Part shown: one piece after another, positions 1-64,000 of the stretch | Position numbering within the stretch: position 1 is the stretch's first letter | How the letters are laid out: each line of letters begins with the position of its first letter | IMG/VR virus record: IMGVR_UViG_3300047476_000704 | Coordinates: 1 to 64,000 of that record | From: a virus | Length of the DNA: 64,000 nt | Strand: one strand, 5' to 3' | The notes under the pieces: model-generated | The model's input: the letters and a program-made list of their open reading frames with translations, nothing else | The model's database searches: none | Told to the model about the DNA's origin: nothing | Position numbers and translations under genes: made by a program

Positions 1-31
1 GGATTATATTTTCTAAATAATGTACCATAAT

Positions 32-1144
32 TTAATTACTTAAAGGTGCTTTAATTGTTGGGTGAAATTCATAACCATTTAGTTCAAAACAATCTGGTCT
101 ATATGATAATATTTTTTCACTAAATGATTTTGGTCCCATATGTTGTTTTACTTTTTCGTGCTGATACCAATTTCTTTCTGTTATTGTAACAGTTGGTAAA
201 TCGTATGGTGTTCTATTGATTTGCTCTTTGGCTTGCTCAATATGATTTTTGTATAAATGTACATCTCCCAAATTACCAATCAACTCATCAGGTATCATAT
301 TAACTTCTTTTGCAATAATCTCCAATAACAATCCATAAGATGCTATGTTAAATGGTAATCCTAAAAATGTATCTACACTTCGTTGATTCCACATTAGAGA
401 GATTGTTCTTTTTGGGATGTTATTTTCATCCATTCTTTTGAGTTTAAGTTCATCAATTAAATGATGAATAAAGATGTTTTTTTCATTAGAATAAATACCG
501 TCTAACTTACTGATTTGGATTTGGCATCTCTCTTCAAAACTCAACTCTCTCGTATAAACTTGGAATCCATAATGACAAGGTGGTAAAACCATTTGGTCTA
601 ACTCCGCCACATTCCAAGCATTCACCATCAATCTTCTACTATCTGGATTTGTTTTAAGGTCATGTACCAATCGTAGTATTTGGTCATACCACAATGAACC
701 TTTCTCATTACCATTCATATCCATCCAACCTTGCCACTGTCTCCATTGTTTTCCATAGATTGGTCCTAAATCACCCCACTCTTTGGCAAATACTTCATCG
801 GTTTTGATTTTGTTGGTGAATTGTTCTTTCGTTAAATAGTGTTCGTGTCCTATTGGTGCGTTATGTAAATACACTTTATAAGCATCACCATCCCAAATGT
901 GGCAATCATAATCCAATAAGAATTTGATGTTAGTATCACCTCTTAAAAACCATAGGAGTTCAGTCACCATAGTTTTCCATGCCATCTTCTTTGTGGTTAG
1001 TAATGGAAACCCTTGTGACATTCTGTGGCGAATCTGTCTACCAAATACTGAAATAGTACCAGTACCAGTTCTATCACTTTTCTCAACCCCGTTATCTAAA
1101 ATATCTTCTAATAAATCTTGGTACTTTTTATCAATTGTGTTCAT
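32..1144 (-). CDS. thyA: Thymidylate synthase
   Basis: DRTGTGT, FPLLTTKK, LPPCH catalytic Cys, NQRSVD and LGLPFNIASY motifs; longer than E. coli ThyA because of insertions. Confidence 0.97.
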   Translation of the reverse strand: MNTIDKKYQDLLEDILDNGVEKSDRTGTGTISVFGRQIRHRMSQGFPLLTTKKMAWKTMVTELLWFLRGDTNIKFLLDYDCHIWDGDAYKVYLHNAPIGHEHYLTKEQFTNKIKTDEVFAKEWGDLGPIYGKQWRQWQGWMDMNGNEKGSLWYDQILRLVHDLKTNPDSRRLMVNAWNVAELDQMVLPPCHYGFQVYTRELSFEERCQIQISKLDGIYSNEKNIFIHHLIDELKLKRMDENNIPKRTISLMWNQRSVDTFLGLPFNIASYGLLLEIIAKEVNMIPDELIGNLGDVHLYKNHIEQAKEQINRTPYDLPTVTITERNWYQHEKVKQHMGPKSFSEKILSYRPDCFELNGYEFHPTIKAPLSN

Positions 1145-1752
1145 TATCTAATATATACAAAATTGGTTATACAATATCTACCATATCCGCTATACGGCTC
1201 TACCTGTTCAATCATTTTAATAGGTGTTACTTCATGCAATCTCCAAGATGGAAATATAACTAACCTATTGTTTTTATATTCAATTCCAGCATCTAACTCT
1301 GGTAATATTAAATCACCACCCTCAAACTTTTTAGGTTCTTTATGACACCAATATAGATATGTTAAGATTGATGTATCAGTATGTGCTTTGTAATAATCTT
1401 TTTCTTCATAATAACTTATTAAGGTTGCATCATAGTTGGTGTGGTGTATATACTTAAAGCAATTATCCATACCATCAAAGTTTTCCGTAACCGCTGGTGA
1501 AAATAGCTTTCTATTTAAAGTTAGTATGTTTGATAATTCGCGTCTAACATAGATACCATCTAAAAATATAGCAGAGTTTTGTTTTAACGCTTCACCGGTG
1601 TTCAAATCATGTGCAGTACCAGTTTCTTCGGGTGGCATTAATTTTCTATCATAGGTTAGAAAATCTAATTCTTTCCAAATATCTATTTGTTCTTCATTTG
1701 TATAGAAATCATCTATAACCAAAAAATCTTCTGAATAACTTGTTATTTTCAT
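1144..1752 (-). CDS. 2OG-Fe(II) oxygenase, prolyl-4-hydroxylase-like
   Basis: HxD (YKAHTD), FEGGDL, distal His (LHEVTP), Arg (GRY). Confidence 0.88.
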   Translation of the reverse strand: MKITSYSEDFLVIDDFYTNEEQIDIWKELDFLTYDRKLMPPEETGTAHDLNTGEALKQNSAIFLDGIYVRRELSNILTLNRKLFSPAVTENFDGMDNCFKYIHHTNYDATLISYYEEKDYYKAHTDTSILTYLYWCHKEPKKFEGGDLILPELDAGIEYKNNRLVIFPSWRLHEVTPIKMIEQVEPYSGYGRYCITNFVYIR

Positions 1753-1753
1753 A

Positions 1754-2365
1754 TTACTTTCCTACCGATGGATATACAAATAAAAATTTTGAGATAGAAT
1801 ATCTACCTTTACCTCGTCCAACTTCACTCATTGATATAGGTGATACTGAATGTACATTGTGTGATGGGAATATAACCAATCTATTGTTTTTCATACCAAT
1901 AACCTCACCAATTTGATGTAGAGTTAAATCACCACCCTCAAATACTTTTGGTTCTTTATAGCACCAATATAAACAAGTTAGAATTGCTGCATCAGTATGC
2001 GGTTTATAGTGGTCATTATTCTCATAGTAATTCAATAGAGTCCTATCAAAGTTCACATAAAATGCATACTTAAATTCAGGACTCATTGTTGAAAATCTCT
2101 CATATATTTCTGGACAAATAAACTTATCATACATATTAAGTATTGATGAGTCCTCTCTATTTTCATAGTAATCATCCAAAAATATACCAGAGTTTTTCTT
2201 TATAATTGTACCATCATCACCCTTTGCTCCCGCAGTTTCGGATGGTGGTTGTAGTGCATTTTTACTTTGTATAGTATCCAATTCTCCCCATAACGATAGC
2301 AACTCGCTTTGATTAAAGAAATCATCTACAATTAAATATTGTTTGGAATTACTTGTAATTTGCAT
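1754..2365 (-). CDS. 2OG-Fe(II) oxygenase, tandem paralog
   Basis: YKPHTD, FEGGDL, HSVSP, GRY; alignable by eye with 1144-1752. Confidence 0.88.
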   Translation of the reverse strand: MQITSNSKQYLIVDDFFNQSELLSLWGELDTIQSKNALQPPSETAGAKGDDGTIIKKNSGIFLDDYYENREDSSILNMYDKFICPEIYERFSTMSPEFKYAFYVNFDRTLLNYYENNDHYKPHTDAAILTCLYWCYKEPKVFEGGDLTLHQIGEVIGMKNNRLVIFPSHNVHSVSPISMSEVGRGKGRYSISKFLFVYPSVGK

Positions 2366-2744
2366 ATCCCGCTTTTTGTTTTAGTTTTCGGTTTTCCTCA
2401 AAGTAATCTTCGTTTACCTTTTCACTATAATCTTCACTAAACATAGCGTATCTGATAAATTCTTTACGATTAGCTTTGTCCAACCCACTCAAACCAAACT
2501 CATACTTACCAACCAGTATTTTTAGAGTCTCAACCTCTTCATCTCTGATTCGGTTTTTCATTTCATACTCACCTTGTAATCCATCTATTACACTTTGCAA
2601 TGAATCAATTGTACGAGTTTGAATCTCATAGTTTTCTTTACTCATTGCAACAATTGGCTTGTATTCTTTGTATTTTTCAGATAATGCAAGTATAATAATT
2701 GAAGCCATCAGTATTAGAGGCGAATATCTTAAAAACTTATCCAT
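2349..2744 (-). CDS. Membrane-anchored coiled-coil hypothetical protein
   Basis: N-terminal hydrophobic stretch followed by heptad-like region. Confidence 0.55.
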   Translation of the reverse strand: MDKFLRYSPLILMASIIILALSEKYKEYKPIVAMSKENYEIQTRTIDSLQSVIDGLQGEYEMKNRIRDEEVETLKILVGKYEFGLSGLDKANRKEFIRYAMFSEDYSEKVNEDYFEENRKLKQKAGYANYK

Positions 2745-2750
2745 ATTAGT

Positions 2751-4947
<2,197 letters not shown>

Positions 4948-4951
<4 letters not shown>

Positions 4952-5751
4952 ACTAATGCGTTTAATTTAGATTGTGCTTTTTGAATTAGTTTTTTAGAAG
5001 TTTCAATATCTTGCTTTTTCCAACCTATGTTTCTTTTCTTCCAATAATCTATACCACTTTCTTCGTATTCTTTTTTTTGTTGGTTAAAATAATTCTCATC
5101 ATTTTTGTAGTTTTTCTTTCCATCATCCGATAACTCTTTCCAATTTGGGAATTTCCAAGGTTTTCCCATTATATTATCTCCGGATTGTATTTTATCCAAA
5201 ATTTGTTTATCGGTAAGTTTAGAAGCAGCTTCTACTTCTTTTTGTAACATTTCTATTCGGGTCTCATTGAATTTAATATCCTTTTGTAGTTTCTCACCTT
5301 TACTTAACTTACTCAACTCTGCTTTTAACTTTTGAGTTTCAGCTGATTGACCGGTTTGTGGTAAGGTTGTTTTGGTTAGATAACGAAAGTGTAATTTCTG
5401 AATGTTGTATCCACCCGCGTAGATTACTTCGGTGTTGAATGGGTATTTATTACCATCTCTCTCAATTATACATTTGATTTGAAATGCTCCTTTGGAAGAA
5501 TTTCTTACATCAACATTACTCATTTTATCGGTAGGTAGAGTGTATTTTTCTAATGCTCTAACCATATCATATTTTAATACAATTTCGGTATAATAAGCAT
5601 CATATTTGGTAAACTCTCTATCTTCTTTTTTATAACTTTTTTTGGTATCCTCAATAATATTAGCAATCAAAGGTTTTAACTCCACCAACAATCTGTTGAT
5701 TAGTGGGTTTTTAGTTTCTCCTTCGTTTAATAAATTTTTGAGCTTTATCAT
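4948..5751 (-). CDS. Hypothetical protein, probable head-internal protein
   Basis: Long ORF beginning MIKLKNLLNE. Confidence 0.6.
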
Positions 5752-5810
5752 AATATATCTTTTGGTACTTACAAATATAAGTATATTATTTGATATTTCC
5801 TAATTTCTGC

Positions 5811-6578
5811 TTAATATTTTTCTATTTTTTTATAGTCTAATATCTCAATTGGCTTTATTATTATTTCATTCCAAAGTGCAGTTTTGTTTTCTTTACACTT
5901 TTCCCAATTCCTACATAAATTGTTTTCATTATCTGGATAGGAAAATCTGAATAAATTTGCTGCTCTATCACCATTATCTATCACCAACGATTTAACATCC
6001 GATTGAAATGCTGCTACCAATTTACCTCTAATCTTTAGTAATATATTACTTTCAGGTCTAAAGAATGATTTAGCTTGTGTAGTGAATGTAGATATAGAAA
6101 ATTGTGCTTTATTATCTATACTATCTTGCAAGTTTTTCAATCCGGCTTCATCCGTCCAATGTAGTGATATAACTTCCTCATCCGTAGTACCATATGTATC
6201 TTTTGTAAATCTTTTATCCAAAAGGATATATGGTTCAATAGCTCCTCTACTATAAAAGAATGCAAACTTATCATCATTTATATCTACTATGTACTCTGCA
6301 AATTCATCTGCAAGTGACCAAACTCTATGATTAACAAAATCTTCAATAAAATCTAATACATTTTTTTGAGTCAAATCATTAAATCTTTGAGTCTCTACAT
6401 ACAATTGAAATCCAAACCATTTATGTACCAATGTAATTAGTTCTGGATTATTATCAATCATACCACCTCTAGTATCAAACCCTTTCTTTTGTAAAGATAA
6501 AAACTCGTTAGCAACGGCTTCCCATTCTGCTATTGTAGCAAAACTAGTATATGGGTGAAAATATCCTCTTACTTCCAT
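5811..6578 (-). CDS. Hypothetical protein
   Basis: 255-aa ORF in operon orientation. Confidence 0.6.
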   Translation of the reverse strand: MEVRGYFHPYTSFATIAEWEAVANEFLSLQKKGFDTRGGMIDNNPELITLVHKWFGFQLYVETQRFNDLTQKNVLDFIEDFVNHRVWSLADEFAEYIVDINDDKFAFFYSRGAIEPYILLDKRFTKDTYGTTDEEVISLHWTDEAGLKNLQDSIDNKAQFSISTFTTQAKSFFRPESNILLKIRGKLVAAFQSDVKSLVIDNGDRAANLFRFSYPDNENNLCRNWEKCKENKTALWNEIIIKPIEILDYKKIEKY

Positions 6579-6601
6579 TACAAATAATTTATTGTTTAGA
6601 A

Positions 6602-7228
6602 TTACTTTTCATCATGTATAAAATTGGAAATATATCCAGATAATCTATTTGCTTCTGCTGATAAGTAAGTTAATTGGTCTTGTTTTAATACCTTTGGTCT
6701 CGTTACCCATTCTATACCAATTACACCAATGAACTCATTTTTACCCATATTAAATAGTGCAAACATATAGCAAGATTTAGTACCAACTGCCTCTGCCCCA
6801 CCCTTTAATCCAAATGTGGCAATAGTTTCATCCTTGTAATCATTTATAAATATACTACCATTTTTTAGTAATTCATCAAACGCTCTTGAATATAATGAAG
6901 CAGGTATGTTTCTAAATGTATGTGCTATTGGTGATATACCTACTGCGGTTGTTTCGTGAAATATAGAGAACTTTTGTATTGATTTTGTAGAATGTAAAAA
7001 CTTTCCACCATTATGAAATTGAGAAATCCAAACTCTATCCGCATGAATAGTATCTAAAATTATTTCAATCTCTTCATTGATTACACAACTTTTAGCCAAT
7101 TCCTTTTTAACAACATCTTCCGGTGTTTCTTTGGACAATTTGGCTTTAACCCACTCAACAACGGCGGGACCTAATGTAGATACTATAAAAGCAGTTGCAA
7201 TACTAGCTATTATCTCTATATTATTCAT
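6602..7228 (-). CDS. Single-TM protein with GAF-like domain (holin-like candidate)
   Basis: N-terminal TM helix; ADRVWISQFHNGG and FIGVIGIEW strands typical of GAF folds. Confidence 0.55.
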   Translation of the reverse strand: MNNIEIIASIATAFIVSTLGPAVVEWVKAKLSKETPEDVVKKELAKSCVINEEIEIILDTIHADRVWISQFHNGGKFLHSTKSIQKFSIFHETTAVGISPIAHTFRNIPASLYSRAFDELLKNGSIFINDYKDETIATFGLKGGAEAVGTKSCYMFALFNMGKNEFIGVIGIEWVTRPKVLKQDQLTYLSAEANRLSGYISNFIHDEK

Positions 7229-7229
7229 A

Positions 7230-8963
7230 TTAGTCTTGGTCAGGATTTCCTTTATAGTATCTGTTTATAGAGTGAAGATAATCACTTGCTAACGCAGATT
7301 TTGCTTGAACCCAAGCTGGTACATCAAAGTTTTCACCTTTTGATTGAATTGTTTGTTGAAGACCTTGTGCTGATTCTATTGCAGATGTTATACTACTGAT
7401 AAACATTCCACTTTCATCTGCGGTTGTATCCATATCTTCTTTAATGATACCCTCAATTCTCAATCTATCTGTAACATCCGTTACTTCATCATAGTCAGAA
7501 TTTCTCAATTCATCCTCAACATCTCTTCTAGTTGCTTTTGGGTCTTTACAAATAATACTTGCTAATTTCTTACGAGTAAATGAACCACCCTTATCCCAAA
7601 GAGACATGATTGCTTTATAATGCCAATCGTTTGTAGTTACTTCCGTTACTTCTTTCTTTTGTGAAAATGGTTTCCACAATCCTCTACTATCAATTTCCTT
7701 TGATGTTGATGGTGCAACTTTAGCATCCTTTTGGTGTGGATACTTCATTGGGTTGTATGGTTCTAATTCATCAGTATTTACATTACCATCTGCATCGGTT
7801 TTTGTTTCACCTCGTTCATCACCCAATCTTACAATACCAACTGTCTTTGTTCTTTTGTTATATACAACCGAATCTACACCCATATCGTTCTTTGGTGCTT
7901 CCGCATTAGCATCTGCTTTCTTTTGTTGAATACCTATTTGGTCTGCAAACTCATTTGATATTTTAACCAAATCTTTGATTGGCATATCAATTACTCTTAC
8001 ATTCATCATAGCAGGTTTACCACTTGCTACTGCTGCCGATGTAACTGCTGCCCATCTGTGATGACCATCTAATACATATCCATCGTTTGATACATAGATA
8101 GGTGCGGTAATCTTTGGATGATTTGGTTCTGTTTCCAATGCTTTAGTCATACCTGCTACCTTTGCTCCAACTAATTCAGTTTGAGTTGCTTTCAATTGGT
8201 CTGCCGGTACTTCTTGTGGTTCTGATACTGCTACACCATTCTTCTTTAATAGAACTTTGAATTGTGCTTCCGTATCTACTTCACCACCATTATCTTTTGG
8301 TAATTTATCTGCAATTGAACCTGGTTTTGCGTATCCTTTGAATTGTGGCATATCCTCACGAGGAATACCTTTGTTTCCTTTACAATATAAGTTAGTGCCA
8401 GGAATAGTAATATCACATAGATTAAAGTTTGGTGCTTTCTCACCCTTTGCTTTAGCTTCTGCTGCTGCTTTTGCTAATTGGTCTATTTTCATAGATACCA
8501 TACTACGGAACTTTTGTGGAATATCTTTGATGTGTGATTGTTTATCTACATCTAATTTAGGTCCTTTAGTTGGTTCTGCTTTTACTTGTCCACCATTATC
8601 AGCTTTAGCTTTTGCTATATCCTTTGATGTTGGTTTTGTATGGATTGCTGGGTTTGCCTTCTTTACCGAATATACATTACCCGTCTTTTTATTCTTTACT
8701 ATCGTATCTTCACCCAAATCAATTGGCTCACCTGCTAATGCTTTTTCAAACGCAGCTTCTGCTCTATCTACCAAATCTTGGTGATGTTGCATTTCTTTGT
8801 GCAAAGCAATAAGGTATGGTTTTATTTTAGCTTTAGTATGCGCATCACCAACTTTAAATTGGTCAATTAAAGAACGCTGTTCTTTTTCTTTTGCTTGATA
8901 TTGCTGAACCGCTCTTTGGTATAGCTCTGATGCTTTCTTAAATTGTGAAGATATATTTGCCAT
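7230..8963 (-). CDS. Multi-module protein with ParB-like domain
   Basis: QTELV...IYVSNDGYVLDGHHRWAA ParB-like motif plus several small modules. Confidence 0.65.
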   Translation of the reverse strand: MANISSQFKKASELYQRAVQQYQAKEKEQRSLIDQFKVGDAHTKAKIKPYLIALHKEMQHHQDLVDRAEAAFEKALAGEPIDLGEDTIVKNKKTGNVYSVKKANPAIHTKPTSKDIAKAKADNGGQVKAEPTKGPKLDVDKQSHIKDIPQKFRSMVSMKIDQLAKAAAEAKAKGEKAPNFNLCDITIPGTNLYCKGNKGIPREDMPQFKGYAKPGSIADKLPKDNGGEVDTEAQFKVLLKKNGVAVSEPQEVPADQLKATQTELVGAKVAGMTKALETEPNHPKITAPIYVSNDGYVLDGHHRWAAVTSAAVASGKPAMMNVRVIDMPIKDLVKISNEFADQIGIQQKKADANAEAPKNDMGVDSVVYNKRTKTVGIVRLGDERGETKTDADGNVNTDELEPYNPMKYPHQKDAKVAPSTSKEIDSRGLWKPFSQKKEVTEVTTNDWHYKAIMSLWDKGGSFTRKKLASIICKDPKATRRDVEDELRNSDYDEVTDVTDRLRIEGIIKEDMDTTADESGMFISSITSAIESAQGLQQTIQSKGENFDVPAWVQAKSALASDYLHSINRYYKGNPDQD

Positions 8964-8966
8964 TCT

Positions 8967-9344
8967 CTATTTTAATGTTAGTAAGTATTTTGTTTTATTA
9001 CATTTAGCTATCAACTCATCTCGTAAGTTTAATAGGTCCGTATCTTTTCTAGCATCAGTAGCATCTGTAAGATTGGTTGATTTTTCAATCATATCATCAA
9101 TTGCAGTAATTACATTTGCATCACTAATGTTTACAAAATCATACGATAAACCGGATACATCAACTCTACCATATTTGCCCATTGCAGTTTCAGTAAAATC
9201 ATCAACTAATTCAGTTACACCATCAAACAATTCACCCAATGCAATATGTTTTGCATAGATTTTAGTTTGCCAATGAAAGAACTTCAATGCATTTGCAAAG
9301 TGTTGAATATCAAATATGTATTGTTGTAAGTCTTTATTTTCCAT
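8967..9344 (-). CDS. Ferritin/Dps-like protein (DUF5856-like)
   Basis: LKFFHWQT...HIALGELFD...DDFTE four-helix pattern. Confidence 0.7.
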   Translation of the reverse strand: MENKDLQQYIFDIQHFANALKFFHWQTKIYAKHIALGELFDGVTELVDDFTETAMGKYGRVDVSGLSYDFVNISDANVITAIDDMIEKSTNLTDATDARKDTDLLNLRDELIAKCNKTKYLLTLK

Positions 9345-10594
9345 TATCTAAAATTGTTTCTTGTTATCTTGCTAATTAAATCGTAATCTTTTGGGTCTAA
9401 TTTTTTCTTCAAAACCTTTGCAAAATCTACTGTTCTTGGATGTGATACCGCGTGCTTAATATCTTCATCTTTTTCTAATTCTTTTTCTAATTGGTGTATT
9501 CTACTCATATTCTTTAATGAACTCCAAGCATTTTTAACACCCTGAATAATACTCTTTATACCATTCATCGTTGTATCTTTTGATGATTTTAAGAACTCAC
9601 CAATCATATATCTAATTAAAAATCTTAAAAAGAAACCACCTGCTGCTATACCAATCATTTGCAATCCATTCATTACAACATCCGATATATCTTCGTTTAG
9701 TTTAGATTCGGTTTGAACTTTTTTTTTTAAAATAGCTCTAACACTTTCTTTGATTTCTTTTACTTTTTTTCTTTCGTAGTATAATTCTTTTAGTGAGTTG
9801 AATACTTGCTCATCACCTTTTACTCCTTCTCTCCAAGCACCACCTTTCTTCTCATACATTTTGATGCGTTCAACAACAGGTCTTCCTTCACATACCTTAC
9901 CAGTTGCGTTCCATAAAACTCTATTTGTTGGTAGTGGGAAATTCTTTTGAGTTCTGTTGTTTGGTAAATCTTCAATTGATGCCATAGTAGCATTTTGATT
10001 TACATCAGCTGATTCGTTTTGTAATTTATCCCAAAACTTATCTACATATGGTTTTAATTCCGCATAATGATTTGGGTATTTATCGTATTCTTTTTTAGAA
10101 ATAACTTTAAAATCAGGATTAAAATTAAATTGAGAACCTTTTGGTTTTCTCACTTTAAATTTATCTTTGTAATATAGCTGTACTGGGTGAGGACCCATTG
10201 CACTATAATCTGCGGCAAATTGTCCTTTATAAAAAGCATAATATATGTTTTCTGGCTTTCCGGTTTTAATTTGCTTTTCGTTATAAGTTAGTTCGTTTAC
10301 CGATTCACTTCTAAAACACCCACAACTTGCATCATATCCTTTCATAGTGTTTTCTACACTAACGCCTGATATTGCTGCTGATGGTAAATCCTCGTCTTCC
10401 AAATCTACTTTGTTTTCTTTCTTAACGTGGTTTGGTAAACCTTTGTGTTTTGTAGATGCGAAATCCCTTGCTGCTTTATCAGTCATTGAATCTGCTGCTT
10501 TCTCAACTTCGGGTGATGGGTTCTCTAAATCACCCTTTTGAGCGGCGTGAACCATTCCCATAAATCGTTGTTGTGCTTTTGATTGTGCTGGCAT
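9344..10594 (-). CDS. Modular protein with DUF3008-like N-terminus
   Basis: MPAQSKAQQRFMG...DFASTKHKGLP. Confidence 0.65.
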   Translation of the reverse strand: MPAQSKAQQRFMGMVHAAQKGDLENPSPEVEKAADSMTDKAARDFASTKHKGLPNHVKKENKVDLEDEDLPSAAISGVSVENTMKGYDASCGCFRSESVNELTYNEKQIKTGKPENIYYAFYKGQFAADYSAMGPHPVQLYYKDKFKVRKPKGSQFNFNPDFKVISKKEYDKYPNHYAELKPYVDKFWDKLQNESADVNQNATMASIEDLPNNRTQKNFPLPTNRVLWNATGKVCEGRPVVERIKMYEKKGGAWREGVKGDEQVFNSLKELYYERKKVKEIKESVRAILKKKVQTESKLNEDISDVVMNGLQMIGIAAGGFFLRFLIRYMIGEFLKSSKDTTMNGIKSIIQGVKNAWSSLKNMSRIHQLEKELEKDEDIKHAVSHPRTVDFAKVLKKKLDPKDYDLISKITRNNFR

Positions 10595-10634
10595 ATCTTT
10601 TTATATATAGTTTTACCAATATAAATATATAAAT

Positions 10635-11831
10635 TTAAACTTTAACTAATGAATTTTGATACTCCGTTAGTTTATTTACCGATATATCAAATACATCATA
10701 CCTAAATTTTCCCAATGAATTGTTATCAGTAATAACCATAGGTAACATAGTTAGGAATTGAAAACGATTGTGGTCCGCAAGTAAATCATCACAATTGCAC
10801 TTAACTACTACATCATTATAGGTTGCTGCATCTAATGGTTTAAACTTTTTATTTATATCAATGTTAGTAAATCGTAATTCGCTGGATAAATAATCAACTG
10901 CTATTTCAGTATCACAATGAATTGTTGAAAAGTATGGTTCTAAATATCCAATAACATCTTCTCTTGCATTTTCCAAAACCAAACCAATATCATATTTTGG
11001 AATGATTGTTGGGTATTGGTATTCATTATACAATGGAGTTGTTCCCCATTTGCGAATAAACTCTCTAGTCTGCCTCATAGCAAGATGATTCCAATCATCA
11101 CTTTTCTTTTGTAAATCATCCGTTTGATTCGCGTGTTCAAATTGTCCACCTCTACAAGTTAAATGATAAACTAATGCATTCCAAGGTTGGATGAAATCAT
11201 AACCATTCAATAAGAAACGATTAAACAAATCCCTATCCTCACTATGCGATTTCATAATTGGGTCATGCCCACCCACCGATAAGAAATCATCTCTATGGAT
11301 TAACCAAGGTGCAAATACACCTTTGGTTGTTCTATCGTTATCTAAATTATGTTCTACAAAATCATTAAACCTTTGTTTCATAAACCCATCCTTCACATCT
11401 TCCTCTGGCCATAACCCAAAGTTCTCAACTATCTTTGCTGGGTCTGATGGGTGTAGTGGTGGTTCAATTCTTGTAGCAGATACTACCATACCTTTATGCC
11501 AATTTTTATATAGATTTAAATCCATATCTTTACCAGCTAACATATCTGCATGATATATTACTACAAACTCCGTAGTTGCTTTCTCTACCAATAAGTTATA
11601 TGCACTACCAATACCATACAATTCAGTATGTGGGTTCTTATGATAATCTACACCATTCTCCTTACACCAATCTTCTGTACCATCGTTATCAGCATCTATG
11701 AATACTAATATCTTATGCTCTTTGTTATAGCAGTTCTCTCTAATGTATTGAACCGCATGTTTTAAGTATCGTAAGTTATTCTTACTGGTGATACAAAATG
11801 TAAAATCTGGTATTATTTCTATTGTTTCCAT
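10635..11831 (-). CDS. Glycosyltransferase family 2
   Basis: FIDADNDGT, YHADM (DxD-like), SEDRD, VYHL. Confidence 0.88.
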   Translation of the reverse strand: METIEIIPDFTFCITSKNNLRYLKHAVQYIRENCYNKEHKILVFIDADNDGTEDWCKENGVDYHKNPHTELYGIGSAYNLLVEKATTEFVVIYHADMLAGKDMDLNLYKNWHKGMVVSATRIEPPLHPSDPAKIVENFGLWPEEDVKDGFMKQRFNDFVEHNLDNDRTTKGVFAPWLIHRDDFLSVGGHDPIMKSHSEDRDLFNRFLLNGYDFIQPWNALVYHLTCRGGQFEHANQTDDLQKKSDDWNHLAMRQTREFIRKWGTTPLYNEYQYPTIIPKYDIGLVLENAREDVIGYLEPYFSTIHCDTEIAVDYLSSELRFTNIDINKKFKPLDAATYNDVVVKCNCDDLLADHNRFQFLTMLPMVITDNNSLGKFRYDVFDISVNKLTEYQNSLVKV

Positions 11832-12478
11832 TATTCTCCTACGTCTACCACGTGTCTATCCCAACCTATGTGCTTACAATATCCTTTTGTGAATATCATA
11901 GCAAAGTATTCTCTTTCGTAATAGTATTTACTTATTTCTAACTCTCTACCAATCGGTGTGTATCCATCCTTTGGATAATCTTTCATCTTTCGTAATGATG
12001 GATTGAATGTGAATCCATGCCAATGACCATCAAATCCCCAAATCAATCTACGAACTCCTCTACCATTCACATTGTATGTTGGGTCTATGGATGGATGCGG
12101 CGTATCGTTGGGGTCTCTTGTCCATACACACACAATCTTTTCATCCAAATCAATTACATCCAAACATGCTTCAATGAAACCTTCTTTATAGAACTCCCAA
12201 TCTTCTTCCATATGGAATACATAATCAGTTGTAACCATAGAATATGCTTTATCTATACTACGAACTTGCCCTATGTTTTGTGGGTTATCTATAAACTTTA
12301 TTAGTGGATACTTCTTGATTAGTTCATTGTTGCACCCAACTACACCACTATCATCAATCACTATAAACTTTTTGATTGGATATGTGTTAAACTTATGGAA
12401 ACTATCCAAAGTTTTCTCTAACAAATCTGGTCTGTTACACGATGTAACTACAACTGAAACTTCTTTATAGTTGCTCAT
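11831..12478 (-). CDS. Glycosyltransferase family 2
   Basis: VVVTSCNRPDLL, IDDSG, HMEEDW. Confidence 0.85.
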   Translation of the reverse strand: MSNYKEVSVVVTSCNRPDLLEKTLDSFHKFNTYPIKKFIVIDDSGVVGCNNELIKKYPLIKFIDNPQNIGQVRSIDKAYSMVTTDYVFHMEEDWEFYKEGFIEACLDVIDLDEKIVCVWTRDPNDTPHPSIDPTYNVNGRGVRRLIWGFDGHWHGFTFNPSLRKMKDYPKDGYTPIGRELEISKYYYEREYFAMIFTKGYCKHIGWDRHVVDVGE

Positions 12479-13091
12479 AGAAATCGTTTTGTTTTCTTTG
12501 ACGTTCTATATCTTTAATGTGTTTGATTGAATATACTTCTTCTGGTGGGAAAATAGAATAACTTTCATATCCTTGTACTTTTTCATGCACTTTACCTGCC
12601 CAAAATATTCCTTGTTTGTTTCGGTACAATCTACCTTGTACATCTGGATAATTTACCCAACCTTGCTCATTGATATTCCATCCCCACTTTATAATATCAT
12701 CGGGTGTTAAACCATTTACAATGTTGATACGTGGTAACCAAAACATATCTATTTGTGGGTTTCCCTCTAAAATAGTATGTAAATTTGCAATCAAATCGGG
12801 TTCCAAATCTTCATCCGCATCTAATTGAAAAATCCAATCACCACTACAATTTTGATTTAGATGTTGTTTGAATTGCCCAAAATCACCATTTAATGGATAT
12901 GATACTAATTTCTGAATTGAACCATCAATTACAGATTTATTTAGATATTCAACAACCGGAACAGTTGCCGTTGGTGAGTCAAACTGAACTACAATTTCAT
13001 CCTCCTCACGTTTGTGAGCAGATAATCGTTGTATAAGATTTTGTATCTCAACTAATTCGTTGGATACTGTAACTGCGTAACTAATTTTCAT
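12465..13091 (-). CDS. Glycosyltransferase family 2 (LPS glucosyltransferase-like)
   Basis: WIFQLDADE, RLYRN...VHE. Confidence 0.88.
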   Translation of the reverse strand: MKISYAVTVSNELVEIQNLIQRLSAHKREEDEIVVQFDSPTATVPVVEYLNKSVIDGSIQKLVSYPLNGDFGQFKQHLNQNCSGDWIFQLDADEDLEPDLIANLHTILEGNPQIDMFWLPRINIVNGLTPDDIIKWGWNINEQGWVNYPDVQGRLYRNKQGIFWAGKVHEKVQGYESYSIFPPEEVYSIKHIKDIERQRKQNDFYEQL

Positions 13092-13098
13092 AATCTAT

Positions 13099-13632
13099 TT
13101 ATTTTCTACCTACTGGTTGTATTGATAAACCTATTTTTTTACCTAATTTTTCATAATTTAGATATACTTCACTAACTCTTTGTAATCCTGGCGTTTTATA
13201 GGTTCTATAACAATCGTATGGTTTAAGTAGTGCATTATTTCTAATTCGTTTTTTGTAAAATTGAGCACCCGTCTTATCTATTTTTATAGCCTTTGCTCCC
13301 TTATCATATTCATTCTTTTCGGTAATCAAATGATTACTTTCTTGTATATCTTTCAAAAGAGAAGCTACATATACTGGATTTTGTATTTGTATCATCAATT
13401 TACTAAAAACTCTCAAAGGTATTTCACTTACTTTAATACAATGTATTAAATCATCATTTGTACTGATACCTACTACTAGCAATAATGGAGTTTTTGAACC
13501 ACCATATGATTTTTTTGTTCCATCTATATAATCATACCCATACAATCTATAAAATCCACCATTTTTTATTGATGCCTTTGTTGTATTTTTTTCTCTATAA
13601 ATGTATGGTATATAATAATATAGGTTATTCAT
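13099..13632 (-). CDS. Hypothetical protein
   Basis: 177-aa ORF inside the operon. Confidence 0.55.
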   Translation of the reverse strand: MNNLYYYIPYIYREKNTTKASIKNGGFYRLYGYDYIDGTKKSYGGSKTPLLLVVGISTNDDLIHCIKVSEIPLRVFSKLMIQIQNPVYVASLLKDIQESNHLITEKNEYDKGAKAIKIDKTGAQFYKKRIRNNALLKPYDCYRTYKTPGLQRVSEVYLNYEKLGKKIGLSIQPVGRK

Positions 13633-14890
13633 CTACTTTTGTCAACTTTGGAATATTCAATGGAATAAATTGCTTTATTGTTGGAACATATTTAGTTAAA
13701 ATACCATCAAACAATTTAGTCATTTTTTCCAAACCAAAGTTTTGTTGGTTTTGTTTTCCTAATTGAAATGATGCCGTTTTGTACTTATCGTATCCCTTAT
13801 AAATATCAGTAAATGTTTTAATTGCCCCAGTATAACTTACATAAAACCATTTAGTTCCTTCCAAAATGAATTGGTCTTGTGCGGATGGATGTACATCTTT
13901 TAACTCACCATCCAACAATACTGCTCCACTTTTTAAGAAATCCAAATGCCCACTCCAATTAGATGCAATTACTGGTTTACCGGTTAAACTGAACTCCAAT
14001 AAAGGTCTACCGAATCCTTCACCATGTGTAAATGAAACCATAGCTTTTACTTTTGGATGTTGGTATAATGCGTTCATTTCTTCATCACTTAACTCACCAT
14101 GTAGTAAATAGATTGATGGAATGTTTTTACCAAACTCTGCCGTAACTTCTTCCAATTTACCCATAGTTGCTTCTCTATCCATTACAGAGAAACCTGCTGA
14201 TGATGTTTTTAGGATAAGTGCAGGTGCGTTCTTTTGTCCACGAAATGCGTGACAGAATGATTTAATCATCATACCCACATCTTTTCTATCGTGTCCTAAT
14301 TCACCCTTTAACCAATGTCCTACGAATAAGAATGTAAAATCTTCCTTTACTTTGTCTAATTCGGATAATGTAACCTCTGCCTTCTTACCAAAGAACTTTT
14401 CATTATATCCTTCAAACAAAACTTCAACTGGTTTTTCTAATTTATGTTGTTTGATTACATTTCCGGTTGCTCTATCATTTTCATTATATACAGTCTTAAT
14501 CAGTACCTCTTTTGAAAATTCAGATGGAACTATAACCAAATCCATACGATTGCATCCATGAATAAATTCAACAGAACAAGCAGTAGTTTCAATTCCAGCA
14601 GTAATACCAATGTTGTAATTACCCATAGGTTGGAACTCATTTGGTACTGTGACCTGAATATATAAATCTGGCTTTCTATCAACACCCGTAACAATTCTCT
14701 GTATAATTTCACTATCATCGGCAGTTAGTGCTGTCATTGGAGTTGCTCCCCAACGAGTTGAAATGATACGAACATCGTACTTATCTAATTGAATTAGGGA
14801 ACGAACTAAATCCCGTGCATGGTCCCCATATCCACTTCTTGTGGCTACGGGTCCTTGAAATACTAATAATGGTTTGTTTACTTCTGCCAT
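13625..14890 (-). CDS. Glycosyltransferase family 4 (GT-B)
   Basis: SGYG, RKDV, HGEGFGRPLLE, GKPVIAS. Confidence 0.9.
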   Translation of the reverse strand: MAEVNKPLLVFQGPVATRSGYGDHARDLVRSLIQLDKYDVRIISTRWGATPMTALTADDSEIIQRIVTGVDRKPDLYIQVTVPNEFQPMGNYNIGITAGIETTACSVEFIHGCNRMDLVIVPSEFSKEVLIKTVYNENDRATGNVIKQHKLEKPVEVLFEGYNEKFFGKKAEVTLSELDKVKEDFTFLFVGHWLKGELGHDRKDVGMMIKSFCHAFRGQKNAPALILKTSSAGFSVMDREATMGKLEEVTAEFGKNIPSIYLLHGELSDEEMNALYQHPKVKAMVSFTHGEGFGRPLLEFSLTGKPVIASNWSGHLDFLKSGAVLLDGELKDVHPSAQDQFILEGTKWFYVSYTGAIKTFTDIYKGYDKYKTASFQLGKQNQQNFGLEKMTKLFDGILTKYVPTIKQFIPLNIPKLTKVDE

Positions 14891-14893
14891 AAC

Positions 14894-16288
14894 TTATTTA
14901 ATATCTAATGTAAAAATCTCGTGTTTCTTTCTAGGTGTAAAGTTTACCAATGCATCGTTGATACCATCTGTCATAGTTTTACACATATTCTCCAATGATA
15001 ATCCACCTTCACCCAAAGCCCATTCTCTACCTTTCAATCCCAATGCTTTTCTTTCTTCTCTACCCATATCATAGAACTCACGCAATGCCGATGCTACCTC
15101 ATAGTTATCCACATGGTCTTCCATAATGTATGGCGTTGGAGGTGAACCTGTATAAGAACGAGCTCTACTCCATACTGGAATTACCCAATCTCCCCAAGTT
15201 AATTTATCTTCAAACTTTCTCCAATCGTGCAATGAACCAATCTCTACATAATCTTCTTCGGTTAATTGTTTACCACTATCTTTCCATCGGAAACCACATT
15301 GGTCTTGTAATCCACCCGTTACATTTACAATAATCGGTGTTCCAGCCACAATACTTTCAGCACTAGCCAAGCCAAATCCTTCTGCTGATGAAATATTTAG
15401 GGTAACATCTGCAATATTGTATAGTTGATTTAATTGTGGTTCATTCCACTTTCTATCATCAAATACTACATTGATATGCGGACACAAATCTTGTACTACT
15501 TTTGGTAAATCCGTACCATTATCATCCACTTTTTGTGTATGCATTAGTAATACGCAACCATCTTGCTTTTCTTTTGGTAATCCCTCAACAAACTCTTTGA
15601 ATGAAACAATAACATCAATTGCCTGCTTTCTACGAATGTTTCGGTTAGACCAATATGCTATGAAATCGTATTTCTTATCACCCAATACCTCTTTATAGAA
15701 TGGTTCATCAATTGGTGTTGGTTTGTAATCCACATCATTGATACCATGTGGTACATATTTTACTTGCCAATCAGCAGGTTGCTTCCACCGTGATTTATCA
15801 GTTGAACCCCATACTCTACGGGCAATGCCATATGTTTGTTTTGAGATAGTGCCAATCCAATCACAACTTTCTAAATAATCTCTATTGTATTTTGGGTCTG
15901 GTAAATCATCCCAAATGTGATAAAATAAAATTGGAATGTTTTGACGAATCTCATGCTCAATTTGGTATAACCAAATCCAATACCTAGGGTCTGTAAAGTG
16001 TAGGATTGCATCTGGGTTTTCCATATTGATGATTTGCCGTAACATATCCGGATTACCATATCCTGATGATGGATAGATTTTTACAGATGCATCTTCAATA
16101 CCCGTTCTCTTACGGACATCCTCACATAAATCCATAATCTTACCTTCTTCCGGATGCTTTACTGCTGCTCCAATTTGTACCCAATCAAAATCTTTTAATG
16201 TACCTAATACGAATTGCTTTGACATTGTTGCAATACCACTCGCCATTCGTAGGTCATCTGATAGTAACAATATTTTCTTTTTTGCCAT
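14894..16288 (-). CDS. Glycosyltransferase family 4 (GT-B)
   Basis: VPHGI, NRNIRRK, EGFGLASAES, GTPII. Confidence 0.9.
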   Translation of the reverse strand: MAKKKILLLSDDLRMASGIATMSKQFVLGTLKDFDWVQIGAAVKHPEEGKIMDLCEDVRKRTGIEDASVKIYPSSGYGNPDMLRQIINMENPDAILHFTDPRYWIWLYQIEHEIRQNIPILFYHIWDDLPDPKYNRDYLESCDWIGTISKQTYGIARRVWGSTDKSRWKQPADWQVKYVPHGINDVDYKPTPIDEPFYKEVLGDKKYDFIAYWSNRNIRRKQAIDVIVSFKEFVEGLPKEKQDGCVLLMHTQKVDDNGTDLPKVVQDLCPHINVVFDDRKWNEPQLNQLYNIADVTLNISSAEGFGLASAESIVAGTPIIVNVTGGLQDQCGFRWKDSGKQLTEEDYVEIGSLHDWRKFEDKLTWGDWVIPVWSRARSYTGSPPTPYIMEDHVDNYEVASALREFYDMGREERKALGLKGREWALGEGGLSLENMCKTMTDGINDALVNFTPRKKHEIFTLDIK

Positions 16289-16294
16289 AACTTG

Positions 16295-16498
16295 TTAAAA
16301 TGCTGAACCGCTTATTTGTAACTGATTGTAATTATTTAATTTGTTTTTGTAATCTTCATCATTCAGATAAAGGTTTATACTCCGATTTACTAACTTTTGT
16401 AATGTTATTCCGTTCCTGTCAACGGATACAACCCTAAATGTTTGGTATAAATCGGACATTATCTTTACCGAAGTTAATTTTGTTTCTGTTTTTTTCAT
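16295..16498 (-). CDS. Small ribbon-helix-helix-like protein
   Basis: LTSVKI strand followed by two predicted helices. Confidence 0.45.
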   Translation of the reverse strand: MKKTETKLTSVKIMSDLYQTFRVVSVDRNGITLQKLVNRSINLYLNDEDYKNKLNNYNQLQISGSAF

Positions 16499-16501
16499 AA
16501 T

Positions 16502-16966
16502 TTAGTTCCTAACCATTTCAAGTGGATATTTTTGACGTAATATATATTTAGTATCAACCAATAACCTTTTTACTTTGTGTCTGGATATTCCCAAATCTAC
16601 ACTTGCCTCTTCAATTGTATCGTAGTATTTGTTGGTTAATGGGTTTTTACAACTAATTTTTTTTGGATTTTCCAAATTAGTTGGTTTGTATTCTATAATA
16701 TCGTCAATATTCCAATCTTCTTCCCAAGGGTCTGTTTGTTTGTTTGATAAATTATGTCCTTCACTAATATACTTTTTAATGTAATAATATTCTTTATCAT
16801 AAAAATAATCTAATATACGCATTTTATTTACAGATGCATGTCCATTATTCTTGTGTGATGAAAATCTATCACTTGGAGTTGAACTTTTTCCAATATAGAT
16901 AATTTCGTCATCTTCATTTAATAATGCGTATATATAAACCTTTACACCTTGGATAGTTGATTTCAT
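16502..16966 (-). CDS. GIY-YIG endonuclease (start reassigned to MKSTIQG)
   Basis: YIYAL...IYIGKS...RFSSH; C-terminal NUMOD1-like YYDTIEEASVDLGIS. Confidence 0.8.
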   Translation of the reverse strand: MKSTIQGVKVYIYALLNEDDEIIYIGKSSTPSDRFSSHKNNGHASVNKMRILDYFYDKEYYYIKKYISEGHNLSNKQTDPWEEDWNIDDIIEYKPTNLENPKKISCKNPLTNKYYDTIEEASVDLGISRHKVKRLLVDTKYILRQKYPLEMVRN

Positions 16967-17048
16967 ATATATTTTTAACAATAGTAAGTTTACACTTATA
17001 TATATAAGAAATATATAAAAATATACAAAAAAATGAAAAAAAATTAAA

Positions 17049-17918
17049 TTATTTTTGAAATGCTGGACATCTATCCTTAAACTCACAAAACCGGCAGTTC
17101 TTACCTTTCTCACCTGGGTTTGGTGAATAATCTGCGTTTAAGTTATCCGTACCATCTTCGTTGAATACCGAATCTACAAATCTCATAAAATCTTTAACCG
17201 CACGAGCCACCGATGGACCACCATTAGCAGGAACTAATTTAGAAATACGTGGGATGGTGTATTCCGTATTCTCACTAATTTTTCGTTTAATGATTTGGAA
17301 CTCTACCTGTATTCTATCTATGGGATGATTGTACTGCTCTGCGTAGTAATGTTTATATAATAGTAATTGATTTAGTTTTGTTTTATCTGCTTTTTGTTCT
17401 TTACTCCAACCGCGTGTTGATGTTTTGAAGTCAATAATCTTTAATAGGTTGAACTCTTTGTGGCGAATTACTACGTCCAAATAACCTAACATACTTACAT
17501 TAGGTTTTAATTGAATGTTTAATGGTAACTCAATACCTACCAACTCCCAACCTTTTTTTGTGAAGAAATCATCACCATGCTTTTTGAACCACTCCAAACA
17601 AATCACACCATCCTCATAGAACTCCATAAGTTCTTCTTTGGAGCATACGAACTTACCTTCCTCAAATCCTTCATGCTCCTTCTTAAAAGTTTCTACAAGC
17701 CTTTCTTTGAGTAATTGTGGTAAATCTATTTGATTTGCCTCTTTCTTTGTCTTATTGTAGAATATATCTAAATAGTGTTGTAAGGTTTCGTGAAATGCAG
17801 TACCAAAGATTGTGTGAATACTACCAGAGTAAACACCCAACTTATCTATATAGTTGAACTTGTATTGTTGTGGACAGGTTGTCCACATTGAATATCTTGA
17901 ATAACTTACTCTTGCCAT
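17049..17918 (-). CDS. RecB-family PD-(D/E)XK exonuclease (start reassigned to MARVSYS)
   Basis: CPQQYKF, FGTAFHETL, GYLDVV, IIDFKTS, QLLLY, CRFCEFKDRC. Confidence 0.88.
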   Translation of the reverse strand: MARVSYSRYSMWTTCPQQYKFNYIDKLGVYSGSIHTIFGTAFHETLQHYLDIFYNKTKKEANQIDLPQLLKERLVETFKKEHEGFEEGKFVCSKEELMEFYEDGVICLEWFKKHGDDFFTKKGWELVGIELPLNIQLKPNVSMLGYLDVVIRHKEFNLLKIIDFKTSTRGWSKEQKADKTKLNQLLLYKHYYAEQYNHPIDRIQVEFQIIKRKISENTEYTIPRISKLVPANGGPSVARAVKDFMRFVDSVFNEDGTDNLNADYSPNPGEKGKNCRFCEFKDRCPAFQK

Positions 17919-17945
17919 AACATTTTCTTTAAGTACAAATATACA

Positions 17946-17975
17946 AAAAAGACTTGGAATTACCAAGTCTTTCTT
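17946..17975 (-). terminator. Hairpin terminator overlapping a host-type promoter
   Basis: aaagacttgg-N5-ccaagtcttt inverted repeat followed by T-run on the minus strand. Confidence 0.6.
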
Positions 17976-18000
17976 ATTTTATTTTTAAAAATATTAAATA

Positions 18001-19188
18001 TTATTTCAAAGTATCTAATTGTGCCACAACCTTACCACTATTTTCGTAAAGGTCTCCATACACAATAACCATATCGTTTTTATGATTATCCAATACATTC
18101 TTTATTGGTAAAGTATGTCCACCCATACCTGCTGATTTCCAATCTTTAGCGGTTAGGTAAGTAAATATAACCAACCAACGATTTATAGTATCATCGTATG
18201 CTACTAAAATGTATTGACCTTCTCTAATACCCATACCACCTTTCCAAGAAGTAGCTGATGAATTAAAATTGGTTACTTTTATCTCAACTTTATCATCAAT
18301 ATCTTTGTGATAAATATCAGGGTCTGTTGCGTGTCCCTGTGCAGCTTGAACATCGTATCCCTCACTTCGTAATACTTGAGCACCAATCATTTCAGTTAAA
18401 TGAGAAACTATTCCAGCAGTTGCACCTTTTGTAAAATCTTTAAAAGGAAAATAATCCTCATTATCTATACGAGATGATATGTTTAATGTGGAATTAATTG
18501 CATTTGAAACTCTATTAAATATGATTTTAAAAATATCAGTAGTATATATTTCACTCCAGTTTCTATTAGGATTATTTGATTTAATTACTTTTGGTTTATT
18601 TCTACCAGTTGCTTCTTCCCAAGCAGTTTTAACCGCCATTTCTCCAGAATCAATCAATAATAATAAATCGCTACGATGCGATTTAATTTCCTGTAGCTTC
18701 TTTATAGTATCACGGCTTGTACCTAATTGTTTGATATGTGCATCTTCTTCGGAAGTAGTTCTATTGATACCAAATTCTTTTACATATGCTCTATTCATTT
18801 GCTCAAACTCATTTAACTTAACCGAATGAGTCATCTTACGATAAATGTTTGAACTAACTACGGATTGTAAAGTTGTATATGGTTCGTTTTCAAAATCAGG
18901 ATATGGTTTATCGGATAGTTCAACCCACAAATCAACATTTGCTAATTTAGCAGCCTCTGTTCTAGTATGACCAGCATCAATTAACCCATCCGGCCATATA
19001 ATTACAGGTTGTTCATTTGGAACTAACCCCATTTCAACACGTTTTTTAAAATCTTCGGATAATTTTAATTGTGTTTCTTTTTCTTGTTCTATGTTTGTAT
19101 ATATTTCTTTATTAAGCGGATTTGGGTTAAGTATTTTTGGGTCTACAAAATTCTTTCCCGCTTTTTTGATTAATTTAATTTTATTCAT
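18001..19188 (-). CDS. ParB-like N-domain fused to restriction-endonuclease-like PD-(D/E)XK domain
   Basis: EQPVIIWPDGLIDAGHTRTEAA and SSNIYR (ParB-like); TDPDIY...VEIKVT. Confidence 0.6.
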   Translation of the reverse strand: MNKIKLIKKAGKNFVDPKILNPNPLNKEIYTNIEQEKETQLKLSEDFKKRVEMGLVPNEQPVIIWPDGLIDAGHTRTEAAKLANVDLWVELSDKPYPDFENEPYTTLQSVVSSNIYRKMTHSVKLNEFEQMNRAYVKEFGINRTTSEEDAHIKQLGTSRDTIKKLQEIKSHRSDLLLLIDSGEMAVKTAWEEATGRNKPKVIKSNNPNRNWSEIYTTDIFKIIFNRVSNAINSTLNISSRIDNEDYFPFKDFTKGATAGIVSHLTEMIGAQVLRSEGYDVQAAQGHATDPDIYHKDIDDKVEIKVTNFNSSATSWKGGMGIREGQYILVAYDDTINRWLVIFTYLTAKDWKSAGMGGHTLPIKNVLDNHKNDMVIVYGDLYENSGKVVAQLDTLK

Positions 19189-19213
19189 ATTTTTATTGTT
19201 TAAATTTTAAAGA

Positions 19214-19477
19214 TTAGTAATTCTTTATGTTTTCAGTATAGGTATGTTTACCTTCCGATTGTGTAGAAATGGTTTCACCATTCGTTGTAAAGTAATGAAC
19301 ACGCCCACCATCAATAAAACGATAGACTTTTACACCATCTTTCTGAAATAGATAATCTACTTTAATTTCACTATCCTTACCAACCCTTTCAGAAGATATT
19401 GGTTCGTTTGTACAAGCTCCAAAAATTATAACACCCAATGCTATGAATATTATATAAATTGCTAATATCTTTTTCAT
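19214..19477 (-). CDS. Small lipoprotein (DUF4884-like; start reassigned to MKKILAIY)
   Basis: Signal peptide ending FGAC; LFQKDGVKVYRFIDGG. Confidence 0.65.
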   Translation of the reverse strand: MKKILAIYIIFIALGVIIFGACTNEPISSERVGKDSEIKVDYLFQKDGVKVYRFIDGGRVHYFTTNGETISTQSEGKHTYTENIKNY

Positions 19478-19478
19478 A

Positions 19479-19928
19479 TTACCAAGAAGATGAATAGTAA
19501 AAATCGCCACCCTTATCAGCCAAAGCTTCTTCCAAAATCTGAATTGTATTATCAATATCTTTGAAATACCACTCATCATATTGAGTTCCACCAAAGAAGA
19601 AACCACTCACAGTTGGTAACAATACCTCCGCCAATGAATTATCTGCTTGAACTTTCTTACATAAGTCAAGCAACTCTGCTAACTTATCCGAACTAACATA
19701 ATATTCGGCGCAGTTATCTTCACCATCCTGCACATTATCAACGAACCATTGGTGGATTTGATTAGCTTTACGCCAATAACCAGCTTCCTCAATAATATAC
19801 TTAACCTTTTTACGGTCAATCTTTGTAGGTTCACCACCTTTGGTTACCTCTACTTGATAATTTTCATCACCATTGTGCTCCCAATACTGAACATAAGTGC
19901 GTTTATCTAAATACATGTCTAATCCCAT
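19479..19928 (-). CDS. Conserved phage hypothetical protein
   Basis: MGLDMYL...YWRKANQIHQWF...GFFFG...FYYSSSW pattern. Confidence 0.7.
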   Translation of the reverse strand: MGLDMYLDKRTYVQYWEHNGDENYQVEVTKGGEPTKIDRKKVKYIIEEAGYWRKANQIHQWFVDNVQDGEDNCAEYYVSSDKLAELLDLCKKVQADNSLAEVLLPTVSGFFFGGTQYDEWYFKDIDNTIQILEEALADKGGDFYYSSSW

Positions 19929-19939
19929 AATTTTATATT

Positions 19940-20182
19940 TTAAAGTTTATAATTTTTAATAACTGAAACTACATTTTTTATTCTATTATAAAGTGTCTTC
20001 TTTATTTTTGCACCTCTAGCTACTTCAAGCAAATCATCATAAAGGAAGCCATCATATAATCCATACAACATATTCATAAGGTCAAAACCAGTATTGAAAT
20101 CAACCTCCCCAATAATATCACCAATCTCTCGTAGCGTTTCCACACTCATATTGGCATGTCTATCAAATTTAATATAACCCAT
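19940..20182 (-). CDS. Small early hypothetical protein
   Basis: Directly downstream of a TTGACA-N17-TATCTT promoter. Confidence 0.6.
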   Translation of the reverse strand: MGYIKFDRHANMSVETLREIGDIIGEVDFNTGFDLMNMLYGLYDGFLYDDLLEVARGAKIKKTLYNRIKNVVSVIKNYKL

Positions 20183-20216
20183 AACTTTTATATTTTAATG
20201 TTTAACTCTAATCACG

Positions 20217-20251
20217 TAGTAAAGATACGCAAAATTTAGTAAAATGTCAAG
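20217..20251 (-). promoter_or_regulatory. Early promoter
   Basis: Minus strand cTTGACA-N17-TATCTTTA. Confidence 0.8.
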
Positions 20252-20273
20252 ACATTTTTAAAATATTTTTCAA

Positions 20274-20504
20274 TTATTGTAGGGAATATTTATACAACCA
20301 GCCACAATCATCATCGTAAAAATCCTCTTCAACAACCGCATTCATACCACCAAGTATAGAGTTTAATTTATCCACATCGACCCGTCCCCAATAACCAAAT
20401 CGTAAAAACACGTCATAAGTACCACCAAAAGTTTGTTTGATTTCAAAATCACCCAACTCTTCTTCAATCTTTTTCAATGTTGAAATATCTAATCCGTTTC
20501 TCAT
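20274..20504 (-). CDS. Small early hypothetical protein
   Basis: Directly downstream of a TTGACA-N17-TACCTT promoter. Confidence 0.6.
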   Translation of the reverse strand: MRNGLDISTLKKIEEELGDFEIKQTFGGTYDVFLRFGYWGRVDVDKLNSILGGMNAVVEEDFYDDDCGWLYKYSLQ

Positions 20505-20537
20505 ATCTTTTATTATTTATGTTTAACTTTTATTACA

Positions 20538-20572
20538 TAGTAAAGGTACGCAATTTTGCGCAAAATGTCAAG
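20538..20572 (-). promoter_or_regulatory. Early promoter
   Basis: Minus strand cTTGACA-N17-TACCTTTA. Confidence 0.8.
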
Positions 20573-20623
20573 TCTTTTTGAAAATATTTTTTTAATATAT
20601 TTATATATACATCCGGAGGTTAT

Positions 20624-20782
20624 ATGCAAACATCATTTACAAAAGTATTAGTTTATTCAATTGGAACATTAGTTGTTTCAGCTGCTATATTCAGTATGAC
20701 TATGGCAGGATTGAATCTTGCTGGTCAAACTGATATTACCAAAGAAGTCATTGAAGAAATGGATGATGTTTTAGGAATTTAA
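20624..20782 (+). CDS. 52-aa single-TM peptide MQTSFTKVLVYSIGTLVVSAAIFSMTMAGLNLAGQTDITKEVIEEMDDVLGI (not in ORF track)
   Basis: Translated by hand; GGAGGT upstream of ATG; ATATTTATA motif at 20597-20605. Confidence 0.7.
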   Translation: MQTSFTKVLVYSIGTLVVSAAIFSMTMAGLNLAGQTDITKEVIEEMDDVLGI

Positions 20783-22365
20783 AGCATCAATCTAGAACCT
20801 ATTAAGAAATTACTCAATATTGGTGCTCCCGCAGCAGTTGATGTGTTTATCTTATAGTTGAAACTCAATCCAAACTTACGAGTAATTTTATAATCTACCG
20901 ATGTTCCCAATAGGAATCCAACATTAGTAGAGTAAGTAACCTCACCTTTCCCAGCATTAAAACTTGCACCAGGCGTCATTACGAATACTTGTGGTGATAC
21001 TGTAATCTTTTTTGATTTCTGATATGGTTTAGTCCAAAATACAACTGCTGAACTACTCATACTATAATCACTTCCAATAAATAAATTTACCAAACCTAAA
21101 TTGTAACCATATACACCATATTTTGGATTTGGTATGATGTGTGTATAACCAGCTAATGCCATATAGTTACCCGTTAAATATGCACCTGTTAGTGAATAAG
21201 AGTTCATAGAAACCATCTTACCACCTTTCATATTCATTTTTGTAATACCACCACTCAAAGCAAATTGCTTCAATGTAGACCACACCATAGAGTTTAGAGA
21301 ATAGGTTACATTACCAGCTGCTGATGAACGAGATATACCATTAGTTAGTATAACTGCAAAGTCACCTGGTGAACCTTCTGCTACCGTTAAATCTGATGCA
21401 ATTAGTAATGGATTTATGTTTTGTGCCTTTTGTTTCTTATCTTCCTTTTTTTCCTCTTTCTTTTCTTCTTTTTTAGATTCCTCTTTCTTCTCTTCCTTTT
21501 TAGATTCCGATTTAGATTCTTCTTTCTTTTCCTCACTCTTGCTTTCCGATTTTGATTCCTCTTTAGATTCGGATTTAGACTCGGATTTAGTTTCAGACTT
21601 TGTTTCTGATTTGGTTTCGGTTTTAGTTTCCGTCTTACTTTCCGAAGATGAAGATGAACTATTGGATGATGAACTACTACTACCCCCACTTGATGAAGAT
21701 GATGAACCACTACTTGCAGGTGCCGATGAAGCAGGTGCAGATGAAGATGGGGCAGGTGCTGGAGTTGGTGCCGATGTAGTTGGAGTTGGTGGTGGAGGCG
21801 GAACTGCTGCTGATGCCGCTGAACTTGCTGCACCACTTGCAGCAGATGAAGCGGCTCCACTTGCTGCTCCACTTGCAGCAGTTGATGCAGCCGAACTCGC
21901 AGCTGAACTCGCCGCACTACTTGCAGCAGATGATGCCGCATTACTAGCGGCTGAACTTGCGGCATTACTTGCAGCTTGTGATGCTGCTGAACTAGCTGCT
22001 TGAGCTGCTGCTGCCGATGCTGCTTGTGTTGCCGCTTGAGCTGCTGCTTGCTGTACTGCTTGATTTACTGTTTGTTGAACTGTTTGTTGAACTACTACAT
22101 TTGTTTCACATCCTTTGGATGAATATGCAGTATAAACCATTTGTAACCATATTTTCATTGCACCACTTGAAACTTCATCTGGTGTGAATACTCTCATTTG
22201 GTCATAAAAGGATACAAATGCGTTTCCGTTGACATAAGTAGTAGTGGCGATTTTTACCTCACCACTACACTTATCTATAAATGTTTGTGTAAATGTTTGT
22301 CCGTTAGCTTTGGAAGCTAGACAAAATATAAATAATACACTTAATAGTATTCTTAACTTTTTCAA
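20779..22365 (-). CDS. Secreted protein with Ala/Ser/Pro and Lys/Glu low-complexity linker and beta-barrel-like C-terminus
   Basis: Signal peptide; ASSAA, S-rich and KEE repeats; alternating beta-strand pattern. Confidence 0.75.
   Translation of the reverse strand: MKKLRILLSVLFIFCLASKANGQTFTQTFIDKCSGEVKIATTTYVNGNAFVSFYDQMRVFTPDEVSSGAMKIWLQMVYTAYSSKGCETNVVVQQTVQQTVNQAVQQAAAQAATQAASAAAAQAASSAASQAASNAASSAASNAASSAASSAASSAASSAASTAASGAASGAASSAASGAASSAASAAVPPPPPTPTTSAPTPAPAPSSSAPASSAPASSGSSSSSSGGSSSSSSNSSSSSSESKTETKTETKSETKSETKSESKSESKEESKSESKSEEKKEESKSESKKEEKKEESKKEEKKEEKKEDKKQKAQNINPLLIASDLTVAEGSPGDFAVILTNGISRSSAAGNVTYSLNSMVWSTLKQFALSGGITKMNMKGGKMVSMNSYSLTGAYLTGNYMALAGYTHIIPNPKYGVYGYNLGLVNLFIGSDYSMSSSAVVFWTKPYQKSKKITVSPQVFVMTPGASFNAGKGEVTYSTNVGFLLGTSVDYKITRKFGLSFNYKINTSTAAGAPILSNFLIGSRLML
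21425..22055 (-). repeat. Low-complexity coding repeats (ASSAA, SSS, ESKS/ETKS, KKEE)
   Basis: Visible in DNA and translation; locally GC-rich. Confidence 0.85.
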
Positions 22366-22400
22366 TCATTAGGGTATTTGCTACCTATATAAATATAAGA

Positions 22401-25400
22401 TTAGAAATTATATCTAACACCTAATTGAATTTGCCACTTACTATTTATTTGGTCTACTGAATATGGTTTTTGTGTTGGTTTAGTAAATGAGAATGTTTCA
22501 CCACTTACTTTTGCCAATCCAACCGATGATGTGGAGTTGAATGAATTGGATACAAAATACATTTCTCCCCACTCTTTATTCAATAGATTTGTTAGGTTGA
22601 ATATATCCGCAGTTAATTGAAAACTCTTACCCACATTTTGTACTATTTTTGCATCTATCGTTGTACTCCAAGGTGTTCTTCCTCCGTTTCTTTCAGTAAA
22701 GTTTCCTTTTCTACTACTCAAATATTCATTACTATTTACAAAATCAGTAAATGCTTGTGCTTGAGTTGCGTTTGGAATATACTTTGCCACCTCATCATCT
22801 TTGAAGATATACACTAACCCCGCTGCCTGCGGATTGTTTTGTAAAGTTCCATTAACTAATCCCCAAGTAAATGGTGTTCCACTTTGTGAATTTAACACCA
22901 AAGATACTTGTGTTGTCTTAAATGATTTTGTAATTTGAGATATGATACGATGTCTAATATCAAAGTTTGAATATGCTAATTGTGGGTCATTAGGAGTTAG
23001 TGATTGATTCAATGTCCAATTACTTTCCATAGAGTTACGAATACCATTTGTTAAATCCTTTGCTACTCCGTATGTGTATGCTCCATAAACATCTAAACCA
23101 AATGGATACTTTTTAGTTACTGATGTTGTTAGTTGGTATCTATATCCTTTGTTCGTATTTGATAATAGGTATGCGTTTGATAAGTTTGAGTTTATCTTTA
23201 CCCCACTATATATTGGCATTTGTTTTTGAGTATCAAATGAATAATAAGTTGGATTATCAGTCACAATGTTGATTTGTTGGAATTTCAAATCATTTATTAC
23301 TTGCGTATATAATCCTTCTACTGAAAATTTGTATCCACCGATTGTTTTATCTACTGCCAAATTACTTCTTAATACGGATGGCATTTTGAAACCATTATCA
23401 ACTAAATCAATTTGTGTTAGATTCTTTTGTCCATTGTTGAATGCAAATGTTTTAGCACCGTCCGTAATTGGGTCTCCCACATTCTTCAAACTTGCTCTAT
23501 TGTTCAAATCAAATGAACCAAAACCAATACCATCATTGTAGTATGCGTATCCCAACCAAGCAAATGGTATTCTACCTACGAACACACCACTACCACCTCT
23601 TACAACTAAATCATTATCCAACTTCCAATTGAATCCAAAACGAGGAGAGATGTTGATGTTGTTAAAGTAATCGTTTGTATATTGTGTTGGTGTTTGTGAA
23701 CTTAATGTAGGTTTGTTTGGTAAGTTTGTATAATCAAAACGAATGCCAGGTGATAGTTTTAAGTTTCCTAATTGGATTTCATCTTGCACATATCCACTTA
23801 ATAAATTTATATCAAATTGTGCATATGGATTATTGAATATATAATCTCTATCGTTGTTTTGGAAACCATAGAAACCTCTTACTCTATTTACTTTTCCAAC
23901 TAAATAATCATCAACTGATTTGTAAGCAATTCTACCATTCCAACTATTTACAAAACCATAATCAATTTTGTAGAACTCATTATGTGTTCCAATTAAGAAT
24001 GAATGATTACCAACTGAAAAGTTAAAGTTGTTTGTAAACTCAAATGTTTTTTGTTTTAAGTTAAAGATAGTTGCTTCTCTTTCGTTTCCAATAAAGATAG
24101 TTCCACCATTGTATGCAATCTCCGTTTGTGGGAAGCCAAAGTTCTCACTTAAAGGAGTTCTATAATCGTGGATGTTGGTGTATCCCAAAATCAAAGAGTT
24201 AGATGCCGAACCTAAATGTGAACGCAACTCCATCACAGTTGATGATTGATTTACATTCTGTCTAAAATCTTGCGAACCAAAACGGAAATTTGCTGCATCT
24301 CTTTCTAAATTGGTAGCATCTGAAATTGTAGTATTGTTTCTCAATGTCAATTGATTGTTATCATTGATATTCCAATCCAATCTATTGAAGAATTTTTTAG
24401 AATTAGAACTGATACTGTAATCTTTGTAATCACCAACATTGTAACCATATTTAGTTTGAGTGTAATCACTTATCTTCTTTGCAGTAATCTCATCTATTAA
24501 ACCACCAGAGTTTACCCCATAGAATACAGGTTCGTTACGATGTGTGATTTCTTCGTTAGTAAATAAAAATAGTTTATTTTTGATTAAAGGTAATCCAATA
24601 CGGAATCCAGTCTGCGCATCTACATAATCCGATGTTGTATTGAATCCTGCTAGCGCCCCATTTCTACCGAATCCGTATATAGAACCTTTAATATCGTTTG
24701 TACCACTACGAGTAATTGCGTTGATTGAACCCCCTACAAAGTTTCCAACCTTTACATCATATGGTGCTATATAAACTTGTATATCTTGTATTGCATCTAC
24801 TGATATTGGAGATGTACGAGTTGATGAACCAGGCATACCAGATGTACCACCCTGTCCTCCCAATGATGGAGAGAATCCAATTGCATCGTTATTGATTGTA
24901 CCATCTATTGTTACATTGTTATAACGAAAGTTTGTACCTGCAAATGAATTGTTTACCGATTGTGGAACTAACTTTGTGAAATCAGTAATTGCTCTACTCA
25001 ATGTAGGAACTGATTTAAGTTTTTCTTCTCCCAAATAAATACCAGCACCAGTCTTTGTACCACCTTTGGTAGCGGTTACTACTACTTCATTTAATTGTGT
25101 TGTTTCTTCTTCTAATTGAATATCTAAATCATTAGAACCTAATGTTAAATAAACACCATCTTTTTCTAATCCTTTATATCCCACCGATGTTACCTTTATT
25201 TTATAAGGTCCACCAGTATTAGCATTAAATATGTGAAAAGTACCATTTACATCTGCGGATGCTCCGTATTTTGTACCAGTAGATGTAAGTGTGATTTGAA
25301 TTGTGGAACCAGGTAGTGTTTCTCCCTTCTTATCTTTGATTGTTCCGTTGATTGATGAATTTGTAACTTGTGAGATTGCTGATGTAGAAATCAACAATGC

Positions 25401-25424
25401 TAAAAATAAAAATAGTTTCCTCAT
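22401..25424 (-). CDS. TonB-dependent receptor, Oar/SusC-like
   Basis: Signal peptide, carboxypeptidase-regulatory-like N-domain, plug (NNVTIDGTINND, YDVKVGNFVGGSINAITRSGTN), C-terminal QLGVRYNF. Confidence 0.92.
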   Translation of the reverse strand: MRKLFLFLALLISTSAISQVTNSSINGTIKDKKGETLPGSTIQITLTSTGTKYGASADVNGTFHIFNANTGGPYKIKVTSVGYKGLEKDGVYLTLGSNDLDIQLEEETTQLNEVVVTATKGGTKTGAGIYLGEEKLKSVPTLSRAITDFTKLVPQSVNNSFAGTNFRYNNVTIDGTINNDAIGFSPSLGGQGGTSGMPGSSTRTSPISVDAIQDIQVYIAPYDVKVGNFVGGSINAITRSGTNDIKGSIYGFGRNGALAGFNTTSDYVDAQTGFRIGLPLIKNKLFLFTNEEITHRNEPVFYGVNSGGLIDEITAKKISDYTQTKYGYNVGDYKDYSISSNSKKFFNRLDWNINDNNQLTLRNNTTISDATNLERDAANFRFGSQDFRQNVNQSSTVMELRSHLGSASNSLILGYTNIHDYRTPLSENFGFPQTEIAYNGGTIFIGNEREATIFNLKQKTFEFTNNFNFSVGNHSFLIGTHNEFYKIDYGFVNSWNGRIAYKSVDDYLVGKVNRVRGFYGFQNNDRDYIFNNPYAQFDINLLSGYVQDEIQLGNLKLSPGIRFDYTNLPNKPTLSSQTPTQYTNDYFNNINISPRFGFNWKLDNDLVVRGGSGVFVGRIPFAWLGYAYYNDGIGFGSFDLNNRASLKNVGDPITDGAKTFAFNNGQKNLTQIDLVDNGFKMPSVLRSNLAVDKTIGGYKFSVEGLYTQVINDLKFQQINIVTDNPTYYSFDTQKQMPIYSGVKINSNLSNAYLLSNTNKGYRYQLTTSVTKKYPFGLDVYGAYTYGVAKDLTNGIRNSMESNWTLNQSLTPNDPQLAYSNFDIRHRIISQITKSFKTTQVSLVLNSQSGTPFTWGLVNGTLQNNPQAAGLVYIFKDDEVAKYIPNATQAQAFTDFVNSNEYLSSRKGNFTERNGGRTPWSTTIDAKIVQNVGKSFQLTADIFNLTNLLNKEWGEMYFVSNSFNSTSSVGLAKVSGETFSFTKPTQKPYSVDQINSKWQIQLGVRYNF

Positions 25425-25501
25425 TATTGTGTTTTTTGTTCAACAATAAGTAGGAAACTATCTGATTAAAATACCATTTTGTATGTTACCAAATTGTTAA
25501 A

Positions 25502-26221
25502 TTACTTCGGAAACTTACCTTTCTTTATCATACGAAGAAGAATACGAGCACAAGCAATATCCAATGCTTTCTTTGTAGATGTACCAATAGTAGATTGGTT
25601 GAACTTAACATCCGATAAGTTATCATCATTCAATAGTGATAGTTCACGAGTTGTAGTTGCTTCACCTAAACCAGATGCTCCAAATATCTCACCAGTTTCT
25701 GCATCTGTGAATCTAACTTGCAAACCTAAACGAGTAACCATTTTGTTTTTAACACCATCTTTCATATTGATTGTTTCATCCTCACTAACAGAGAAATCAT
25801 ATACTTCAATAGATACAAAATAATGTGCTAATCTAATCTTACCTCTACCATCTAACTTATCTTGGGAAATGCCCGCTTGAGAAGCTTGATATTGTTTAAC
25901 CATTCTATTTTTGATTTCGGTTTTGTCCTCTGTAAAAGTAAAACGATTGAGATTTTCAAGGTATTCCATAGATATGTTCGCCACACCAAGACCCACCTTC
26001 TTTTCTTTAAGTTCCGGATATTGTTCCAATATTTCATCACTAATTCCACATTTTAAGATTTGAATTGGAATCGTTGGACCATCATAGTCCATCAACTCAC
26101 TTATGTCCACTTTTGTTTCAAAACTCGCTTTGTAGTTTTCCGTAGTAGTCTTCCCAACCACCTGTCCCTTCACAACGAAGGTCATTAATCCCATTGCTAA
26201 AATTAGAAATATATTTTTCAT
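25502..26221 (-). CDS. CsgG/HfaB-like protein
   Basis: Signal peptide; LENLNRFTFTED, LGLQVRFTDAETGEI. Confidence 0.7.
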   Translation of the reverse strand: MKNIFLILAMGLMTFVVKGQVVGKTTTENYKASFETKVDISELMDYDGPTIPIQILKCGISDEILEQYPELKEKKVGLGVANISMEYLENLNRFTFTEDKTEIKNRMVKQYQASQAGISQDKLDGRGKIRLAHYFVSIEVYDFSVSEDETINMKDGVKNKMVTRLGLQVRFTDAETGEIFGASGLGEATTTRELSLLNDDNLSDVKFNQSTIGTSTKKALDIACARILLRMIKKGKFPK

Positions 26222-26268
26222 TACCTTATAGTTTTTTGTTTTCTATAAGTATATAAAAAAAGGATAAG

Positions 26269-26688
26269 TTAAATAAGTGATTTGAATAAATTTATGGCTT
26301 CTTCAATATCATCTACAATTTTATCACCAACTATAAACTTATTTGTATGTTGATTATAAACAATAGATGGAACATTTCCAATCACTAATCTATTATCCAA
26401 ATTCTCAATAGGTGTAACAACTCTCAAATTATCTATATTGTTGTTTTTACGATTTCTATCAATATGGTCAACTTGTAAGTTACGAGGTATAATTCCTTGC
26501 CATGCTTCTATCACCAATCTATGAACCAATTCCCCCTTTGCTATTTTATCCTTTCTAACATTTAATATTTCATATCCTTTGGGATGCATTCTTTTTTTAA
26601 GTATTCTACCTGTTTTATTATTACGAATATTTCCGTTATTTGAAATATCATAATTAGTATATACCGGATGTGTTCTATATTGTTCCAT
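26269..26688 (-). CDS. HNH homing endonuclease (start reassigned to MEQYRTH)
   Basis: YDISNNGNIR, VHRLV, VDHIDRNRKNNNIDNLRVVT. Confidence 0.9.
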   Translation of the reverse strand: MEQYRTHPVYTNYDISNNGNIRNNKTGRILKKRMHPKGYEILNVRKDKIAKGELVHRLVIEAWQGIIPRNLQVDHIDRNRKNNNIDNLRVVTPIENLDNRLVIGNVPSIVYNQHTNKFIVGDKIVDDIEEAINLFKSLI

Positions 26689-26708
26689 GTATATAAATAT
26701 AGGTATAT

Positions 26709-26744
26709 AAAAAAAGGGAAACATTTTTTTTGTTTCCCTTTTTC
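26709..26744 (-). terminator. Intrinsic terminator
   Basis: aaaaaagggaaac-N9-gtttccctttttt inverted repeat. Confidence 0.75.
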
Positions 26745-26750
26745 AATAGA

Positions 26751-27050
26751 TTATCCTAATTCTTCTTCTTCTTTAATTGGTTCTGGTTGAATACTATCCA
26801 AATGTGCCAATTTATCATTTTCAGCTTTCTTATTAACAAACTTGTCAACCGATGCTATACCAAATGAACCTAATGTTATGGTTAGGAAACCATTAAAGAT
26901 ATACTCATTGATAAGTAATTCCTTACCCATATATCCAGTTATTAAATCAACTGCGATTGCTATTACCATTACACCGAATGATGCAAATCCAACAACTGAT
27001 TTTTCGTTGATGTTATTATCATCATCAAACAATTCTTTAAAAAAACCCAT
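26751..27050 (-). CDS. Two-TM membrane protein
   Basis: Two hydrophobic segments. Confidence 0.7.
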   Translation of the reverse strand: MGFFKELFDDDNNINEKSVVGFASFGVMVIAIAVDLITGYMGKELLINEYIFNGFLTITLGSFGIASVDKFVNKKAENDKLAHLDSIQPEPIKEEEELG

Positions 27051-27071
27051 AGTTACTCCCCTTAATTTTAA

Positions 27072-27419
27072 TTAATCTATATTATGATGTGCTTCATCAT
27101 TTTCAGGGGATGCTGCTGCTCCGCCTGTGTTTGATAAGGATACACCGTCTTCCTCGTCCATTTTCTGAACTAACATTTTATCTTTGTCTGTATCTGAAAA
27201 CCAGTAATCTATAATCTTACCATAAGAACCAATAAATGCTCCTAACAATAACATTAACAATTCTTTCCATTCGCCAGCAATAGTAGTTCCCAATGATATA
27301 GCAGTAAATATACCAGCTATTATTAACATGAAACCACCCAATACCATAGCAGTGATGAGCCATCTACGCATCATCATTGCATTTAATAATTTCTTAAACC
27401 CGTCCGGCTGCTGTTCCAT
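27072..27419 (-). CDS. Two-TM membrane protein
   Basis: Two hydrophobic segments; KIIDYWFS. Confidence 0.7.
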   Translation of the reverse strand: MEQQPDGFKKLLNAMMMRRWLITAMVLGGFMLIIAGIFTAISLGTTIAGEWKELLMLLLGAFIGSYGKIIDYWFSDTDKDKMLVQKMDEEDGVSLSNTGGAAASPENDEAHHNID

Positions 27420-27422
27420 ATT

Positions 27423-27743
27423 TTACCAAGCTGCTGGTTTCTCTTTGAACTCGTCTGCTTCTTTTTTAGGTTTAGGAGCAGGTGCTGGCGCTGGTTGTGC
27501 ATTTCCACCGGCTGCTTTTTCTTTGATGATAACTGTTTTACCACCACTTGCAGCTTGTTGTTGTGCTTGATTTTGTGTAATGTTAATTACAGGTGCCGCT
27601 GCTGGTTGTACAGCTGGTTGCTCACCACCTCCAAACATTTGTGAACCTAACCAAGCTCCGCCTGCGGTTACAATTGTTCCTACTGTGCCTATGATTGTTT
27701 TAACCAATCCTGACATTGTTCCATCGTTTGATTCTTCTGACAT
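27423..27743 (-). CDS. Membrane-anchored Pro/Ala/Gln-rich protein
   Basis: Gly-rich TM segment and low-complexity tail. Confidence 0.7.
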   Translation of the reverse strand: MSEESNDGTMSGLVKTIIGTVGTIVTAGGAWLGSQMFGGGEQPAVQPAAAPVINITQNQAQQQAASGGKTVIIKEKAAGGNAQPAPAPAPKPKKEADEFKEKPAAW

Positions 27744-27767
27744 AATCTTTGTTTTTGTAAGTTGTTA

Positions 27768-28136
27768 TTATAATTTATTAAAATCCGTAATTCCTATTTG
27801 TACTCCTTTTTCATCAAATAGTGCAATTCTATATGCAGATGCTGGTAATGCTGATGTATATACTTTAAGTACATTATCTCCCGCCGTTACATCAACTTCT
27901 TCTTTTGATACCACTCTGTTTGCTATGTTAAATATCTTTACAGTAAATTTACCATTCTTTTCCGTCTTTACATTCATTGCAACTTCGTTTGTTACAAATG
28001 CTGTCTGTAATTTAATACCAACTTTATCTGCCATTTTAAGTTCCTGTGCAACTTCCATTCTTGGTACAAATGATTCTTCGTTTTGGCAAGATACTAATAA
28101 TGTAGTTATTGCTGCTAATATAAGTATTTTTTTCAT
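27768..28136 (-). CDS. Lipoprotein with T9SS C-terminal-domain-like Ig fold
   Basis: Lipobox LVSC; KIFNIANRVV...LPASAYRI. Confidence 0.55.
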   Translation of the reverse strand: MKKILILAAITTLLVSCQNEESFVPRMEVAQELKMADKVGIKLQTAFVTNEVAMNVKTEKNGKFTVKIFNIANRVVSKEEVDVTAGDNVLKVYTSALPASAYRIALFDEKGVQIGITDFNKL

Positions 28137-28137
28137 T

Positions 28138-28482
28138 TTATTTTATTATTATTGTTGTTTTTCCTATTTGATTTTTAGCAACATCTTCCAATAACACATA
28201 TAAATATCTACTTTGTAACGATTTCGTATAAATCTTTTTTACATTTTCTCCAGCTTGCCCAACAAATCTTTCTCTACTGATTACTTGATTTGTTTGATTA
28301 TCTATTAAAGTTAGTGTATGGATACCATTTTTTGGTAAATTAAAATGTATAGATTGTCCGTTTGTTACCATACTTTCCTTTACACTAAATATATTAGTTT
28401 TTGCCATAACTTCCAACATTTCTATTTCAGGTCCACTACATCCAATCAAAAATAAAAACGATATGTATAATAATTTTTTCAT
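28138..28482 (-). CDS. Lipoprotein with Ig-like fold
   Basis: Lipobox LIGC; resembles the neighbouring lipoprotein. Confidence 0.55.
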   Translation of the reverse strand: MKKLLYISFLFLIGCSGPEIEMLEVMAKTNIFSVKESMVTNGQSIHFNLPKNGIHTLTLIDNQTNQVISRERFVGQAGENVKKIYTKSLQSRYLYVLLEDVAKNQIGKTTIIIK

Positions 28483-30422
28483 TAGTTTACATTTACTTTT
28501 AATTGTGTACCATTTTTATTTACCGCATCAGTTACCGATATGGATGTTAAACCCAATGTACCTTCTATTCCAATTAGTGGTAAAAATGTTATTCTATATT
28601 CAGTTGTTTTATCTAATGTAGTTGAACCATTGGTTATTAGAGAACCTACATTTATATAAGTTCCCATATCGTTCCCAAAGTTAGTTGCTTTCGCATTAGA
28701 TTCTACCTTTTCAAATTGTAAAGAAGTTTTATCGTAATTTAATTGAAATTGAGTTCCTACTACGGATTGTTGTAATGGGTCTAATGTAATTGTTACAATA
28801 ACCTTACCACCAACATTTTCACTAATTATTGATGCGTTTATTTCATTTGTAGTTGATATTGTTCTATTCATCATACCAACACTATTACCAACAACCGAAC
28901 TTTGTGGCGCAGAATGTGATAAATTTACATCCCCTTTCCAAAATACACTTATATCGTAGTTGTAAGCATATTGTCCAGCAATAGGTGTTATTGGTGCGAA
29001 TGTATCTCTAGTTAAATTACTATTGCCACTCCAATTTGCTTTGGTTATACTATTATAAGTCGAACTACTCATAAGTTTCATCCAACAACTTAATGTATTA
29101 CAATTATCAGTAAGGTTTCTTGCGCCAGTTAGGTGTTGTAATAATCTATATGTATCTTCTTCATTAAATACACCATCCCCATTTACATCTGCATTCATAT
29201 ATTGAATACCTGATGTGAACTCATTTCCACCATTACCTAATAATCCTTTGTTAGATAGTTCTCTAAAAGCAAGATAAACATCACTCACACTTACTATTTG
29301 ATTTGTTAGTGTAGTTAGATTTGTAGCTGGGTATGGTTCAAATATAAATCCCATATTTGTTTTGGTAGTATCAAAATCTGCACTCATATCTACCTTACCC
29401 AGCCCACTCAATTGTTTTGGAGTAGTTGATATGTTTGTCCATATATTTGGATTTGTAAAATAAGCAAGTTTACCAGAAAATGTTGTTTCATCAATAGTAG
29501 TACCAAAGTTAAAATTAAAGTTTGCACTCTTTACTGCACCATTAGTATGTGATGTACTATTAGTATAAAACTCTGTAAATGTTTGGTTATCAGGATTAGT
29601 CCAAGTTCCATATTCAATTACATACGGATTTGCCCAATTGTTTGATAAATCATTCCATTGATTACCATTCCATTTTGTTACCGCATAATCCTCACTATGA
29701 TTACTACCATTTGGTTCACCAGCCGCCCAGTTATTATATACACCGGCTATGTTTCCGGCAGTTTGACCATTTGATGTTTTCATCACAGTTCCTTTTTCAG
29801 GTCCAGCATCAATTACCCATCTTCCATCCACAACTTCATCAGTTGCTGCAAACCATATATTAGTTTGTGGTACATTCGCTTGTATGAATGCATCTTCGGA
29901 AGCGGATGTTATAGTTACTAAATAACCCGTCTGCCCTTTAAATGTTGTTGTTAATGAAGCTGCTCTAGCTGCGGTATAAGTTGCACCAGTTGTTACAGGT
30001 TTGTAGAAGTGTCCATTAACGCCATTGTAATAAAATCCCGTTGGATTTATTGTTGCTGCTACTGATAATTTTACAGTACCTTTGATTGAACCCGTATTTA
30101 TTTTTAATGATGCCAATGCAGTATTGATATTAGCCATTGTACCAGTTACTACCAAACGAGTTTTATTACCTGCCAATGTAAATCCACTAGCCGCAGTTAA
30201 ACCCGTTGATGTGTTTAGATAAAATGTAGTACCGGTTGGAAACTCTACTAAACTGATTGATGTGAGTAAAATATCGGTTGCCGTAAATCCACTCAATGAG
30301 AATCCACTAGCATCCTGTCCGTTTGTATTTACGGAAAATGATTTAGCAACCGGAGCAGTTACACTTTGTCCGGTTGCTAAAAATGATAATAATAAAAATA
30401 ATATAGTAACTAATTTGTTCAT
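28482..30422 (-). CDS. Secreted C-type lectin + dockerin-like + cohesin-like protein (start reassigned to MNKLV)
   Basis: GYLVTITSASE...WAAGEPN...WNDL; ADVNGDGVFNEEDTY; GTQFQLNYD. Confidence 0.7.
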   Translation of the reverse strand: MNKLVTILFLLLSFLATGQSVTAPVAKSFSVNTNGQDASGFSLSGFTATDILLTSISLVEFPTGTTFYLNTSTGLTAASGFTLAGNKTRLVVTGTMANINTALASLKINTGSIKGTVKLSVAATINPTGFYYNGVNGHFYKPVTTGATYTAARAASLTTTFKGQTGYLVTITSASEDAFIQANVPQTNIWFAATDEVVDGRWVIDAGPEKGTVMKTSNGQTAGNIAGVYNNWAAGEPNGSNHSEDYAVTKWNGNQWNDLSNNWANPYVIEYGTWTNPDNQTFTEFYTNSTSHTNGAVKSANFNFNFGTTIDETTFSGKLAYFTNPNIWTNISTTPKQLSGLGKVDMSADFDTTKTNMGFIFEPYPATNLTTLTNQIVSVSDVYLAFRELSNKGLLGNGGNEFTSGIQYMNADVNGDGVFNEEDTYRLLQHLTGARNLTDNCNTLSCWMKLMSSSTYNSITKANWSGNSNLTRDTFAPITPIAGQYAYNYDISVFWKGDVNLSHSAPQSSVVGNSVGMMNRTISTTNEINASIISENVGGKVIVTITLDPLQQSVVGTQFQLNYDKTSLQFEKVESNAKATNFGNDMGTYINVGSLITNGSTTLDKTTEYRITFLPLIGIEGTLGLTSISVTDAVNKNGTQLKVNVN

Positions 30423-30426
30423 ATTG

Positions 30427-32049
30427 TTATTCAACAATTAAATCTATTTTGTTACCTTTGCCATCTACCGCATCTGATAATTCGGTGTAGAATAAACCTG
30501 CTGTATTTGTTAAAGGTACTTTTGGTGTAAATACTAATTTGTATGGTGTACCAGTTTTAATTCTAGCAGTTCTAATTTGGTCAATTGAACCAAATGTTAA
30601 TCTACCATCTTTGTTTGTTGAGAAGTTAGTTACAGTTGAACCCGCATCAAATACCACATTATCCAATGTTAATTTTGATTCATCATATTTCATAATAACT
30701 TCCAATCCAGCCAAATCTGCTTTTGATAATGATGTAGTTAAAACAACTTTACCATTTTCAATTTTAGATGATAAACTCAATGTTGCTTGCTCCAATACCT
30801 TATCAGCGTAATATGCAGGTGCAATAGTTCTATTCATTGTACCAGTTGATACACTTTGAGCGGCAACTGCAGATGGTGCGGATGAATGTGAGAAGTCTAA
30901 ATCACCACCCCAAGCATAAGCGAAATCTTCCGTTTGAGTTGCTGCTGTAATTTCAACTGCGTAATTGTTTATAGTACCTGCATTAAATCCTGCTTTCTTA
31001 CCAGATACAAATCTAACTGATGTAGAAGTTGATGATGGTATCATTGCATTTGCCGATACATCTATACCCATAATGTGTGCAAATATATAGTATGCATCCG
31101 TTTCATCAAAAGTATTACCAGTTTTAGAAATGTTACCAACTATCCTTTCAATAGCAGGATATTGGAAAAAATCATTTGTACCACTTAAACCAACATTTGC
31201 GATTGCAGAAAATGCTTTATATGCATCGGTTACAGTTACAATGTTATTCATCCAAGTCTTTTGGTATGCCGGTGTTATTATTACTCCAAACTTATCCCCA
31301 ATCTTAAATTGTGAGAAAGTTGCTTCACCCTGTGCGTTCAATGGTGCAACTGCTAATGGTTGTGGATTAGCTGCCCAATCAATTATACCAGCAGTAGTAA
31401 GTGGCATAATTTGTACATTTTGGTCTACAATGTTTGTATGCGATGTTGGGAATACCACTCTAACTCTAAATGCCGATGTACCACCTTTGATTGGCTCAGG
31501 TACCGATAATTGAAGAACTTGTGAACCAATGTTTGGAATAGTAGCACCAGCCGCATCAAATGCATTTGCCATATCTAACTTATGTACATTCTGATAGTTT
31601 ACTGCATCTTTAACTATATACTTTTGAGTTGCAAGTTGTCCATCAATTGCAGCATCAGTTCTTTGTACTGTCAATTGCCCAACATTCCAATCGGAATTTG
31701 GTGCATATCCCCAAGGTGTTGAAGCATATTGTTGGTCTAATGCACCAACTCCAATATTTGGATTTTGATTAAACTTATAATTATCCCAATTTGTAAAATA
31801 AGTTTGAGATGCATTACCTTGTGAGAATACTGTACTATTTGGTACATATTGTAAATGTTTGTTAGAAAATTGGTATCTCAACCAAAAATAACGAGGTGTT
31901 GTAGTACCCTTAACAATATTATATTTTATTGTTAAAGTATCACCAACTTTGAATGGTGGTGTTTGAACAATTGATTGGTCAATTATTAGTTGTCCAAAAG
32001 ATGTGAATGATGTAAAAAATAACACCAAGCCGAATAATAAGTTTTTCAT
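30427..32049 (-). CDS. Secreted cohesin-like/dockerin-like protein
   Basis: Signal peptide; VGDTLTIKY...LRYQF; VTDAY and ETDAY repeats; AGLEVIMKYD. Confidence 0.6.
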   Translation of the reverse strand: MKNLLFGLVLFFTSFTSFGQLIIDQSIVQTPPFKVGDTLTIKYNIVKGTTTPRYFWLRYQFSNKHLQYVPNSTVFSQGNASQTYFTNWDNYKFNQNPNIGVGALDQQYASTPWGYAPNSDWNVGQLTVQRTDAAIDGQLATQKYIVKDAVNYQNVHKLDMANAFDAAGATIPNIGSQVLQLSVPEPIKGGTSAFRVRVVFPTSHTNIVDQNVQIMPLTTAGIIDWAANPQPLAVAPLNAQGEATFSQFKIGDKFGVIITPAYQKTWMNNIVTVTDAYKAFSAIANVGLSGTNDFFQYPAIERIVGNISKTGNTFDETDAYYIFAHIMGIDVSANAMIPSSTSTSVRFVSGKKAGFNAGTINNYAVEITAATQTEDFAYAWGGDLDFSHSSAPSAVAAQSVSTGTMNRTIAPAYYADKVLEQATLSLSSKIENGKVVLTTSLSKADLAGLEVIMKYDESKLTLDNVVFDAGSTVTNFSTNKDGRLTFGSIDQIRTARIKTGTPYKLVFTPKVPLTNTAGLFYTELSDAVDGKGNKIDLIVE

Positions 32050-32531
32050 TATAATAGTTTTTTGATTAAGGTTTCACAAGTCTTTTTAATCGCATTTCTT
32101 GCAGATTGTTGGTTGAATTGTCCACCTTCATTAACTAATAATGTGCTAGTAGATACTTCGGATGAACTTTCTTCTGCCAAAAACTGCTTTATTTTCTTGC
32201 CGTTTTTGTAAAGCGTACCCTTTATTCGTATAACTACTTCAGTCTCATCTGAATGAAAAACTGATATGTTTGTTTTGGTTGTTAGAATATCAAAGAAAAT
32301 GATTTCCGTTTTGAGAACGATTGTATTTTCATCAATGGTTTCCACCAATGAATGATTCTCCTGTACTAATTCTTGTAAGATGTTTTTAACACCAAAAGCC
32401 AGATTTTTGTTGTCTGTCAATGGTCCTATTTGGATGTTATTGACAACTTTTTCAACAAAAACTGGCTCTGTAATTTGTGCCATACCCATAATAGGTAATA
32501 GCACCAATAAAATTGATGTTAATAGTCTCAT
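32049..32531 (-). CDS. Small CsgG-like secreted protein
   Basis: Signal peptide; LAFGVKNILQEL...AIKK pattern resembling 25502-26221. Confidence 0.5.
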   Translation of the reverse strand: MRLLTSILLVLLPIMGMAQITEPVFVEKVVNNIQIGPLTDNKNLAFGVKNILQELVQENHSLVETIDENTIVLKTEIIFFDILTTKTNISVFHSDETEVVIRIKGTLYKNGKKIKQFLAEESSSEVSTSTLLVNEGGQFNQQSARNAIKKTCETLIKKLL

Positions 32532-32574
32532 AATTTCTCCCACAAATAAATATGAGAGAAATCAGAAAACGATA

Positions 32575-33039
32575 TTAAATTTTAATTTTTAAGGAATTGA
32601 TTTCCTTCTCCGGTGTCCCGTATTTCTTGCAAAGGTTTAGTATTTCACCCTTACCATGTTTAGTAGAATATAAAATATCCAAATATTCTTCGGCTTGCAA
32701 TATAGATACTTGATTATCTTTTGCTACCAACTCAACTAACCACTTTTCGTAATCAGCTGTCTTTCTACCCTTCATATATTTTAGGTAGTATTTCTTTTTT
32801 GGTATCACATCTATCATAACTTTGTAGAATTGTTCGGCTGGTAATGTTTCAACCAATGGTTGTATTTCAGCTAAAAACTCTACAAAATCATAATTCATTG
32901 ATAAGTAACGGAAAATAAGATAATTAGTCCAAGTTTTCTTATCATCTACTGATAGAGTATTGAAATAATTAGGGTCTTGCTTTTCCGTTACTGCTGATAT
33001 GTGGTCAAATAAGCCCAATCGGGTTTTTTCCTTCGCCAT
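32575..33039 (-). CDS. Clamp loader small subunit (T4 gp62-like; start reassigned to MAKEK)
   Basis: LFDHI...YLIFRYLSM...YLKYMK; context next to the large subunit. Confidence 0.75.
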   Translation of the reverse strand: MAKEKTRLGLFDHISAVTEKQDPNYFNTLSVDDKKTWTNYLIFRYLSMNYDFVEFLAEIQPLVETLPAEQFYKVMIDVIPKKKYYLKYMKGRKTADYEKWLVELVAKDNQVSILQAEEYLDILYSTKHGKGEILNLCKKYGTPEKEINSLKIKI

Positions 33040-33259
33040 TTTCTTTTTGCTTTCTTGCTTCTTTTGGTAACAACTCTTCCAATACTTCCCCACACTCTAC
33101 ACATAGGTATAGTTCAATTGGGATTACTGCATCTTGTGGTGTACCAGTTAGTAATCTACTGATTTTCTTAAATTTAAATCCTGGTGCAAAGGTATCACCT
33201 CCACACTTTTCACAAACCATATCCTTTGCTTGTGATAAATCTATATTAGGTGCTTGCAT
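33005..33259 (-). CDS. Small CxxC-CxxC zinc-finger protein
   Basis: CEKCG and CVECG. Confidence 0.7.
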   Translation of the reverse strand: MQAPNIDLSQAKDMVCEKCGGDTFAPGFKFKKISRLLTGTPQDAVIPIELYLCVECGEVLEELLPKEARKQKENGEGKNPIGLI

Positions 33260-33564
33260 TATCTAATTACCATTAAAAGTTCACCTTCACGTAATAACAC
33301 ATATTCGGTATTGTTAAACTTTACCTTTTGAGTATCATAACTATTATGTGGTAACAATACCTTATCACCAACCTCAACTTGCATTGGAATACGAACACCA
33401 TTGTTTGTATAGATACCAGCACCAACTGATACTACCTTACCAACTTTGTTATCTCCAAATTGTGCGGTTTCTGGTAGGATGATTCCACCAACTGTCTTTT
33501 CTACTTTTTCAATTTCTACTAAAACCTTATCACCAATAGGTTTTGCTAATTCTACATTTTCCAT
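33259..33564 (-). CDS. groES: Co-chaperonin GroES
   Basis: PIGDKVLV, GGIILP, VVSVGAG, VEVGDKVL, LLREGELL. Confidence 0.93.
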   Translation of the reverse strand: MENVELAKPIGDKVLVEIEKVEKTVGGIILPETAQFGDNKVGKVVSVGAGIYTNNGVRIPMQVEVGDKVLLPHNSYDTQKVKFNNTEYVLLREGELLMVIR

Positions 33565-33570
33565 ATTTCT

Positions 33571-34527
33571 TTATTTAATAATGTTAATAATTCCAATAAT
33601 TCCAGCTACAAAGCAGATTTCTTTATCTACAACCATAGCATCTCTATATTGTGATTCTGCTAATGCGAGAATAACACTTGCTGTATTACCAGCTGCGTAT
33701 TCATCTACCTTTTCATATAAGTAAGTATATAATTCCGTAAAATCATTCAACTTATTATCCAATACCAATTGTCTGATATTTAGGTAGGTGTTTCGTTTAT
33801 CATCGTTGCCTTTTAGATATTCAACCAATTTAGATTTAACATCTGATTGAATTAAACTTTGAGTATCAATTTTCAATTCACCCTTTGATGATTGTAGTTG
33901 GCAGTTGTTGATAACTCTACGAATATCAGGGTAATACTGATTGATAATCTCTGCCAAATTTTTAATATCAAATGTAATACCTTCCGTTGTTAAGATACTA
34001 CTAACATGAACAGCTACATCTTTTTTTGATGGTGGTGTTACTGCAAATGTTTGGCAACGTGATAAGATTGGTTCAATAATCTTCTCGTGATAATTACAAG
34101 TCAAGATGAATCTACAATGTTTGCTAAATGTTTCCATCAAGTTACGCAAGATTGCTTGTGCATTCGGAGTCATATAATCAAACTCATCCAAAATGATAAT
34201 CTTAAATCCTTTGAATCCAGCTCCACTTGCAAAGTTCTTCACTTTGTTACGAACTGTATCCACATTGTTTTCATCGGATGCGTTGATAATCATATAATCA
34301 CATTCAATTGTGTTTGCTATGATTTTAGCCAATGTAGTTTTACCAGTACCTGCTTTACCATAAAGTAATAGATGTGGTACATCATTTGTTTCCAAATATC
34401 CAGCAACCTTTTCTTTTAGTAAATCATTACCAATATAATCCTTCAATACTTTTGGACGATATTTCTCTACCCACAAACTATGGTTTACGGATACATCTTC
34501 TACCTTTTCTGTTTCAAAAAATGCCAT
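33571..34527 (-). CDS. Clamp loader large subunit (RFC/gp44-like AAA+)
   Basis: WVEKYRP, GKAGTGKT, INASDE, ILDEFD, SRC. Confidence 0.95.
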   Translation of the reverse strand: MAFFETEKVEDVSVNHSLWVEKYRPKVLKDYIGNDLLKEKVAGYLETNDVPHLLLYGKAGTGKTTLAKIIANTIECDYMIINASDENNVDTVRNKVKNFASGAGFKGFKIIILDEFDYMTPNAQAILRNLMETFSKHCRFILTCNYHEKIIEPILSRCQTFAVTPPSKKDVAVHVSSILTTEGITFDIKNLAEIINQYYPDIRRVINNCQLQSSKGELKIDTQSLIQSDVKSKLVEYLKGNDDKRNTYLNIRQLVLDNKLNDFTELYTYLYEKVDEYAAGNTASVILALAESQYRDAMVVDKEICFVAGIIGIINIIK

Positions 34528-34533
34528 TATGTT

Positions 34534-35655
34534 TTATTGTTTATCTGTTAGTTTATTATGTAATAGTTGTAACATAACATCATTGTTTTTTGATAACTCA
34601 CTACAACGATTTATAGCCATAACCTCTTTTTCTTTTCTGAACTCTTCATTATCCAATAGATTATCCAACATTTCAAATAAATCTTTTTTGAATTTAAAGA
34701 ACATACCATCAGGTTCAATCTCTCTATAACAATCTGATTCCTGATATATCATAGGTGTACCATTCATCATACAATCCGTAGCTGCTACACTCCACCCATA
34801 ATTGGTTTGTCTCATTTGAATACCAACCAAACATTGTTGTAATCGGTTATAATATTCGTGCTTTGGTACTTTTGTATTATCAATCCAACTATGTTCGGGT
34901 GTACCATCTAATTGAGGCACCCACACATTGAAGTCTTGTCTTTTTTCCCTATACTCTTCCATTAGTTTAATGAAAGTTGGATACCCCTTATAAGCTGCTG
35001 CTCTATGATTGAATACGATAGTTTTAGTTTTATTTGAGGATGGTTCTGAAATAATTTTAGTATCATCTATACCAAGATTCCAAACCGTAAGAATATTATT
35101 TAATCTTTCCACAAACCCATCACTATACCAAGCACTAGCTTCTTCCAATACTCTATTCTTTTGGTCTTGTGTATTTAAGAAGCAAGTATCCATTTGAGAT
35201 ACACCTAATAATTCTATGGGCATCCATCTCCATTTGTTCTTTCTATCCTCCGCGTTGCACGATTTCATTTCCCACCAATGTGCGTAACCAACTATTTTAG
35301 TATCAAATGAGTTTTTATATCTACCCACTTGCGGCCAATCTGGTAAATGGGAATAAATTACATCGTATTCAACATTCTCCAACACTTTATTCATATCAGG
35401 TGGATATGTACGCATCTTTATCATATCACCAGAGAATGGTAGTATATGCTGCTTAACATTTAATAGGTTAAGCTTTTGTACGGGTTTGGGTAATATGATA
35501 TTCCAAAAGTATTCTCCATAGTTTTCTAACCCTTTAATGTGATTGTAAATTACATCCACAAAAGAATCTTTTTCTATATTGCTGGAGTTAGTGATGTTTG
35601 GTATCACTAATACTTTTCTAGCATTATTACTTATTTGTCCTTCCCAAAATTGCAT
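34534..35655 (-). CDS. GT-B fold glycosyltransferase in the replisome operon
   Basis: YSHLP, VFNHR...KGY, SVAATDCMMNGTP. Confidence 0.7.
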   Translation of the reverse strand: MQFWEGQISNNARKVLVIPNITNSSNIEKDSFVDVIYNHIKGLENYGEYFWNIILPKPVQKLNLLNVKQHILPFSGDMIKMRTYPPDMNKVLENVEYDVIYSHLPDWPQVGRYKNSFDTKIVGYAHWWEMKSCNAEDRKNKWRWMPIELLGVSQMDTCFLNTQDQKNRVLEEASAWYSDGFVERLNNILTVWNLGIDDTKIISEPSSNKTKTIVFNHRAAAYKGYPTFIKLMEEYREKRQDFNVWVPQLDGTPEHSWIDNTKVPKHEYYNRLQQCLVGIQMRQTNYGWSVAATDCMMNGTPMIYQESDCYREIEPDGMFFKFKKDLFEMLDNLLDNEEFRKEKEVMAINRCSELSKNNDVMLQLLHNKLTDKQ

Positions 35656-35656
35656 A

Positions 35657-36877
35657 TTACCTTCCTACTTCTGATAAATAAAGTTCTTTCATTTTCTCCC
35701 AACTAATACCAATTGCATCTACATAAAATAGAACCTCTGGTTTAATCTTACCTTCATCGTATAATTTAATGTAACGATTTTTGGCTTTCTTTTTCCACCA
35801 ATCCATTGTATATTGAATACCATTCTTAAACTTGTCTTTCAATACCAATTCATCTTCGGAAATCTTATCACATAAGAACTCATTACCATTCTCATACATT
35901 TGTGCGAAATATACACCTCTTTGAAATCCGTGGTCATATGCATCTGATTTAATTCCCAACTCTTTATAGATTGATTGAATAATCTTTTGCTTAATACCAC
36001 TTACAGGTCCGTTTTTTTCATAACCCATATTAGCACCATTTCTTTCACGTTCTTGTGTAATATTTTTACTATACCACTCTGAACGATTTTCTTTAATCCA
36101 TTGATGCCAAGGGTCATAAACCGAATCATCTGGCTTTGTAGAAATCTTACCTTTTGATTCACCTAATGTTTTGAAGTGAGGGATACCATTGTATTGTGAG
36201 TGAATACCATATAGGGATGTTGTACCTATACCAACTAATGGATTACTATATTTCTTTTTCCAATAATCCCGTATCTCTGGTGCGGTTGCTAATGCTGCAA
36301 TTAGTTTACCACCCAAAAAGTTATAACCAAATGGTTGTGTTGATACGATAGTAGTTGCAATAGCAGTACAATTCAATTTACCCTTCTTAAACTTATCATC
36401 TTTACTCCAACCAATGTATGCATCTCTAACACCCAATGATGTAATATCAGAACCTAAACAAATCTGTCCTAATATTTTACCAGTCTTTCTATCTTTTGCA
36501 TAGATTTTAACATTACGACCTGGGTTAGCAGAGAACTCCATTGTATGGATAAGTCTACGAATATCAGTCCATCTTGTTGATTCCTTTGGATTATCTTCAA
36601 CAATTTCCACATAAGGGTCTAACTCATCCAATTCTTTCAGAGTTAGCTCCTTATTGTATATATCGGTTGGTCTCCACAATACATCGTAGAATTGTCCCAA
36701 ATATGATTTTTTAGGAAATGTTGTTTTTAAATCCGCATTCCATTCCATCCACTTTTTGTATAGTGTTTGTTCTTCAACGGACATTTCTTTAAGATAATCC
36801 AAATTCTCAATGAACTTGCGTTTCATCTCATCGTAATTAAAAACCTCCTTTGGTTCTTCGGTATCCCAAAACTTCAT
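35657..36877 (-). CDS. DUF4338/DruA-like protein
   Basis: PGRNVKIY...GQICLGSD, QPFGYNFLGGKLIA, TTSLYG. Confidence 0.7.
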   Translation of the reverse strand: MKFWDTEEPKEVFNYDEMKRKFIENLDYLKEMSVEEQTLYKKWMEWNADLKTTFPKKSYLGQFYDVLWRPTDIYNKELTLKELDELDPYVEIVEDNPKESTRWTDIRRLIHTMEFSANPGRNVKIYAKDRKTGKILGQICLGSDITSLGVRDAYIGWSKDDKFKKGKLNCTAIATTIVSTQPFGYNFLGGKLIAALATAPEIRDYWKKKYSNPLVGIGTTSLYGIHSQYNGIPHFKTLGESKGKISTKPDDSVYDPWHQWIKENRSEWYSKNITQERERNGANMGYEKNGPVSGIKQKIIQSIYKELGIKSDAYDHGFQRGVYFAQMYENGNEFLCDKISEDELVLKDKFKNGIQYTMDWWKKKAKNRYIKLYDEGKIKPEVLFYVDAIGISWEKMKELYLSEVGR

Positions 36878-36890
36878 ATATGATTTGTTA

Positions 36891-37610
36891 TTATGCTCCA
36901 GCTTGTACTTCTACTAAATAATATTTTGATGTAAAGTCATCAATTTGGAATGCAATGTGTGCTAATCCTTGTGTTGAAATTTGTAATTTAGCTGAATTTG
37001 CATCTTTGTTTGCTACCAATACCTCTTTAAGATATTTAGCGGAAAATGAAATTGCTTTAACTTCTGCACCATACGAAGAATGTACAGTATATGTAATTCG
37101 GTTAGAGTTTACATTTGAATAACCTAATACCAAATTCAAATCACCCTTCTCGGTAAGAATTGTAAATGTATCTACATCAGATAATGCATTTTTACCTTTG
37201 ATAAAACGGTCAATAAATGCGTTATCCAATTCAATCTGAATATCAAACTCTGGTAATGATTTCAAATCAGGTACCGCTGGAATAACTGCCAATTCAGCTA
37301 ACTGATAATTTACCTTTGTTTTGTCACTTTTGATGTTCAATGAAATACTTTTTTCTTCCATCTTACCAACCTCTAATTCAACATCATCACCCATTACAGA
37401 TAACATACGATTTAGATTTGATGTAGTGTAAACACCCAACTCTGCTGTATCAAATGTGAAATTTGCTAACTCTACCTCACCCAATAGAGTCTTATCATCG
37501 GAAATAAACTTTGTACTCAATGTAGTACCATCAGTTTTCCAAGCAACACTTTCAATAAGCCCAGCCAAGTTGTACTTTTGAATGAAACGATTTAATCTTA
37601 CTTTGTTCAT
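36891..37610 (-). CDS. Sliding clamp (gp45-like)
   Basis: Size, beta-rich two-domain pattern, position next to the polymerase. Confidence 0.8.
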   Translation of the reverse strand: MNKVRLNRFIQKYNLAGLIESVAWKTDGTTLSTKFISDDKTLLGEVELANFTFDTAELGVYTTSNLNRMLSVMGDDVELEVGKMEEKSISLNIKSDKTKVNYQLAELAVIPAVPDLKSLPEFDIQIELDNAFIDRFIKGKNALSDVDTFTILTEKGDLNLVLGYSNVNSNRITYTVHSSYGAEVKAISFSAKYLKEVLVANKDANSAKLQISTQGLAHIAFQIDDFTSKYYLVEVQAGA

Positions 37611-37651
37611 AATTTATTGTTTTAATTTTTACAAATATACGAAAATTTATT

Positions 37652-40180
37652 TTAGAATCCAAAAAATTGTGATAGTTTTTTTTCTGCATGGTTTACTTTT
37701 TCCCATTTCAATGCTCTATAAAAGTCATTCATTTTGTTTTCCAACTCTGCTTCAAATATTCTATCAACATCAATGTATTTTTTAACAAAATCCATAATAA
37801 CATCTGGGTCATTATAGTTTTTAAATGCAACCGTATCTAATCCAAACGGATTTTGTTTTAAATATACCCATTTAATCTTATCTCCATCTCTAATTGGTTC
37901 GTATAAGAATGGGCAATTGTAATGTTTAAGTAATCGGTTATATGTAATTGCTGCTTTAACGTGGGCAGGTGTGCCAGGTAAAAATGCTCCAATTCGTTTT
38001 TCTAAATTTTTGGTATCATATTTACTAATCTCCTTTACTGCTCCACCCTTTGCTATAACTGATACATCTAAATCAGCTAAACTCAACTTAAACTCTCGTA
38101 GTTCCTTATCAACATCTTCATTTGTTTTACCAGTTAGGATGTCACGAAGAATACCACTCATAAAGTCTTGAAATGCTTTTGGAAATGATGAACGAACTAC
38201 ATCCAATCCTTTCACATCCAACTTATCACAAGGAATACCATTCTTTAGAATCATCCATTGTGCGTATCTCTTCTTTGCTACCCAAAATCCTGCTTTACTG
38301 ATATATTCTTTCTTAATTTCAAAACGATGTTTATCCTTTGATATAAAGAAGAACCTTTCTGCTAACATATCATAAAACTTATTTAGGAATGATTGCGTTT
38401 CTTCTGCAATATCATTTACCACCGAAGCCATTTGTTTCTCATCAAATGTTTTATACTCCGGAAACCTATGTTTTACCAAAGGTTCTGCTAACATATAGAT
38501 TGAATCCGTATCAATATACACATTATAATCTTCTTTTGTACCTAATTCTTTTTGGTACTTGATGTTTGCCATCTCTGCCGTTTTCTTAATAACAGTTTGG
38601 CCCGTAATCGTAACTGCCTCTGCATTATCAATATCGTAAAACCGAAAGGCAGGAAGACCAAGAACACCATACATAGAGTTAAGAAGAATCTTCTGAACCA
38701 ACTGCCTTTTAGCATAAAATTCATATTTCTCCGTATCACCCGCTTCACCATATTGCTTTTCTAATTTTCTAAATTCTACCCGTTGTGAAAACCATAAATC
38801 TAAAATATCTGCAATAAGTCCAGGTTTACTCTGGTCATACAGAACCCCATTGGCGGCTACACCCAATCCGTGCTCTTTAATCATCTGCTGTACTTCACCT
38901 TTACTATAAGTTTCCGTACTACCTTCCGATGTTACATCATATGTTTTATCCACACCTCTAATCCATTCTTCCGCATCCCAATTCTCAATCTTACCCATTT
39001 TAGTTTCGGGAGAAATATTTAGGGTCATAATAATAGATGGATATAGCGATGTTAAATCCAAGTCATAAATCCAATCATACTTACCAACGATAGGTTCTTT
39101 CACATATGCTCCGATGAACTTCTCTTGGTTATTATCATTGATTTCCTGCATCCGTTCTCTTCTATCCGCAGGTTTGTTTGGTGCTACTAAATTCTTTTGT
39201 TTAAGATAGTTCAAACAAGCACCTTCCAAATACTTTGATGAATACACAAAGTCCTCATATGGAACGTGACCCGCGTGGCAGATTGCTCTACATAGTTCAA
39301 TGAATTGTAGTTTCTTTTCCAAACCAACAACCAACTCAACGTCTACAATGTTATAATCAATGTATTTGTTTATATCCTCTCTGAACAAATCATCCAAATT
39401 ACCTTTGTATTCCACCTTACCCTTACCCAACTCTTTGGTTGCAATATAGTTTAGAGTATATGATGGTTCTAATGTATAGGTATATGTCTTATATAAGTGA
39501 ATATAATCCAATGCACTTACCCCAGCAAAACTCCAACGATTACGATATGGCGAATAGAAACACTCACCAATTGGTGAAAGGCGAGTTGCGTTATTTCTAC
39601 CCAATACATTTGTAATACGATTGAATAGATATGGTACGTCAAATGAGTCAATATTCCAACCCGTAATAATTGATGGTCTGATTTCCTCATAGATTGTTAA
39701 GAATGCTCTCAACAAATCTCTCTCATTACTATACGATTTAACAACTCTATTGCCAGTTGTAGTATTTTGTACCTTATCATCTTTATCCAATACCAAAGCA
39801 TAGTAAATATCAGTTGCACTATCGTGTAATGCAATTGCTGTGATTTCATTCTTTGCTTTTTGGGTATCCGGCAAACCTGATAACATTTCAACCTCAATGT
39901 CAAATGTCATCACAACATGCCCTTCGGATGGAATATCGGATGTATGATATAAATCTACTAATATACGAGTAGTTTCTGGAACATCCGATTCAAATAGATT
40001 TGGGTCATCTTTTGTAAACTCATATGTTTTGGAAACTTTAACTCCACTCAATGATGTTGCTTCACCGAATGGGTCAGGTCTCCAAGCATATGGTTTGAAA
40101 TCAAAAACCGTGTAACCGATTTTATCATCCCAAATATGGACTTTATTTTTGCCCTTTTGATAAAAAATATTTTGATACAA
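37652..40180 (-). CDS. Family B DNA polymerase (TTG start)
   Basis: FDIEV exo I, GWNIDSFD exo II, DLTSLYPS, KILLNSMYG, YIDTDS. Confidence 0.97.
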   Translation of the reverse strand: MYQNIFYQKGKNKVHIWDDKIGYTVFDFKPYAWRPDPFGEATSLSGVKVSKTYEFTKDDPNLFESDVPETTRILVDLYHTSDIPSEGHVVMTFDIEVEMLSGLPDTQKAKNEITAIALHDSATDIYYALVLDKDDKVQNTTTGNRVVKSYSNERDLLRAFLTIYEEIRPSIITGWNIDSFDVPYLFNRITNVLGRNNATRLSPIGECFYSPYRNRWSFAGVSALDYIHLYKTYTYTLEPSYTLNYIATKELGKGKVEYKGNLDDLFREDINKYIDYNIVDVELVVGLEKKLQFIELCRAICHAGHVPYEDFVYSSKYLEGACLNYLKQKNLVAPNKPADRRERMQEINDNNQEKFIGAYVKEPIVGKYDWIYDLDLTSLYPSIIMTLNISPETKMGKIENWDAEEWIRGVDKTYDVTSEGSTETYSKGEVQQMIKEHGLGVAANGVLYDQSKPGLIADILDLWFSQRVEFRKLEKQYGEAGDTEKYEFYAKRQLVQKILLNSMYGVLGLPAFRFYDIDNAEAVTITGQTVIKKTAEMANIKYQKELGTKEDYNVYIDTDSIYMLAEPLVKHRFPEYKTFDEKQMASVVNDIAEETQSFLNKFYDMLAERFFFISKDKHRFEIKKEYISKAGFWVAKKRYAQWMILKNGIPCDKLDVKGLDVVRSSFPKAFQDFMSGILRDILTGKTNEDVDKELREFKLSLADLDVSVIAKGGAVKEISKYDTKNLEKRIGAFLPGTPAHVKAAITYNRLLKHYNCPFLYEPIRDGDKIKWVYLKQNPFGLDTVAFKNYNDPDVIMDFVKKYIDVDRIFEAELENKMNDFYRALKWEKVNHAEKKLSQFFGF

Positions 40181-40238
40181 CTTATTATTGGTTTAATTTT
40201 TACAAAGATACAAAATATAAACCAAAAGAACAAATAGT

Positions 40239-40703
40239 TTAATACATTTTTACTAAACTATCTGCTGCATATGTTACTGCTGCGTTTGTTCCTTTGTGTC
40301 TACATTTATAACCCATACCTTCCACCATTCCTACTGCTTGACGGAATACTTCATTTGATTTGAATTGTGGGTCTGGGTTCAAGTCTACATCAATATAAGT
40401 TGCCTTTGGTAATCCAGCTTCTCTTAAATACTCTGCTACCTCAATAGAAGACCAAACTTCGTGTATCAAACGATTGCCTGAATAATTTTCTCTGTTTGTA
40501 TTCCAACGAGTGAATAGTAAGTGAGCTCCTTTGCCTGGAGTATATAATGCAATTACAATTGCGTAGATTGTTTTTGTTTTGAATACTTGTGAATCACACC
40601 CAATGAGTATTTCTATACCATCGTTTTTAGATAGGTATTCAGATATATATGCTACTAACTCTACTTTTTTTCTGTCAATTAATCTTCTGAATACCTTTTC
40701 CAT
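40239..40703 (-). CDS. RNase H-like protein (DUF458/YkuK-like)
   Basis: IGCDSQ, HEVWSSIEVA, IDVDLN, AAD. Confidence 0.8.
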   Translation of the reverse strand: MEKVFRRLIDRKKVELVAYISEYLSKNDGIEILIGCDSQVFKTKTIYAIVIALYTPGKGAHLLFTRWNTNRENYSGNRLIHEVWSSIEVAEYLREAGLPKATYIDVDLNPDPQFKSNEVFRQAVGMVEGMGYKCRHKGTNAAVTYAADSLVKMY

Positions 40704-40707
40704 ATCC

Positions 40708-41238
40708 TTACCTTATTTTGAATTTGTGTTTACTACCATCACTTTTTGAATAAATTACATATAATGGTGAAACTTCAAATTGCATCTGCATAAACTTATT
40801 AGTATATTGTTGCCACTTACCTTTCTTTAAGTAAGCTACAGTCATATGTGGATGATATTCTGGATAATCGTTTGAATGTGGTAGTTTCTTTAAGAGTTCG
40901 TTTGCTCTTTCCAATCCTTCGCCACTTGCATCAAACTTTAATACATCATAATCTGGGTTATCATCAAAGATAGATGGATTTGTTAGTTTAATATCACCAA
41001 ATGGAACTTGATTGATAATTTGAGATACTACACCATCTGGTACATTTGTATGTAAACCATATAGTAATGTAACGTGTGGTTCTGTTTCTAAACCATAATG
41101 ACCGTTCTCATCATCATACAAATCAACATCACTAATTGTACCAGTTAATATAGATTCATCAAAATCCAAATATAACATTGCACAACCATATTGATATGGT
41201 GTTTTTTGTATTTCTTTTAATATCTTGCGTAGTTTCAT
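40708..41238 (-). CDS. 2H phosphoesterase (Acb1/T4 57B-like candidate; start reassigned to MKLRKILKE)
   Basis: Two HxT motifs: PHVTLLYG and PHMTVAY. Confidence 0.75.
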   Translation of the reverse strand: MKLRKILKEIQKTPYQYGCAMLYLDFDESILTGTISDVDLYDDENGHYGLETEPHVTLLYGLHTNVPDGVVSQIINQVPFGDIKLTNPSIFDDNPDYDVLKFDASGEGLERANELLKKLPHSNDYPEYHPHMTVAYLKKGKWQQYTNKFMQMQFEVSPLYVIYSKSDGSKHKFKIR

Positions 41239-41251
41239 TTTGTTTTTGTTT

Positions 41252-41425
41252 TGCTGTGGTAGGAGGATTCGAACCATCCAAAGGGAGATTCAGTAAGTAA
41301 CATCCGCCGGCCGGCTTGGTGGTCTACCCCATATTACTTACCTATTTCTTTATCCCCGCCCCCGAGACAGGAGGGTGTGTCTGCCAGATTAGTGCCGCGC
41401 GCTAATCATTTTTCACCATACCACA
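41252..41425 (-). ncRNA. 174-nt tRNA-like RNA with D-loop hairpin and ~90-nt variable-arm extension
   Basis: TGTGGTA/TACCACA acceptor, GTG/CAC D stem, CCCTC-CTGTCTC-GGGGG arm, GGTTCGAATCC T loop. Confidence 0.7.
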
Positions 41426-41428
41426 ATT

Positions 41429-41623
41429 TTAAGGTCTATTGAATGTTATATTATTTTGTAACCGTATATCTTTATTATTTAATACCCAAATTTGTCCATC
41501 ATCCATTCCACAAGTAAAAAATAAATCGTGCTCTTGTGAGTAATCTATACACATAAATGCATATCCTTTCATTCCATCAGATAATCGGATAATTGGTATT
41601 GTTGGGTTTAATTGTATTATCAT
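41429..41623 (-). CDS. Small hypothetical protein
   Basis: 64-aa ORF with ATATTTATA motif upstream. Confidence 0.65.
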   Translation of the reverse strand: MIIQLNPTIPIIRLSDGMKGYAFMCIDYSQEHDLFFTCGMDDGQIWVLNNKDIRLQNNITFNRP

Positions 41624-41651
41624 GCCTATAAATATAAAGTTATGATAATTG

Positions 41652-41741
41652 TAGAGAGTGAGGGGCTCGAACCCTCGCGCCGGTTTTACCCAACCTAACA
41701 GTTTAGCAAACTGCCCCCTTCACCAACTTGGGTAACTCTCT
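41652..41741 (-). tRNA. tRNA-Ser(GCT)
   Basis: Cloverleaf; gcagt-ttGCTaa-actgt; long variable arm. Confidence 0.92.
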
Positions 41742-41742
41742 G

Positions 41743-41818
41743 TGGTGACTCCATCAGGACTCGAACCTGAAACCTACGCATTAGAAGTGCGTTGCTCTAT
41801 CCATTGAGCTATGGAGCC
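41743..41818 (-). tRNA. tRNA-Arg(TCT), CCA encoded
   Basis: acgca-ctTCTaa-tgcgt. Confidence 0.95.
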
Positions 41819-41823
41819 ATATG

Positions 41824-41909
41824 AGGAGGGTGTGAGATTCGAACTCACGGTCCTGTTACAGACTCCGGTTTTCAAGACCGGTGCAATAGACCAACTCTGC
41901 CAACCCTCC
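41824..41909 (-). tRNA. tRNA-Ser(TGA)
   Basis: ccggt-ctTGAaa-accgg; long variable arm. Confidence 0.93.
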
Positions 41910-41919
41910 TTTTATTATA

Positions 41920-42474
41920 TTACTCTTCGTTTAATTTCAAATCTTCAATAACTTCTTTATGGATTCGTCTTTCCTCTTCCATTAGTTCTTCTAACATTGC
42001 ATAAACTTCATCTCGATAATCATCATCTCCATAGAATTTATTTGCATCAATATCTTCATCTAAATATTCTTCCGAACCATATTCCGATGAATAATATGCT
42101 ATACCCATTGGGTCACAACTTTCGTCCTGAAATGTATTCTCAATTACAACATCCTCTTTGATACATATAAGTTTAGAACATAATTGTTTAAGTAATGGAT
42201 TTACTGCATCCCATGCTGATGTTAGATTGATTGAAATTTCAGTATCCCATTCTCCCTCAATTTGTCCATATACCCATTTAGCACCAACATTATCATTTAC
42301 CCAACCTCTATCATAATCCTCATCTGTCCAATTCATATCATATACACCATTAATTATATCAATTGTATGTGTATCTCCAATTTCATCCTGCACCGAAAAG
42401 ATTCTTTTCAACTCATCAATAACTGCTTGGTTACAATTTTTAACTCTAACCATATTATCTACGTGATTTGCCAT
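41920..42474 (-). CDS. Acidic hypothetical protein
   Basis: 184-aa ORF; NVGAKW...TSAWD motif. Confidence 0.65.
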   Translation of the reverse strand: MANHVDNMVRVKNCNQAVIDELKRIFSVQDEIGDTHTIDIINGVYDMNWTDEDYDRGWVNDNVGAKWVYGQIEGEWDTEISINLTSAWDAVNPLLKQLCSKLICIKEDVVIENTFQDESCDPMGIAYYSSEYGSEEYLDEDIDANKFYGDDDYRDEVYAMLEELMEEERRIHKEVIEDLKLNEE

Positions 42475-42827
42475 TAGATTTCTTCGGTTTTAGTTTGTGT
42501 TGAATCAGATTTTAATTTAATTTCGGGATATTTTTGGCGAATTTCAACCGAATCTTCAACTGCCCACTTTTGTTTAAGTTTAGCTCTTTTTTCAATATTC
42601 TTCAATTGTTCTTTCTTCTTTTGAATATCTTTTGTTAGTTTTTCAATACGAACATATTTACTTGCATAATCTTCATCGGTGGCATCAATCCACTCAATTT
42701 TTCTTTTAGATTCTTTGATTTCTGCTTTCAAACTTTCAACCAATGGTGCCTCATCACTAAACTTCGGGTCAATAGTTCCACCCAATGTGTTTAGTAAAAG
42801 CATGATAGACATTCCCAATTCTTTCAT
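42474..42827 (-). CDS. Coiled-coil hypothetical protein
   Basis: Follows host-type promoter at 42843-42874. Confidence 0.6.
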   Translation of the reverse strand: MKELGMSIMLLLNTLGGTIDPKFSDEAPLVESLKAEIKESKRKIEWIDATDEDYASKYVRIEKLTKDIQKKKEQLKNIEKRAKLKQKWAVEDSVEIRQKYPEIKLKSDSTQTKTEEI

Positions 42828-42890
42828 ATGAATTATTTTTTACAAATATAAGATATTTTTTTATTATATCCTAATTTTATTTAACTTTTG

Positions 42891-42961
42891 TTACCCGAGC
42901 TGGATTCGAACCAACCCTAACTGCACCAAAAACAGTTGTGCTACCGCTACACCATCGAGCA
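42891..42961 (-). tRNA. tRNA-Gln(TTG)
   Basis: actgt-ttTTGgt-gcagt region; T arm GGTTCGAATCC. Confidence 0.88.
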
Positions 42962-42966
42962 ATTCG

Positions 42967-43040
42967 CAGTTCGTACGGGATTCGAACCCGTGGTCTCCAC
43001 AGTGACAGTGTGGGATGTTGGGCCTCTACACCAACGAACT
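42967..43040 (-). tRNA. tRNA-Asp(GTC)
   Basis: ccaca-ctGTCac-tgtgg. Confidence 0.93.
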
Positions 43041-43045
43041 AAATG

Positions 43046-43106
43046 TGATTACTGATTTGACTCATTTCGAACTTTCGGGGCTCGTATCATTCAATTTCAG
43101 TAATCA
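43046..43106 (-). ncRNA. Candidate small structured RNA
   Basis: 10-bp terminal helix tgattactga/tcagtaatca with an internal hairpin. Confidence 0.45.
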
Positions 43107-43112
43107 ATAATT

Positions 43113-43298
43113 AAAACAAACTTTTTGTACCCGATGTACATCATAACCAATTCGCATTGGTGGTTACATTTTCGCATTTGGGTTAATTACTCCCGACTTA
43201 TAGTAACTCTCTCCTGACCTGTATGACTATTCCGGCTTCAACAGTACCCTTTTGGATTTTATATACCGAGGGGTTACACCTCAGTCTTCGTTTGTTTT
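43113..43298 (-). ncRNA. Candidate ~185-nt structured RNA
   Basis: aaaacaaac/gtttgtttt terminal helix; internal hairpins tgtac/gtaca, taacca/tggtta, gagg/cctc. Confidence 0.55.
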
Positions 43299-43299
43299 G

Positions 43300-43372
43300 A
43301 GCTTCCAGTCGGAATCGAACCAACAACCTCTCGATTACAAATCGAAGGCTCTACCAGTTGAGCTATGGAAGC
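43300..43372 (-). tRNA. tRNA-Thr(TGT)
   Basis: ttcga-ttTGTaa-tcgag. Confidence 0.93.
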
Positions 43373-43782
43373 GTATTATTTCTTTTTTGCAAAGCTATTT
43401 TAGAACCTTTTATACCACCTTCTAACATTCTAGCATAACCTTCTTCTGATATATTTTTTAAACCAAAAGTTGGAGTTTGTGAATGACAATTAGGACACAT
43501 TATTTTTAGGTTTTCATGTCTATTATCTCTTCTATTTCCATTTATATGGTCAATCTGAAATGTTATTGGTTTTCCATTATATTCGGTAATACCACATTCT
43601 TCACATCTTTCACCTCTTATCTTTTTAAGATGAATACCCATACCTTTACTCCAATTAGTATCTAATTGAAACTTTGTTTTAATTCTATCGGCTGCTGAAC
43701 AATCCCACCCACAATACAATCCTTTTGATTGAGATGGCATATATGTTATTTCTTTTCCACAATTTTTACAATTTGATTTCAT
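43363..43782 (-). CDS. HNH endonuclease inside the tRNA array
   Basis: CEECG...QIDHINGNRRDNRHENLKIMCPNCHSQT. Confidence 0.9.
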   Translation of the reverse strand: MKSNCKNCGKEITYMPSQSKGLYCGWDCSAADRIKTKFQLDTNWSKGMGIHLKKIRGERCEECGITEYNGKPITFQIDHINGNRRDNRHENLKIMCPNCHSQTPTFGLKNISEEGYARMLEGGIKGSKIALQKRNNTLP

Positions 43783-43843
43783 AGTATTTTCTTTACTATA
43801 AATATTAGGTTACTAAAAAAAAGTAAAGTAACCTAACCAAATG

Positions 43844-43917
43844 TACTCCGGACGGGACTCGAACCCGTAAGCTTCCACGTGAAAGGCGGATGTCCTAACC
43901 AATTAGACGACCGGAGC
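43844..43917 (-). tRNA. tRNA-Glu(TTC)
   Basis: ccgc-ctTTCac-gtgg; GTCTAATTGGTTAGGAC D arm. Confidence 0.92.
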
Positions 43918-43971
43918 ATTTACAAATATAACTATTTTATTTTTTAATTCCAAACTTTTATGGAATTATTT

Positions 43972-44054
43972 TGGTGGGGGCAGAAAGACTCGAACTTCCG
44001 AACCCGAAGGAGAGCATTTACAGTGCCCCGCAATTGCCGCTATGCGATACCCCC
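43972..44054 (-). tRNA. tRNA-Tyr(GTA), CCA encoded
   Basis: gggca-ctGTAaa-tgctc. Confidence 0.93.
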
Positions 44055-44152
44055 AATTTAGTCTTTTCCTTACCTCTTAATAACCACATTGCCAGTCCGA
44101 TGTTACTATCGGATGCTTACCAAAATCATACTTTGGAGCGATTACTACATTG

Positions 44153-44224
44153 AGCAGGTAGTCAGATTCGAACTGACGTCTCCGGTTTGGAAGACCAGAG
44201 CACTAACCACTGTGCTATACCTGC
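44153..44224 (-). tRNA. tRNA-Gly(TCC), canonical
   Basis: ctggt-ctTCCaa-accgg; U73. Confidence 0.93.
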
Positions 44225-44227
44225 AAA

Positions 44228-44450
44228 TTTCCCCACTTGAGATTCCAGATGAGTAGATATTTATAGTTTTTCCTTTCAAAAACCCAATGCATCTTACTGC
44301 TTAAAAAGTCAACACTACGGGGAGGAGCCGTGTCCCCACTCCTTTATTCCCACGAGAACGGCGTTTTATTAGTTAGGATGTCCGCTCCATTACCCTATCC
44401 ATTGTTAAATGAGTCTTGGATTAAAGACTACCGAGTATCTCTTACTCGTT
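44228..44450 (-). ncRNA. Candidate ~220-nt structured RNA
   Basis: No long ORF; hairpins cgagta/tactcg, agtctt/aagact, gggga/tcccc. Confidence 0.45.
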
Positions 44451-44451
44451 G

Positions 44452-44525
44452 TGGACCAGGTAGGAATCGAACCTACTACCTTCACATTATGAGTGTGCCG
44501 CTCTAACCGAGTGAGCTACAAGTCC
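44452..44525 (-). tRNA. tRNA with CAT anticodon, probably Ile2 (lysidine type)
   Basis: gcaca-ctCATaa-tgtga; body resembles Ile2; assignment inferred. Confidence 0.82.
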
Positions 44526-44580
44526 ATATCGTTTAATCTAACGATAAAATCTAATATCGTTTCTTTCAACGATAAATAAG

Positions 44581-44689
44581 GTGCCGGAGGAGAGATTGGT
44601 TACTCTCACGATGCCCTTCTCGGTTACACCACCACTCTAGAATAGGTACGTCTAATGGTTGTACTTCCCATTTGTTCCGCCACTCCGGC
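44581..44689 (-). ncRNA. Leu-like tRNA-shaped RNA with remodelled D, anticodon and T loops
   Basis: GCCGGAG/CTCCGGC acceptor; TGGCGGAA...AGACG D arm with inserted hairpin; T loop TAACCAAT. Confidence 0.6.
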
Positions 44690-44699
44690 ATATTTCTTT

Positions 44700-44776
44700 T
44701 GGTGGAGAAAGTGGGATTCGAACCCACGACCTCTTGAATGCAAATCAAGCGTTCTAGCCAACTGAACTAAATCCCC
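44700..44776 (-). tRNA. tRNA-Ala(TGC), CCA encoded
   Basis: cttga-ttTGCat-tcaag; G3-U70. Confidence 0.95.
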
Positions 44777-44780
44777 ATTA

Positions 44781-44884
44781 TGTAACGGCTGTGCGGTTTG
44801 TGTCTCATTCACTCCTTTATACGAGCTTCAAAAGTTTCCATTTCATACCTAGCGTCTGTTCCGCCATTCTTTCGAATCGTTACA
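44781..44884 (-). ncRNA. Candidate degenerate tRNA-like RNA
   Basis: TGTAACG/CGTTACA terminal helix; TGGCGGAACAGACGC D-arm-like segment; no T-loop consensus. Confidence 0.4.
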
Positions 44885-44887
44885 TTG

Positions 44888-44971
44888 TACTTCGGACTGG
44901 AATCGAACCAGCACTCTCTTACGAAAACAAGATTTTAAGTCTTGCGGGTCTACCTATTCCCCCACCGAAGC
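44888..44971 (-). tRNA. tRNA-Leu(TAA)
   Basis: caaga-ctTAAaa-tcttg; long variable arm. Confidence 0.93.
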
Positions 44972-44978
44972 AACTTTA

Positions 44979-45010
44979 CAAATATACGAAACTTTTTTCA
45001 TATATCCAAA
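44979..45010 (-). promoter_or_regulatory. Bacteroidota housekeeping-sigma promoter (near-identical copies at 48273, 48513, 48651, 49690; related at 4369, 17936, 37632, 42843, 43923)
   Basis: Minus strand TTTG...N~20...TATATTTG, matching the TTTG / TAnnTTTG consensus. Confidence 0.85.
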
Positions 45011-45033
45011 TGATTTCAACAAAAAGTTTAATG

Positions 45034-45103
45034 TTGCGTGTGTGGGGTTCGAACCCACTTGACTTTCCTTATGAGAGATAGCTCTTTTCCACCAAGCCAC
45101 GCA
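45034..45103 (-). tRNA. tRNA-Met(CAT), atypical D arm
   Basis: ctCATaa loop; gtggg-ttcgaac-cccac T arm. Confidence 0.75.
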
Positions 45104-45109
45104 ATATGG

Positions 45110-45183
45110 GGTGTTTAATGGGATTCGAACCCATACTATCAGTACCACAAACTGATGTGCTAACCATTAACACCATAAACAAC
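45110..45183 (-). tRNA. tRNA-His(GTG)
   Basis: tcagt-ttGTGgt-actga; G-1:C73. Confidence 0.92.
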
Positions 45184-45184
45184 G

Positions 45185-45256
45185 AGGTGAATATTGGATT
45201 CGAACCAATGTAAAAGGTTTTGCAGACCTCCACCTTACCAACTCGGTCAATTCACC
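45185..45256 (-). tRNA. tRNA-Cys(GCA)
   Basis: gaggt-ctGCAaa-acctt; U73. Confidence 0.93.
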
Positions 45257-45262
45257 ATTATG

Positions 45263-45334
45263 TAGTTCCATAGAGACTCGAACTCCAACTTTGACATCCG
45301 TAGTGTCAGGTGCTATCCATTACACCATAGAACC
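45263..45334 (-). tRNA. tRNA-Arg(ACG)
   Basis: tgaca-ctACGga-tgtca. Confidence 0.92.
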
Positions 45335-45338
45335 ATTG

Positions 45339-45409
45339 CACGTCCTGAAAGATTCGAACTTTCATCTGCGGTTTTGGAGACCGATATGCTACCATTGCAC
45401 CAAAGACAT
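45339..45409 (-). tRNA. tRNA-Trp(CCA)
   Basis: cggt-ctCCAaa-accg; G73. Confidence 0.9.
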
Positions 45410-45480
45410 GTATTTTATTTCCAAAGTAAAAAATTACCTTCAAAAAATTTTTCCAACTTCACCCAAAAGTTGAAAAAGTG

Positions 45481-45554
45481 TAGAGAAAATAGGACTCGAA
45501 CCTATAACCTTCTGCGTATCAGGCAAATGCTCTAACCAATTGAGCTATATCTCT
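45481..45554 (-). tRNA. tRNA-Ile(GAT)
   Basis: ttgc-ctGATac-gcag. Confidence 0.92.
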
Positions 45555-45560
45555 ATTCGG

Positions 45561-45633
45561 TAGGGTAAGCAGGACTCGAACCTACAACCTCACGCACCCA
45601 AAACGTGTAATCTAGCCATTGATATACTACCCT
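45561..45633 (-). tRNA. tRNA-Pro(TGG)
   Basis: cacgt-ttTGGgt-gcgtg. Confidence 0.92.
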
Positions 45634-45639
45634 ATATTG

Positions 45640-45712
45640 TGAACCCGTTGGGAATCGAACCCAAAACCCCTACATTAAAAGTGTAGTGCTCTACCAATTG
45701 AGCTACGAGTTC
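45640..45712 (-). tRNA. tRNA-Lys(TTT)
   Basis: ctaca-ctTTTaa-tgtag. Confidence 0.94.
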
Positions 45713-45714
45713 GT

Positions 45715-45791
45715 TGGTGGAGCAGACAGGTATCGAACCTGTTCCTCTGGATTTTCAGTCCAGCGCAATGCACCTCATCTGCCACTACTCC
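45715..45791 (-). tRNA. tRNA-Phe(GAA), CCA encoded
   Basis: ctgga-ctGAAaa-tccag. Confidence 0.93.
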
Positions 45792-45831
45792 TTCTAATCC
45801 GATTTTGATTTGTAGCATCGGGAACTACCTG

Positions 45832-45905
45832 TGTCCATAGTAGGATTCGAACCTACACAATCTGGTTTCTAAAACCAACACGGTTGCCAATTACGTCATA
45901 CGGAC
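45832..45905 (-). tRNA. tRNA with TAG anticodon (Leu) and short variable loop
   Basis: ttggt-ttTAGaa-accag, 5-nt variable loop, canonical T arm. Confidence 0.82.
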
Positions 45906-45913
45906 ATTTATTG

Positions 45914-45986
45914 TAGTGAGTGAGGGACTCGAACCCCCAACATCCGCCATGTAAAGACGGCGCTCTACCAATTGAGCTAACCCACT
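45914..45986 (-). tRNA. tRNA-Val(TAC)
   Basis: ccgtc-ttTACat-ggcgg. Confidence 0.94.
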
Positions 45987-46000
45987 GTTTCACCATTATG

Positions 46001-46010
46001 TCAAAGAACT
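46001..46010 (-). promoter_or_regulatory. boxA-like antitermination element (second copy 48208-48217)
   Basis: Minus strand AGTTCTTTGA in both places. Confidence 0.45.
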
Positions 46011-46018
46011 TATTCTTG

Positions 46019-46090
46019 CGTTGATGGTAGGATTCGAACCTACGACCAATAGATTAACAGTCTACTGCGCTACCACTGCGCCACATCAAC
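46019..46090 (-). tRNA. tRNA-Asn(GTT)
   Basis: gtaga-ctGTTaa-tctat; G73. Confidence 0.94.
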
Positions 46091-46104
46091 TTATTTTTAA
46101 TCAT

Positions 46105-46136
46105 AAAAAAACCCCTAACTTTTTGAGTCAGGGGTT
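46105..46136 (-). terminator. Intrinsic terminator (attenuator) upstream of the tRNA array
   Basis: aacccctgact-caaaa-agttaggggtt 11-bp stem followed by a T-run; ends ~15 nt before tRNA-Asn. Confidence 0.88.
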
Positions 46137-46163
46137 GTTTTAATTTAAGTATGTAGTTTGGTC

Positions 46164-46307
46164 TTATCCCAAGTCTACATCGTTTAATATTGTTGCCCCT
46201 AACTGATTTTCAATTCCTTTCGAACTAAAATCACACACGCGATTGCCTGCCCACATCAAATTTGATGTCGGTTGATAAGCTATCGTATGCAGGTTAAGAG
46301 TTTTCAT
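46164..46307 (-). CDS. 47-aa putative leader peptide MKTLNLHTIAYQPTSNLMWAGNRVCDFSSKGIENQLGATILNDVDLG (not in ORF track)
   Basis: Translated by hand; A-rich sequence before ATG; all 20 amino acids by codon 33; carries a copy of the terminator 3' arm. Confidence 0.75.
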   Translation of the reverse strand: MKTLNLHTIAYQPTSNLMWAGNRVCDFSSKGIENQLGATILNDVDLG

Positions 46308-46350
46308 TTTCTTTTTTCTTTTAATATATATAAGTTTTTTTTATTTTAAG

Positions 46351-46911
46351 TTAAAAATCGTAATATCCTTTTACTTTTGTTATATTACAATCGCTATTCC
46401 AAGATATAATTGTTTTTACTACATCACTATCAACTCTAGGTGCTCTATGTAGAATAAAACTTGGGAATGTTAGAACATCTCCTTCTTTCACATCCATCTC
46501 AATTATTTCATCCTGATTTATTGGATTTAATAATTGTGTTTTTGGAGAACCTTCTGGTAAATCTAAATAATAAACATTAGTCCATTGGCATCCTAAATGA
46601 ACATGCCAACCATGTTCCGAACCTTTGTTGTATTGTTGAAACCAAATATTTCTTATTTTAATTTCATCATACCCAAGCTCATCAAATCTATGTTGTAATA
46701 GATTAGTTATTGGTTGCATTACTGGCTTCAAATAAAGCCGTTCAACTTCCCTACTTACATCCCAATCTGTTCTACTTATATCAGTATAATCATTTGGAAA
46801 TGTATATCTTGTAGATTCACATTCATTTATTAATTTCAATACCTCATCCTTTATTATTTCATGCTCTGGTAATTTGGAGATGATATATGGACATTGTATT
46901 GATTTAATCAT
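46351..46911 (-). CDS. 2OG-Fe(II) oxygenase-like protein
   Basis: WFQQY...HGWHVH...NVYYLD...TFPSFILH...ISWN. Confidence 0.8.
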   Translation of the reverse strand: MIKSIQCPYIISKLPEHEIIKDEVLKLINECESTRYTFPNDYTDISRTDWDVSREVERLYLKPVMQPITNLLQHRFDELGYDEIKIRNIWFQQYNKGSEHGWHVHLGCQWTNVYYLDLPEGSPKTQLLNPINQDEIIEMDVKEGDVLTFPSFILHRAPRVDSDVVKTIISWNSDCNITKVKGYYDF

Positions 46912-46922
46912 AATCTAATTTT

Positions 46923-46995
46923 TGGAGCGGAGGGATGGAATCGAACCACCTCATTGTACTGGAATGTACACATGCTACCGGAACACTTCCTCCGC
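46923..46995 (-). tRNA. Gly-type tRNA with 6-nt anticodon loop, CCA encoded
   Basis: TGTAC-ATTCCA-GTACA; G1-C72, C2-G71, U73. Confidence 0.72.
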
Positions 46996-47204
46996 TTATA
47001 ATTTAGAAAGATTTGTGGGGTGGCTCTTTCTAGTGGAACTAGCTACATTCCGTTTTTACCATTCAACTTTTATTCGTATCGTTGAAGTTATTTTATAGGT
47101 TAAACTCCCCACCTAAAAACTTGGTATTACTTTTTAATCTGATTTGTGGTTAAAGTGTAAAATCAATCTCGTTACCTTCACGCCTATTGAAAACCACTAC
47201 GAAG

Positions 47205-47275
47205 AGCGAAACAAAGGAATTGAACCCCCTCCTTCGACCTGGACGGCCGATGTGCTACCATTACACCAATCTCGC
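47205..47275 (-). tRNA. Gly-type tRNA(TCC) with G33
   Basis: TCGGC-CGTCCAG-GTCGA; U73; G-U-rich T stem. Confidence 0.72.
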
Positions 47276-47284
47276 TTATATTAT

Positions 47285-48120
47285 TACGGATGAGAATACT
47301 CACGTAAACGAACCAGCTTTTGTTGGATTATTGTTTCCCAACTTTTCCACTATCTTTTGGATAGTACCGATTCAATGCGGGTTAGTTAAGCCAACCACTC
47401 ATAAAGTTACAAACTACTCTCTCTTTACTCCGCTTCTTCTACTCTGCCGAACAGATTCACACTTGCGGTGTTAGAAGTTTTTCGAAAGAATCACAGACCT
47501 CTTGCGGAGGTATCGTGGCAGGGAACATCTCCCTACTATGTACGCACCTTTCGTTTGCAACTGGCGAACACTTTTGCTCTTTTTGTTTAAGATTTGCGTC
47601 AAATGCAAAATGAGTTTGGTTTGTAGATGGTTTCAAGTAGTGGTTCACCAACCTGCTCCGTTATCTTTTGAACAACAGAATACTGAACTACTCGATGTGT
47701 TATCCCTAACACCATACTTTAAGTCTGCTTCATAACTCCTACCTTGGTAGGTGAAGAGTAAGGATAATAACGACACCACTCGTACTTTATCTTACCTTTC
47801 GGTTTTAAGCAAACTCTAATATTGAATCACGCAATTGTTGAAAGGGATTAAGTTTCAGTTTCTCGCAATAACTCTATGGATTATTCTTATTGGTGTTCCC
47901 ACCTCAACTGAACTATCTACTTTAGCCCAGTCATTTCACCACCCTCTTTACAGTGTTACCCTCAATACTAAAGGTGAAATGATATTCCACTTGCCTACTC
48001 AAGCTCCTTTCGAAGCCGCAAATCACTTAAACCAAATGATTCACTTTATCCTACTTTCGTAGTTTATTTCACGACCATAGGCGGCCGATGTACACTATGT
48101 AGAACTAGTCTACTATGTGC
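47285..48120 (-). ncRNA. Large ornate ncRNA, GOLLD-like (~830 nt; ends approximate)
   Basis: No credible ORF, higher GC than flanks, many hairpins (three GAAA tetraloops, two CGCAA loops), embedded among tRNAs. Confidence 0.62.
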
Positions 48121-48321
48121 TAATGCTTTTAATAATAATTGAAATGTTGTACATTTTACGGGCGTCTTATTTACAATTAGTCTACTATCCCACAATTATT
48201 ATATTTCTCAAAGAACTTTTTATTTGAGTTACCGAGTATCTTTCATCACCTATTGGTCTCAAATCTATAATACAAATATACGAAACTTTTTCCATATATC
48301 AAAATTATTTTTACTTTTTTT

Positions 48322-48502
48322 TAAGATTGGTTGTCTCCGGCTTTTTAACCCCCCGCGTTTGGAAAGATATTCACACATTCGGTTTTATTAGATGTTGGCT
48401 TCAACAACCATTCTTAAATATTGGATGAGTAGTGGGATGGTATTTCTACCTCTCGGGTCCTCTTAACACCGGACTTCTCCACACCGGCATACTAACCTCA
48501 TT
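48322..48502 (-). ncRNA. One or two candidate small structured RNAs behind their own promoter (48513-48543)
   Basis: atgag/ctcat and ggttgt/acaacc closing helices; ggta-GAAA-tacc hairpin. Confidence 0.4.
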
Positions 48503-48562
48503 TTCAACATTACAAATATACGAAACTTTTTTCATATATCAAAGTCTTTTTAACTTTTTTTT

Positions 48563-48637
48563 TGGTTGCGGGAGACAGAATCGAACTATCGTAGACCTGG
48601 CTTATGAGACCGGTGGGAAACCAACATCCTCCCCGCG
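48563..48637 (-). tRNA. Initiator-type tRNA-fMet(CAT), CCA encoded
   Basis: CGCGGGG 5' end with C1:A72 mismatch; ctCATaa loop. Confidence 0.85.
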
Positions 48638-48689
48638 ATTTATTATGATACAAATATACGAAACTTTTTTCATATATCCAAATGATTTC

Positions 48690-49232
48690 TCATTTATTTT
48701 TTACGATATTAAAAAACTCAAATACATCTTCTTCTAGCATATTACTTTTTAAGTTGTTAGCTGTAAGACTTATGAATTGAATATTATCAATTGTATATGG
48801 TTTTGATGAATCAATTCTATCAATAGATGCTTTGTAATTACTTGATATGGTTTTATATTTTGGTTGATATTGTAATACTAAATCTACATTTGTAAGTTTA
48901 CATTTACCATTTTGATAATTCCATATTTCAACTAATTTATCTAAATCCAATTCATATACAAATTTAGATTTCCTAGCTCTAACTCTTTTAGCAAAATCTC
49001 GCATAGATGATTTGATTTTCTGCTCTTCTGTGATGAGTTTGTTTTCACCACCTTTGAAATGATATGGATTTGCAGATAGTTTTATCATTTCAATATTACC
49101 ATCTCTATTACCAGAACATTTTAGACTACAATAAAAATCGGTCTTTCCCAATTTTATTCTTCTGTTGTATTCGTTTTTTGGTTTTTCAAAATCAACATTA
49201 CATATTTTGCATTTTACTTTTATCGTTTTCAT
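48690..49232 (-). CDS. His-Me finger/HNH-like homing endonuclease (start reassigned to MKTIK)
   Basis: CKIC...YCSLKC; QNGKCKLTN; ASIDRIDSSKPYTIDNIQFI. Confidence 0.8.
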   Translation of the reverse strand: MKTIKVKCKICNVDFEKPKNEYNRRIKLGKTDFYCSLKCSGNRDGNIEMIKLSANPYHFKGGENKLITEEQKIKSSMRDFAKRVRARKSKFVYELDLDKLVEIWNYQNGKCKLTNVDLVLQYQPKYKTISSNYKASIDRIDSSKPYTIDNIQFISLTANNLKSNMLEEDVFEFFNIVKNK

Positions 49233-49283
49233 ATCCACTATATGTTTGTATATAAATATAGTGGAGATGAAGAAAACGAATAG

Positions 49284-49670
49284 TGGAGATGGTGGTATTC
49301 GAAACCACGTCCAGATAAGTTTCTAATGTAAATCGTTCACAAGTTTATTCAATTTTTCTAAACTGAAAAAATATAGAGTTTCTATTTTGCCATTGCCACT
49401 CTCAAATGTGGAAGATTCACTTTAATAGGTAGAACCTCAAACGAGACCTCACTTCCGTTCACTTCTTTTTAAGTCCCACGAGTGATGCGGGATTGATTAG
49501 GCAGCTACTGCGTAATCGAATGAGTTCATCCATGCCATAGCATCTTCGAACGTCATTGTAGATAATTCTACGTCTGCACTTATTGTTTGATAGGTATTCA
49601 AAGGTTTCCATCTAACCTTACTTGCATCAATACAACCAGTCTTCATACCTGTCAAAAGCCGGTCATCCCC
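49284..49670 (-). ncRNA. ssrA: tmRNA; tag (A)ADVELSTMTFEDAMAWMNSFDYAVAA
   Basis: GGGGATG/CATCTCC acceptor with G3-U70, TTGAC near 5' end, GTGGT-TTCGAAT-ACCAC T arm, ATAAGT before GCA resume codon, YAVAA-stop. Confidence 0.93.
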
Positions 49671-49734
49671 ATATTTCAAATAACTTATACAAATATACGA
49701 AACTTTTTTCGTAATTCCAAATAATATATATTAT

Positions 49735-50334
49735 TTATTCAAAGTTTAAAATAACATTACCAGCTGCTACTATTCTTTCTTTTGTAGATTTCGGTGCCAA
49801 CGATGGTAAATGGTCTAAATTTGCATCAAATACATATAGATAACCTTCTTCTGGAAAAAATGTATGTGTTATTCTGTGGTCTTTATCATCTCTAAAAAAT
49901 AACTTACCTTCTGGACCTTCACAATTATCTGGAACCTGTACATAATATACCCATGTCCAATCTGTAAATGTTTCGTAATCCGGATGAAACTTTAAATGAT
50001 TATGATAATGTGCATCTGGTAATTCGGGAACTGCTACATATATCCAAGTTCGTTGATAACCACTTAAATATTTTTCACCATCTAACTCAATGAAAAAATC
50101 TCTTACCTTATTAAAGCAGGATGAAAACATATGTCTGGTTTCATCACCACACAATGCTTGTCCATCAATTTGTAAACCAGGAGCCCTCATTTTAGTATCA
50201 TTGAAACGCTTATCAGGCATCCACATTTCTCTATCAATCTGAACTTCTTTAATAACCTTTTGATTATCAATACCACTAATAGGTATTTTATAAATCTTGT
50301 GATTTAAAAAACCAATTTCTTCGTAACTAATCAT
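49735..50334 (-). CDS. 2OG-Fe(II) oxygenase-like protein
   Basis: HYHNH, WTWVYYV, FDANLDHLP, RIVAAGN. Confidence 0.75.
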   Translation of the reverse strand: MISYEEIGFLNHKIYKIPISGIDNQKVIKEVQIDREMWMPDKRFNDTKMRAPGLQIDGQALCGDETRHMFSSCFNKVRDFFIELDGEKYLSGYQRTWIYVAVPELPDAHYHNHLKFHPDYETFTDWTWVYYVQVPDNCEGPEGKLFFRDDKDHRITHTFFPEEGYLYVFDANLDHLPSLAPKSTKERIVAAGNVILNFE

Positions 50335-50339
50335 AAAAT

Positions 50340-51146
50340 TTATCTTATTATCTTACCTTTTAATGCTCTTGCAGTTATAATCCATTTTTTAGCAATTGGA
50401 TTTGTTATTGGTTGTGCTAAAAATCTAGCTGCTGCTTTTGTTACATCACCATGCTTAACACCTGCTACTGAATTATCTACAATTGAGAATTTGTATCCAC
50501 CAAATAATCTTTGGAACTTACCCATATTCTCTTGGCATGCTTTCCAACTCTTTACCAATAATTCTTCTGGTACTACTCTACTTCTTTGTTGGTTTCTTTC
50601 TTTTGCTACTTCCAAAGATGTATTTACAAAAACCATATAGCAATCATACCCTAATGCTTCGGCATGTGCTTTTTGTTTTGCAATCTTATCGTACTCATGC
50701 CCAGTACCATCAATAATCATACCTAATCTACCGGCTTCGTAAAAATCTTTTAACTTTTTTGTTATACCTTTTGCAATATTACGAATTGAATCTGGCGATT
50801 TTCCTTGTATTTTATCCCATAATTGTGGGTCTTCTTTTTCAATTTTTGCTAAATCCTTTGGGTCTATACCATTCTTCTTTAAACCAGCTTCAAATGCGGC
50901 ATCTGAATTTACAACTTTTAAACCAGATGGTGCAAATTTTGTATAATCAACTACACCAAAGATTTCTTTTGATGTATATCCTTTACCACTACCAGGTCCA
51001 CCTGCTAAAAATACACACTTAAATATACCAGGGTCATCAACACCCTCTGCAATCATTTGCTCTTGCAACTTTTGCTTTGTTCTTTGTAAGTATGTGCTTA
51101 AAGTAGATAGTTCATCTACTGCTTCGTTCAATAAATGTTTAGACAT
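50340..51146 (-). CDS. P-loop kinase (zeta-toxin/AAA_33-like)
   Basis: FLAGGPGSGKG, VVNSD, IIDGTG, RNQQRSRVVP. Confidence 0.8.
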   Translation of the reverse strand: MSKHLLNEAVDELSTLSTYLQRTKQKLQEQMIAEGVDDPGIFKCVFLAGGPGSGKGYTSKEIFGVVDYTKFAPSGLKVVNSDAAFEAGLKKNGIDPKDLAKIEKEDPQLWDKIQGKSPDSIRNIAKGITKKLKDFYEAGRLGMIIDGTGHEYDKIAKQKAHAEALGYDCYMVFVNTSLEVAKERNQQRSRVVPEELLVKSWKACQENMGKFQRLFGGYKFSIVDNSVAGVKHGDVTKAAARFLAQPITNPIAKKWIITARALKGKIIR

Positions 51147-51183
51147 ATTTAGTTTGTTTATATAGTATAAATATATATTTTTT

Positions 51184-51357
51184 CTAAATATGAGTCCAAA
51201 TTTCCCGTTTAACTATCTTACGAACATTTGTAGTTGATACTCCATTGTTTCTCGCAATAACTTTTAAATTACGATGTCCTATTTCCCATAGGTGTCTGAT
51301 AGATACAACTTGTACATCCGTTAGTTTATGATTTGGATGTTGCTCTCCTTTTAACAT
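51184..51357 (-). CDS. 57-aa stand-alone HTH resembling HNH-associated DNA-binding tails (not in ORF track)
   Basis: Hand translation MLKGEQHPNHKLTDVQVVSIRHLWEIGHRNLKVIARNNGVSTTNVRKIVKREIWTHI. Confidence 0.7.
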   Translation of the reverse strand: MLKGEQHPNHKLTDVQVVSIRHLWEIGHRNLKVIARNNGVSTTNVRKIVKREIWTHI

Positions 51358-51378
51358 TTATTAAAGTCCTATAATATA

Positions 51379-51999
51379 CTATTTTTTATTTTTAATTTGA
51401 TAATCTACATTACCACGTTTATCAAATACAAATTTATTTTTATAAATCTGATTACAATAATTACATTGTGGGAATACATTATTCAAACTTAATTCTTTTC
51501 TAGGGTCACAATGTCCTTTTTCTAATCTAACTATTAATGTTTTATCTTTATAGTGATATTCATTTTCAATTGCGCCACAGGTTAAACATCTATAACCATT
51601 TTCTTTTTTCAAATCCAACCATTCTGATTCTGTAAATGTTTGGTTTCTCCTAGTAGGTATAAACGATGGGTGTGGTTTTTCCAAAGTTAATAATCTATAC
51701 CAACCAAATATTTTACTACCACTTTTTTCAATAAAGTAACCATATTGCATTCCCAAATGTCTTGTTATTTGAAAATCATTTGTCTGTCTACCTATATTAT
51801 TCCATCCATCCGTTAATTCTTTTTTAGTAACAACTTCACCATGGTATTTTAATAAAAATAATATAGCAAATAATGATTGACTTATCTTTGTATCGTTATA
51901 TTTAATGAATTTTACACCATATTGTTTAAGATATTTATTATAATAATTAGTATAGTTACTATATAAAGTATCAAATTCATCCAAATTCAAAGATTTCAT
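51379..51999 (-). CDS. HNH endonuclease, restriction-enzyme-like
   Basis: RCLTCGA...EKGHCDP...NVFPQCNYCN. Confidence 0.75.
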   Translation of the reverse strand: MKSLNLDEFDTLYSNYTNYYNKYLKQYGVKFIKYNDTKISQSLFAILFLLKYHGEVVTKKELTDGWNNIGRQTNDFQITRHLGMQYGYFIEKSGSKIFGWYRLLTLEKPHPSFIPTRRNQTFTESEWLDLKKENGYRCLTCGAIENEYHYKDKTLIVRLEKGHCDPRKELSLNNVFPQCNYCNQIYKNKFVFDKRGNVDYQIKNKK

Positions 52000-52014
52000 A
52001 ATTTTAGTTTTATG

Positions 52015-52395
52015 TTATAACCCAACACTATCCCAATTCGAATTGATGAACCCAGCATCCCTACCAACGGCAACTGCCATAGCACGTGCGTTTTCGGGCT
52101 CACCCTTTGAATTGTTGTTGATTAAAATTCTTTCTTCTCGTCCGATACCCATTACTAACTGATGGTAAAGAATACCTGCGTTTATCATTTGTTGTTTAGT
52201 AATCTCTCTCAATGATTCCGGTCTTGCGGTAGTTAAAACAATATAGTGTCCAGCATTAACCCACTCTGTCATCTTCTCTTTTACACCTGGCAACACATTT
52301 ACTATGTTAGGGTCTAAATCTTCAAAACGAACTTGCTCAATCAAAGTACCGTCTATATCACTAAAAATCGTTTTGTAATTTTGTTCTCTTTTCAT
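52015..52395 (-). CDS. HAD phosphatase (PNK 3'-phosphatase-like)
   Basis: DIDGTL, LTTAR. Confidence 0.8.
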   Translation of the reverse strand: MKREQNYKTIFSDIDGTLIEQVRFEDLDPNIVNVLPGVKEKMTEWVNAGHYIVLTTARPESLREITKQQMINAGILYHQLVMGIGREERILINNNSKGEPENARAMAVAVGRDAGFINSNWDSVGL

Positions 52396-52473
52396 ATTTT
52401 CTATCGTTTAACTCTCACTACTTTGTAAAGATAAGAAATGTTTTTCACTTATCCTAATTTTATTTCATGTATT

Positions 52474-52794
52474 TTACAAATAAGTTACACCATAAACACC
52501 ATATCTAGCAGTTCCATCAATGATGTTTCCTCTACTATGTTTAGCGGGCGAAGCGTAAGAAGCTGCTTTTAACAAATCACCTTTTTTAATTGGAACTCCT
52601 TTGTAATCACCATCATAACGCGAGATAAATCCCCACACATAACTACCATTTAATATTTTAATAAACTTATTACCAGCCTTTATTGTCAATTTAGTTGGTT
52701 CTAAATTTGATAAGTGATTTGCGTAATAATCTTCAATTTCTAAATTAACTTTCTCAATAAATTTATCAACGATTGGGTTATTGTAGTTTTTCAT
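52474..52794 (-). CDS. Early hypothetical protein
   Basis: GNKFIKI...GDLLKAASYASPAKHSRGNI; own early promoter. Confidence 0.7.
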   Translation of the reverse strand: MKNYNNPIVDKFIEKVNLEIEDYYANHLSNLEPTKLTIKAGNKFIKILNGSYVWGFISRYDGDYKGVPIKKGDLLKAASYASPAKHSRGNIIDGTARYGVYGVTYL

Positions 52795-52827
52795 CTTATT
52801 GTTGTTTTATGTTTAACTCTTATTACA

Positions 52828-52862
52828 TAGCAAAGGTACGCATAAAAAGGCAAAATGTCAAG
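52828..52862 (-). promoter_or_regulatory. Early promoter
   Basis: Minus strand cTTGACA-N17-TACCTTTG. Confidence 0.82.
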
Positions 52863-52977
52863 ATTTATTTGCTTTTTTTTCAAATAATTCTAAAAAAATA
52901 AATTCAAATAAACACACTACCGAAAATACAATGATTATTGAAACCATCCAAATATCTTTTAATATTCTATACATAAG

Positions 52978-53355
52978 TTATACGATTGGAAATCCAGCAG
53001 ATGAGTTTGTTGTTGAAGGTAATTTCGGAGCCCACCCCTTTGAGTGATTACTATATGTAGGACGAGGAGTATAAGCAAATGTAGGTCTTACACCAATCCC
53101 ATCCCAAGCCGATTCCCATTTATCTGGCAATATACCATCTTCGATTAGAACAAAAGTACCACCATCGGTTTTTTGTCCTACCTTTTCAATATTTTTTTTA
53201 TTAAACTTACGAAAGATGTTTTTACGATTTTCTTTATCTACTTCGATGAATAGAACTGAACGGGCTTTAACCTTACATACTTTAAGGGGTTTTGTTCCAA
53301 TCTTACCATTTTTAGAAACAACCACATCAACAATTTGACCTATTAAATTTTCCAT
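52978..53355 (-). CDS. Early hypothetical protein
   Basis: Follows promoter 53377-53410. Confidence 0.6.
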   Translation of the reverse strand: MENLIGQIVDVVVSKNGKIGTKPLKVCKVKARSVLFIEVDKENRKNIFRKFNKKNIEKVGQKTDGGTFVLIEDGILPDKWESAWDGIGVRPTFAYTPRPTYSNHSKGWAPKLPSTTNSSAGFPIV

Positions 53356-53376
53356 ATCTTTATCGTTTTATTACAG

Positions 53377-53410
53377 ATTAAAGATAGGTAAAATGTAGCA
53401 AAATGTCAAG
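53377..53410 (-). promoter_or_regulatory. Early promoter
   Basis: Minus strand cTTGACA-N17-TATCTTTA. Confidence 0.8.
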
Positions 53411-53421
53411 TGTTTTGTAAA

Positions 53422-54129
53422 TTATTTTTTAGGTTTTTTTATTGCTGCAAATGCAGTTTTATATGCAGGCGATGTTTTATCGTAACCTAATGCAGTTTTA
53501 ACTTTGATACTTCTACCAGTTTCTGGATTCTTTATTCGTTTATCTAATGCACCGTCGGGTATCATAGATGATAATTTTTTAATATTGGCTTGCTTTTTTT
53601 CCGCACCAACATTTTTTCCAGTTTGTGCTTTTTTACCTTTCATAAATAAGAATGTTTTTTCTTTATTTTTAAACTTTGAAAATGCTTGTGCGGTTTGGTT
53701 TGGATGAAATTTACCTATATTTTCATCACCACCTTCTCTGAAAATTAAATGTGCATTTCCTTTTGTATCTTTACCACCATATACCACTGCATCTTGATTG
53801 TACTTTTTAGCTATTTTGGTCATAAACTCTTTAGATGCGCCCGGTATAAATAGAGTTTCCTCTGTTGAGTCTACTAATTTATCAGATGGACAATCTTCAT
53901 ATTTTATATTTGAATCTTGACACTCTCTCCAATGTCCATCAATCTTAAAAAATCCCAAACCCTTTGCACGAACTTCTGCTTCTAATTGTTTGTTTAGAGC
54001 TTTGTTTTCTTTTGGTGTATTGGAATAACGGTATGCAGTTGCCATTCCCCAACTAGGAACTTTTTTATCTATAACGTGTTGGTATGCTCTTGCTAATGAT
54101 GCTTCTGATAGTTTGTGAAATTTTTCCAT
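53422..54129 (-). CDS. Hypothetical protein, probable head-internal protein
   Basis: KLSEASL N-terminus; C-terminal RIKNPETGRSIKVKTAL module. Confidence 0.6.
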   Translation of the reverse strand: MEKFHKLSEASLARAYQHVIDKKVPSWGMATAYRYSNTPKENKALNKQLEAEVRAKGLGFFKIDGHWRECQDSNIKYEDCPSDKLVDSTEETLFIPGASKEFMTKIAKKYNQDAVVYGGKDTKGNAHLIFREGGDENIGKFHPNQTAQAFSKFKNKEKTFLFMKGKKAQTGKNVGAEKKQANIKKLSSMIPDGALDKRIKNPETGRSIKVKTALGYDKTSPAYKTAFAAIKKPKK

Positions 54130-54168
54130 TCTTTATTATTATACTAATAAATATAATAAATTATTCTT

Positions 54169-55293
54169 TTACCTACCAAATCCAATTTTAGGTTTTACTT
54201 CTTCTGTTTTATATTGTTCTGTATTAATATTATAAATATCTGCCAATACCATTTCTTCTTTCACCTCATTATCCATTCCCAAATGTTTTATTAGGATATT
54301 AGTATCTTCTACATTTAGTTTACCAAACTTATGTTCGGCAATCAATCTACCTTTTCGCAATAGAGCAGAATCAATCTTTTCTTTATCCATATTAAATGTA
54401 GCAATAATACTAATGTTTAGAATATCACCCAATATACCATCTGTTAAATTTAGAATGTTAGATACACCCGTAGATGCATAGGAATTATTTCTATCACCAA
54501 TAATCTTCTCCGCATCCTCAATCACCAAAATACAATCTTTGTTGTCCATTAGGAATGGAACAAAATCAGGATTAACAATACTCTCTGCTAAAATTGGTGG
54601 TAAAAACAAAACCTTTCTCTTCATATGATTTGCTAACCATTTGATGTATGTGGTTTTACCTGTACCCGGCAGTCCATGCAACAACACCAATCTACCTCTT
54701 TGTTCCTTTTTAGATGTCAATGCAGTTACAATTGAATCGTTTATTTTAACAAAATCCTTACCATAATTTAATTCTAAATCAATCTTTGGCTTTGGTAATT
54801 TAAACTCCTCCGTTTCGAATCCATACGATGTTGCTTTTAATAAATGTATCTTACCCTCTTTACTTTGTTTAGATAACTTCGTAACATCATCCAATATAGT
54901 ATGTTTTAATATATCTTTTGTACAAGTATATGCAAATGATAATCTATATTGATTCTTCTTTATTGATTTTGAATCTTGTTCTACATAATCTGGCTCATCA
55001 AAGTAATCACCATCAATCTCCGATACATTTATTAAAATCAAATCCATACCATCTACCCGTCTTTCATAAGTAGAATTACATTTTGATTCCTTTGGTGATA
55101 GAAAATACTCCGATTGTTGGATTTTATTAAATCCAGCATTTTCTATTAAGGATAAAACCTTTTTATCAAACTTTATATCGCTTGAAAACTTTGTAGTGTT
55201 ATATAATTTACCAGTCTTTAAGGCAATATATTTGCCCATAGAAAAGTCATCACCATGTCCTGCTGTATATAATTTCTCTAATTCTGTATTCAT
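54169..55293 (-). CDS. AAA+ ATPase
   Basis: HGLPGTGKT, LVIEDAE, LLRKGRL. Confidence 0.9.
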   Translation of the reverse strand: MNTELEKLYTAGHGDDFSMGKYIALKTGKLYNTTKFSSDIKFDKKVLSLIENAGFNKIQQSEYFLSPKESKCNSTYERRVDGMDLILINVSEIDGDYFDEPDYVEQDSKSIKKNQYRLSFAYTCTKDILKHTILDDVTKLSKQSKEGKIHLLKATSYGFETEEFKLPKPKIDLELNYGKDFVKINDSIVTALTSKKEQRGRLVLLHGLPGTGKTTYIKWLANHMKRKVLFLPPILAESIVNPDFVPFLMDNKDCILVIEDAEKIIGDRNNSYASTGVSNILNLTDGILGDILNISIIATFNMDKEKIDSALLRKGRLIAEHKFGKLNVEDTNILIKHLGMDNEVKEEMVLADIYNINTEQYKTEEVKPKIGFGR

Positions 55294-56096
55294 TACCAAA
55301 AGTTTTTAGCTATTTCCGTACTTGGTTCTATTGTAGTATGGTGTTCAATTCCTTTATTATATTCTCTTGCATTTTTTGGATACTCTCTGATTGGATGTTT
55401 TAATCGTTTCATCAAATCTTTCTTCTCCCGTTTGTCCTGTGGTATTAACTGAATGTATCTATGTTTTGGTGGTTCTTCTCTTCTCCAAAATTCAGTATAT
55501 CCATCTTTACCAATTTCTCTACGAAGATGTTCTAAATTACCACTACCCCATTTTGTAAATACACTCCTACTATGTATCCATTTATATGGGTCTTTTTGTA
55601 CCGATATACCATAATTTGGCATCAGTGCAATATCGGTATTTAATCCTTGATAAATCCAATTGGTTGCTTGGTATATTCCACCCAAATGTTCTTGTCCATT
55701 ATCAGCGTATGAGAGCAAAACTTTGATTGCCTTATCATTTTCTTTCAACCACTTAAACGATTGCCCCAGAGCAAAACTTTCAATGTTAGAACCATACCCA
55801 TCATCGCAATATAAACGAGTTAATTCCAAAATGTTATCTTTGGTTAAACCCTCACATACAGATGTAGGTGCCTTTGCTCCAACCGGAAAACCATAGATTA
55901 AACAACCTATAAGTTTTTCAGTATCACCCAAAGCATTTTCGGTATCCGTTTTATAGAATATACCCAACGAATATCTACAAGCAGTCCAAGCGTGAGTATA
56001 GTGTTTCTTTACAATGATTTCTTTTGCAATGGATGTACTAATCTCCCTAACGGATACTCTACTCGTATCACAATAATTTTTATTAGCTTCTTTCAA
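55293..56096 (-). CDS. Mom-like DNA-modifying acetyltransferase (GNAT)
   Basis: KKHYTH, LELTRL, SYADNGQEHLGGIYQATNWIYQG, KHRY. Confidence 0.75.
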   Translation of the reverse strand: MKEANKNYCDTSRVSVREISTSIAKEIIVKKHYTHAWTACRYSLGIFYKTDTENALGDTEKLIGCLIYGFPVGAKAPTSVCEGLTKDNILELTRLYCDDGYGSNIESFALGQSFKWLKENDKAIKVLLSYADNGQEHLGGIYQATNWIYQGLNTDIALMPNYGISVQKDPYKWIHSRSVFTKWGSGNLEHLRREIGKDGYTEFWRREEPPKHRYIQLIPQDKREKKDLMKRLKHPIREYPKNAREYNKGIEHHTTIEPSTEIAKNFW

Positions 56097-56847
56097 TTGG
56101 TTCTAATTTGAATATTTCTTCATCATGCTCTTCACTTTCTTTTGGATATGGGAAAGTTTCATGCTTTAATGATTTAATTAACTGCTTTCTAACTTTTTTA
56201 TCTTTGGTTAAGATATAAACATAACGATGTTTGCGTGGTTCTCTTTTAATCCAAAATGGAGATGTTACCATTGTCTGAATTATCTTTGGGTCATTCGTTC
56301 CGTATTTCACATAAGATGTTCTACTATGATGCCATTCATCTTCCTCACTCCACTTAAAACTCCAACTATCACTCCATCTGATTTTGTTACCCTGATATAT
56401 CCAATTGGTAGCTTGATAGATAGTCCCTTTATGTCCAACCTTTGGGTCTGAATATGAAATTAGTGCTTTAATCTTTGGTGTATTATCTCGCAACCATTGA
56501 AATGTTTGTCCAACAAACCAACTCTCAATATTAGAACCATACCCATCAAATACAAATAGGCGAGTTAATTCCAATACAGTATCCCTTTCCAACATATCAG
56601 AAATTGATGCTCCTGCGTTTCTACCAATAGGGTCTCCATAACAAGCTATACCTATTAGCTTTTCATTTACTCCACTAAAAAATTGATGCTCATCTGCCGA
56701 TTGATAAAACAAACCCAATGCATAGGATACTTTTGTCCATATACCACTATAATGGTTATTTACAATAATATCCTTTGCAACGGACTTGTTTACAGGTCTA
56801 ACTATGAGTTTGGATGTATCGCAATACTCTTTACCTTCTACTTTCAT
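56083..56847 (-). CDS. Mom-like acetyltransferase, tandem paralog
   Basis: NNHYSG, LELTRL, SYSDPKVGHKGTIYQATNWIYQG, KHRY. Confidence 0.75.
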   Translation of the reverse strand: MKVEGKEYCDTSKLIVRPVNKSVAKDIIVNNHYSGIWTKVSYALGLFYQSADEHQFFSGVNEKLIGIACYGDPIGRNAGASISDMLERDTVLELTRLFVFDGYGSNIESWFVGQTFQWLRDNTPKIKALISYSDPKVGHKGTIYQATNWIYQGNKIRWSDSWSFKWSEEDEWHHSRTSYVKYGTNDPKIIQTMVTSPFWIKREPRKHRYVYILTKDKKVRKQLIKSLKHETFPYPKESEEHDEEIFKLEPIERS

Positions 56848-56891
56848 AGTTACAAAGATAATAAAACTTTTTTATATAACCTAATTTTTTA

Positions 56892-57152
56892 CTACAAACT
56901 TTCGTTAATAGCATTTATGTATGCAATCTTTGAAGATACACCTGCAAATCTTTCAACTTCCTTACCATCTTTTTCAATAATTACAGTAGGAACTGAACGG
57001 ATGTTGTATTTAGTTGCCAATTCAAATGCTTCATCTACATCATACTCTTCAAACTTAACACCACTAACAGATTGTTTAACCTCTTCAAAAATTGGTTTTA
57101 AAGTTTTGCATGGTCCACACCAGCTTGCAGAGAATTTCTTTACACTAATCAT
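56892..57152 (-). CDS. trxA: Thioredoxin
   Basis: WCGPC, SVPT. Confidence 0.93.
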   Translation of the reverse strand: MISVKKFSASWCGPCKTLKPIFEEVKQSVSGVKFEEYDVDEAFELATKYNIRSVPTVIIEKDGKEVERFAGVSSKIAYINAINESL

Positions 57153-57154
57153 AA

Positions 57155-57883
57155 TTATTTTCCTTCTTTGTTTTGTTTTTCCTTAAAATCATCGTATGCA
57201 TCTAATAAAGCATCAACAACTGGATGTCTATGGTTTGTTAGTAAAGTTTGAGAATCCATATCTTTAATCTTTTTAGCTGCTGATAATAAAAACTTAAACC
57301 CACTATCTCCTTTATATTTCAAATCCACTTGTTGTGTATCACCACATACCACCATTTTACTTCTCAATCCTAAACGAGATGTAATCATTTCCATTTGGTC
57401 ATTTGTACAGTTTTGTGCTTCATCTACAATAATAAATGAATCCAAAAATGTTCTACCTCGCATAAATGCCAATGGTACAATTTCTACTTGTCCGTTTTCT
57501 AAAATCTTATCAATTTTTTCTTTGTTGTAAAGTTGATAAAAGTTAGAATAGATTGGTTGCATCCACGGCTCCATCTTTTCTCTTAAATCACCTGGTAAGA
57601 AACCAATTTCTTCTTTACTTACCGTTGGACGAGTTATAATAATTTTAGTTACCGATTTCTTAAACAACATATCCAATGCTACTTGGCAGGCAAGTAGTGT
57701 TTTACCACTACCTGCTTTACCACTTAATATTGTAATTGCGTTGTTTAGGATTTTATCTTTCGCTTCTTTTTGTTCATCATTTAGTTGAACCTGAAACTTA
57801 ATAGGTCCTTTCGGTTTTTCAATTATCTCTTCTTTAATCTTTTCCGTAATCTCTCTTTTCTTTGTTGAGATGTTCTCACCCAT
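57155..57883 (-). CDS. phoH: PhoH-like ATPase (start reassigned to MGENIST)
   Basis: GKAGSGKT, IGFLPG, FMRGRTF, DEAQN, GDTQQVD, RHP. Confidence 0.93.
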   Translation of the reverse strand: MGENISTKKREITEKIKEEIIEKPKGPIKFQVQLNDEQKEAKDKILNNAITILSGKAGSGKTLLACQVALDMLFKKSVTKIIITRPTVSKEEIGFLPGDLREKMEPWMQPIYSNFYQLYNKEKIDKILENGQVEIVPLAFMRGRTFLDSFIIVDEAQNCTNDQMEMITSRLGLRSKMVVCGDTQQVDLKYKGDSGFKFLLSAAKKIKDMDSQTLLTNHRHPVVDALLDAYDDFKEKQNKEGK

Positions 57884-57899
57884 AAAATTATTATTTAGT

Positions 57900-59681
57900 T
57901 TATCCTTCACACGAAACACATTCAGGGTCCATTGCTCTTGCGGCAATATCTCCTCTCAATACACTTTCAGTTCTCATATAGTATAGAGTTTTTACACCCT
58001 CTTTCCATGCTTCCATAGTAACCTGATTTATCCACTTTGGTTCTGCGGTTGCAGGGAATGCTAAATTAAGAGAAACTGCTTGGTCTATATATTGTTGTCT
58101 AACACCAGCTTGCTTTACTAAATCTAATTGGTTGATTTCTTTGAATGTTTTGAATACATCTTTAACCGAATTACATTTATGCATATGGTCTTCCGCAGTT
58201 ACTTCGTTACATTGAACTAACTTACCTTCAAAGAAACACCACTCATCTAAAAAATCCAAATCTTGTACTGAACCACCATCTGCAAGAATCTTATCCCATA
58301 CTTCTTTGGTGTTCTTACTCATCTTCTTTAACACTTTTTCTAACTCTGGGTTCTTACGAATGAATGTTCCTTTTGCAGTTTGTTCGGTAAACACATTAGC
58401 TGCCCAAGGTTCAATACCACTACTTACATTACCACTTAATTTAGAGTTTGATACCGTAGGTGCTACTGCTCGTAAGTGAGTATTACGGAAACCCGTATCT
58501 CTACACCATAATGGTTCACCATATTCTGAAGCCATGTCTCTACTTGCTCTTTCAGATTCAATCTTCATTTGAGAGAAAATCTTACGAGTTTCAAATTGTG
58601 CAGGTAATCCTTCAAATGGAATACCTTTTTGTTGCAAGTATGTATGCCATCCTAATACACCTAACCCTAATGCTCTTCCTTTTACTGCTGAACGAACCGA
58701 GTTATCAAATCCAGTCATTCCTTTGGCTCTTTGGATAAACTCCTCTAATACACCATCTAAAAACATTGTAGCTGTATATACTAAATCGGTATCTTTCCAC
58801 TCATCATATTTAGCTAAATTCAAAGAAGATAAACAACATACAAATGAATGCGATTCATCGGTGTGTAATACAATCTCCGAACAAATATTGGTCATATATA
58901 CTTTTAAACCATTCTTTTTATATGCTTCTGGGTTTTGTTTGTTTACATTACCTTTGTACATAATATATGGTTCACCAGTTGCCTTTCTCTTTTGTAATAG
59001 TTTACCCCACTTTCTTCTTGCTTCTGGTTCTCCCTCTTGCAACTTTCTCATAAACTTATCACCTACTACTGCACATTGGTGCATATTAAGTGATTGACGA
59101 TTCACATCACCCTTTGGTTCTCTAATCTCCAACCAATCTTCAAAGTCTTTATGCTCAATATTCATATTCACCGAAGCGGCTCCTCTACGAACTGAACCTT
59201 GGTTTGTAGCAAGGATAGTTGAATCATAAATCTTACAAAATGGAACTACACCATCGGATGTACCATTACCAGTAATCTTTGAACCAGCAGGTCTAATCTG
59301 ATTGATACCAATACCAACCCCACCTCCGTGCTTTGCTAATAGCATCAACTCTAAATTCTTTGAGCCAATCTCATAGATACTATCCCCAACATCAATACCA
59401 AAACAAGAGATTGGTAAACCTCTATCAGTACCAGTGTTTGAAAGTACCGGTGTAGCTAAACATAACCACCCTTTCCAAATGTAATCAAAAAACTTTGTAG
59501 CCAATTGTGGTTTACCCAATCTTCGTGCTACCTTTGTGGCAACTCTCCAATAGGCATCCTTTGGTTTCTCACCGTCTTGCAAGTACCCTTTGGATATAGT
59601 TTTTACATATATCTCATTATTTCCCCAGCTTGGGAAATCTACATCTAGCTCCCAGCCTAATTCTTCTCCGTAATTTTTCAT
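57900..59681 (-). CDS. nrdA: Class I ribonucleotide reductase alpha subunit, no ATP cone
   Basis: PISCF, GGGVG, TNICSEI, LGLGVLG, VAPT, TLYYMR. Confidence 0.95.
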   Translation of the reverse strand: MKNYGEELGWELDVDFPSWGNNEIYVKTISKGYLQDGEKPKDAYWRVATKVARRLGKPQLATKFFDYIWKGWLCLATPVLSNTGTDRGLPISCFGIDVGDSIYEIGSKNLELMLLAKHGGGVGIGINQIRPAGSKITGNGTSDGVVPFCKIYDSTILATNQGSVRRGAASVNMNIEHKDFEDWLEIREPKGDVNRQSLNMHQCAVVGDKFMRKLQEGEPEARRKWGKLLQKRKATGEPYIMYKGNVNKQNPEAYKKNGLKVYMTNICSEIVLHTDESHSFVCCLSSLNLAKYDEWKDTDLVYTATMFLDGVLEEFIQRAKGMTGFDNSVRSAVKGRALGLGVLGWHTYLQQKGIPFEGLPAQFETRKIFSQMKIESERASRDMASEYGEPLWCRDTGFRNTHLRAVAPTVSNSKLSGNVSSGIEPWAANVFTEQTAKGTFIRKNPELEKVLKKMSKNTKEVWDKILADGGSVQDLDFLDEWCFFEGKLVQCNEVTAEDHMHKCNSVKDVFKTFKEINQLDLVKQAGVRQQYIDQAVSLNLAFPATAEPKWINQVTMEAWKEGVKTLYYMRTESVLRGDIAARAMDPECVSCEG

Positions 59682-59688
59682 AATTTAA

Positions 59689-60702
59689 TTAAAATATATC
59701 TCCCCAATCTTCCCCTTCACCTGCTTTTGAATAATCAGTTGGTCTCATTGCAAAGAAATCGGTATGCGTAACCCCACCCGTAAGATGATAAAACCAGTCT
59801 AATTCACTTGCCTTTGTATCATCATACTCAAAATATACATCACTACCGGGTATTGGATTGTATCCTAATTCAGCAATCTTTTCATTGATTCTTTTTGTAA
59901 TAAACTCTTTTAGGTCATCTTTTTTAAGATTTTCCAAATCGCCCATTTCAAACATTTTATCAATAAATTTGTGTTCTAAATCTCTAATCAATCCAGCTGC
60001 CTCAACTATACTAGCTTTTGCATCTTCTCTTAATTCTGGATACTCTTCACACATATGATTGAATAATTGACAACCCATTTTAGAATGTAATGATTCATCT
60101 CTCACACTCCACTTCATTTGCTGCCCAACACCCTTTAATAAGTTTCTCATTTGGAAACTATAAAGAACTGCGAACGATGAATAAAGTGCAACACCTTCTG
60201 CAAATGCTGAAAAAATTGCTAAACTTCTTGCTACTTCCTTTCTCGCCAATGGATTTGTTCGTAAATCCTCCGGTGTCCAATCGGCAGTAGTTTCAGTTAG
60301 CATTTCAAATCTAGCCTTTGTAGCGGGTTCATGTAAGAATGCTTCAAAATCTTCTAACCCCAATGTTTCATTTAAGTACGAATATGCAGTAGCATGAATT
60401 GTTTCTTGTGAACCAAATAACATTGCCATTTGTCTGATTTCGTGTTTAGGAAACCATTTAGTAACCATACCTGTCCAATAGTCAGAAACTGCACATTCTG
60501 TTTGAGCAAAACCCAAAAGAATATTTCCAACTAAATGCTTTTCAGCAGGTGTAAGATTTTCGTTCCAATCTTTAACATCACCTTGCATCGGTATTTCCGT
60601 ATGTAACCAAAACGCTTGAGCTTGTAGTAACCAACCCTCTGTATAATAAACCGGATATTCAAATGGTTTATATGCCACTCTTTCTGTAAATAATTTGCTC
60701 AT
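59689..60702 (-). CDS. nrdB: Class I ribonucleotide reductase beta subunit
   Basis: QETIHATAYSY, EGVALYSSF, RDESLH, DFF. Confidence 0.95.
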   Translation of the reverse strand: MSKLFTERVAYKPFEYPVYYTEGWLLQAQAFWLHTEIPMQGDVKDWNENLTPAEKHLVGNILLGFAQTECAVSDYWTGMVTKWFPKHEIRQMAMLFGSQETIHATAYSYLNETLGLEDFEAFLHEPATKARFEMLTETTADWTPEDLRTNPLARKEVARSLAIFSAFAEGVALYSSFAVLYSFQMRNLLKGVGQQMKWSVRDESLHSKMGCQLFNHMCEEYPELREDAKASIVEAAGLIRDLEHKFIDKMFEMGDLENLKKDDLKEFITKRINEKIAELGYNPIPGSDVYFEYDDTKASELDWFYHLTGGVTHTDFFAMRPTDYSKAGEGEDWGDIF

Positions 60703-60813
60703 AGTTTTTATCTATTTTTAATTTTAGGTATAGATAAGTATCGTATATATTTCCTTTTCAACTCAACTTTTCATAGGATTTTTCTATGTAAGTTTGGTAG
60801 TATTTTAAGGATG

Positions 60814-62181
60814 TTAGCCCATATCATTTGGCATGGTTTCCAAGTACTTTTTGTGTAATAATTTCTTTTCTATCTGAACTCCATTATTACTTTCTTTGGA
60901 TGCCATAATACCATTTGATGATTGTGCATCATATATTTCTATTTCACCTTTCATTGTGTCCATTTTTGTTGGGAATGTTAAACCATCCGGTCCAAATCGG
61001 TTTTTCATCACGTGTACTCTCGCAGTATTTGCCAACTTATCTTTATCTTTACGAGATACACTCATAATAAAATCAGCTGTCATTACTTTAGCGTAACTAT
61101 CCGCAATTGAATCCGCATGAATTACTTCATCTTCCAACGCACCTCTATTGGTTTGTGATGCTGTCCAAATTGGAACACCAACTTCACCACCCATACCACG
61201 TAGTTCCTCATACACGCCACCTAACTCTGCATATAAACCATCTCGTTTATTTACAGGTTTAAGTAAGTCTGCATAATCTACTATAATAATATGTGGAATA
61301 AATCCAGTTGCTCTCAATTTATCAATGTGAGCTTTCATAGTTTTAACACTAGCACCTCTATTTGGATAATTTTTAATCATCAAACGAGATGAATAGTTTT
61401 TCAACTTTCTTTGGATTTCATCTTTGTTGTTTTTCAAATCTGCTAATGGGATACCTGTAAAGATTGTATCATACCTGCAACCTACATAGTTCTCACTCAA
61501 TTCCAAACTATAATGCAATACATTGAAACCTTTTGCTACTGCATCTGCTCCTAGCTTACACAATAACCAAGTCTTACCAATACCAGATGGTGCTACTACA
61601 ACACCTAATTCACCAGGTCCTAAACCACCATCCATCAAATCGTTGATTGGTGCCCAACCAGTTGGTACGGAATTTCTCTTTACATCTTCTAAACGATATA
61701 GAATATCTAAAAAGTAATCATGTCCTAAATTGTTTTCTAATCCAGCTCTTAAAGCATCCTGAATAATTGTTCCTACCTCATCATACTTACCACTTTGTAA
61801 TAAGTCTACGGATTGGAAAATTGCAGATTTAAGTTTCTGTCTTTTACAAAATTGTAGATATTCTTTCTTAACAAAATCAGCATCAGGTGAACCAAATAAA
61901 TCGTAGATTTGTTGTAATCTATCTACAATCATTTTCTTCTGCGCATCTGTTTCTATTGCACTCAATTTAACTTTGAATACATCTAATGTAGGTGCAGCAT
62001 TGCTTGTTTGATTATAGGATACAATTTCACCAACTATCCATCTATCTGCTTCTAACTCAAAAAAATCTTTTTTGGTTATATCTGAAACTTGATTTAAAAA
62101 AGGTTGGGATTCCAATAATGATGCAACTACTTTGGCTTGGTACGATTGTCCGAACTTTTGTAGATTGTCTATTGCTTCCAT
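60814..62181 (-). CDS. DnaB/gp41-like replicative helicase
   Basis: APSGIGKT, YSLEL, IIVDYADLL, SQTNR, KNRFG. Confidence 0.93.
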   Translation of the reverse strand: MEAIDNLQKFGQSYQAKVVASLLESQPFLNQVSDITKKDFFELEADRWIVGEIVSYNQTSNAAPTLDVFKVKLSAIETDAQKKMIVDRLQQIYDLFGSPDADFVKKEYLQFCKRQKLKSAIFQSVDLLQSGKYDEVGTIIQDALRAGLENNLGHDYFLDILYRLEDVKRNSVPTGWAPINDLMDGGLGPGELGVVVAPSGIGKTWLLCKLGADAVAKGFNVLHYSLELSENYVGCRYDTIFTGIPLADLKNNKDEIQRKLKNYSSRLMIKNYPNRGASVKTMKAHIDKLRATGFIPHIIIVDYADLLKPVNKRDGLYAELGGVYEELRGMGGEVGVPIWTASQTNRGALEDEVIHADSIADSYAKVMTADFIMSVSRKDKDKLANTARVHVMKNRFGPDGLTFPTKMDTMKGEIEIYDAQSSNGIMASKESNNGVQIEKKLLHKKYLETMPNDMG

Positions 62182-62393
62182 TATTTTTTATCCTTCTTCT
62201 TTCTTGCTAATCTTTTTTCTTCAATTGATAAATTTTTATCTACCTCAACTTTTGGTTTGTCTTCTTTCTTTGGACGTAGGGCTTTCCACTCTGATTTGGG
62301 AACGAACACCCATCCATAATTTGCTACCTTTTGGTCAGCTTCTAATTCTGTTACTCGGCGGATTTCTCCTTCTTTACTTTTAATGCACTTCAT
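62181..62393 (-). CDS. Small basic hypothetical protein
   Basis: 70-aa Lys-rich ORF inside the operon. Confidence 0.6.
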   Translation of the reverse strand: MKCIKSKEGEIRRVTELEADQKVANYGWVFVPKSEWKALRPKKEDKPKVEVDKNLSIEEKRLARKKKDKK

Positions 62394-62417
62394 AGATTTT
62401 GTCTCCGTGTTTAATTG

Positions 62418-63473
62418 TTATTTACTATATTTGTTTATTGTTCCGAAAGTTTTAACCACCCAGCTATTTACATCACCAAGTGCATCAATTACTTTCATAC
62501 TCATTGCCTTTTTAATAAAAGATAGTTTATCCAATTTGGATACATTCTCTTGATATTTGGCGTTAATCTTCATTCTTGTATTGGATGATATTTCAGGGTT
62601 CTCTAATTGCATCAATCTGAAATTTCTTTCTACAATTGGTTTTCCATCTAAAATATCTTTGTAAATTTTAGGTCCTTTTCCAGCACCCCGTTCTTCACAT
62701 AGTTCAAACAATTTATCAAACTCTACCCTTTCCGATTCCACCACTTCCGGAAATCTTTTAATAATTGTTTTGAGACCACACCCACTAATACCATCAATAT
62801 TATCAGAGGTATCACCATCAAGACAGCGATATACCATAAAATTGTTGGGATGGATACCAAACTCTTCAACAACCTTTTGCTCCGTATATAATTTCTTTTT
62901 GCTTGGAGAGTAAACTTGAACATTTGATTTAACTAATTGTAAAAAATCTTTATCTGATGACATTACTATTGCACCAGCATCTTCCGTAACCAATTGCGAT
63001 GCAATATAACCAATTACATCATCTGCTTCTATATTATCATATAACATAATATCCACAGGAAGATATTCAAGCAATTCTATTAAACCAATCATTTGGCGTT
63101 TCATAGAAACACTCTCATCTTCCTTGGACATCATATCTTCATATTGACGATTTACTCTAAAACGGCTTTTACCTCTATCAGCTTTGTATCCACTAAATAT
63201 CTTTTTACGGCTGTCCGAACCACCTTTACCATCAAATACAATAATACAACGAGTTGCTTTGTATTCTCTGATTGCGTAACCTATACTTTTTAAGAATCCA
63301 GTGATACCACCAATGTGGTCACCATTATCATCCATTGTGGGGTTTACCGTCCATGCTCTGATAAAAGTATTTAATCCATCTACTAATAGAACTTTTGAGT
63401 TTAGTGATTGCTCTACAACTTGTGTATGCTCATCATTTACCTCATCTAATAACCTTTTATATAACTCGTTCAT
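62418..63473 (-). CDS. 5'-3' exonuclease/RNase H (FEN-like)
   Basis: LVDGLN, VFDG, EADDVI, SSDKDFLQL, LDGDTSDNIDG. Confidence 0.93.
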   Translation of the reverse strand: MNELYKRLLDEVNDEHTQVVEQSLNSKVLLVDGLNTFIRAWTVNPTMDDNGDHIGGITGFLKSIGYAIREYKATRCIIVFDGKGGSDSRKKIFSGYKADRGKSRFRVNRQYEDMMSKEDESVSMKRQMIGLIELLEYLPVDIMLYDNIEADDVIGYIASQLVTEDAGAIVMSSDKDFLQLVKSNVQVYSPSKKKLYTEQKVVEEFGIHPNNFMVYRCLDGDTSDNIDGISGCGLKTIIKRFPEVVESERVEFDKLFELCEERGAGKGPKIYKDILDGKPIVERNFRLMQLENPEISSNTRMKINAKYQENVSKLDKLSFIKKAMSMKVIDALGDVNSWVVKTFGTINKYSK

Positions 63474-63481
63474 ATGTTTGT

Positions 63482-64000
63482 TTATTCATCACCTAATACA
63501 CTTGTATCTACTAATAGATTATCTGTATCCAATGAATCTTTTTTGTATTGTAGAATAGTGTATTCACAAATTCGTTTATAGATTTGTTCTTTTACCGATG
63601 GATTTGCTTCCAATATTTCCTGCAACTCTTTGGCTTGGAACTTAAATTCTTCACCAGTTTCAGTATCAACATATGTGTACCACGCTCCACCTTGTTTAAC
63701 AAAGTTATAATCCTTCATTGCTCCCAACCATGCGCCATAGTTATCAATACCCCTATCAAAGAAAATATCAAAATCTGCGGAACGCAATGGTGGTCCTAAT
63801 CTATTCTTAATTACATTGGCTCTTACTTTGATACCAACGATTCTCTCATTCCCCTTGTCATCCTTTGCTTTGATTTTACCAGTTGATGCTAATCTTAACC
63901 GAACCGAAGCATGGAAAGCAATTGCTTTACCACCCGATGTTGTCCAAGGGTCTGAAAATGCCATTGCGTTCATCTTTTGGCGTAATTGGTTTGTGAATAC
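63482..64000 (-). CDS. recA: RecA/UvsX recombinase, C-terminal part (gene runs off the window)
   Basis: TNQLRQ, WTTSGGKAIAFHASVRLRL, KNRLGPP, GGAWY. Confidence 0.93.
   Translation of the reverse strand, partial: VFTNQLRQKMNAMAFSDPWTTSGGKAIAFHASVRLRLASTGKIKAKDDKGNERIVGIKVRANVIKNRLGPPLRSADFDIFFDRGIDNYGAWLGAMKDYNFVKQGGAWYTYVDTETGEEFKFQAKELQEILEANPSVKEQIYKRICEYTILQYKKDSLDTDNLLVDTSVLGDE

Follow-up and report, generated by a model that had tools for sequence, protein, structure and literature searches.

A candidate ribosome-mediated transcription attenuator in front of a phage tRNA gene block

It has long been asked why phages carry tRNA genes, and we know of essentially no account of how the expression of phage tRNAs is controlled. 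Where host defences cleave tRNAs, those encoded by the virus can rescue the infection (PMC10264068, PMC10802454). We analysed a stretch of 64,000 nucleotides (the window) from a freshwater phage, a 194,856-bp virus record with 33% G+C, in which a 47-codon open reading frame (ORF) and an intrinsic terminator precede a long array of tRNA genes. What are this ORF and this terminator doing there? A first-pass annotation of the sequence had read them as a leader-peptide attenuator that responds to a shortage of any charged tRNA. The leader frame, the mutually exclusive RNA pairings and the coupling to tRNA genes withstood the analysis reported here, and the sensing of all amino acids is only suggested by it.

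The ORF is part of a minus-strand region rich in RNA genes. In the order of transcription, this region comprises a tmRNA gene (49281-49670; Rfam 83.8 bits), GOLLD RNA (47287-47695, with RNA cover up to ~48216; Rfam 293.6 bits) directly upstream of the tRNA region, a low-scoring (40.7 bits) and atypical tRNA-Gly (47204-47275), an odd tRNA-like gene (46923-46995), a 2OG-Fe(II) oxygenase-like gene (46351-46911), the 47-codon ORF with its stop codon (46164-46307), the terminator, and 23 tRNA genes. For one of the two atypical tRNA-like genes upstream of the leader, ARAGORN calls a two-base anticodon. The predicted tag of the phage tmRNA is unusually long (26 residues), and relatives have the same or a different tag. 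The oxygenase-like gene, which separates the odd tRNA from the leader, is found in only some relatives, and others retain a short remnant of its 3' end (e.g., L021 8010-8096); it thus looks like a recent insertion or deletion inside an RNA-gene operon. No further copies of the leader element were found in the 195-kb genome.

Parts of the region are present as contigs in four freshwater metatranscriptome runs. GOLLD (47287-48216) has a depth of ~10^3 to 10^4 in the four runs, which is far above its surroundings, and the leader has a depth of ~5. One contig (X3, depth ~5) runs from the leader through the terminator and 40 nt into the tRNA-Asn region; low-depth contigs of this kind show no ends, strand or levels, and may stem from DNA carry-over. 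A discrete 164-nt fragment (47019-47182), located between the odd tRNA and tRNA-Gly, was recovered from two metatranscriptome runs at depths of 756 and 400. Sequencing adapters flank it on both sides in X1 and on one side in X3. The fragment has no Rfam match, and its minus-strand fold is not better than that of shuffled sequences (z = 0.57).

Where transcription of the ORF and the tRNA genes might begin and end can be read from the promoters. Bacteroidota promoters of the -33/-7 type are enriched (20 versus 5.8 expected), and the host is therefore probably a member of the Bacteroidota, as the first-pass annotation had assumed. Six near-identical promoters of this type, each ~32 nt long, are found on the minus strand (at 43923, 44979, 48273, 48513, 48651, and 49690). 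They are dispersed through the RNA-gene region, with three in tandem upstream of GOLLD, and point to modular transcription units. Two reservations voiced earlier, that no canonical promoter lies directly upstream of the ORF and that internal promoters re-initiate, proved justified: there is no Bacteroidota-type promoter between 45010 and 48273, and the promoters at 44979 and 43923 are predicted to restart transcription, so that only the first tRNA block would be gated. The restriction of control to this block (45107-46090, minus strand) stands; the block had been counted as 12 tRNAs, but ARAGORN identifies 11 genes, in the order Asn, Val, Leu, Phe, Lys, Pro, Ile, Trp, Arg, Cys, and His. The tRNA-Asn gene (46018-46090) comes first, no Bacteroidota-type promoter lies between the terminator and the block, and the next such promoter (44979-45010, minus strand) marks the end of the block.

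Upstream of the leader ATG there is a conserved AT-rich motif (46323-46332, minus strand) that is kept across differing upstream contexts, with a spacing to the ATG of 4 to 16 nt among relatives. The motif has no match to the Bacteroidota -33/-7 type and no repeat elsewhere in the genome; it may be the -10 element of a non-canonical promoter or a translation-initiation region. A repeated phage promoter motif upstream of the leader was rejected, as it is absent from the rest of the genome, and so was a sigma-70-type promoter directly upstream, where the sequence gives no more than a poor match with an 18-20-nt spacing.

The terminator has the form described in the first-pass annotation, with a stem of 11 pairs (46136-46110, minus strand; 5 G-C), a 5-nt loop, and a run of 7 T. 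It starts 27 nt past the leader stop codon, ends 14-15 nt before tRNA-Asn, and is the sole strong minus-strand intrinsic terminator in the 41-50 kb region, which places a predicted intrinsic terminator between the leader ORF and the tRNA genes. The duplication of one of its arms within the ORF was likewise as annotated: AGTTAGGGG is found in codons 35-37 (46196-46204) and is repeated as the terminator 3' arm, and either copy can pair with the terminator 5' arm, CCCCTGACT, with one G-U pair. We refer to the in-ORF copy as B1 (segment 2), to the terminator 5' arm as C (segment 3; 46126-46136), and to the terminator 3' arm plus the U-run as B2 (segment 4; 46105-46120), all on the minus strand. 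A fourth pairing segment had been overlooked. This segment, A (segment 1; codons 3-5; 46293-46300, minus strand), pairs with B1 in the MFE structure, where it closes a domain that we call P1, and it completes the 1:2 / 2:3 / 3:4 arrangement of an attenuator.

The RNA between these segments is predicted to be highly structured. The 255-nt leader folds with -62.5 kcal/mol, compared with -37.7 +/- 4.2 kcal/mol for shuffled sequences (z = -5.9). Codons 6-25 form P2 (46235-46290, minus strand), a long imperfect hairpin with three apical compensatory pairs among seven haplotypes and additional covariation in the short class of relatives, and codons 26-34 form P3 (46204-46233, minus strand), a hairpin that is missing from relatives with 29-30 codons. 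Another predicted hairpin (46151-46180, minus strand) has the stop codon in its loop. The extra hairpins noted in the first-pass annotation are thus all predicted here; they span codons 13-18, codons 26-34, and the stop codon, and the first of them shows compensatory changes in relatives.

We collected relatives of the element by a protein search, by pattern scans of viral and metagenome contigs, and from loci anchored on a neighbouring kinase-like gene. The protein search returned the same 47-residue ORF at 81-98% identity, and all approaches together yielded ~90 related elements, which represent 59 distinct sequences and 44 distinct leader peptides. By leader length the family, which is abundant in freshwater metagenomes, falls into eight classes (29, 30, 38, 39, 47, 51, 52, or 53 codons). 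No relatives were found among the phages in GenBank, whose matches were confined to the tRNA-Asn gene and the oxygenase gene. We discarded loci anchored on the 2OG oxygenase, as the relatives there have no nearby tRNAs. Also excluded were false positives of the pattern scan, namely a CRISPR repeat (L135, L157), a coding region (L112 and others), L152, and L171; L135 and L157 contain a CRISPR-like array whose repeat happens to include the terminator-arm word and is unrelated to the leader.

Upstream of the element the relatives differ: some have the oxygenase gene there, others a tRNA or a further terminated RNA. Downstream, ARAGORN identifies a tRNA gene 1-26 nt past the U-run in 87 of 93 elements (Asn in 80, Tyr in 3, Gly in 3, and Ile in 1), a distance that leaves no room for a promoter between terminator and tRNA. 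A decayed tRNA-Asn follows the U-run in three more elements (L149, L160, and L177), and in the last three the contig ends 8-64 nt past the U-run, the 64 nt of L019 being without a tRNA. In the three decayed cases, leader and terminator are intact, and the tRNA has a recognisable anticodon loop with a broken T arm. These data support a coupling of the element to the first tRNA of the array wherever the downstream DNA is readable.

The pairing segments can form two mutually exclusive arrangements: A:B1 together with C:B2, which is the terminator, versus B1:C, which is the antiterminator. All of these pairings can be formed in every length class, and the earlier proposal that the in-ORF arm copy acts as antiterminator partner is supported in this respect. 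At its sixth base, B1 has G in the 47-codon class and A in every other class, and the partners of this base in A and in C are C in the 47-codon class and U elsewhere. B2 keeps G outside the 47-codon class, where it pairs as G-U, and B1 and B2 are identical only in the 47-codon class. This three-way match of A, B1, and C is what alternating pairing predicts, and supports it as a single evolutionary event. In the short class (34 sequences), 89.7% of the cells of the terminated state are paired, and sliding the partners leaves no more than 52%. All 34 sequences can form B1:C, and their terminator is 99.7% paired; in P1, six of nine columns pair in at least 30 of the 34 sequences and the weakest pairs in 22, all with search patterns that fixed B1 and B2 and left only A and C free to vary. 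The terminated and antiterminated folds are a few kcal/mol apart, and the terminator hairpin is stronger than the antiterminator. The same is true of trp.

Is the ORF translated? In public data it is annotated as a hypothetical protein, and no Pfam family exists for the peptide. The frame itself is kept in relatives: all 49 distinct ORFs read through in frame 0 and are closed in both frame +1 and frame +2, a frame-blind nucleotide alignment has ten distinct gap runs that are all multiples of three, and the conserved start and stop codons are in frame with each other in all length classes. Stop codons would arise from 5.2% of random single substitutions, and one stop variant (L147) was seen among at least 185 substitutions. 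L147, a metagenome contig of the 47-codon class in which codon 19 has turned from TGG into TAG alongside two further changes, is the sole frame-breaking case among ~93 elements and represents a defective allele or a sequencing error. The substitution pattern does not single out the ORF frame (pN/pS is 0.61 in this frame versus 0.63 in frame +2), and we rejected pN/pS as coding evidence because it is not frame-specific. Substitutions are evenly distributed over codon positions in the 30-codon class, most changes are non-synonymous in the 47-codon class (three of them are compensatory pairs within the hairpin), and only the 53-codon class has a mild synonymous excess, with 35 of 73 minimal changes at third positions. 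Weak amino-acid constraint is expected of a leader peptide, for which the frame matters and the product does not. On comparative grounds, namely the frame being kept through ten codon-sized indels and the avoidance of stop codons, the leader ORF is probably translated, although pN/pS does not set its frame apart.

The amino-acid composition of the leader had suggested that it reports on all amino acids at once. We reproduced the counts behind this idea (19 residue types by codon 27, 20 by codon 33, and 35 distinct codons), as well as the abundance of G/C-ending codons (third-position G/C of 0.36 versus 0.22 in the long ORFs of the phage). The proposed check of 33-codon windows gave all 20 types in 0.03% of windows from the phage's own proteins and 0.1% of random codon strings, for a cut-off that was chosen post hoc. 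With random codon strings of the leader's base composition, 20 types in 47 codons are reached in 2.9% of strings and in 1.0% of own-protein windows; the corresponding values are 0.5% and 0.2% for 38 or 39 codons, and 6% (6.2% for 53 codons) and 2% for 51-53 codons. Leaders of 29-30 codons have a median of 17 types, versus means of 13.6 in own-protein windows and 14.9 in random codons. Residue diversity is in the upper tail for every length class, which is suggestive of a multivalent reading of the leader.

The composition of the leader can also be compared with that of the tRNA array behind it. Leaders lack an amino acid served by the first tRNA block in 4 of 376 cells versus 13.8 +/- 2.4 after permutation within length classes, and one served by the whole array in 7 of 374 versus 15.5. 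Three leader types without Gln and Pro codons all precede arrays that lack tRNA-Gln and tRNA-Pro, and none of the arrays with tRNA-Gln and tRNA-Pro (~20 types) is found behind such a leader. With phylogenetic control there are ~6.5 concordant sister pairs versus 1 discordant pair and 21.5 unchanged (p ~0.07), and the match between leader and array, significant only without this control, points weakly to a shared composition. Colinearity between the order of residues in the leader and that of the tRNAs was rejected (LCS of 10 in the window versus 10.1 expected); it is nominal in only a few members of the short class.

Other observations speak against a leader that must contain all twenty amino acids. 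The first-pass annotation had proposed to look for homologous leaders with conserved diversity and covarying arms; the relatives have duplicated, covarying arms, by way of the one three-way event described above, but the short leaders contain only 14-19 residue types. Even among the five distinct 47-codon peptides, Glu occurs only in the window's own type and the other four have 19 types; the arrays of these Glu-less types carry tRNA-Glu where they are long enough to judge. Diversity in the short class is 394 versus 389.6 expected from random mutational walks off the consensus, and we rejected active maintenance of diversity for this class on the basis of the simulation. In the 51-53-codon class, the random walks are only suggestive of maintenance, with a consensus that is artificial there. 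The leader has no tandem or conserved codon runs (35 distinct codons in 47; 14-20 residue types), and with one codon per amino acid a single shortage should evoke a weak response. Moreover, about half of the codons in the sensing zone specify amino acids whose tRNAs are in later, separately promoted blocks. What is left of the pan-amino-acid sensor is the high diversity and the small number of missing tRNA-block amino acids, without conservation of all twenty; a sensor of all twenty amino acids is thus not established, and a sensor of many tRNAs or of decoding speed is plausible.

We consider it fairly probable that the element is a ribosome-mediated (leader-peptide) transcription attenuator that gates the first phage tRNA block, and that the phage would probably make the tRNAs of this block when ribosomes read slowly. 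The sequence features, the kept frame, the conserved and covarying structure, and the constant place ahead of tRNA arrays are observed, and translation, termination, ribosome geometry, and the nature of the signal are inferred. Transcription would enter from upstream, either from the nearest canonical promoter (48273) by reading through GOLLD, tRNA-Gly, and the 2OG-oxygenase gene, or from a weak, unrecognised promoter adjoining the ORF. With no ribosome on the leader, A (codons 3-5) would pair with B1 (codons 35-37), the C:B2 terminator would then form, and transcription would stop 14 nt before tRNA-Asn. A ribosome that is delayed before B1, with A-site codons 2 to ~31, would hold A and B1 apart, so that B1 could capture C on its emergence, the terminator would be blocked, and the 11 tRNA genes would be transcribed. 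A ribosome that moves smoothly would cover or pass B1 while C and B2 are made, or A:B1 would re-form behind it, and in either case the terminator would form. The position of the stop codon bears on this last step. In the 29-39 and 51-53-codon classes it follows B1 at 14 nt, at the edge of a ribosome footprint, so a terminating ribosome would abut B1 in all but the 47-codon class of the window, where the distance is 29 nt, B1 would be left unmasked, and the model consequently needs A:B1 to re-form behind the ribosome.

As segment 1 lies right after the start codon, nearly the whole ORF would be a sensing stretch. This stretch contains single codons for 19 amino acids and no run of any one of them. 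What it senses is therefore most likely not one amino acid but how fast decoding proceeds overall, or a shortage of any one among many tRNAs. A more specific version, a roster sensor in which selection keeps the codon set of the leader matched to the phage's tRNA species, is tentative and in our view rather doubtful. If it is true, the loss or cleavage of almost any host tRNA, e.g., by anticodon nucleases or tRNA-targeting defence systems, would slow the leader ribosome and switch replacement tRNAs on, and abundant phage tRNAs would shut the block off again by negative feedback.

Read-through could instead be tied to ribosome loading or to nascent-peptide arrest, that is, to a translation-coupled gate that senses no shortage, which we regard as unlikely. 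In its loading variant, the gate would follow the timing of infection or host shut-off. In either variant, the residue diversity would be a by-product of RNA-structure constraints acting on a G+C-richer sequence. Such a gate would account for the absence of repeated regulatory codons, and it agrees with random-codon odds of 20 types that are not extreme (2.9% in 47 and 6.2% in 53 codons), with diversity in the short class that is not actively maintained, and with a phylogenetically controlled test that is not significant. The conserved N- and C-terminal motifs of the peptide would suit arrest, although RNA constraints could explain them too, since the codons for the peptide ends share sequence with segments A and B1. 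Unlike in known arrest peptides, the middle part is free in length and sequence, and a gate without sensing does not predict that diversity is high in all length classes (20 types even in 38 and 39 codons, at 0.2-0.5%), that leaders almost always include the amino acids of the tRNA block, or that the loss of Gln and Pro codons coincides with that of tRNA-Gln and tRNA-Pro.

The other readings do without a regulatory role for translation of the ORF. An ordinary small-protein gene with its own terminator would yield a 47-residue product with a function of its own; the terminator would merely end the upstream operon, the tRNAs would be made by constitutive leakage, and the alternative pairing would be incidental. 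The conservation of the ORF, its public annotation as a hypothetical protein, and the mild synonymous excess in the 53-codon class (35 of 73 changes at third positions) are in keeping with this, but a protein that varies from 29 to 53 residues, lacks its entire middle segment in some relatives, has a pN/pS of ~0.6 that is not frame-specific, and belongs to no Pfam family makes it improbable, and it leaves two things unexplained: that the arm is duplicated, with changes in A and C to match, and that the element always lies 1-26 nt ahead of the first tRNA or of a decayed tRNA-Asn wherever the downstream DNA is readable. The ORF would be accidental if the element were a structured RNA without coding function, such as an sRNA or a riboswitch-like junction closed by P1 that binds a ligand or a tRNA. 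We initially favoured a pure non-coding RNA on the basis of the compensatory and mostly non-synonymous changes of the 47-codon class, and the strong fold (z = -5.9) also speaks for this reading, as does the layout typical of riboswitches, in which P1 closes a two-hairpin junction and its 3' strand overlaps the antiterminator. The reading was dropped because divergent relatives keep the frame, through ten codon-sized indels and with avoidance of stop codons; in addition, the content of the junction is not conserved (P3 is missing in the short class), and a cmscan of the leader against Rfam found nothing at the gathering threshold (the best match was BTnc005 with 21.4 bits versus 174.8 and E = 0.08). 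We now regard it as highly improbable.

The attenuator reading places the element next to several known systems. Leader attenuators of amino-acid operons include trpL, hisL, leuL, thrL, and pheL of enterobacteria, and comparative genomics has extended them to other phyla. Like these, the phage element has a short leader ORF, for which translation is inferred here, and four segments that form 1:2, a 2:3 antiterminator, and a 3:4 intrinsic terminator; the position of the ribosome would likewise set the fold, and absence of translation is proposed to lead to termination. Unlike them, it would control phage tRNA genes and not biosynthetic enzymes, it has single codons for 14-20 amino acids and no one-codon run, its segment 1 is located at codons 3-5 with the stop codon after segment 2 and not before it, and it lies inside a long RNA-gene operon. 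The multivalent attenuators of ilvGMEDA (Ile/Val/Leu) and thr (Thr/Ile) similarly address several amino acids through mixed codons in one leader, but they repeat each regulatory codon several times and sense two to three amino acids, whereas the phage leader has most of its 14-20 residue types once to three times.

With T-box riboswitches, the element would share a link between the state of tRNA supply and the choice of terminator or antiterminator. It has no specifier loop and no T-box sequence, and cmscan found no T-box match up to an E-value of 1; sensing in the phage element would go through the ribosome, and it precedes tRNA genes, whereas T-boxes control synthetase and amino-acid genes and each sense one tRNA. 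In the leaders of ermC-type and ARE-ABCF (msr/mef) genes, a ribosome stalled on a short ORF remodels the RNA and relieves a terminator (PMC4335068). Like these leaders, the phage element would be a sensor of translation trouble and not of one amino acid; unlike them, it has a peptide middle that varies and implies no drug, whereas they need a drug and a specific nascent peptide. Full-text literature searches returned no account of phage or cellular tRNA genes being controlled by a leader peptide.

The proposed element is compact (~200 nt) and directly testable. If it acts as suggested, classical attenuation, known from amino-acid and synthetase genes, would reach tRNA genes themselves, and a phage with such a ribosome-read switch ahead of its tRNA array would gauge decoding capacity and supply tRNAs on demand.

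What the first reader, a model, noticed from the sequence alone, without database searches (positions are those of the whole stretch)
47285..48120. ~830-nt ornate ncRNA, probably GOLLD-class
Seen: dense helices such as acc-GAAA-ggt, gcttc-GAAA-ggagc, ctac-GAAA-gtag, acctc-CGCAA-gaggt, actatc/gatagt and cctacc/ggtagg; only weak short ORFs; a host promoter and boxA-like site upstream. Known: GOLLD RNAs are ~800 nt, first found in lake metagenomes and phages, usually next to tRNAs, with unknown function. Inferred: GOLLD or a new large RNA class; I cannot confirm the family by eye.
Basis: partly seen in the sequence, partly recalled or inferred. Interest (0 to 1): 0.7.

Follow-up and report, generated by a model that had tools for sequence, protein, structure and literature searches.

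The report
Phage GOLLD RNA with rRNA-style leader
The flagged stretch is a genuine GOLLD RNA, a known giant phage RNA that builds a 14-copy hollow cage, and it appears to be made like a ribosomal RNA: host-type promoter, hairpin and boxA anti-termination signal in front, and a tRNA-like gene at its end.

Summary
On the minus strand, 47287-47695 matches the whole Rfam GOLLD model (293.6 bits against a cut-off of 150). That model covers only the conserved 3' half.

The 5' half (47696-48089) is homologous to the 5' domain of about 90 GOLLDs from IMG/VR phages and of env-38, the GOLLD solved by cryo-EM. The window forms 98 of 101 covariation-supported pairs. It also keeps the loop motifs that join copies in the env-38 14-mer (L20 with J13/15, L21a, L21b).

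The genome is a 195-kb uncultured phage with 33% G+C, 25 tRNA genes and a tmRNA.

The added result is about how the RNA is made:
- A Bacteroidota-type promoter (TTTG-N19-TATATTTG, 48303-48273) is followed by a hairpin and the rRNA-type boxA GTTCTTTGA (48216-48208).
- 77 of 78 related GOLLD loci carry this boxA.
- A tRNA-Gly-like gene starts 11 nt after the RNA and probably sets its 3' end through RNase P.

Transcription, Nus dependence, cage formation and function are all inferred. This scan has already noted the boxA-GOLLD link on other phage DNA. I found no paper describing it in the library I searched.

Verdict: a new member of a known family, of moderate interest.

The parts
48273..48322 (-). 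Promoter of the GOLLD transcript: A-rich tract (48322-48304), -33 TTTG (48303-48300), -7 box TATATTTG (48280-48273). The predicted start is near 48268.
   Evidence: One search found it as TTGATA-16-TATATT. One search shows it fits TTTG-N17-21-TAnnTTTG. The same 34-nt promoter word stands before tRNA-Leu, GOLLD, an unknown RNA, a tRNA-like RNA and the tmRNA. The -7 box spans -12 to -5 according to PMC9723704.
48222..48264 (-). Leader hairpin (boxB-like position), ending 5 nt before boxA.
   Evidence: Minimum-energy fold. In 55 of 78 related loci a hairpin of at least 4 bp ends within 8 nt of boxA, with different sequences.
48204..48216 (-). boxA-like element GTTCTTTGAGAAA.
   Evidence: The motif lies within 220 nt upstream of 77 of 78 unique GOLLD loci, against 0.02 expected per locus. 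The related 14-mer sits next to 16S rRNA genes in 42 of 124 occurrences in bacterial genomes.
48120..48203 (-). Spacer between boxA and the RNA body. It holds a degenerate second copy (48188-48168) of the hairpin word at 48116-48096. The near-identical relative L038 lacks about 72 nt here.
   Evidence: Repeat family D7; alignments. No significant fold (z = +0.69).
48093..48119 (-). Hairpin just before the conserved core (CACATAGTAGA-CTAGT-TCTACATAGTG). Its sequence and length vary among relatives, and it lies outside the env-38 cryo-EM construct.
   Evidence: The env-38 construct starts at the equivalent of window 48089.
47696..48089 (-). GOLLD 5' domain, of the env-38 type.
   Evidence: nhmmer homology to about 90 IMG/VR loci. 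RNAalifold gives 101 pairs, 84 of them with compensatory changes. The window forms 98 of 101. 96.5% of cells are standard pairs, against about 38% when partners are shifted.
47287..47695 (-). GOLLD 3' domain (P13-P27), the part covered by the Rfam model.
   Evidence: Rfam RF02032, 293.6 bits, gathering score 150, model 1-416, not truncated.
47569..47579 (-). J13/15 word GAGCAAAAGUG. Its GC (47577-47576) is the partner of the L20 loop (bridge B7 of the env-38 cage).
   Evidence: The dinucleotide covaries with the L20 loop (GC/GC, CC/GG, GA/UC) and is complementary in 72 of 72 sequences. B7 is described in PMC12286853.
47497..47511 (-). P20 hairpin ACCUC-CGCAA-GAGGU; L20 loop at 47506-47502.
47438..47471 (-). 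P21a (47471-47459, loop CGCAA) and P21b (47455-47438, loop CGGCA). These are the self-complementary loops of bridges B8 and B9.
   Evidence: L21a is CGCAA in 50 sequences and GUCGA in 16 of 72, which is the published GC/CG switch. L21b keeps a GC core (PMC12286853).
47204..47275 (-). tRNA-Gly(UCC)-like gene, 11 nt after the GOLLD 3' end. Its 5' processing by RNase P would release the GOLLD 3' end.
   Evidence: ARAGORN; Rfam tRNA at only 40.7 bits. A same-strand tRNA lies within 30 nt downstream in 16 of 76 related loci.

Best explanation
The stretch is the gene for a GOLLD RNA of the env-38 ('lake') type, carried by a 195-kb uncultured phage that probably infects a member of the Bacteroidota.

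Shown here: family membership, the two-domain fold with covariation, and the conserved inter-copy loop motifs.

Inferred:
1. Transcription starts near 48268 from a strong host sigma-A promoter. That promoter is one of a set of five near-identical ones that this phage places before its stable RNAs.
2. The leader hairpin and boxA load the host's Nus factors on RNA polymerase, as on rRNA operons. The polymerase can then cross about 1 kb of untranslated RNA without Rho termination, and the complex may also help the RNA fold.
3. RNase P cuts at the 5' end of the tRNA-Gly-like gene and frees the GOLLD 3' end.
4. The roughly 800-nt core folds into a 5' cap domain and a 3' ring domain and assembles through L20-J13/15, L21a-L21a and L21b-L21b contacts into a hollow 14-mer, as solved for env-38.

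What the cage does is unknown. Its place in the tRNA/tmRNA island points to translation-related cargo such as tRNAs or ribosomes.
For: GOLLD membership:
- Rfam RF02032 at 293.6 bits, full length.
- The 5' domain is homologous to about 90 phage GOLLDs.
- 84 of 101 pairs have compensatory changes; the window forms 98 of 101; shift control 96.5% against about 38%.
- The start of the env-38 construct and two conserved words match the window's 5' domain.

Cage motifs:
- The L20 and J13/15 dinucleotides are complementary in 72 of 72 sequences, with three covarying classes.
- L21a shows the published GC/CG switch.
- P21b, which the decamer-forming S. agalactiae GOLLD lacks, is present.

Leader:
- boxA word in 77 of 78 loci, at a variable distance of -10 to 193 nt.
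- A hairpin stands before it in 55 of 78 loci.
- Further copies of the word are about 20-fold enriched within 100 nt upstream of tRNA or tmRNA genes.
- The related 14-mer lies beside 16S genes in 42 of 124 genome occurrences.
- The env-38 construct forms the cage without this word.
- A Chitinophagaceae rrn leader shows the same promoter-hairpin-boxA units.

Promoter: TAnnTTTG lies upstream of boxA in 62 of 77 loci, against 11% of random segments; this is the Bacteroidota sigma-A -7 box.

Downstream tRNA.
Against: - There are no transcript data. The start site, read-through and processing site are predictions.
- No intrinsic terminator was found on the minus strand after the RNA, so the true 3' end is unknown.
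- The downstream tRNA is atypical (40.7 bits) and may be a poor RNase P substrate. Only 16 of 76 relatives have a detectable tRNA abutting the RNA.
- Cage formation rests on homology. A different GOLLD, from S. agalactiae, forms mainly decamers.
- boxA here is only a sequence match. Three cultured-phage GOLLDs show no such word within about 1 kb upstream.
- The host assignment rests on promoter type and one rrn leader. The nearest cultured relative by DNA polymerase is a Microcystis phage, at 49% identity.
Confidence: 0.9

Rival explanations
1. It is a GOLLD RNA, but GUUCUUUGA is part of the RNA itself rather than a Nus-factor loading site. It could be a strand that pairs with the RNA body, for example with the conserved AAUAAGAAUAAC word, or a processing signal.
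For: The word is almost invariant at the 5' edge of this GOLLD subgroup. GUUCUU could form six pairs with AAGAAU in the 5' domain (sequence).
Against: - The distance to the core varies from -10 to 193 nt.
- Four sequences have AAAAAU in place of AAGAAU with no compensating change in the motif.
- The env-38 construct lacks the word and still forms the cage.
- The same word precedes tRNA and tmRNA genes in the same phages and 16S genes in bacteria.
Confidence: 0.1
2. It is a GOLLD RNA that assembles with a different number of copies, or stays bound to its tRNA-like 3' neighbour, so the env-38 14-mer is not the right model for the working particle.
For: GOLLD copy number differs between members: 14 for env-38 and mainly 10 for the S. 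agalactiae 3' domain. The window has extra 5' sequence that is not in the solved construct.
Against: Both domains are homologous to env-38, and all three kissing-loop motifs and P21b are kept.
Confidence: 0.2
3. The stretch is not a working RNA gene. It is a decaying GOLLD copy or encodes a small protein.
For: Short ORFs of up to 95 aa overlap it. An insertion of about 72 nt sits in the leader.
Against: The score is nearly twice the family cut-off. 98 of 101 pairs in the 5' domain are intact. The substitution pattern among relatives preserves base pairs. The locus has its own conserved promoter, and it is the only GOLLD in a genome rated complete.
Confidence: 0.02

Closest known systems
GOLLD env-38, the marine-metagenome GOLLD solved by cryo-EM as a 14-mer cage with D7 symmetry (Kretsch et al. 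2025, PMC12286853)
   Same: Both the 5' and the 3' domain are homologous. The env-38 construct starts at the equivalent of window 48089 and shares conserved words. The L20-J13/15, L21a and L21b motifs and P21b are present. Size is similar: about 803 nt of core against 833 nt. Both lie next to a tRNA.
   Different: The sequence has diverged. The window's gene has a variable hairpin before the core and a leader of about 150 nt with boxA, neither of which is in the solved construct. The neighbouring tRNA is an atypical tRNA-Gly downstream, whereas env-38 lies downstream of a tRNA-Met. I could not align the two full sequences because env-38 is not available here by reference.
GOLLD RNAs of cultured phages and prophages (Rfam RF02032: Lactobacillus brevis prophage, Caulobacter phiCbK, Mycobacterium phage Bongo, Mesorhizobium phage Cp1R7A-A1, S. 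agalactiae)
   Same: They share the conserved 3' domain and a position inside tRNA clusters. Bongo also has a tmRNA about 0.4 kb upstream of the GOLLD locus and a tRNA 10 nt after the RNA.
   Different: Their 5' domains differ or are shorter. Some carry a tRNA inside J13/15; the window has none. No GTTCTTTGA word lies upstream in the three I checked. The S. agalactiae 3' domain forms mainly decamers and lacks P21b.
Bacterial rRNA operon leaders (strong promoters, boxB-like hairpin, boxA; Nus factor antitermination complex)
   Same: The order is the same: promoter, hairpin, boxA, then a long untranslated structured RNA, then a tRNA. The boxA word is the same as that beside 16S genes in many phyla. 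A Chitinophagaceae rrn leader has the same units behind TAnnTTTG promoters.
   Different: The cargo is a phage cage-forming RNA, not rRNA. There is a single promoter here rather than a tandem set. No boxC was looked for, and no factor binding has been shown.
ROOL RNA (the other cage-forming phage RNA)
   Same: It is a large ornate phage RNA near tRNAs that forms a hollow multimer. Some ROOL alignment rows also begin with UGUUCUUUGA.
   Different: Its sequence and fold are unrelated. No ROOL match was found in the window at Rfam thresholds.

Membership tests
GOLLD RNA (Rfam RF02032) | Match to the family covariance model above its gathering score, over the full length | tested here: met
   293.6 bits against 150, model positions 1-416, not truncated, minus strand 47287-47695.
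GOLLD RNA (Rfam RF02032) | Two-domain build: a variable 5' domain followed by the conserved 3' domain, about 800 nt in all | tested here: met
   5' domain 48089-47696 and 3' domain 47695-47287, 803 nt in all. The 5' domain has 101 consensus pairs, 84 of them covarying, and the window forms 98.
GOLLD RNA (Rfam RF02032) | Complementarity between the L20 loop and J13/15 (a published covariation; bridge B7 in the cage) | tested here: met
   GC with GC in the window. 72 of 72 sequences are complementary, in three covarying classes.
GOLLD RNA (Rfam RF02032) | Self-complementary loops L21a and L21b (bridges B8 and B9 of the env-38 type) | tested here: met
   L21a is CGCAA (GC core) and L21b is CGGCA (GC core). 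The GC/CG switch is seen across relatives.
GOLLD RNA (Rfam RF02032) | Encoded by a phage or prophage, next to tRNA genes | tested here: met
   Virus record of 194,856 bases, with 25 tRNA genes and a tmRNA within 8 kb. Phage DNA polymerase and ribonucleotide reductase are present.
GOLLD RNA (Rfam RF02032) | Assembly into a multimeric cage from RNA alone | not testable with these tools
   Inferred from homology to env-38 only.
GOLLD RNA (Rfam RF02032) | Expression rising during phage lytic growth | not testable with these tools
   No transcript data; only a predicted promoter.
rrn-type boxA antitermination leader | boxA consensus word | tested here: met
   GTTCTTTGA at 48216-48208. The 14-mer GTTCTTTGAAAACT lies in 16S leaders or 16S-23S spacers in 42 of 124 genome occurrences.
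rrn-type boxA antitermination leader | Close to the promoter, inside the transcript, preceded by a hairpin, ahead of a long untranslated RNA | tested here: met
   The -7 box ends at 48273, the hairpin is at 48264-48222 and boxA starts at 48216. The same order is seen in relatives and in a Bacteroidota rrn leader.
rrn-type boxA antitermination leader | Conserved across homologous loci beyond chance | tested here: met
   77 of 78 loci, against 0.02 expected per locus.
rrn-type boxA antitermination leader | Binds NusB-NusE and makes transcription resistant to Rho | not testable with these tools
   Needs binding and transcription assays.
ROOL RNA | Match to the Rfam ROOL model | tested here: not met
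   No ROOL match in the window at gathering scores, nor at E up to 1 in 46000-49800.

The most novel reading that the evidence does not exclude
In this large group of freshwater phages, GOLLD is built as a mimic of a host rRNA operon: host sigma-A promoter, hairpin, boxA, giant RNA, tRNA. The host Nus antitermination complex would then be needed to transcribe the RNA and perhaps to fold it into the cage as it emerges. The abutting non-decoding tRNA-Gly-like RNA would be made as a covalent appendage of the cage subunit, so the cage would work as a store or delivery vehicle for tRNA-like molecules.
Probability: 0.3. Interest if true: 0.6.

Novelty: new member of a known kind. Interest (0 to 1): 0.4.

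Why it matters
GOLLD is one of very few natural RNAs known to build a cage from RNA alone, and its function is still unknown.

This locus adds no new class. It does add an intact env-38-type member in a complete phage genome with a readable expression unit.

The rRNA-style leader is shared by 77 of 78 relatives and is absent from the papers I could search. It gives a concrete, testable handle on how such a large untranslated RNA is made in bulk: Nus-dependent, Rho-resistant transcription. It also ties GOLLD to the phage's tRNA and tmRNA programme.

The promoter type points to Bacteroidota as hosts, which helps in choosing a culturable system.

Tried and rejected
- blastn of the locus against cultured and deposited phages found only two unannotated huge-phage genomes, LR745206 and LR756502. 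There is no cultured close relative.
- The nearest cultured phage by DNA polymerase, Microcystis phage Mel-JY01, has no GOLLD.
- I tested whether the boxA word follows the host in cultured phages. Bongo, Cp1R7A-A1 and phiCbK have no boxA-like word within about 1 kb upstream, so that test gave nothing.
- Seven Bacteroidota hits of the 14-mer GTTCTTTGAAAACT were not next to rRNA. A direct look at one Chitinophagaceae 16S leader was needed instead.
- I rejected pairing of GUUCUU with the conserved AAGAAU word, because four sequences have an uncompensated change.
- The leader 48270-48122 as a whole has no significant fold (z = +0.69). The same holds for the 195-nt stretch 48512-48318 (z = -1.0).
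- Weinberg et al. 2009 (PMC4140389) is not held, so I could not check it for boxA.
- The published GOLLD alignment covers only the 3' domain, so it cannot show the leader.
I compared only short words.

Full report
**What is there**

The Rfam scan of the whole window gives one strong non-tRNA match: GOLLD (RF02032) on the minus strand at 47287-47695. It scores 293.6 bits against a gathering score of 150, with E 6e-83, covers model positions 1-416 and is not truncated (repeated). The Rfam model represents only the conserved 3' half of GOLLD.

ROOL and all other large-RNA families are silent.

Five of them fall in helices with comparative support. The sixth, cctacc/ggtagg at 47751-47738, is peculiar to this sequence; relatives keep only the word UACCAAG there.

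**The 5' half**

A blastn search of deposited phages found only two unannotated huge-phage genomes, of 634 and 642 kb. Their GOLLDs align with the window over both halves.

A degenerate 3'-domain pattern pulled 120 loci from IMG/VR. With nhmmer profiles, about 90 of them carry both a 5' and a 3' domain homologous to the window's.

I aligned 57 non-redundant 5' domains (A2):
- RNAalifold predicts 101 pairs, of which 84 have at least one compensatory double change.
- The window forms 98 of the 101 pairs.
- 96.5% of all cells are standard pairs. This falls to 37-42% when the 3' partners are slid by one to three columns.

The supplement of Kretsch et al. 2025 shows that the env-38 construct used for cryo-EM begins ATGGCCGCTATGGTCG...AAATAAATACGAAAGTAGGATAAAGTG. 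That is the window's sequence from 48089 onward with a few changes. The construct also contains the window's conserved AAGAATAAC word. The window's RNA is therefore an env-38-type GOLLD in both domains, with a core of 48089-47287 (803 nt, against 833 nt for env-38).

**Motifs that hold the cage together**

The cryo-EM paper describes a 14-mer in which the copies are joined by three kinds of contact, among others:
- a kissing contact between loop L20 and the linker J13/15 (bridge B7);
- self-complementary contacts of L21a (B8, where a GC/CG switch was the published evidence);
- self-complementary contacts of L21b (B9).

I examined these in 72 aligned 3' domains. The middle dinucleotide of L20 and a dinucleotide in the J13/15 word A-NN-AAAAGUG are Watson-Crick complementary in all 72. 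They fall into three classes: GC/GC, CC/GG and GA/UC. The window is GC/GC, at 47505-47504 and 47577-47576.

L21a is CGCAA in 50 sequences, including the window, and GUCGA in 16. L21b keeps a GC core.

P21b is present in the window. The S. agalactiae GOLLD, which forms mainly decamers, lacks it.

The linker holds no tRNA. These points make a 14-mer cage the best structural prediction, but it remains an inference from homology.

**The genome**

The window belongs to a virus record of 194,856 bases that CheckV rates as complete. It has a single GOLLD. All long ORFs lie on the minus strand and G+C is about 33%. The genes include a family B DNA polymerase, ribonucleotide reductase, two 2OG-Fe(II) oxygenases and an HNH endonuclease.

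The closest cultured phage by polymerase is Microcystis phage Mel-JY01, at 49% identity. It has no GOLLD.

GOLLD sits at the upstream end of an island of 25 tRNA genes and just downstream of a tmRNA. In close relatives the order is tmRNA, a tRNA-like RNA, an unknown stretch of about 200 nt, GOLLD, a tRNA-Gly-like gene and an odd tRNA. The HNH gene at 48690-49238 is an insertion found only in the window.

**How the RNA is probably made**

*Promoter.* A 34-nt word, TTTGGATATATGAAAAAAGTTTCGTATATTTGTA, recurs on the minus strand before tRNA-Leu, GOLLD, the unknown stretch, the tRNA-like RNA and the tmRNA. Its core TTCGTATATTTGTA occurs seven times in the window, against 0.09 expected.

The word fits the sigma-A promoter of Bacteroidota: TTTG at -33 and TAnnTTTG at -7, with the -7 box spanning -12 to -5 (PMC9723704). 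This puts the GOLLD start near 48268. TAnnTTTG lies within 130 nt upstream of the boxA word in 62 of 77 related loci, against 11% of random segments.

*Hairpin and boxA.* After the start comes a hairpin at 48264-48222. Five bases later comes GTTCTTTGAGAAA at 48216-48204. The evidence that this is a boxA signal is as follows:
- The word GTTCTT[TA][GA]A is present within 220 nt upstream of the 5' domain in 77 of 78 unique loci, where 0.02 per locus is expected. Its distance to the core varies from -10 to 193 nt.
- A hairpin of varying sequence ends within 8 nt of it in 55 of 78 loci.
- Other copies of the word in the same phage loci are about 20 times more often within 100 nt upstream of a tRNA or tmRNA gene than random positions are. 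The window's second exact GTTCTTTGA lies between tRNA-Asn and tRNA-Val.
- In bacterial genomes the 14-mer GTTCTTTGAAAACT lies in 16S leaders or 16S-23S spacers in 42 of 124 occurrences, across several phyla.
- The 16S leader of a Chitinophagaceae genome shows three tandem units of TAnnTTTG promoter, hairpin and GTTCTTTG or GATCTTTGAAA.
- The env-38 construct lacks the word yet forms the cage, so it is not part of the fold.

I therefore read it as an rRNA-type boxA that recruits the host Nus factors. Binding and function are untested.

Three cultured-phage GOLLDs with other 5' domains show no such word. The claim is therefore limited to this subgroup.

*The 3' end.* No intrinsic terminator follows the RNA on the minus strand. 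A tRNA-Gly(UCC)-like gene begins 11 nt after the last model position. In 16 of 76 related loci a same-strand tRNA, mostly tRNA-Met, lies within 30 nt. In phage Bongo a tRNA lies 10 nt downstream. RNase P cleavage of the tRNA is the likely way the 3' end is formed. This is an inference.

**What is specific to this copy**

Between boxA and the core the window carries about 72 nt that its near-identical relative L038 lacks. This includes a decayed duplicate of the hairpin just before the core. The stretch has no significant fold and lies outside the solved core, so I expect it to be neutral.

**Comparison with what is known, and novelty**

The RNA meets every sequence-level criterion of GOLLD that I could test. 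It is a new member of a known family.

The rRNA-style leader is not mentioned in the cryo-EM paper. No paper in the searchable library joins boxA and GOLLD. I could not read the original 2009 description.

This scan has noted the same boxA-GOLLD arrangement on other phage DNA. The idea of a Bacteroidota host came from those notes, and I then tested it here.

The function of the cage remains unknown. Published suggestions are enclosure of tRNAs or an association with ribosomes.

Noticed in passing
window 48570-48640 (-), with its own promoter at 48700-48642: An unannotated tRNA-like RNA: acceptor stem, T arm with a UUCGAUU loop, encoded CCA, and an anticodon loop CUCAUAA (CAU) on a stem with a bulge. 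ARAGORN and Rfam miss it. It is about 99% conserved in L038, L010 and L046.
   Followed up: partly
window 48318-48512 (-): About 195 nt with no ORF, between two copies of the stable-RNA promoter. It is 92% conserved in L010 and partly conserved in L046, L119 and L021, and about 100 nt of it are deleted in L038. The fold is not significant (z = -1.0). It may be another remodelled tRNA-like RNA with an ...CUCAUCCA end.
   Followed up: partly
window 46923-46995 (-): A tRNA-shaped gene with a 6-nt anticodon loop; ARAGORN reports a two-base anticodon. It directly follows the tRNA-Gly-like gene in L038, but about 200 nt separate the two in the window.
   Followed up: no
window 48690-49238 (-): An HNH or endonuclease VII-like ORF between the tmRNA and the tRNA-like RNA. 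It is absent at this place in all related loci fetched, so it looks like a mobile endonuclease insertion.
   Followed up: partly
window 49283-49670 (-); L248 (phage Bongo): A tmRNA gene lies within about 1.5 kb upstream of GOLLD here. A tmRNA was found in the fetched flanks of 13 of 79 related loci, and in Mycobacterium phage Bongo one ends about 0.4 kb before the GOLLD locus. The pairing of GOLLD with tmRNA recurs across distant phages.
   Followed up: partly
window 46001-46009 (-): A second exact GTTCTTTGA, between tRNA-Asn and tRNA-Val at the head of the tRNA array. It is probably a boxA for the array.
   Followed up: partly
PMC12286853, supplementary ROOL alignment (file 5): Several ROOL rows from human gut metagenomes begin with UGUUCUUUGAUAUG. 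A boxA word may therefore also head some ROOL genes.
   Followed up: no
window 47589-47607 (-), in the J13/15 linker: A small hairpin, UUUGC-AUUUGAC-GCAAA, whose stem covaries among relatives (UUUAC/GUAAA, UUUUC/GAAAA). It is probably P14 of the published structure.
   Followed up: partly
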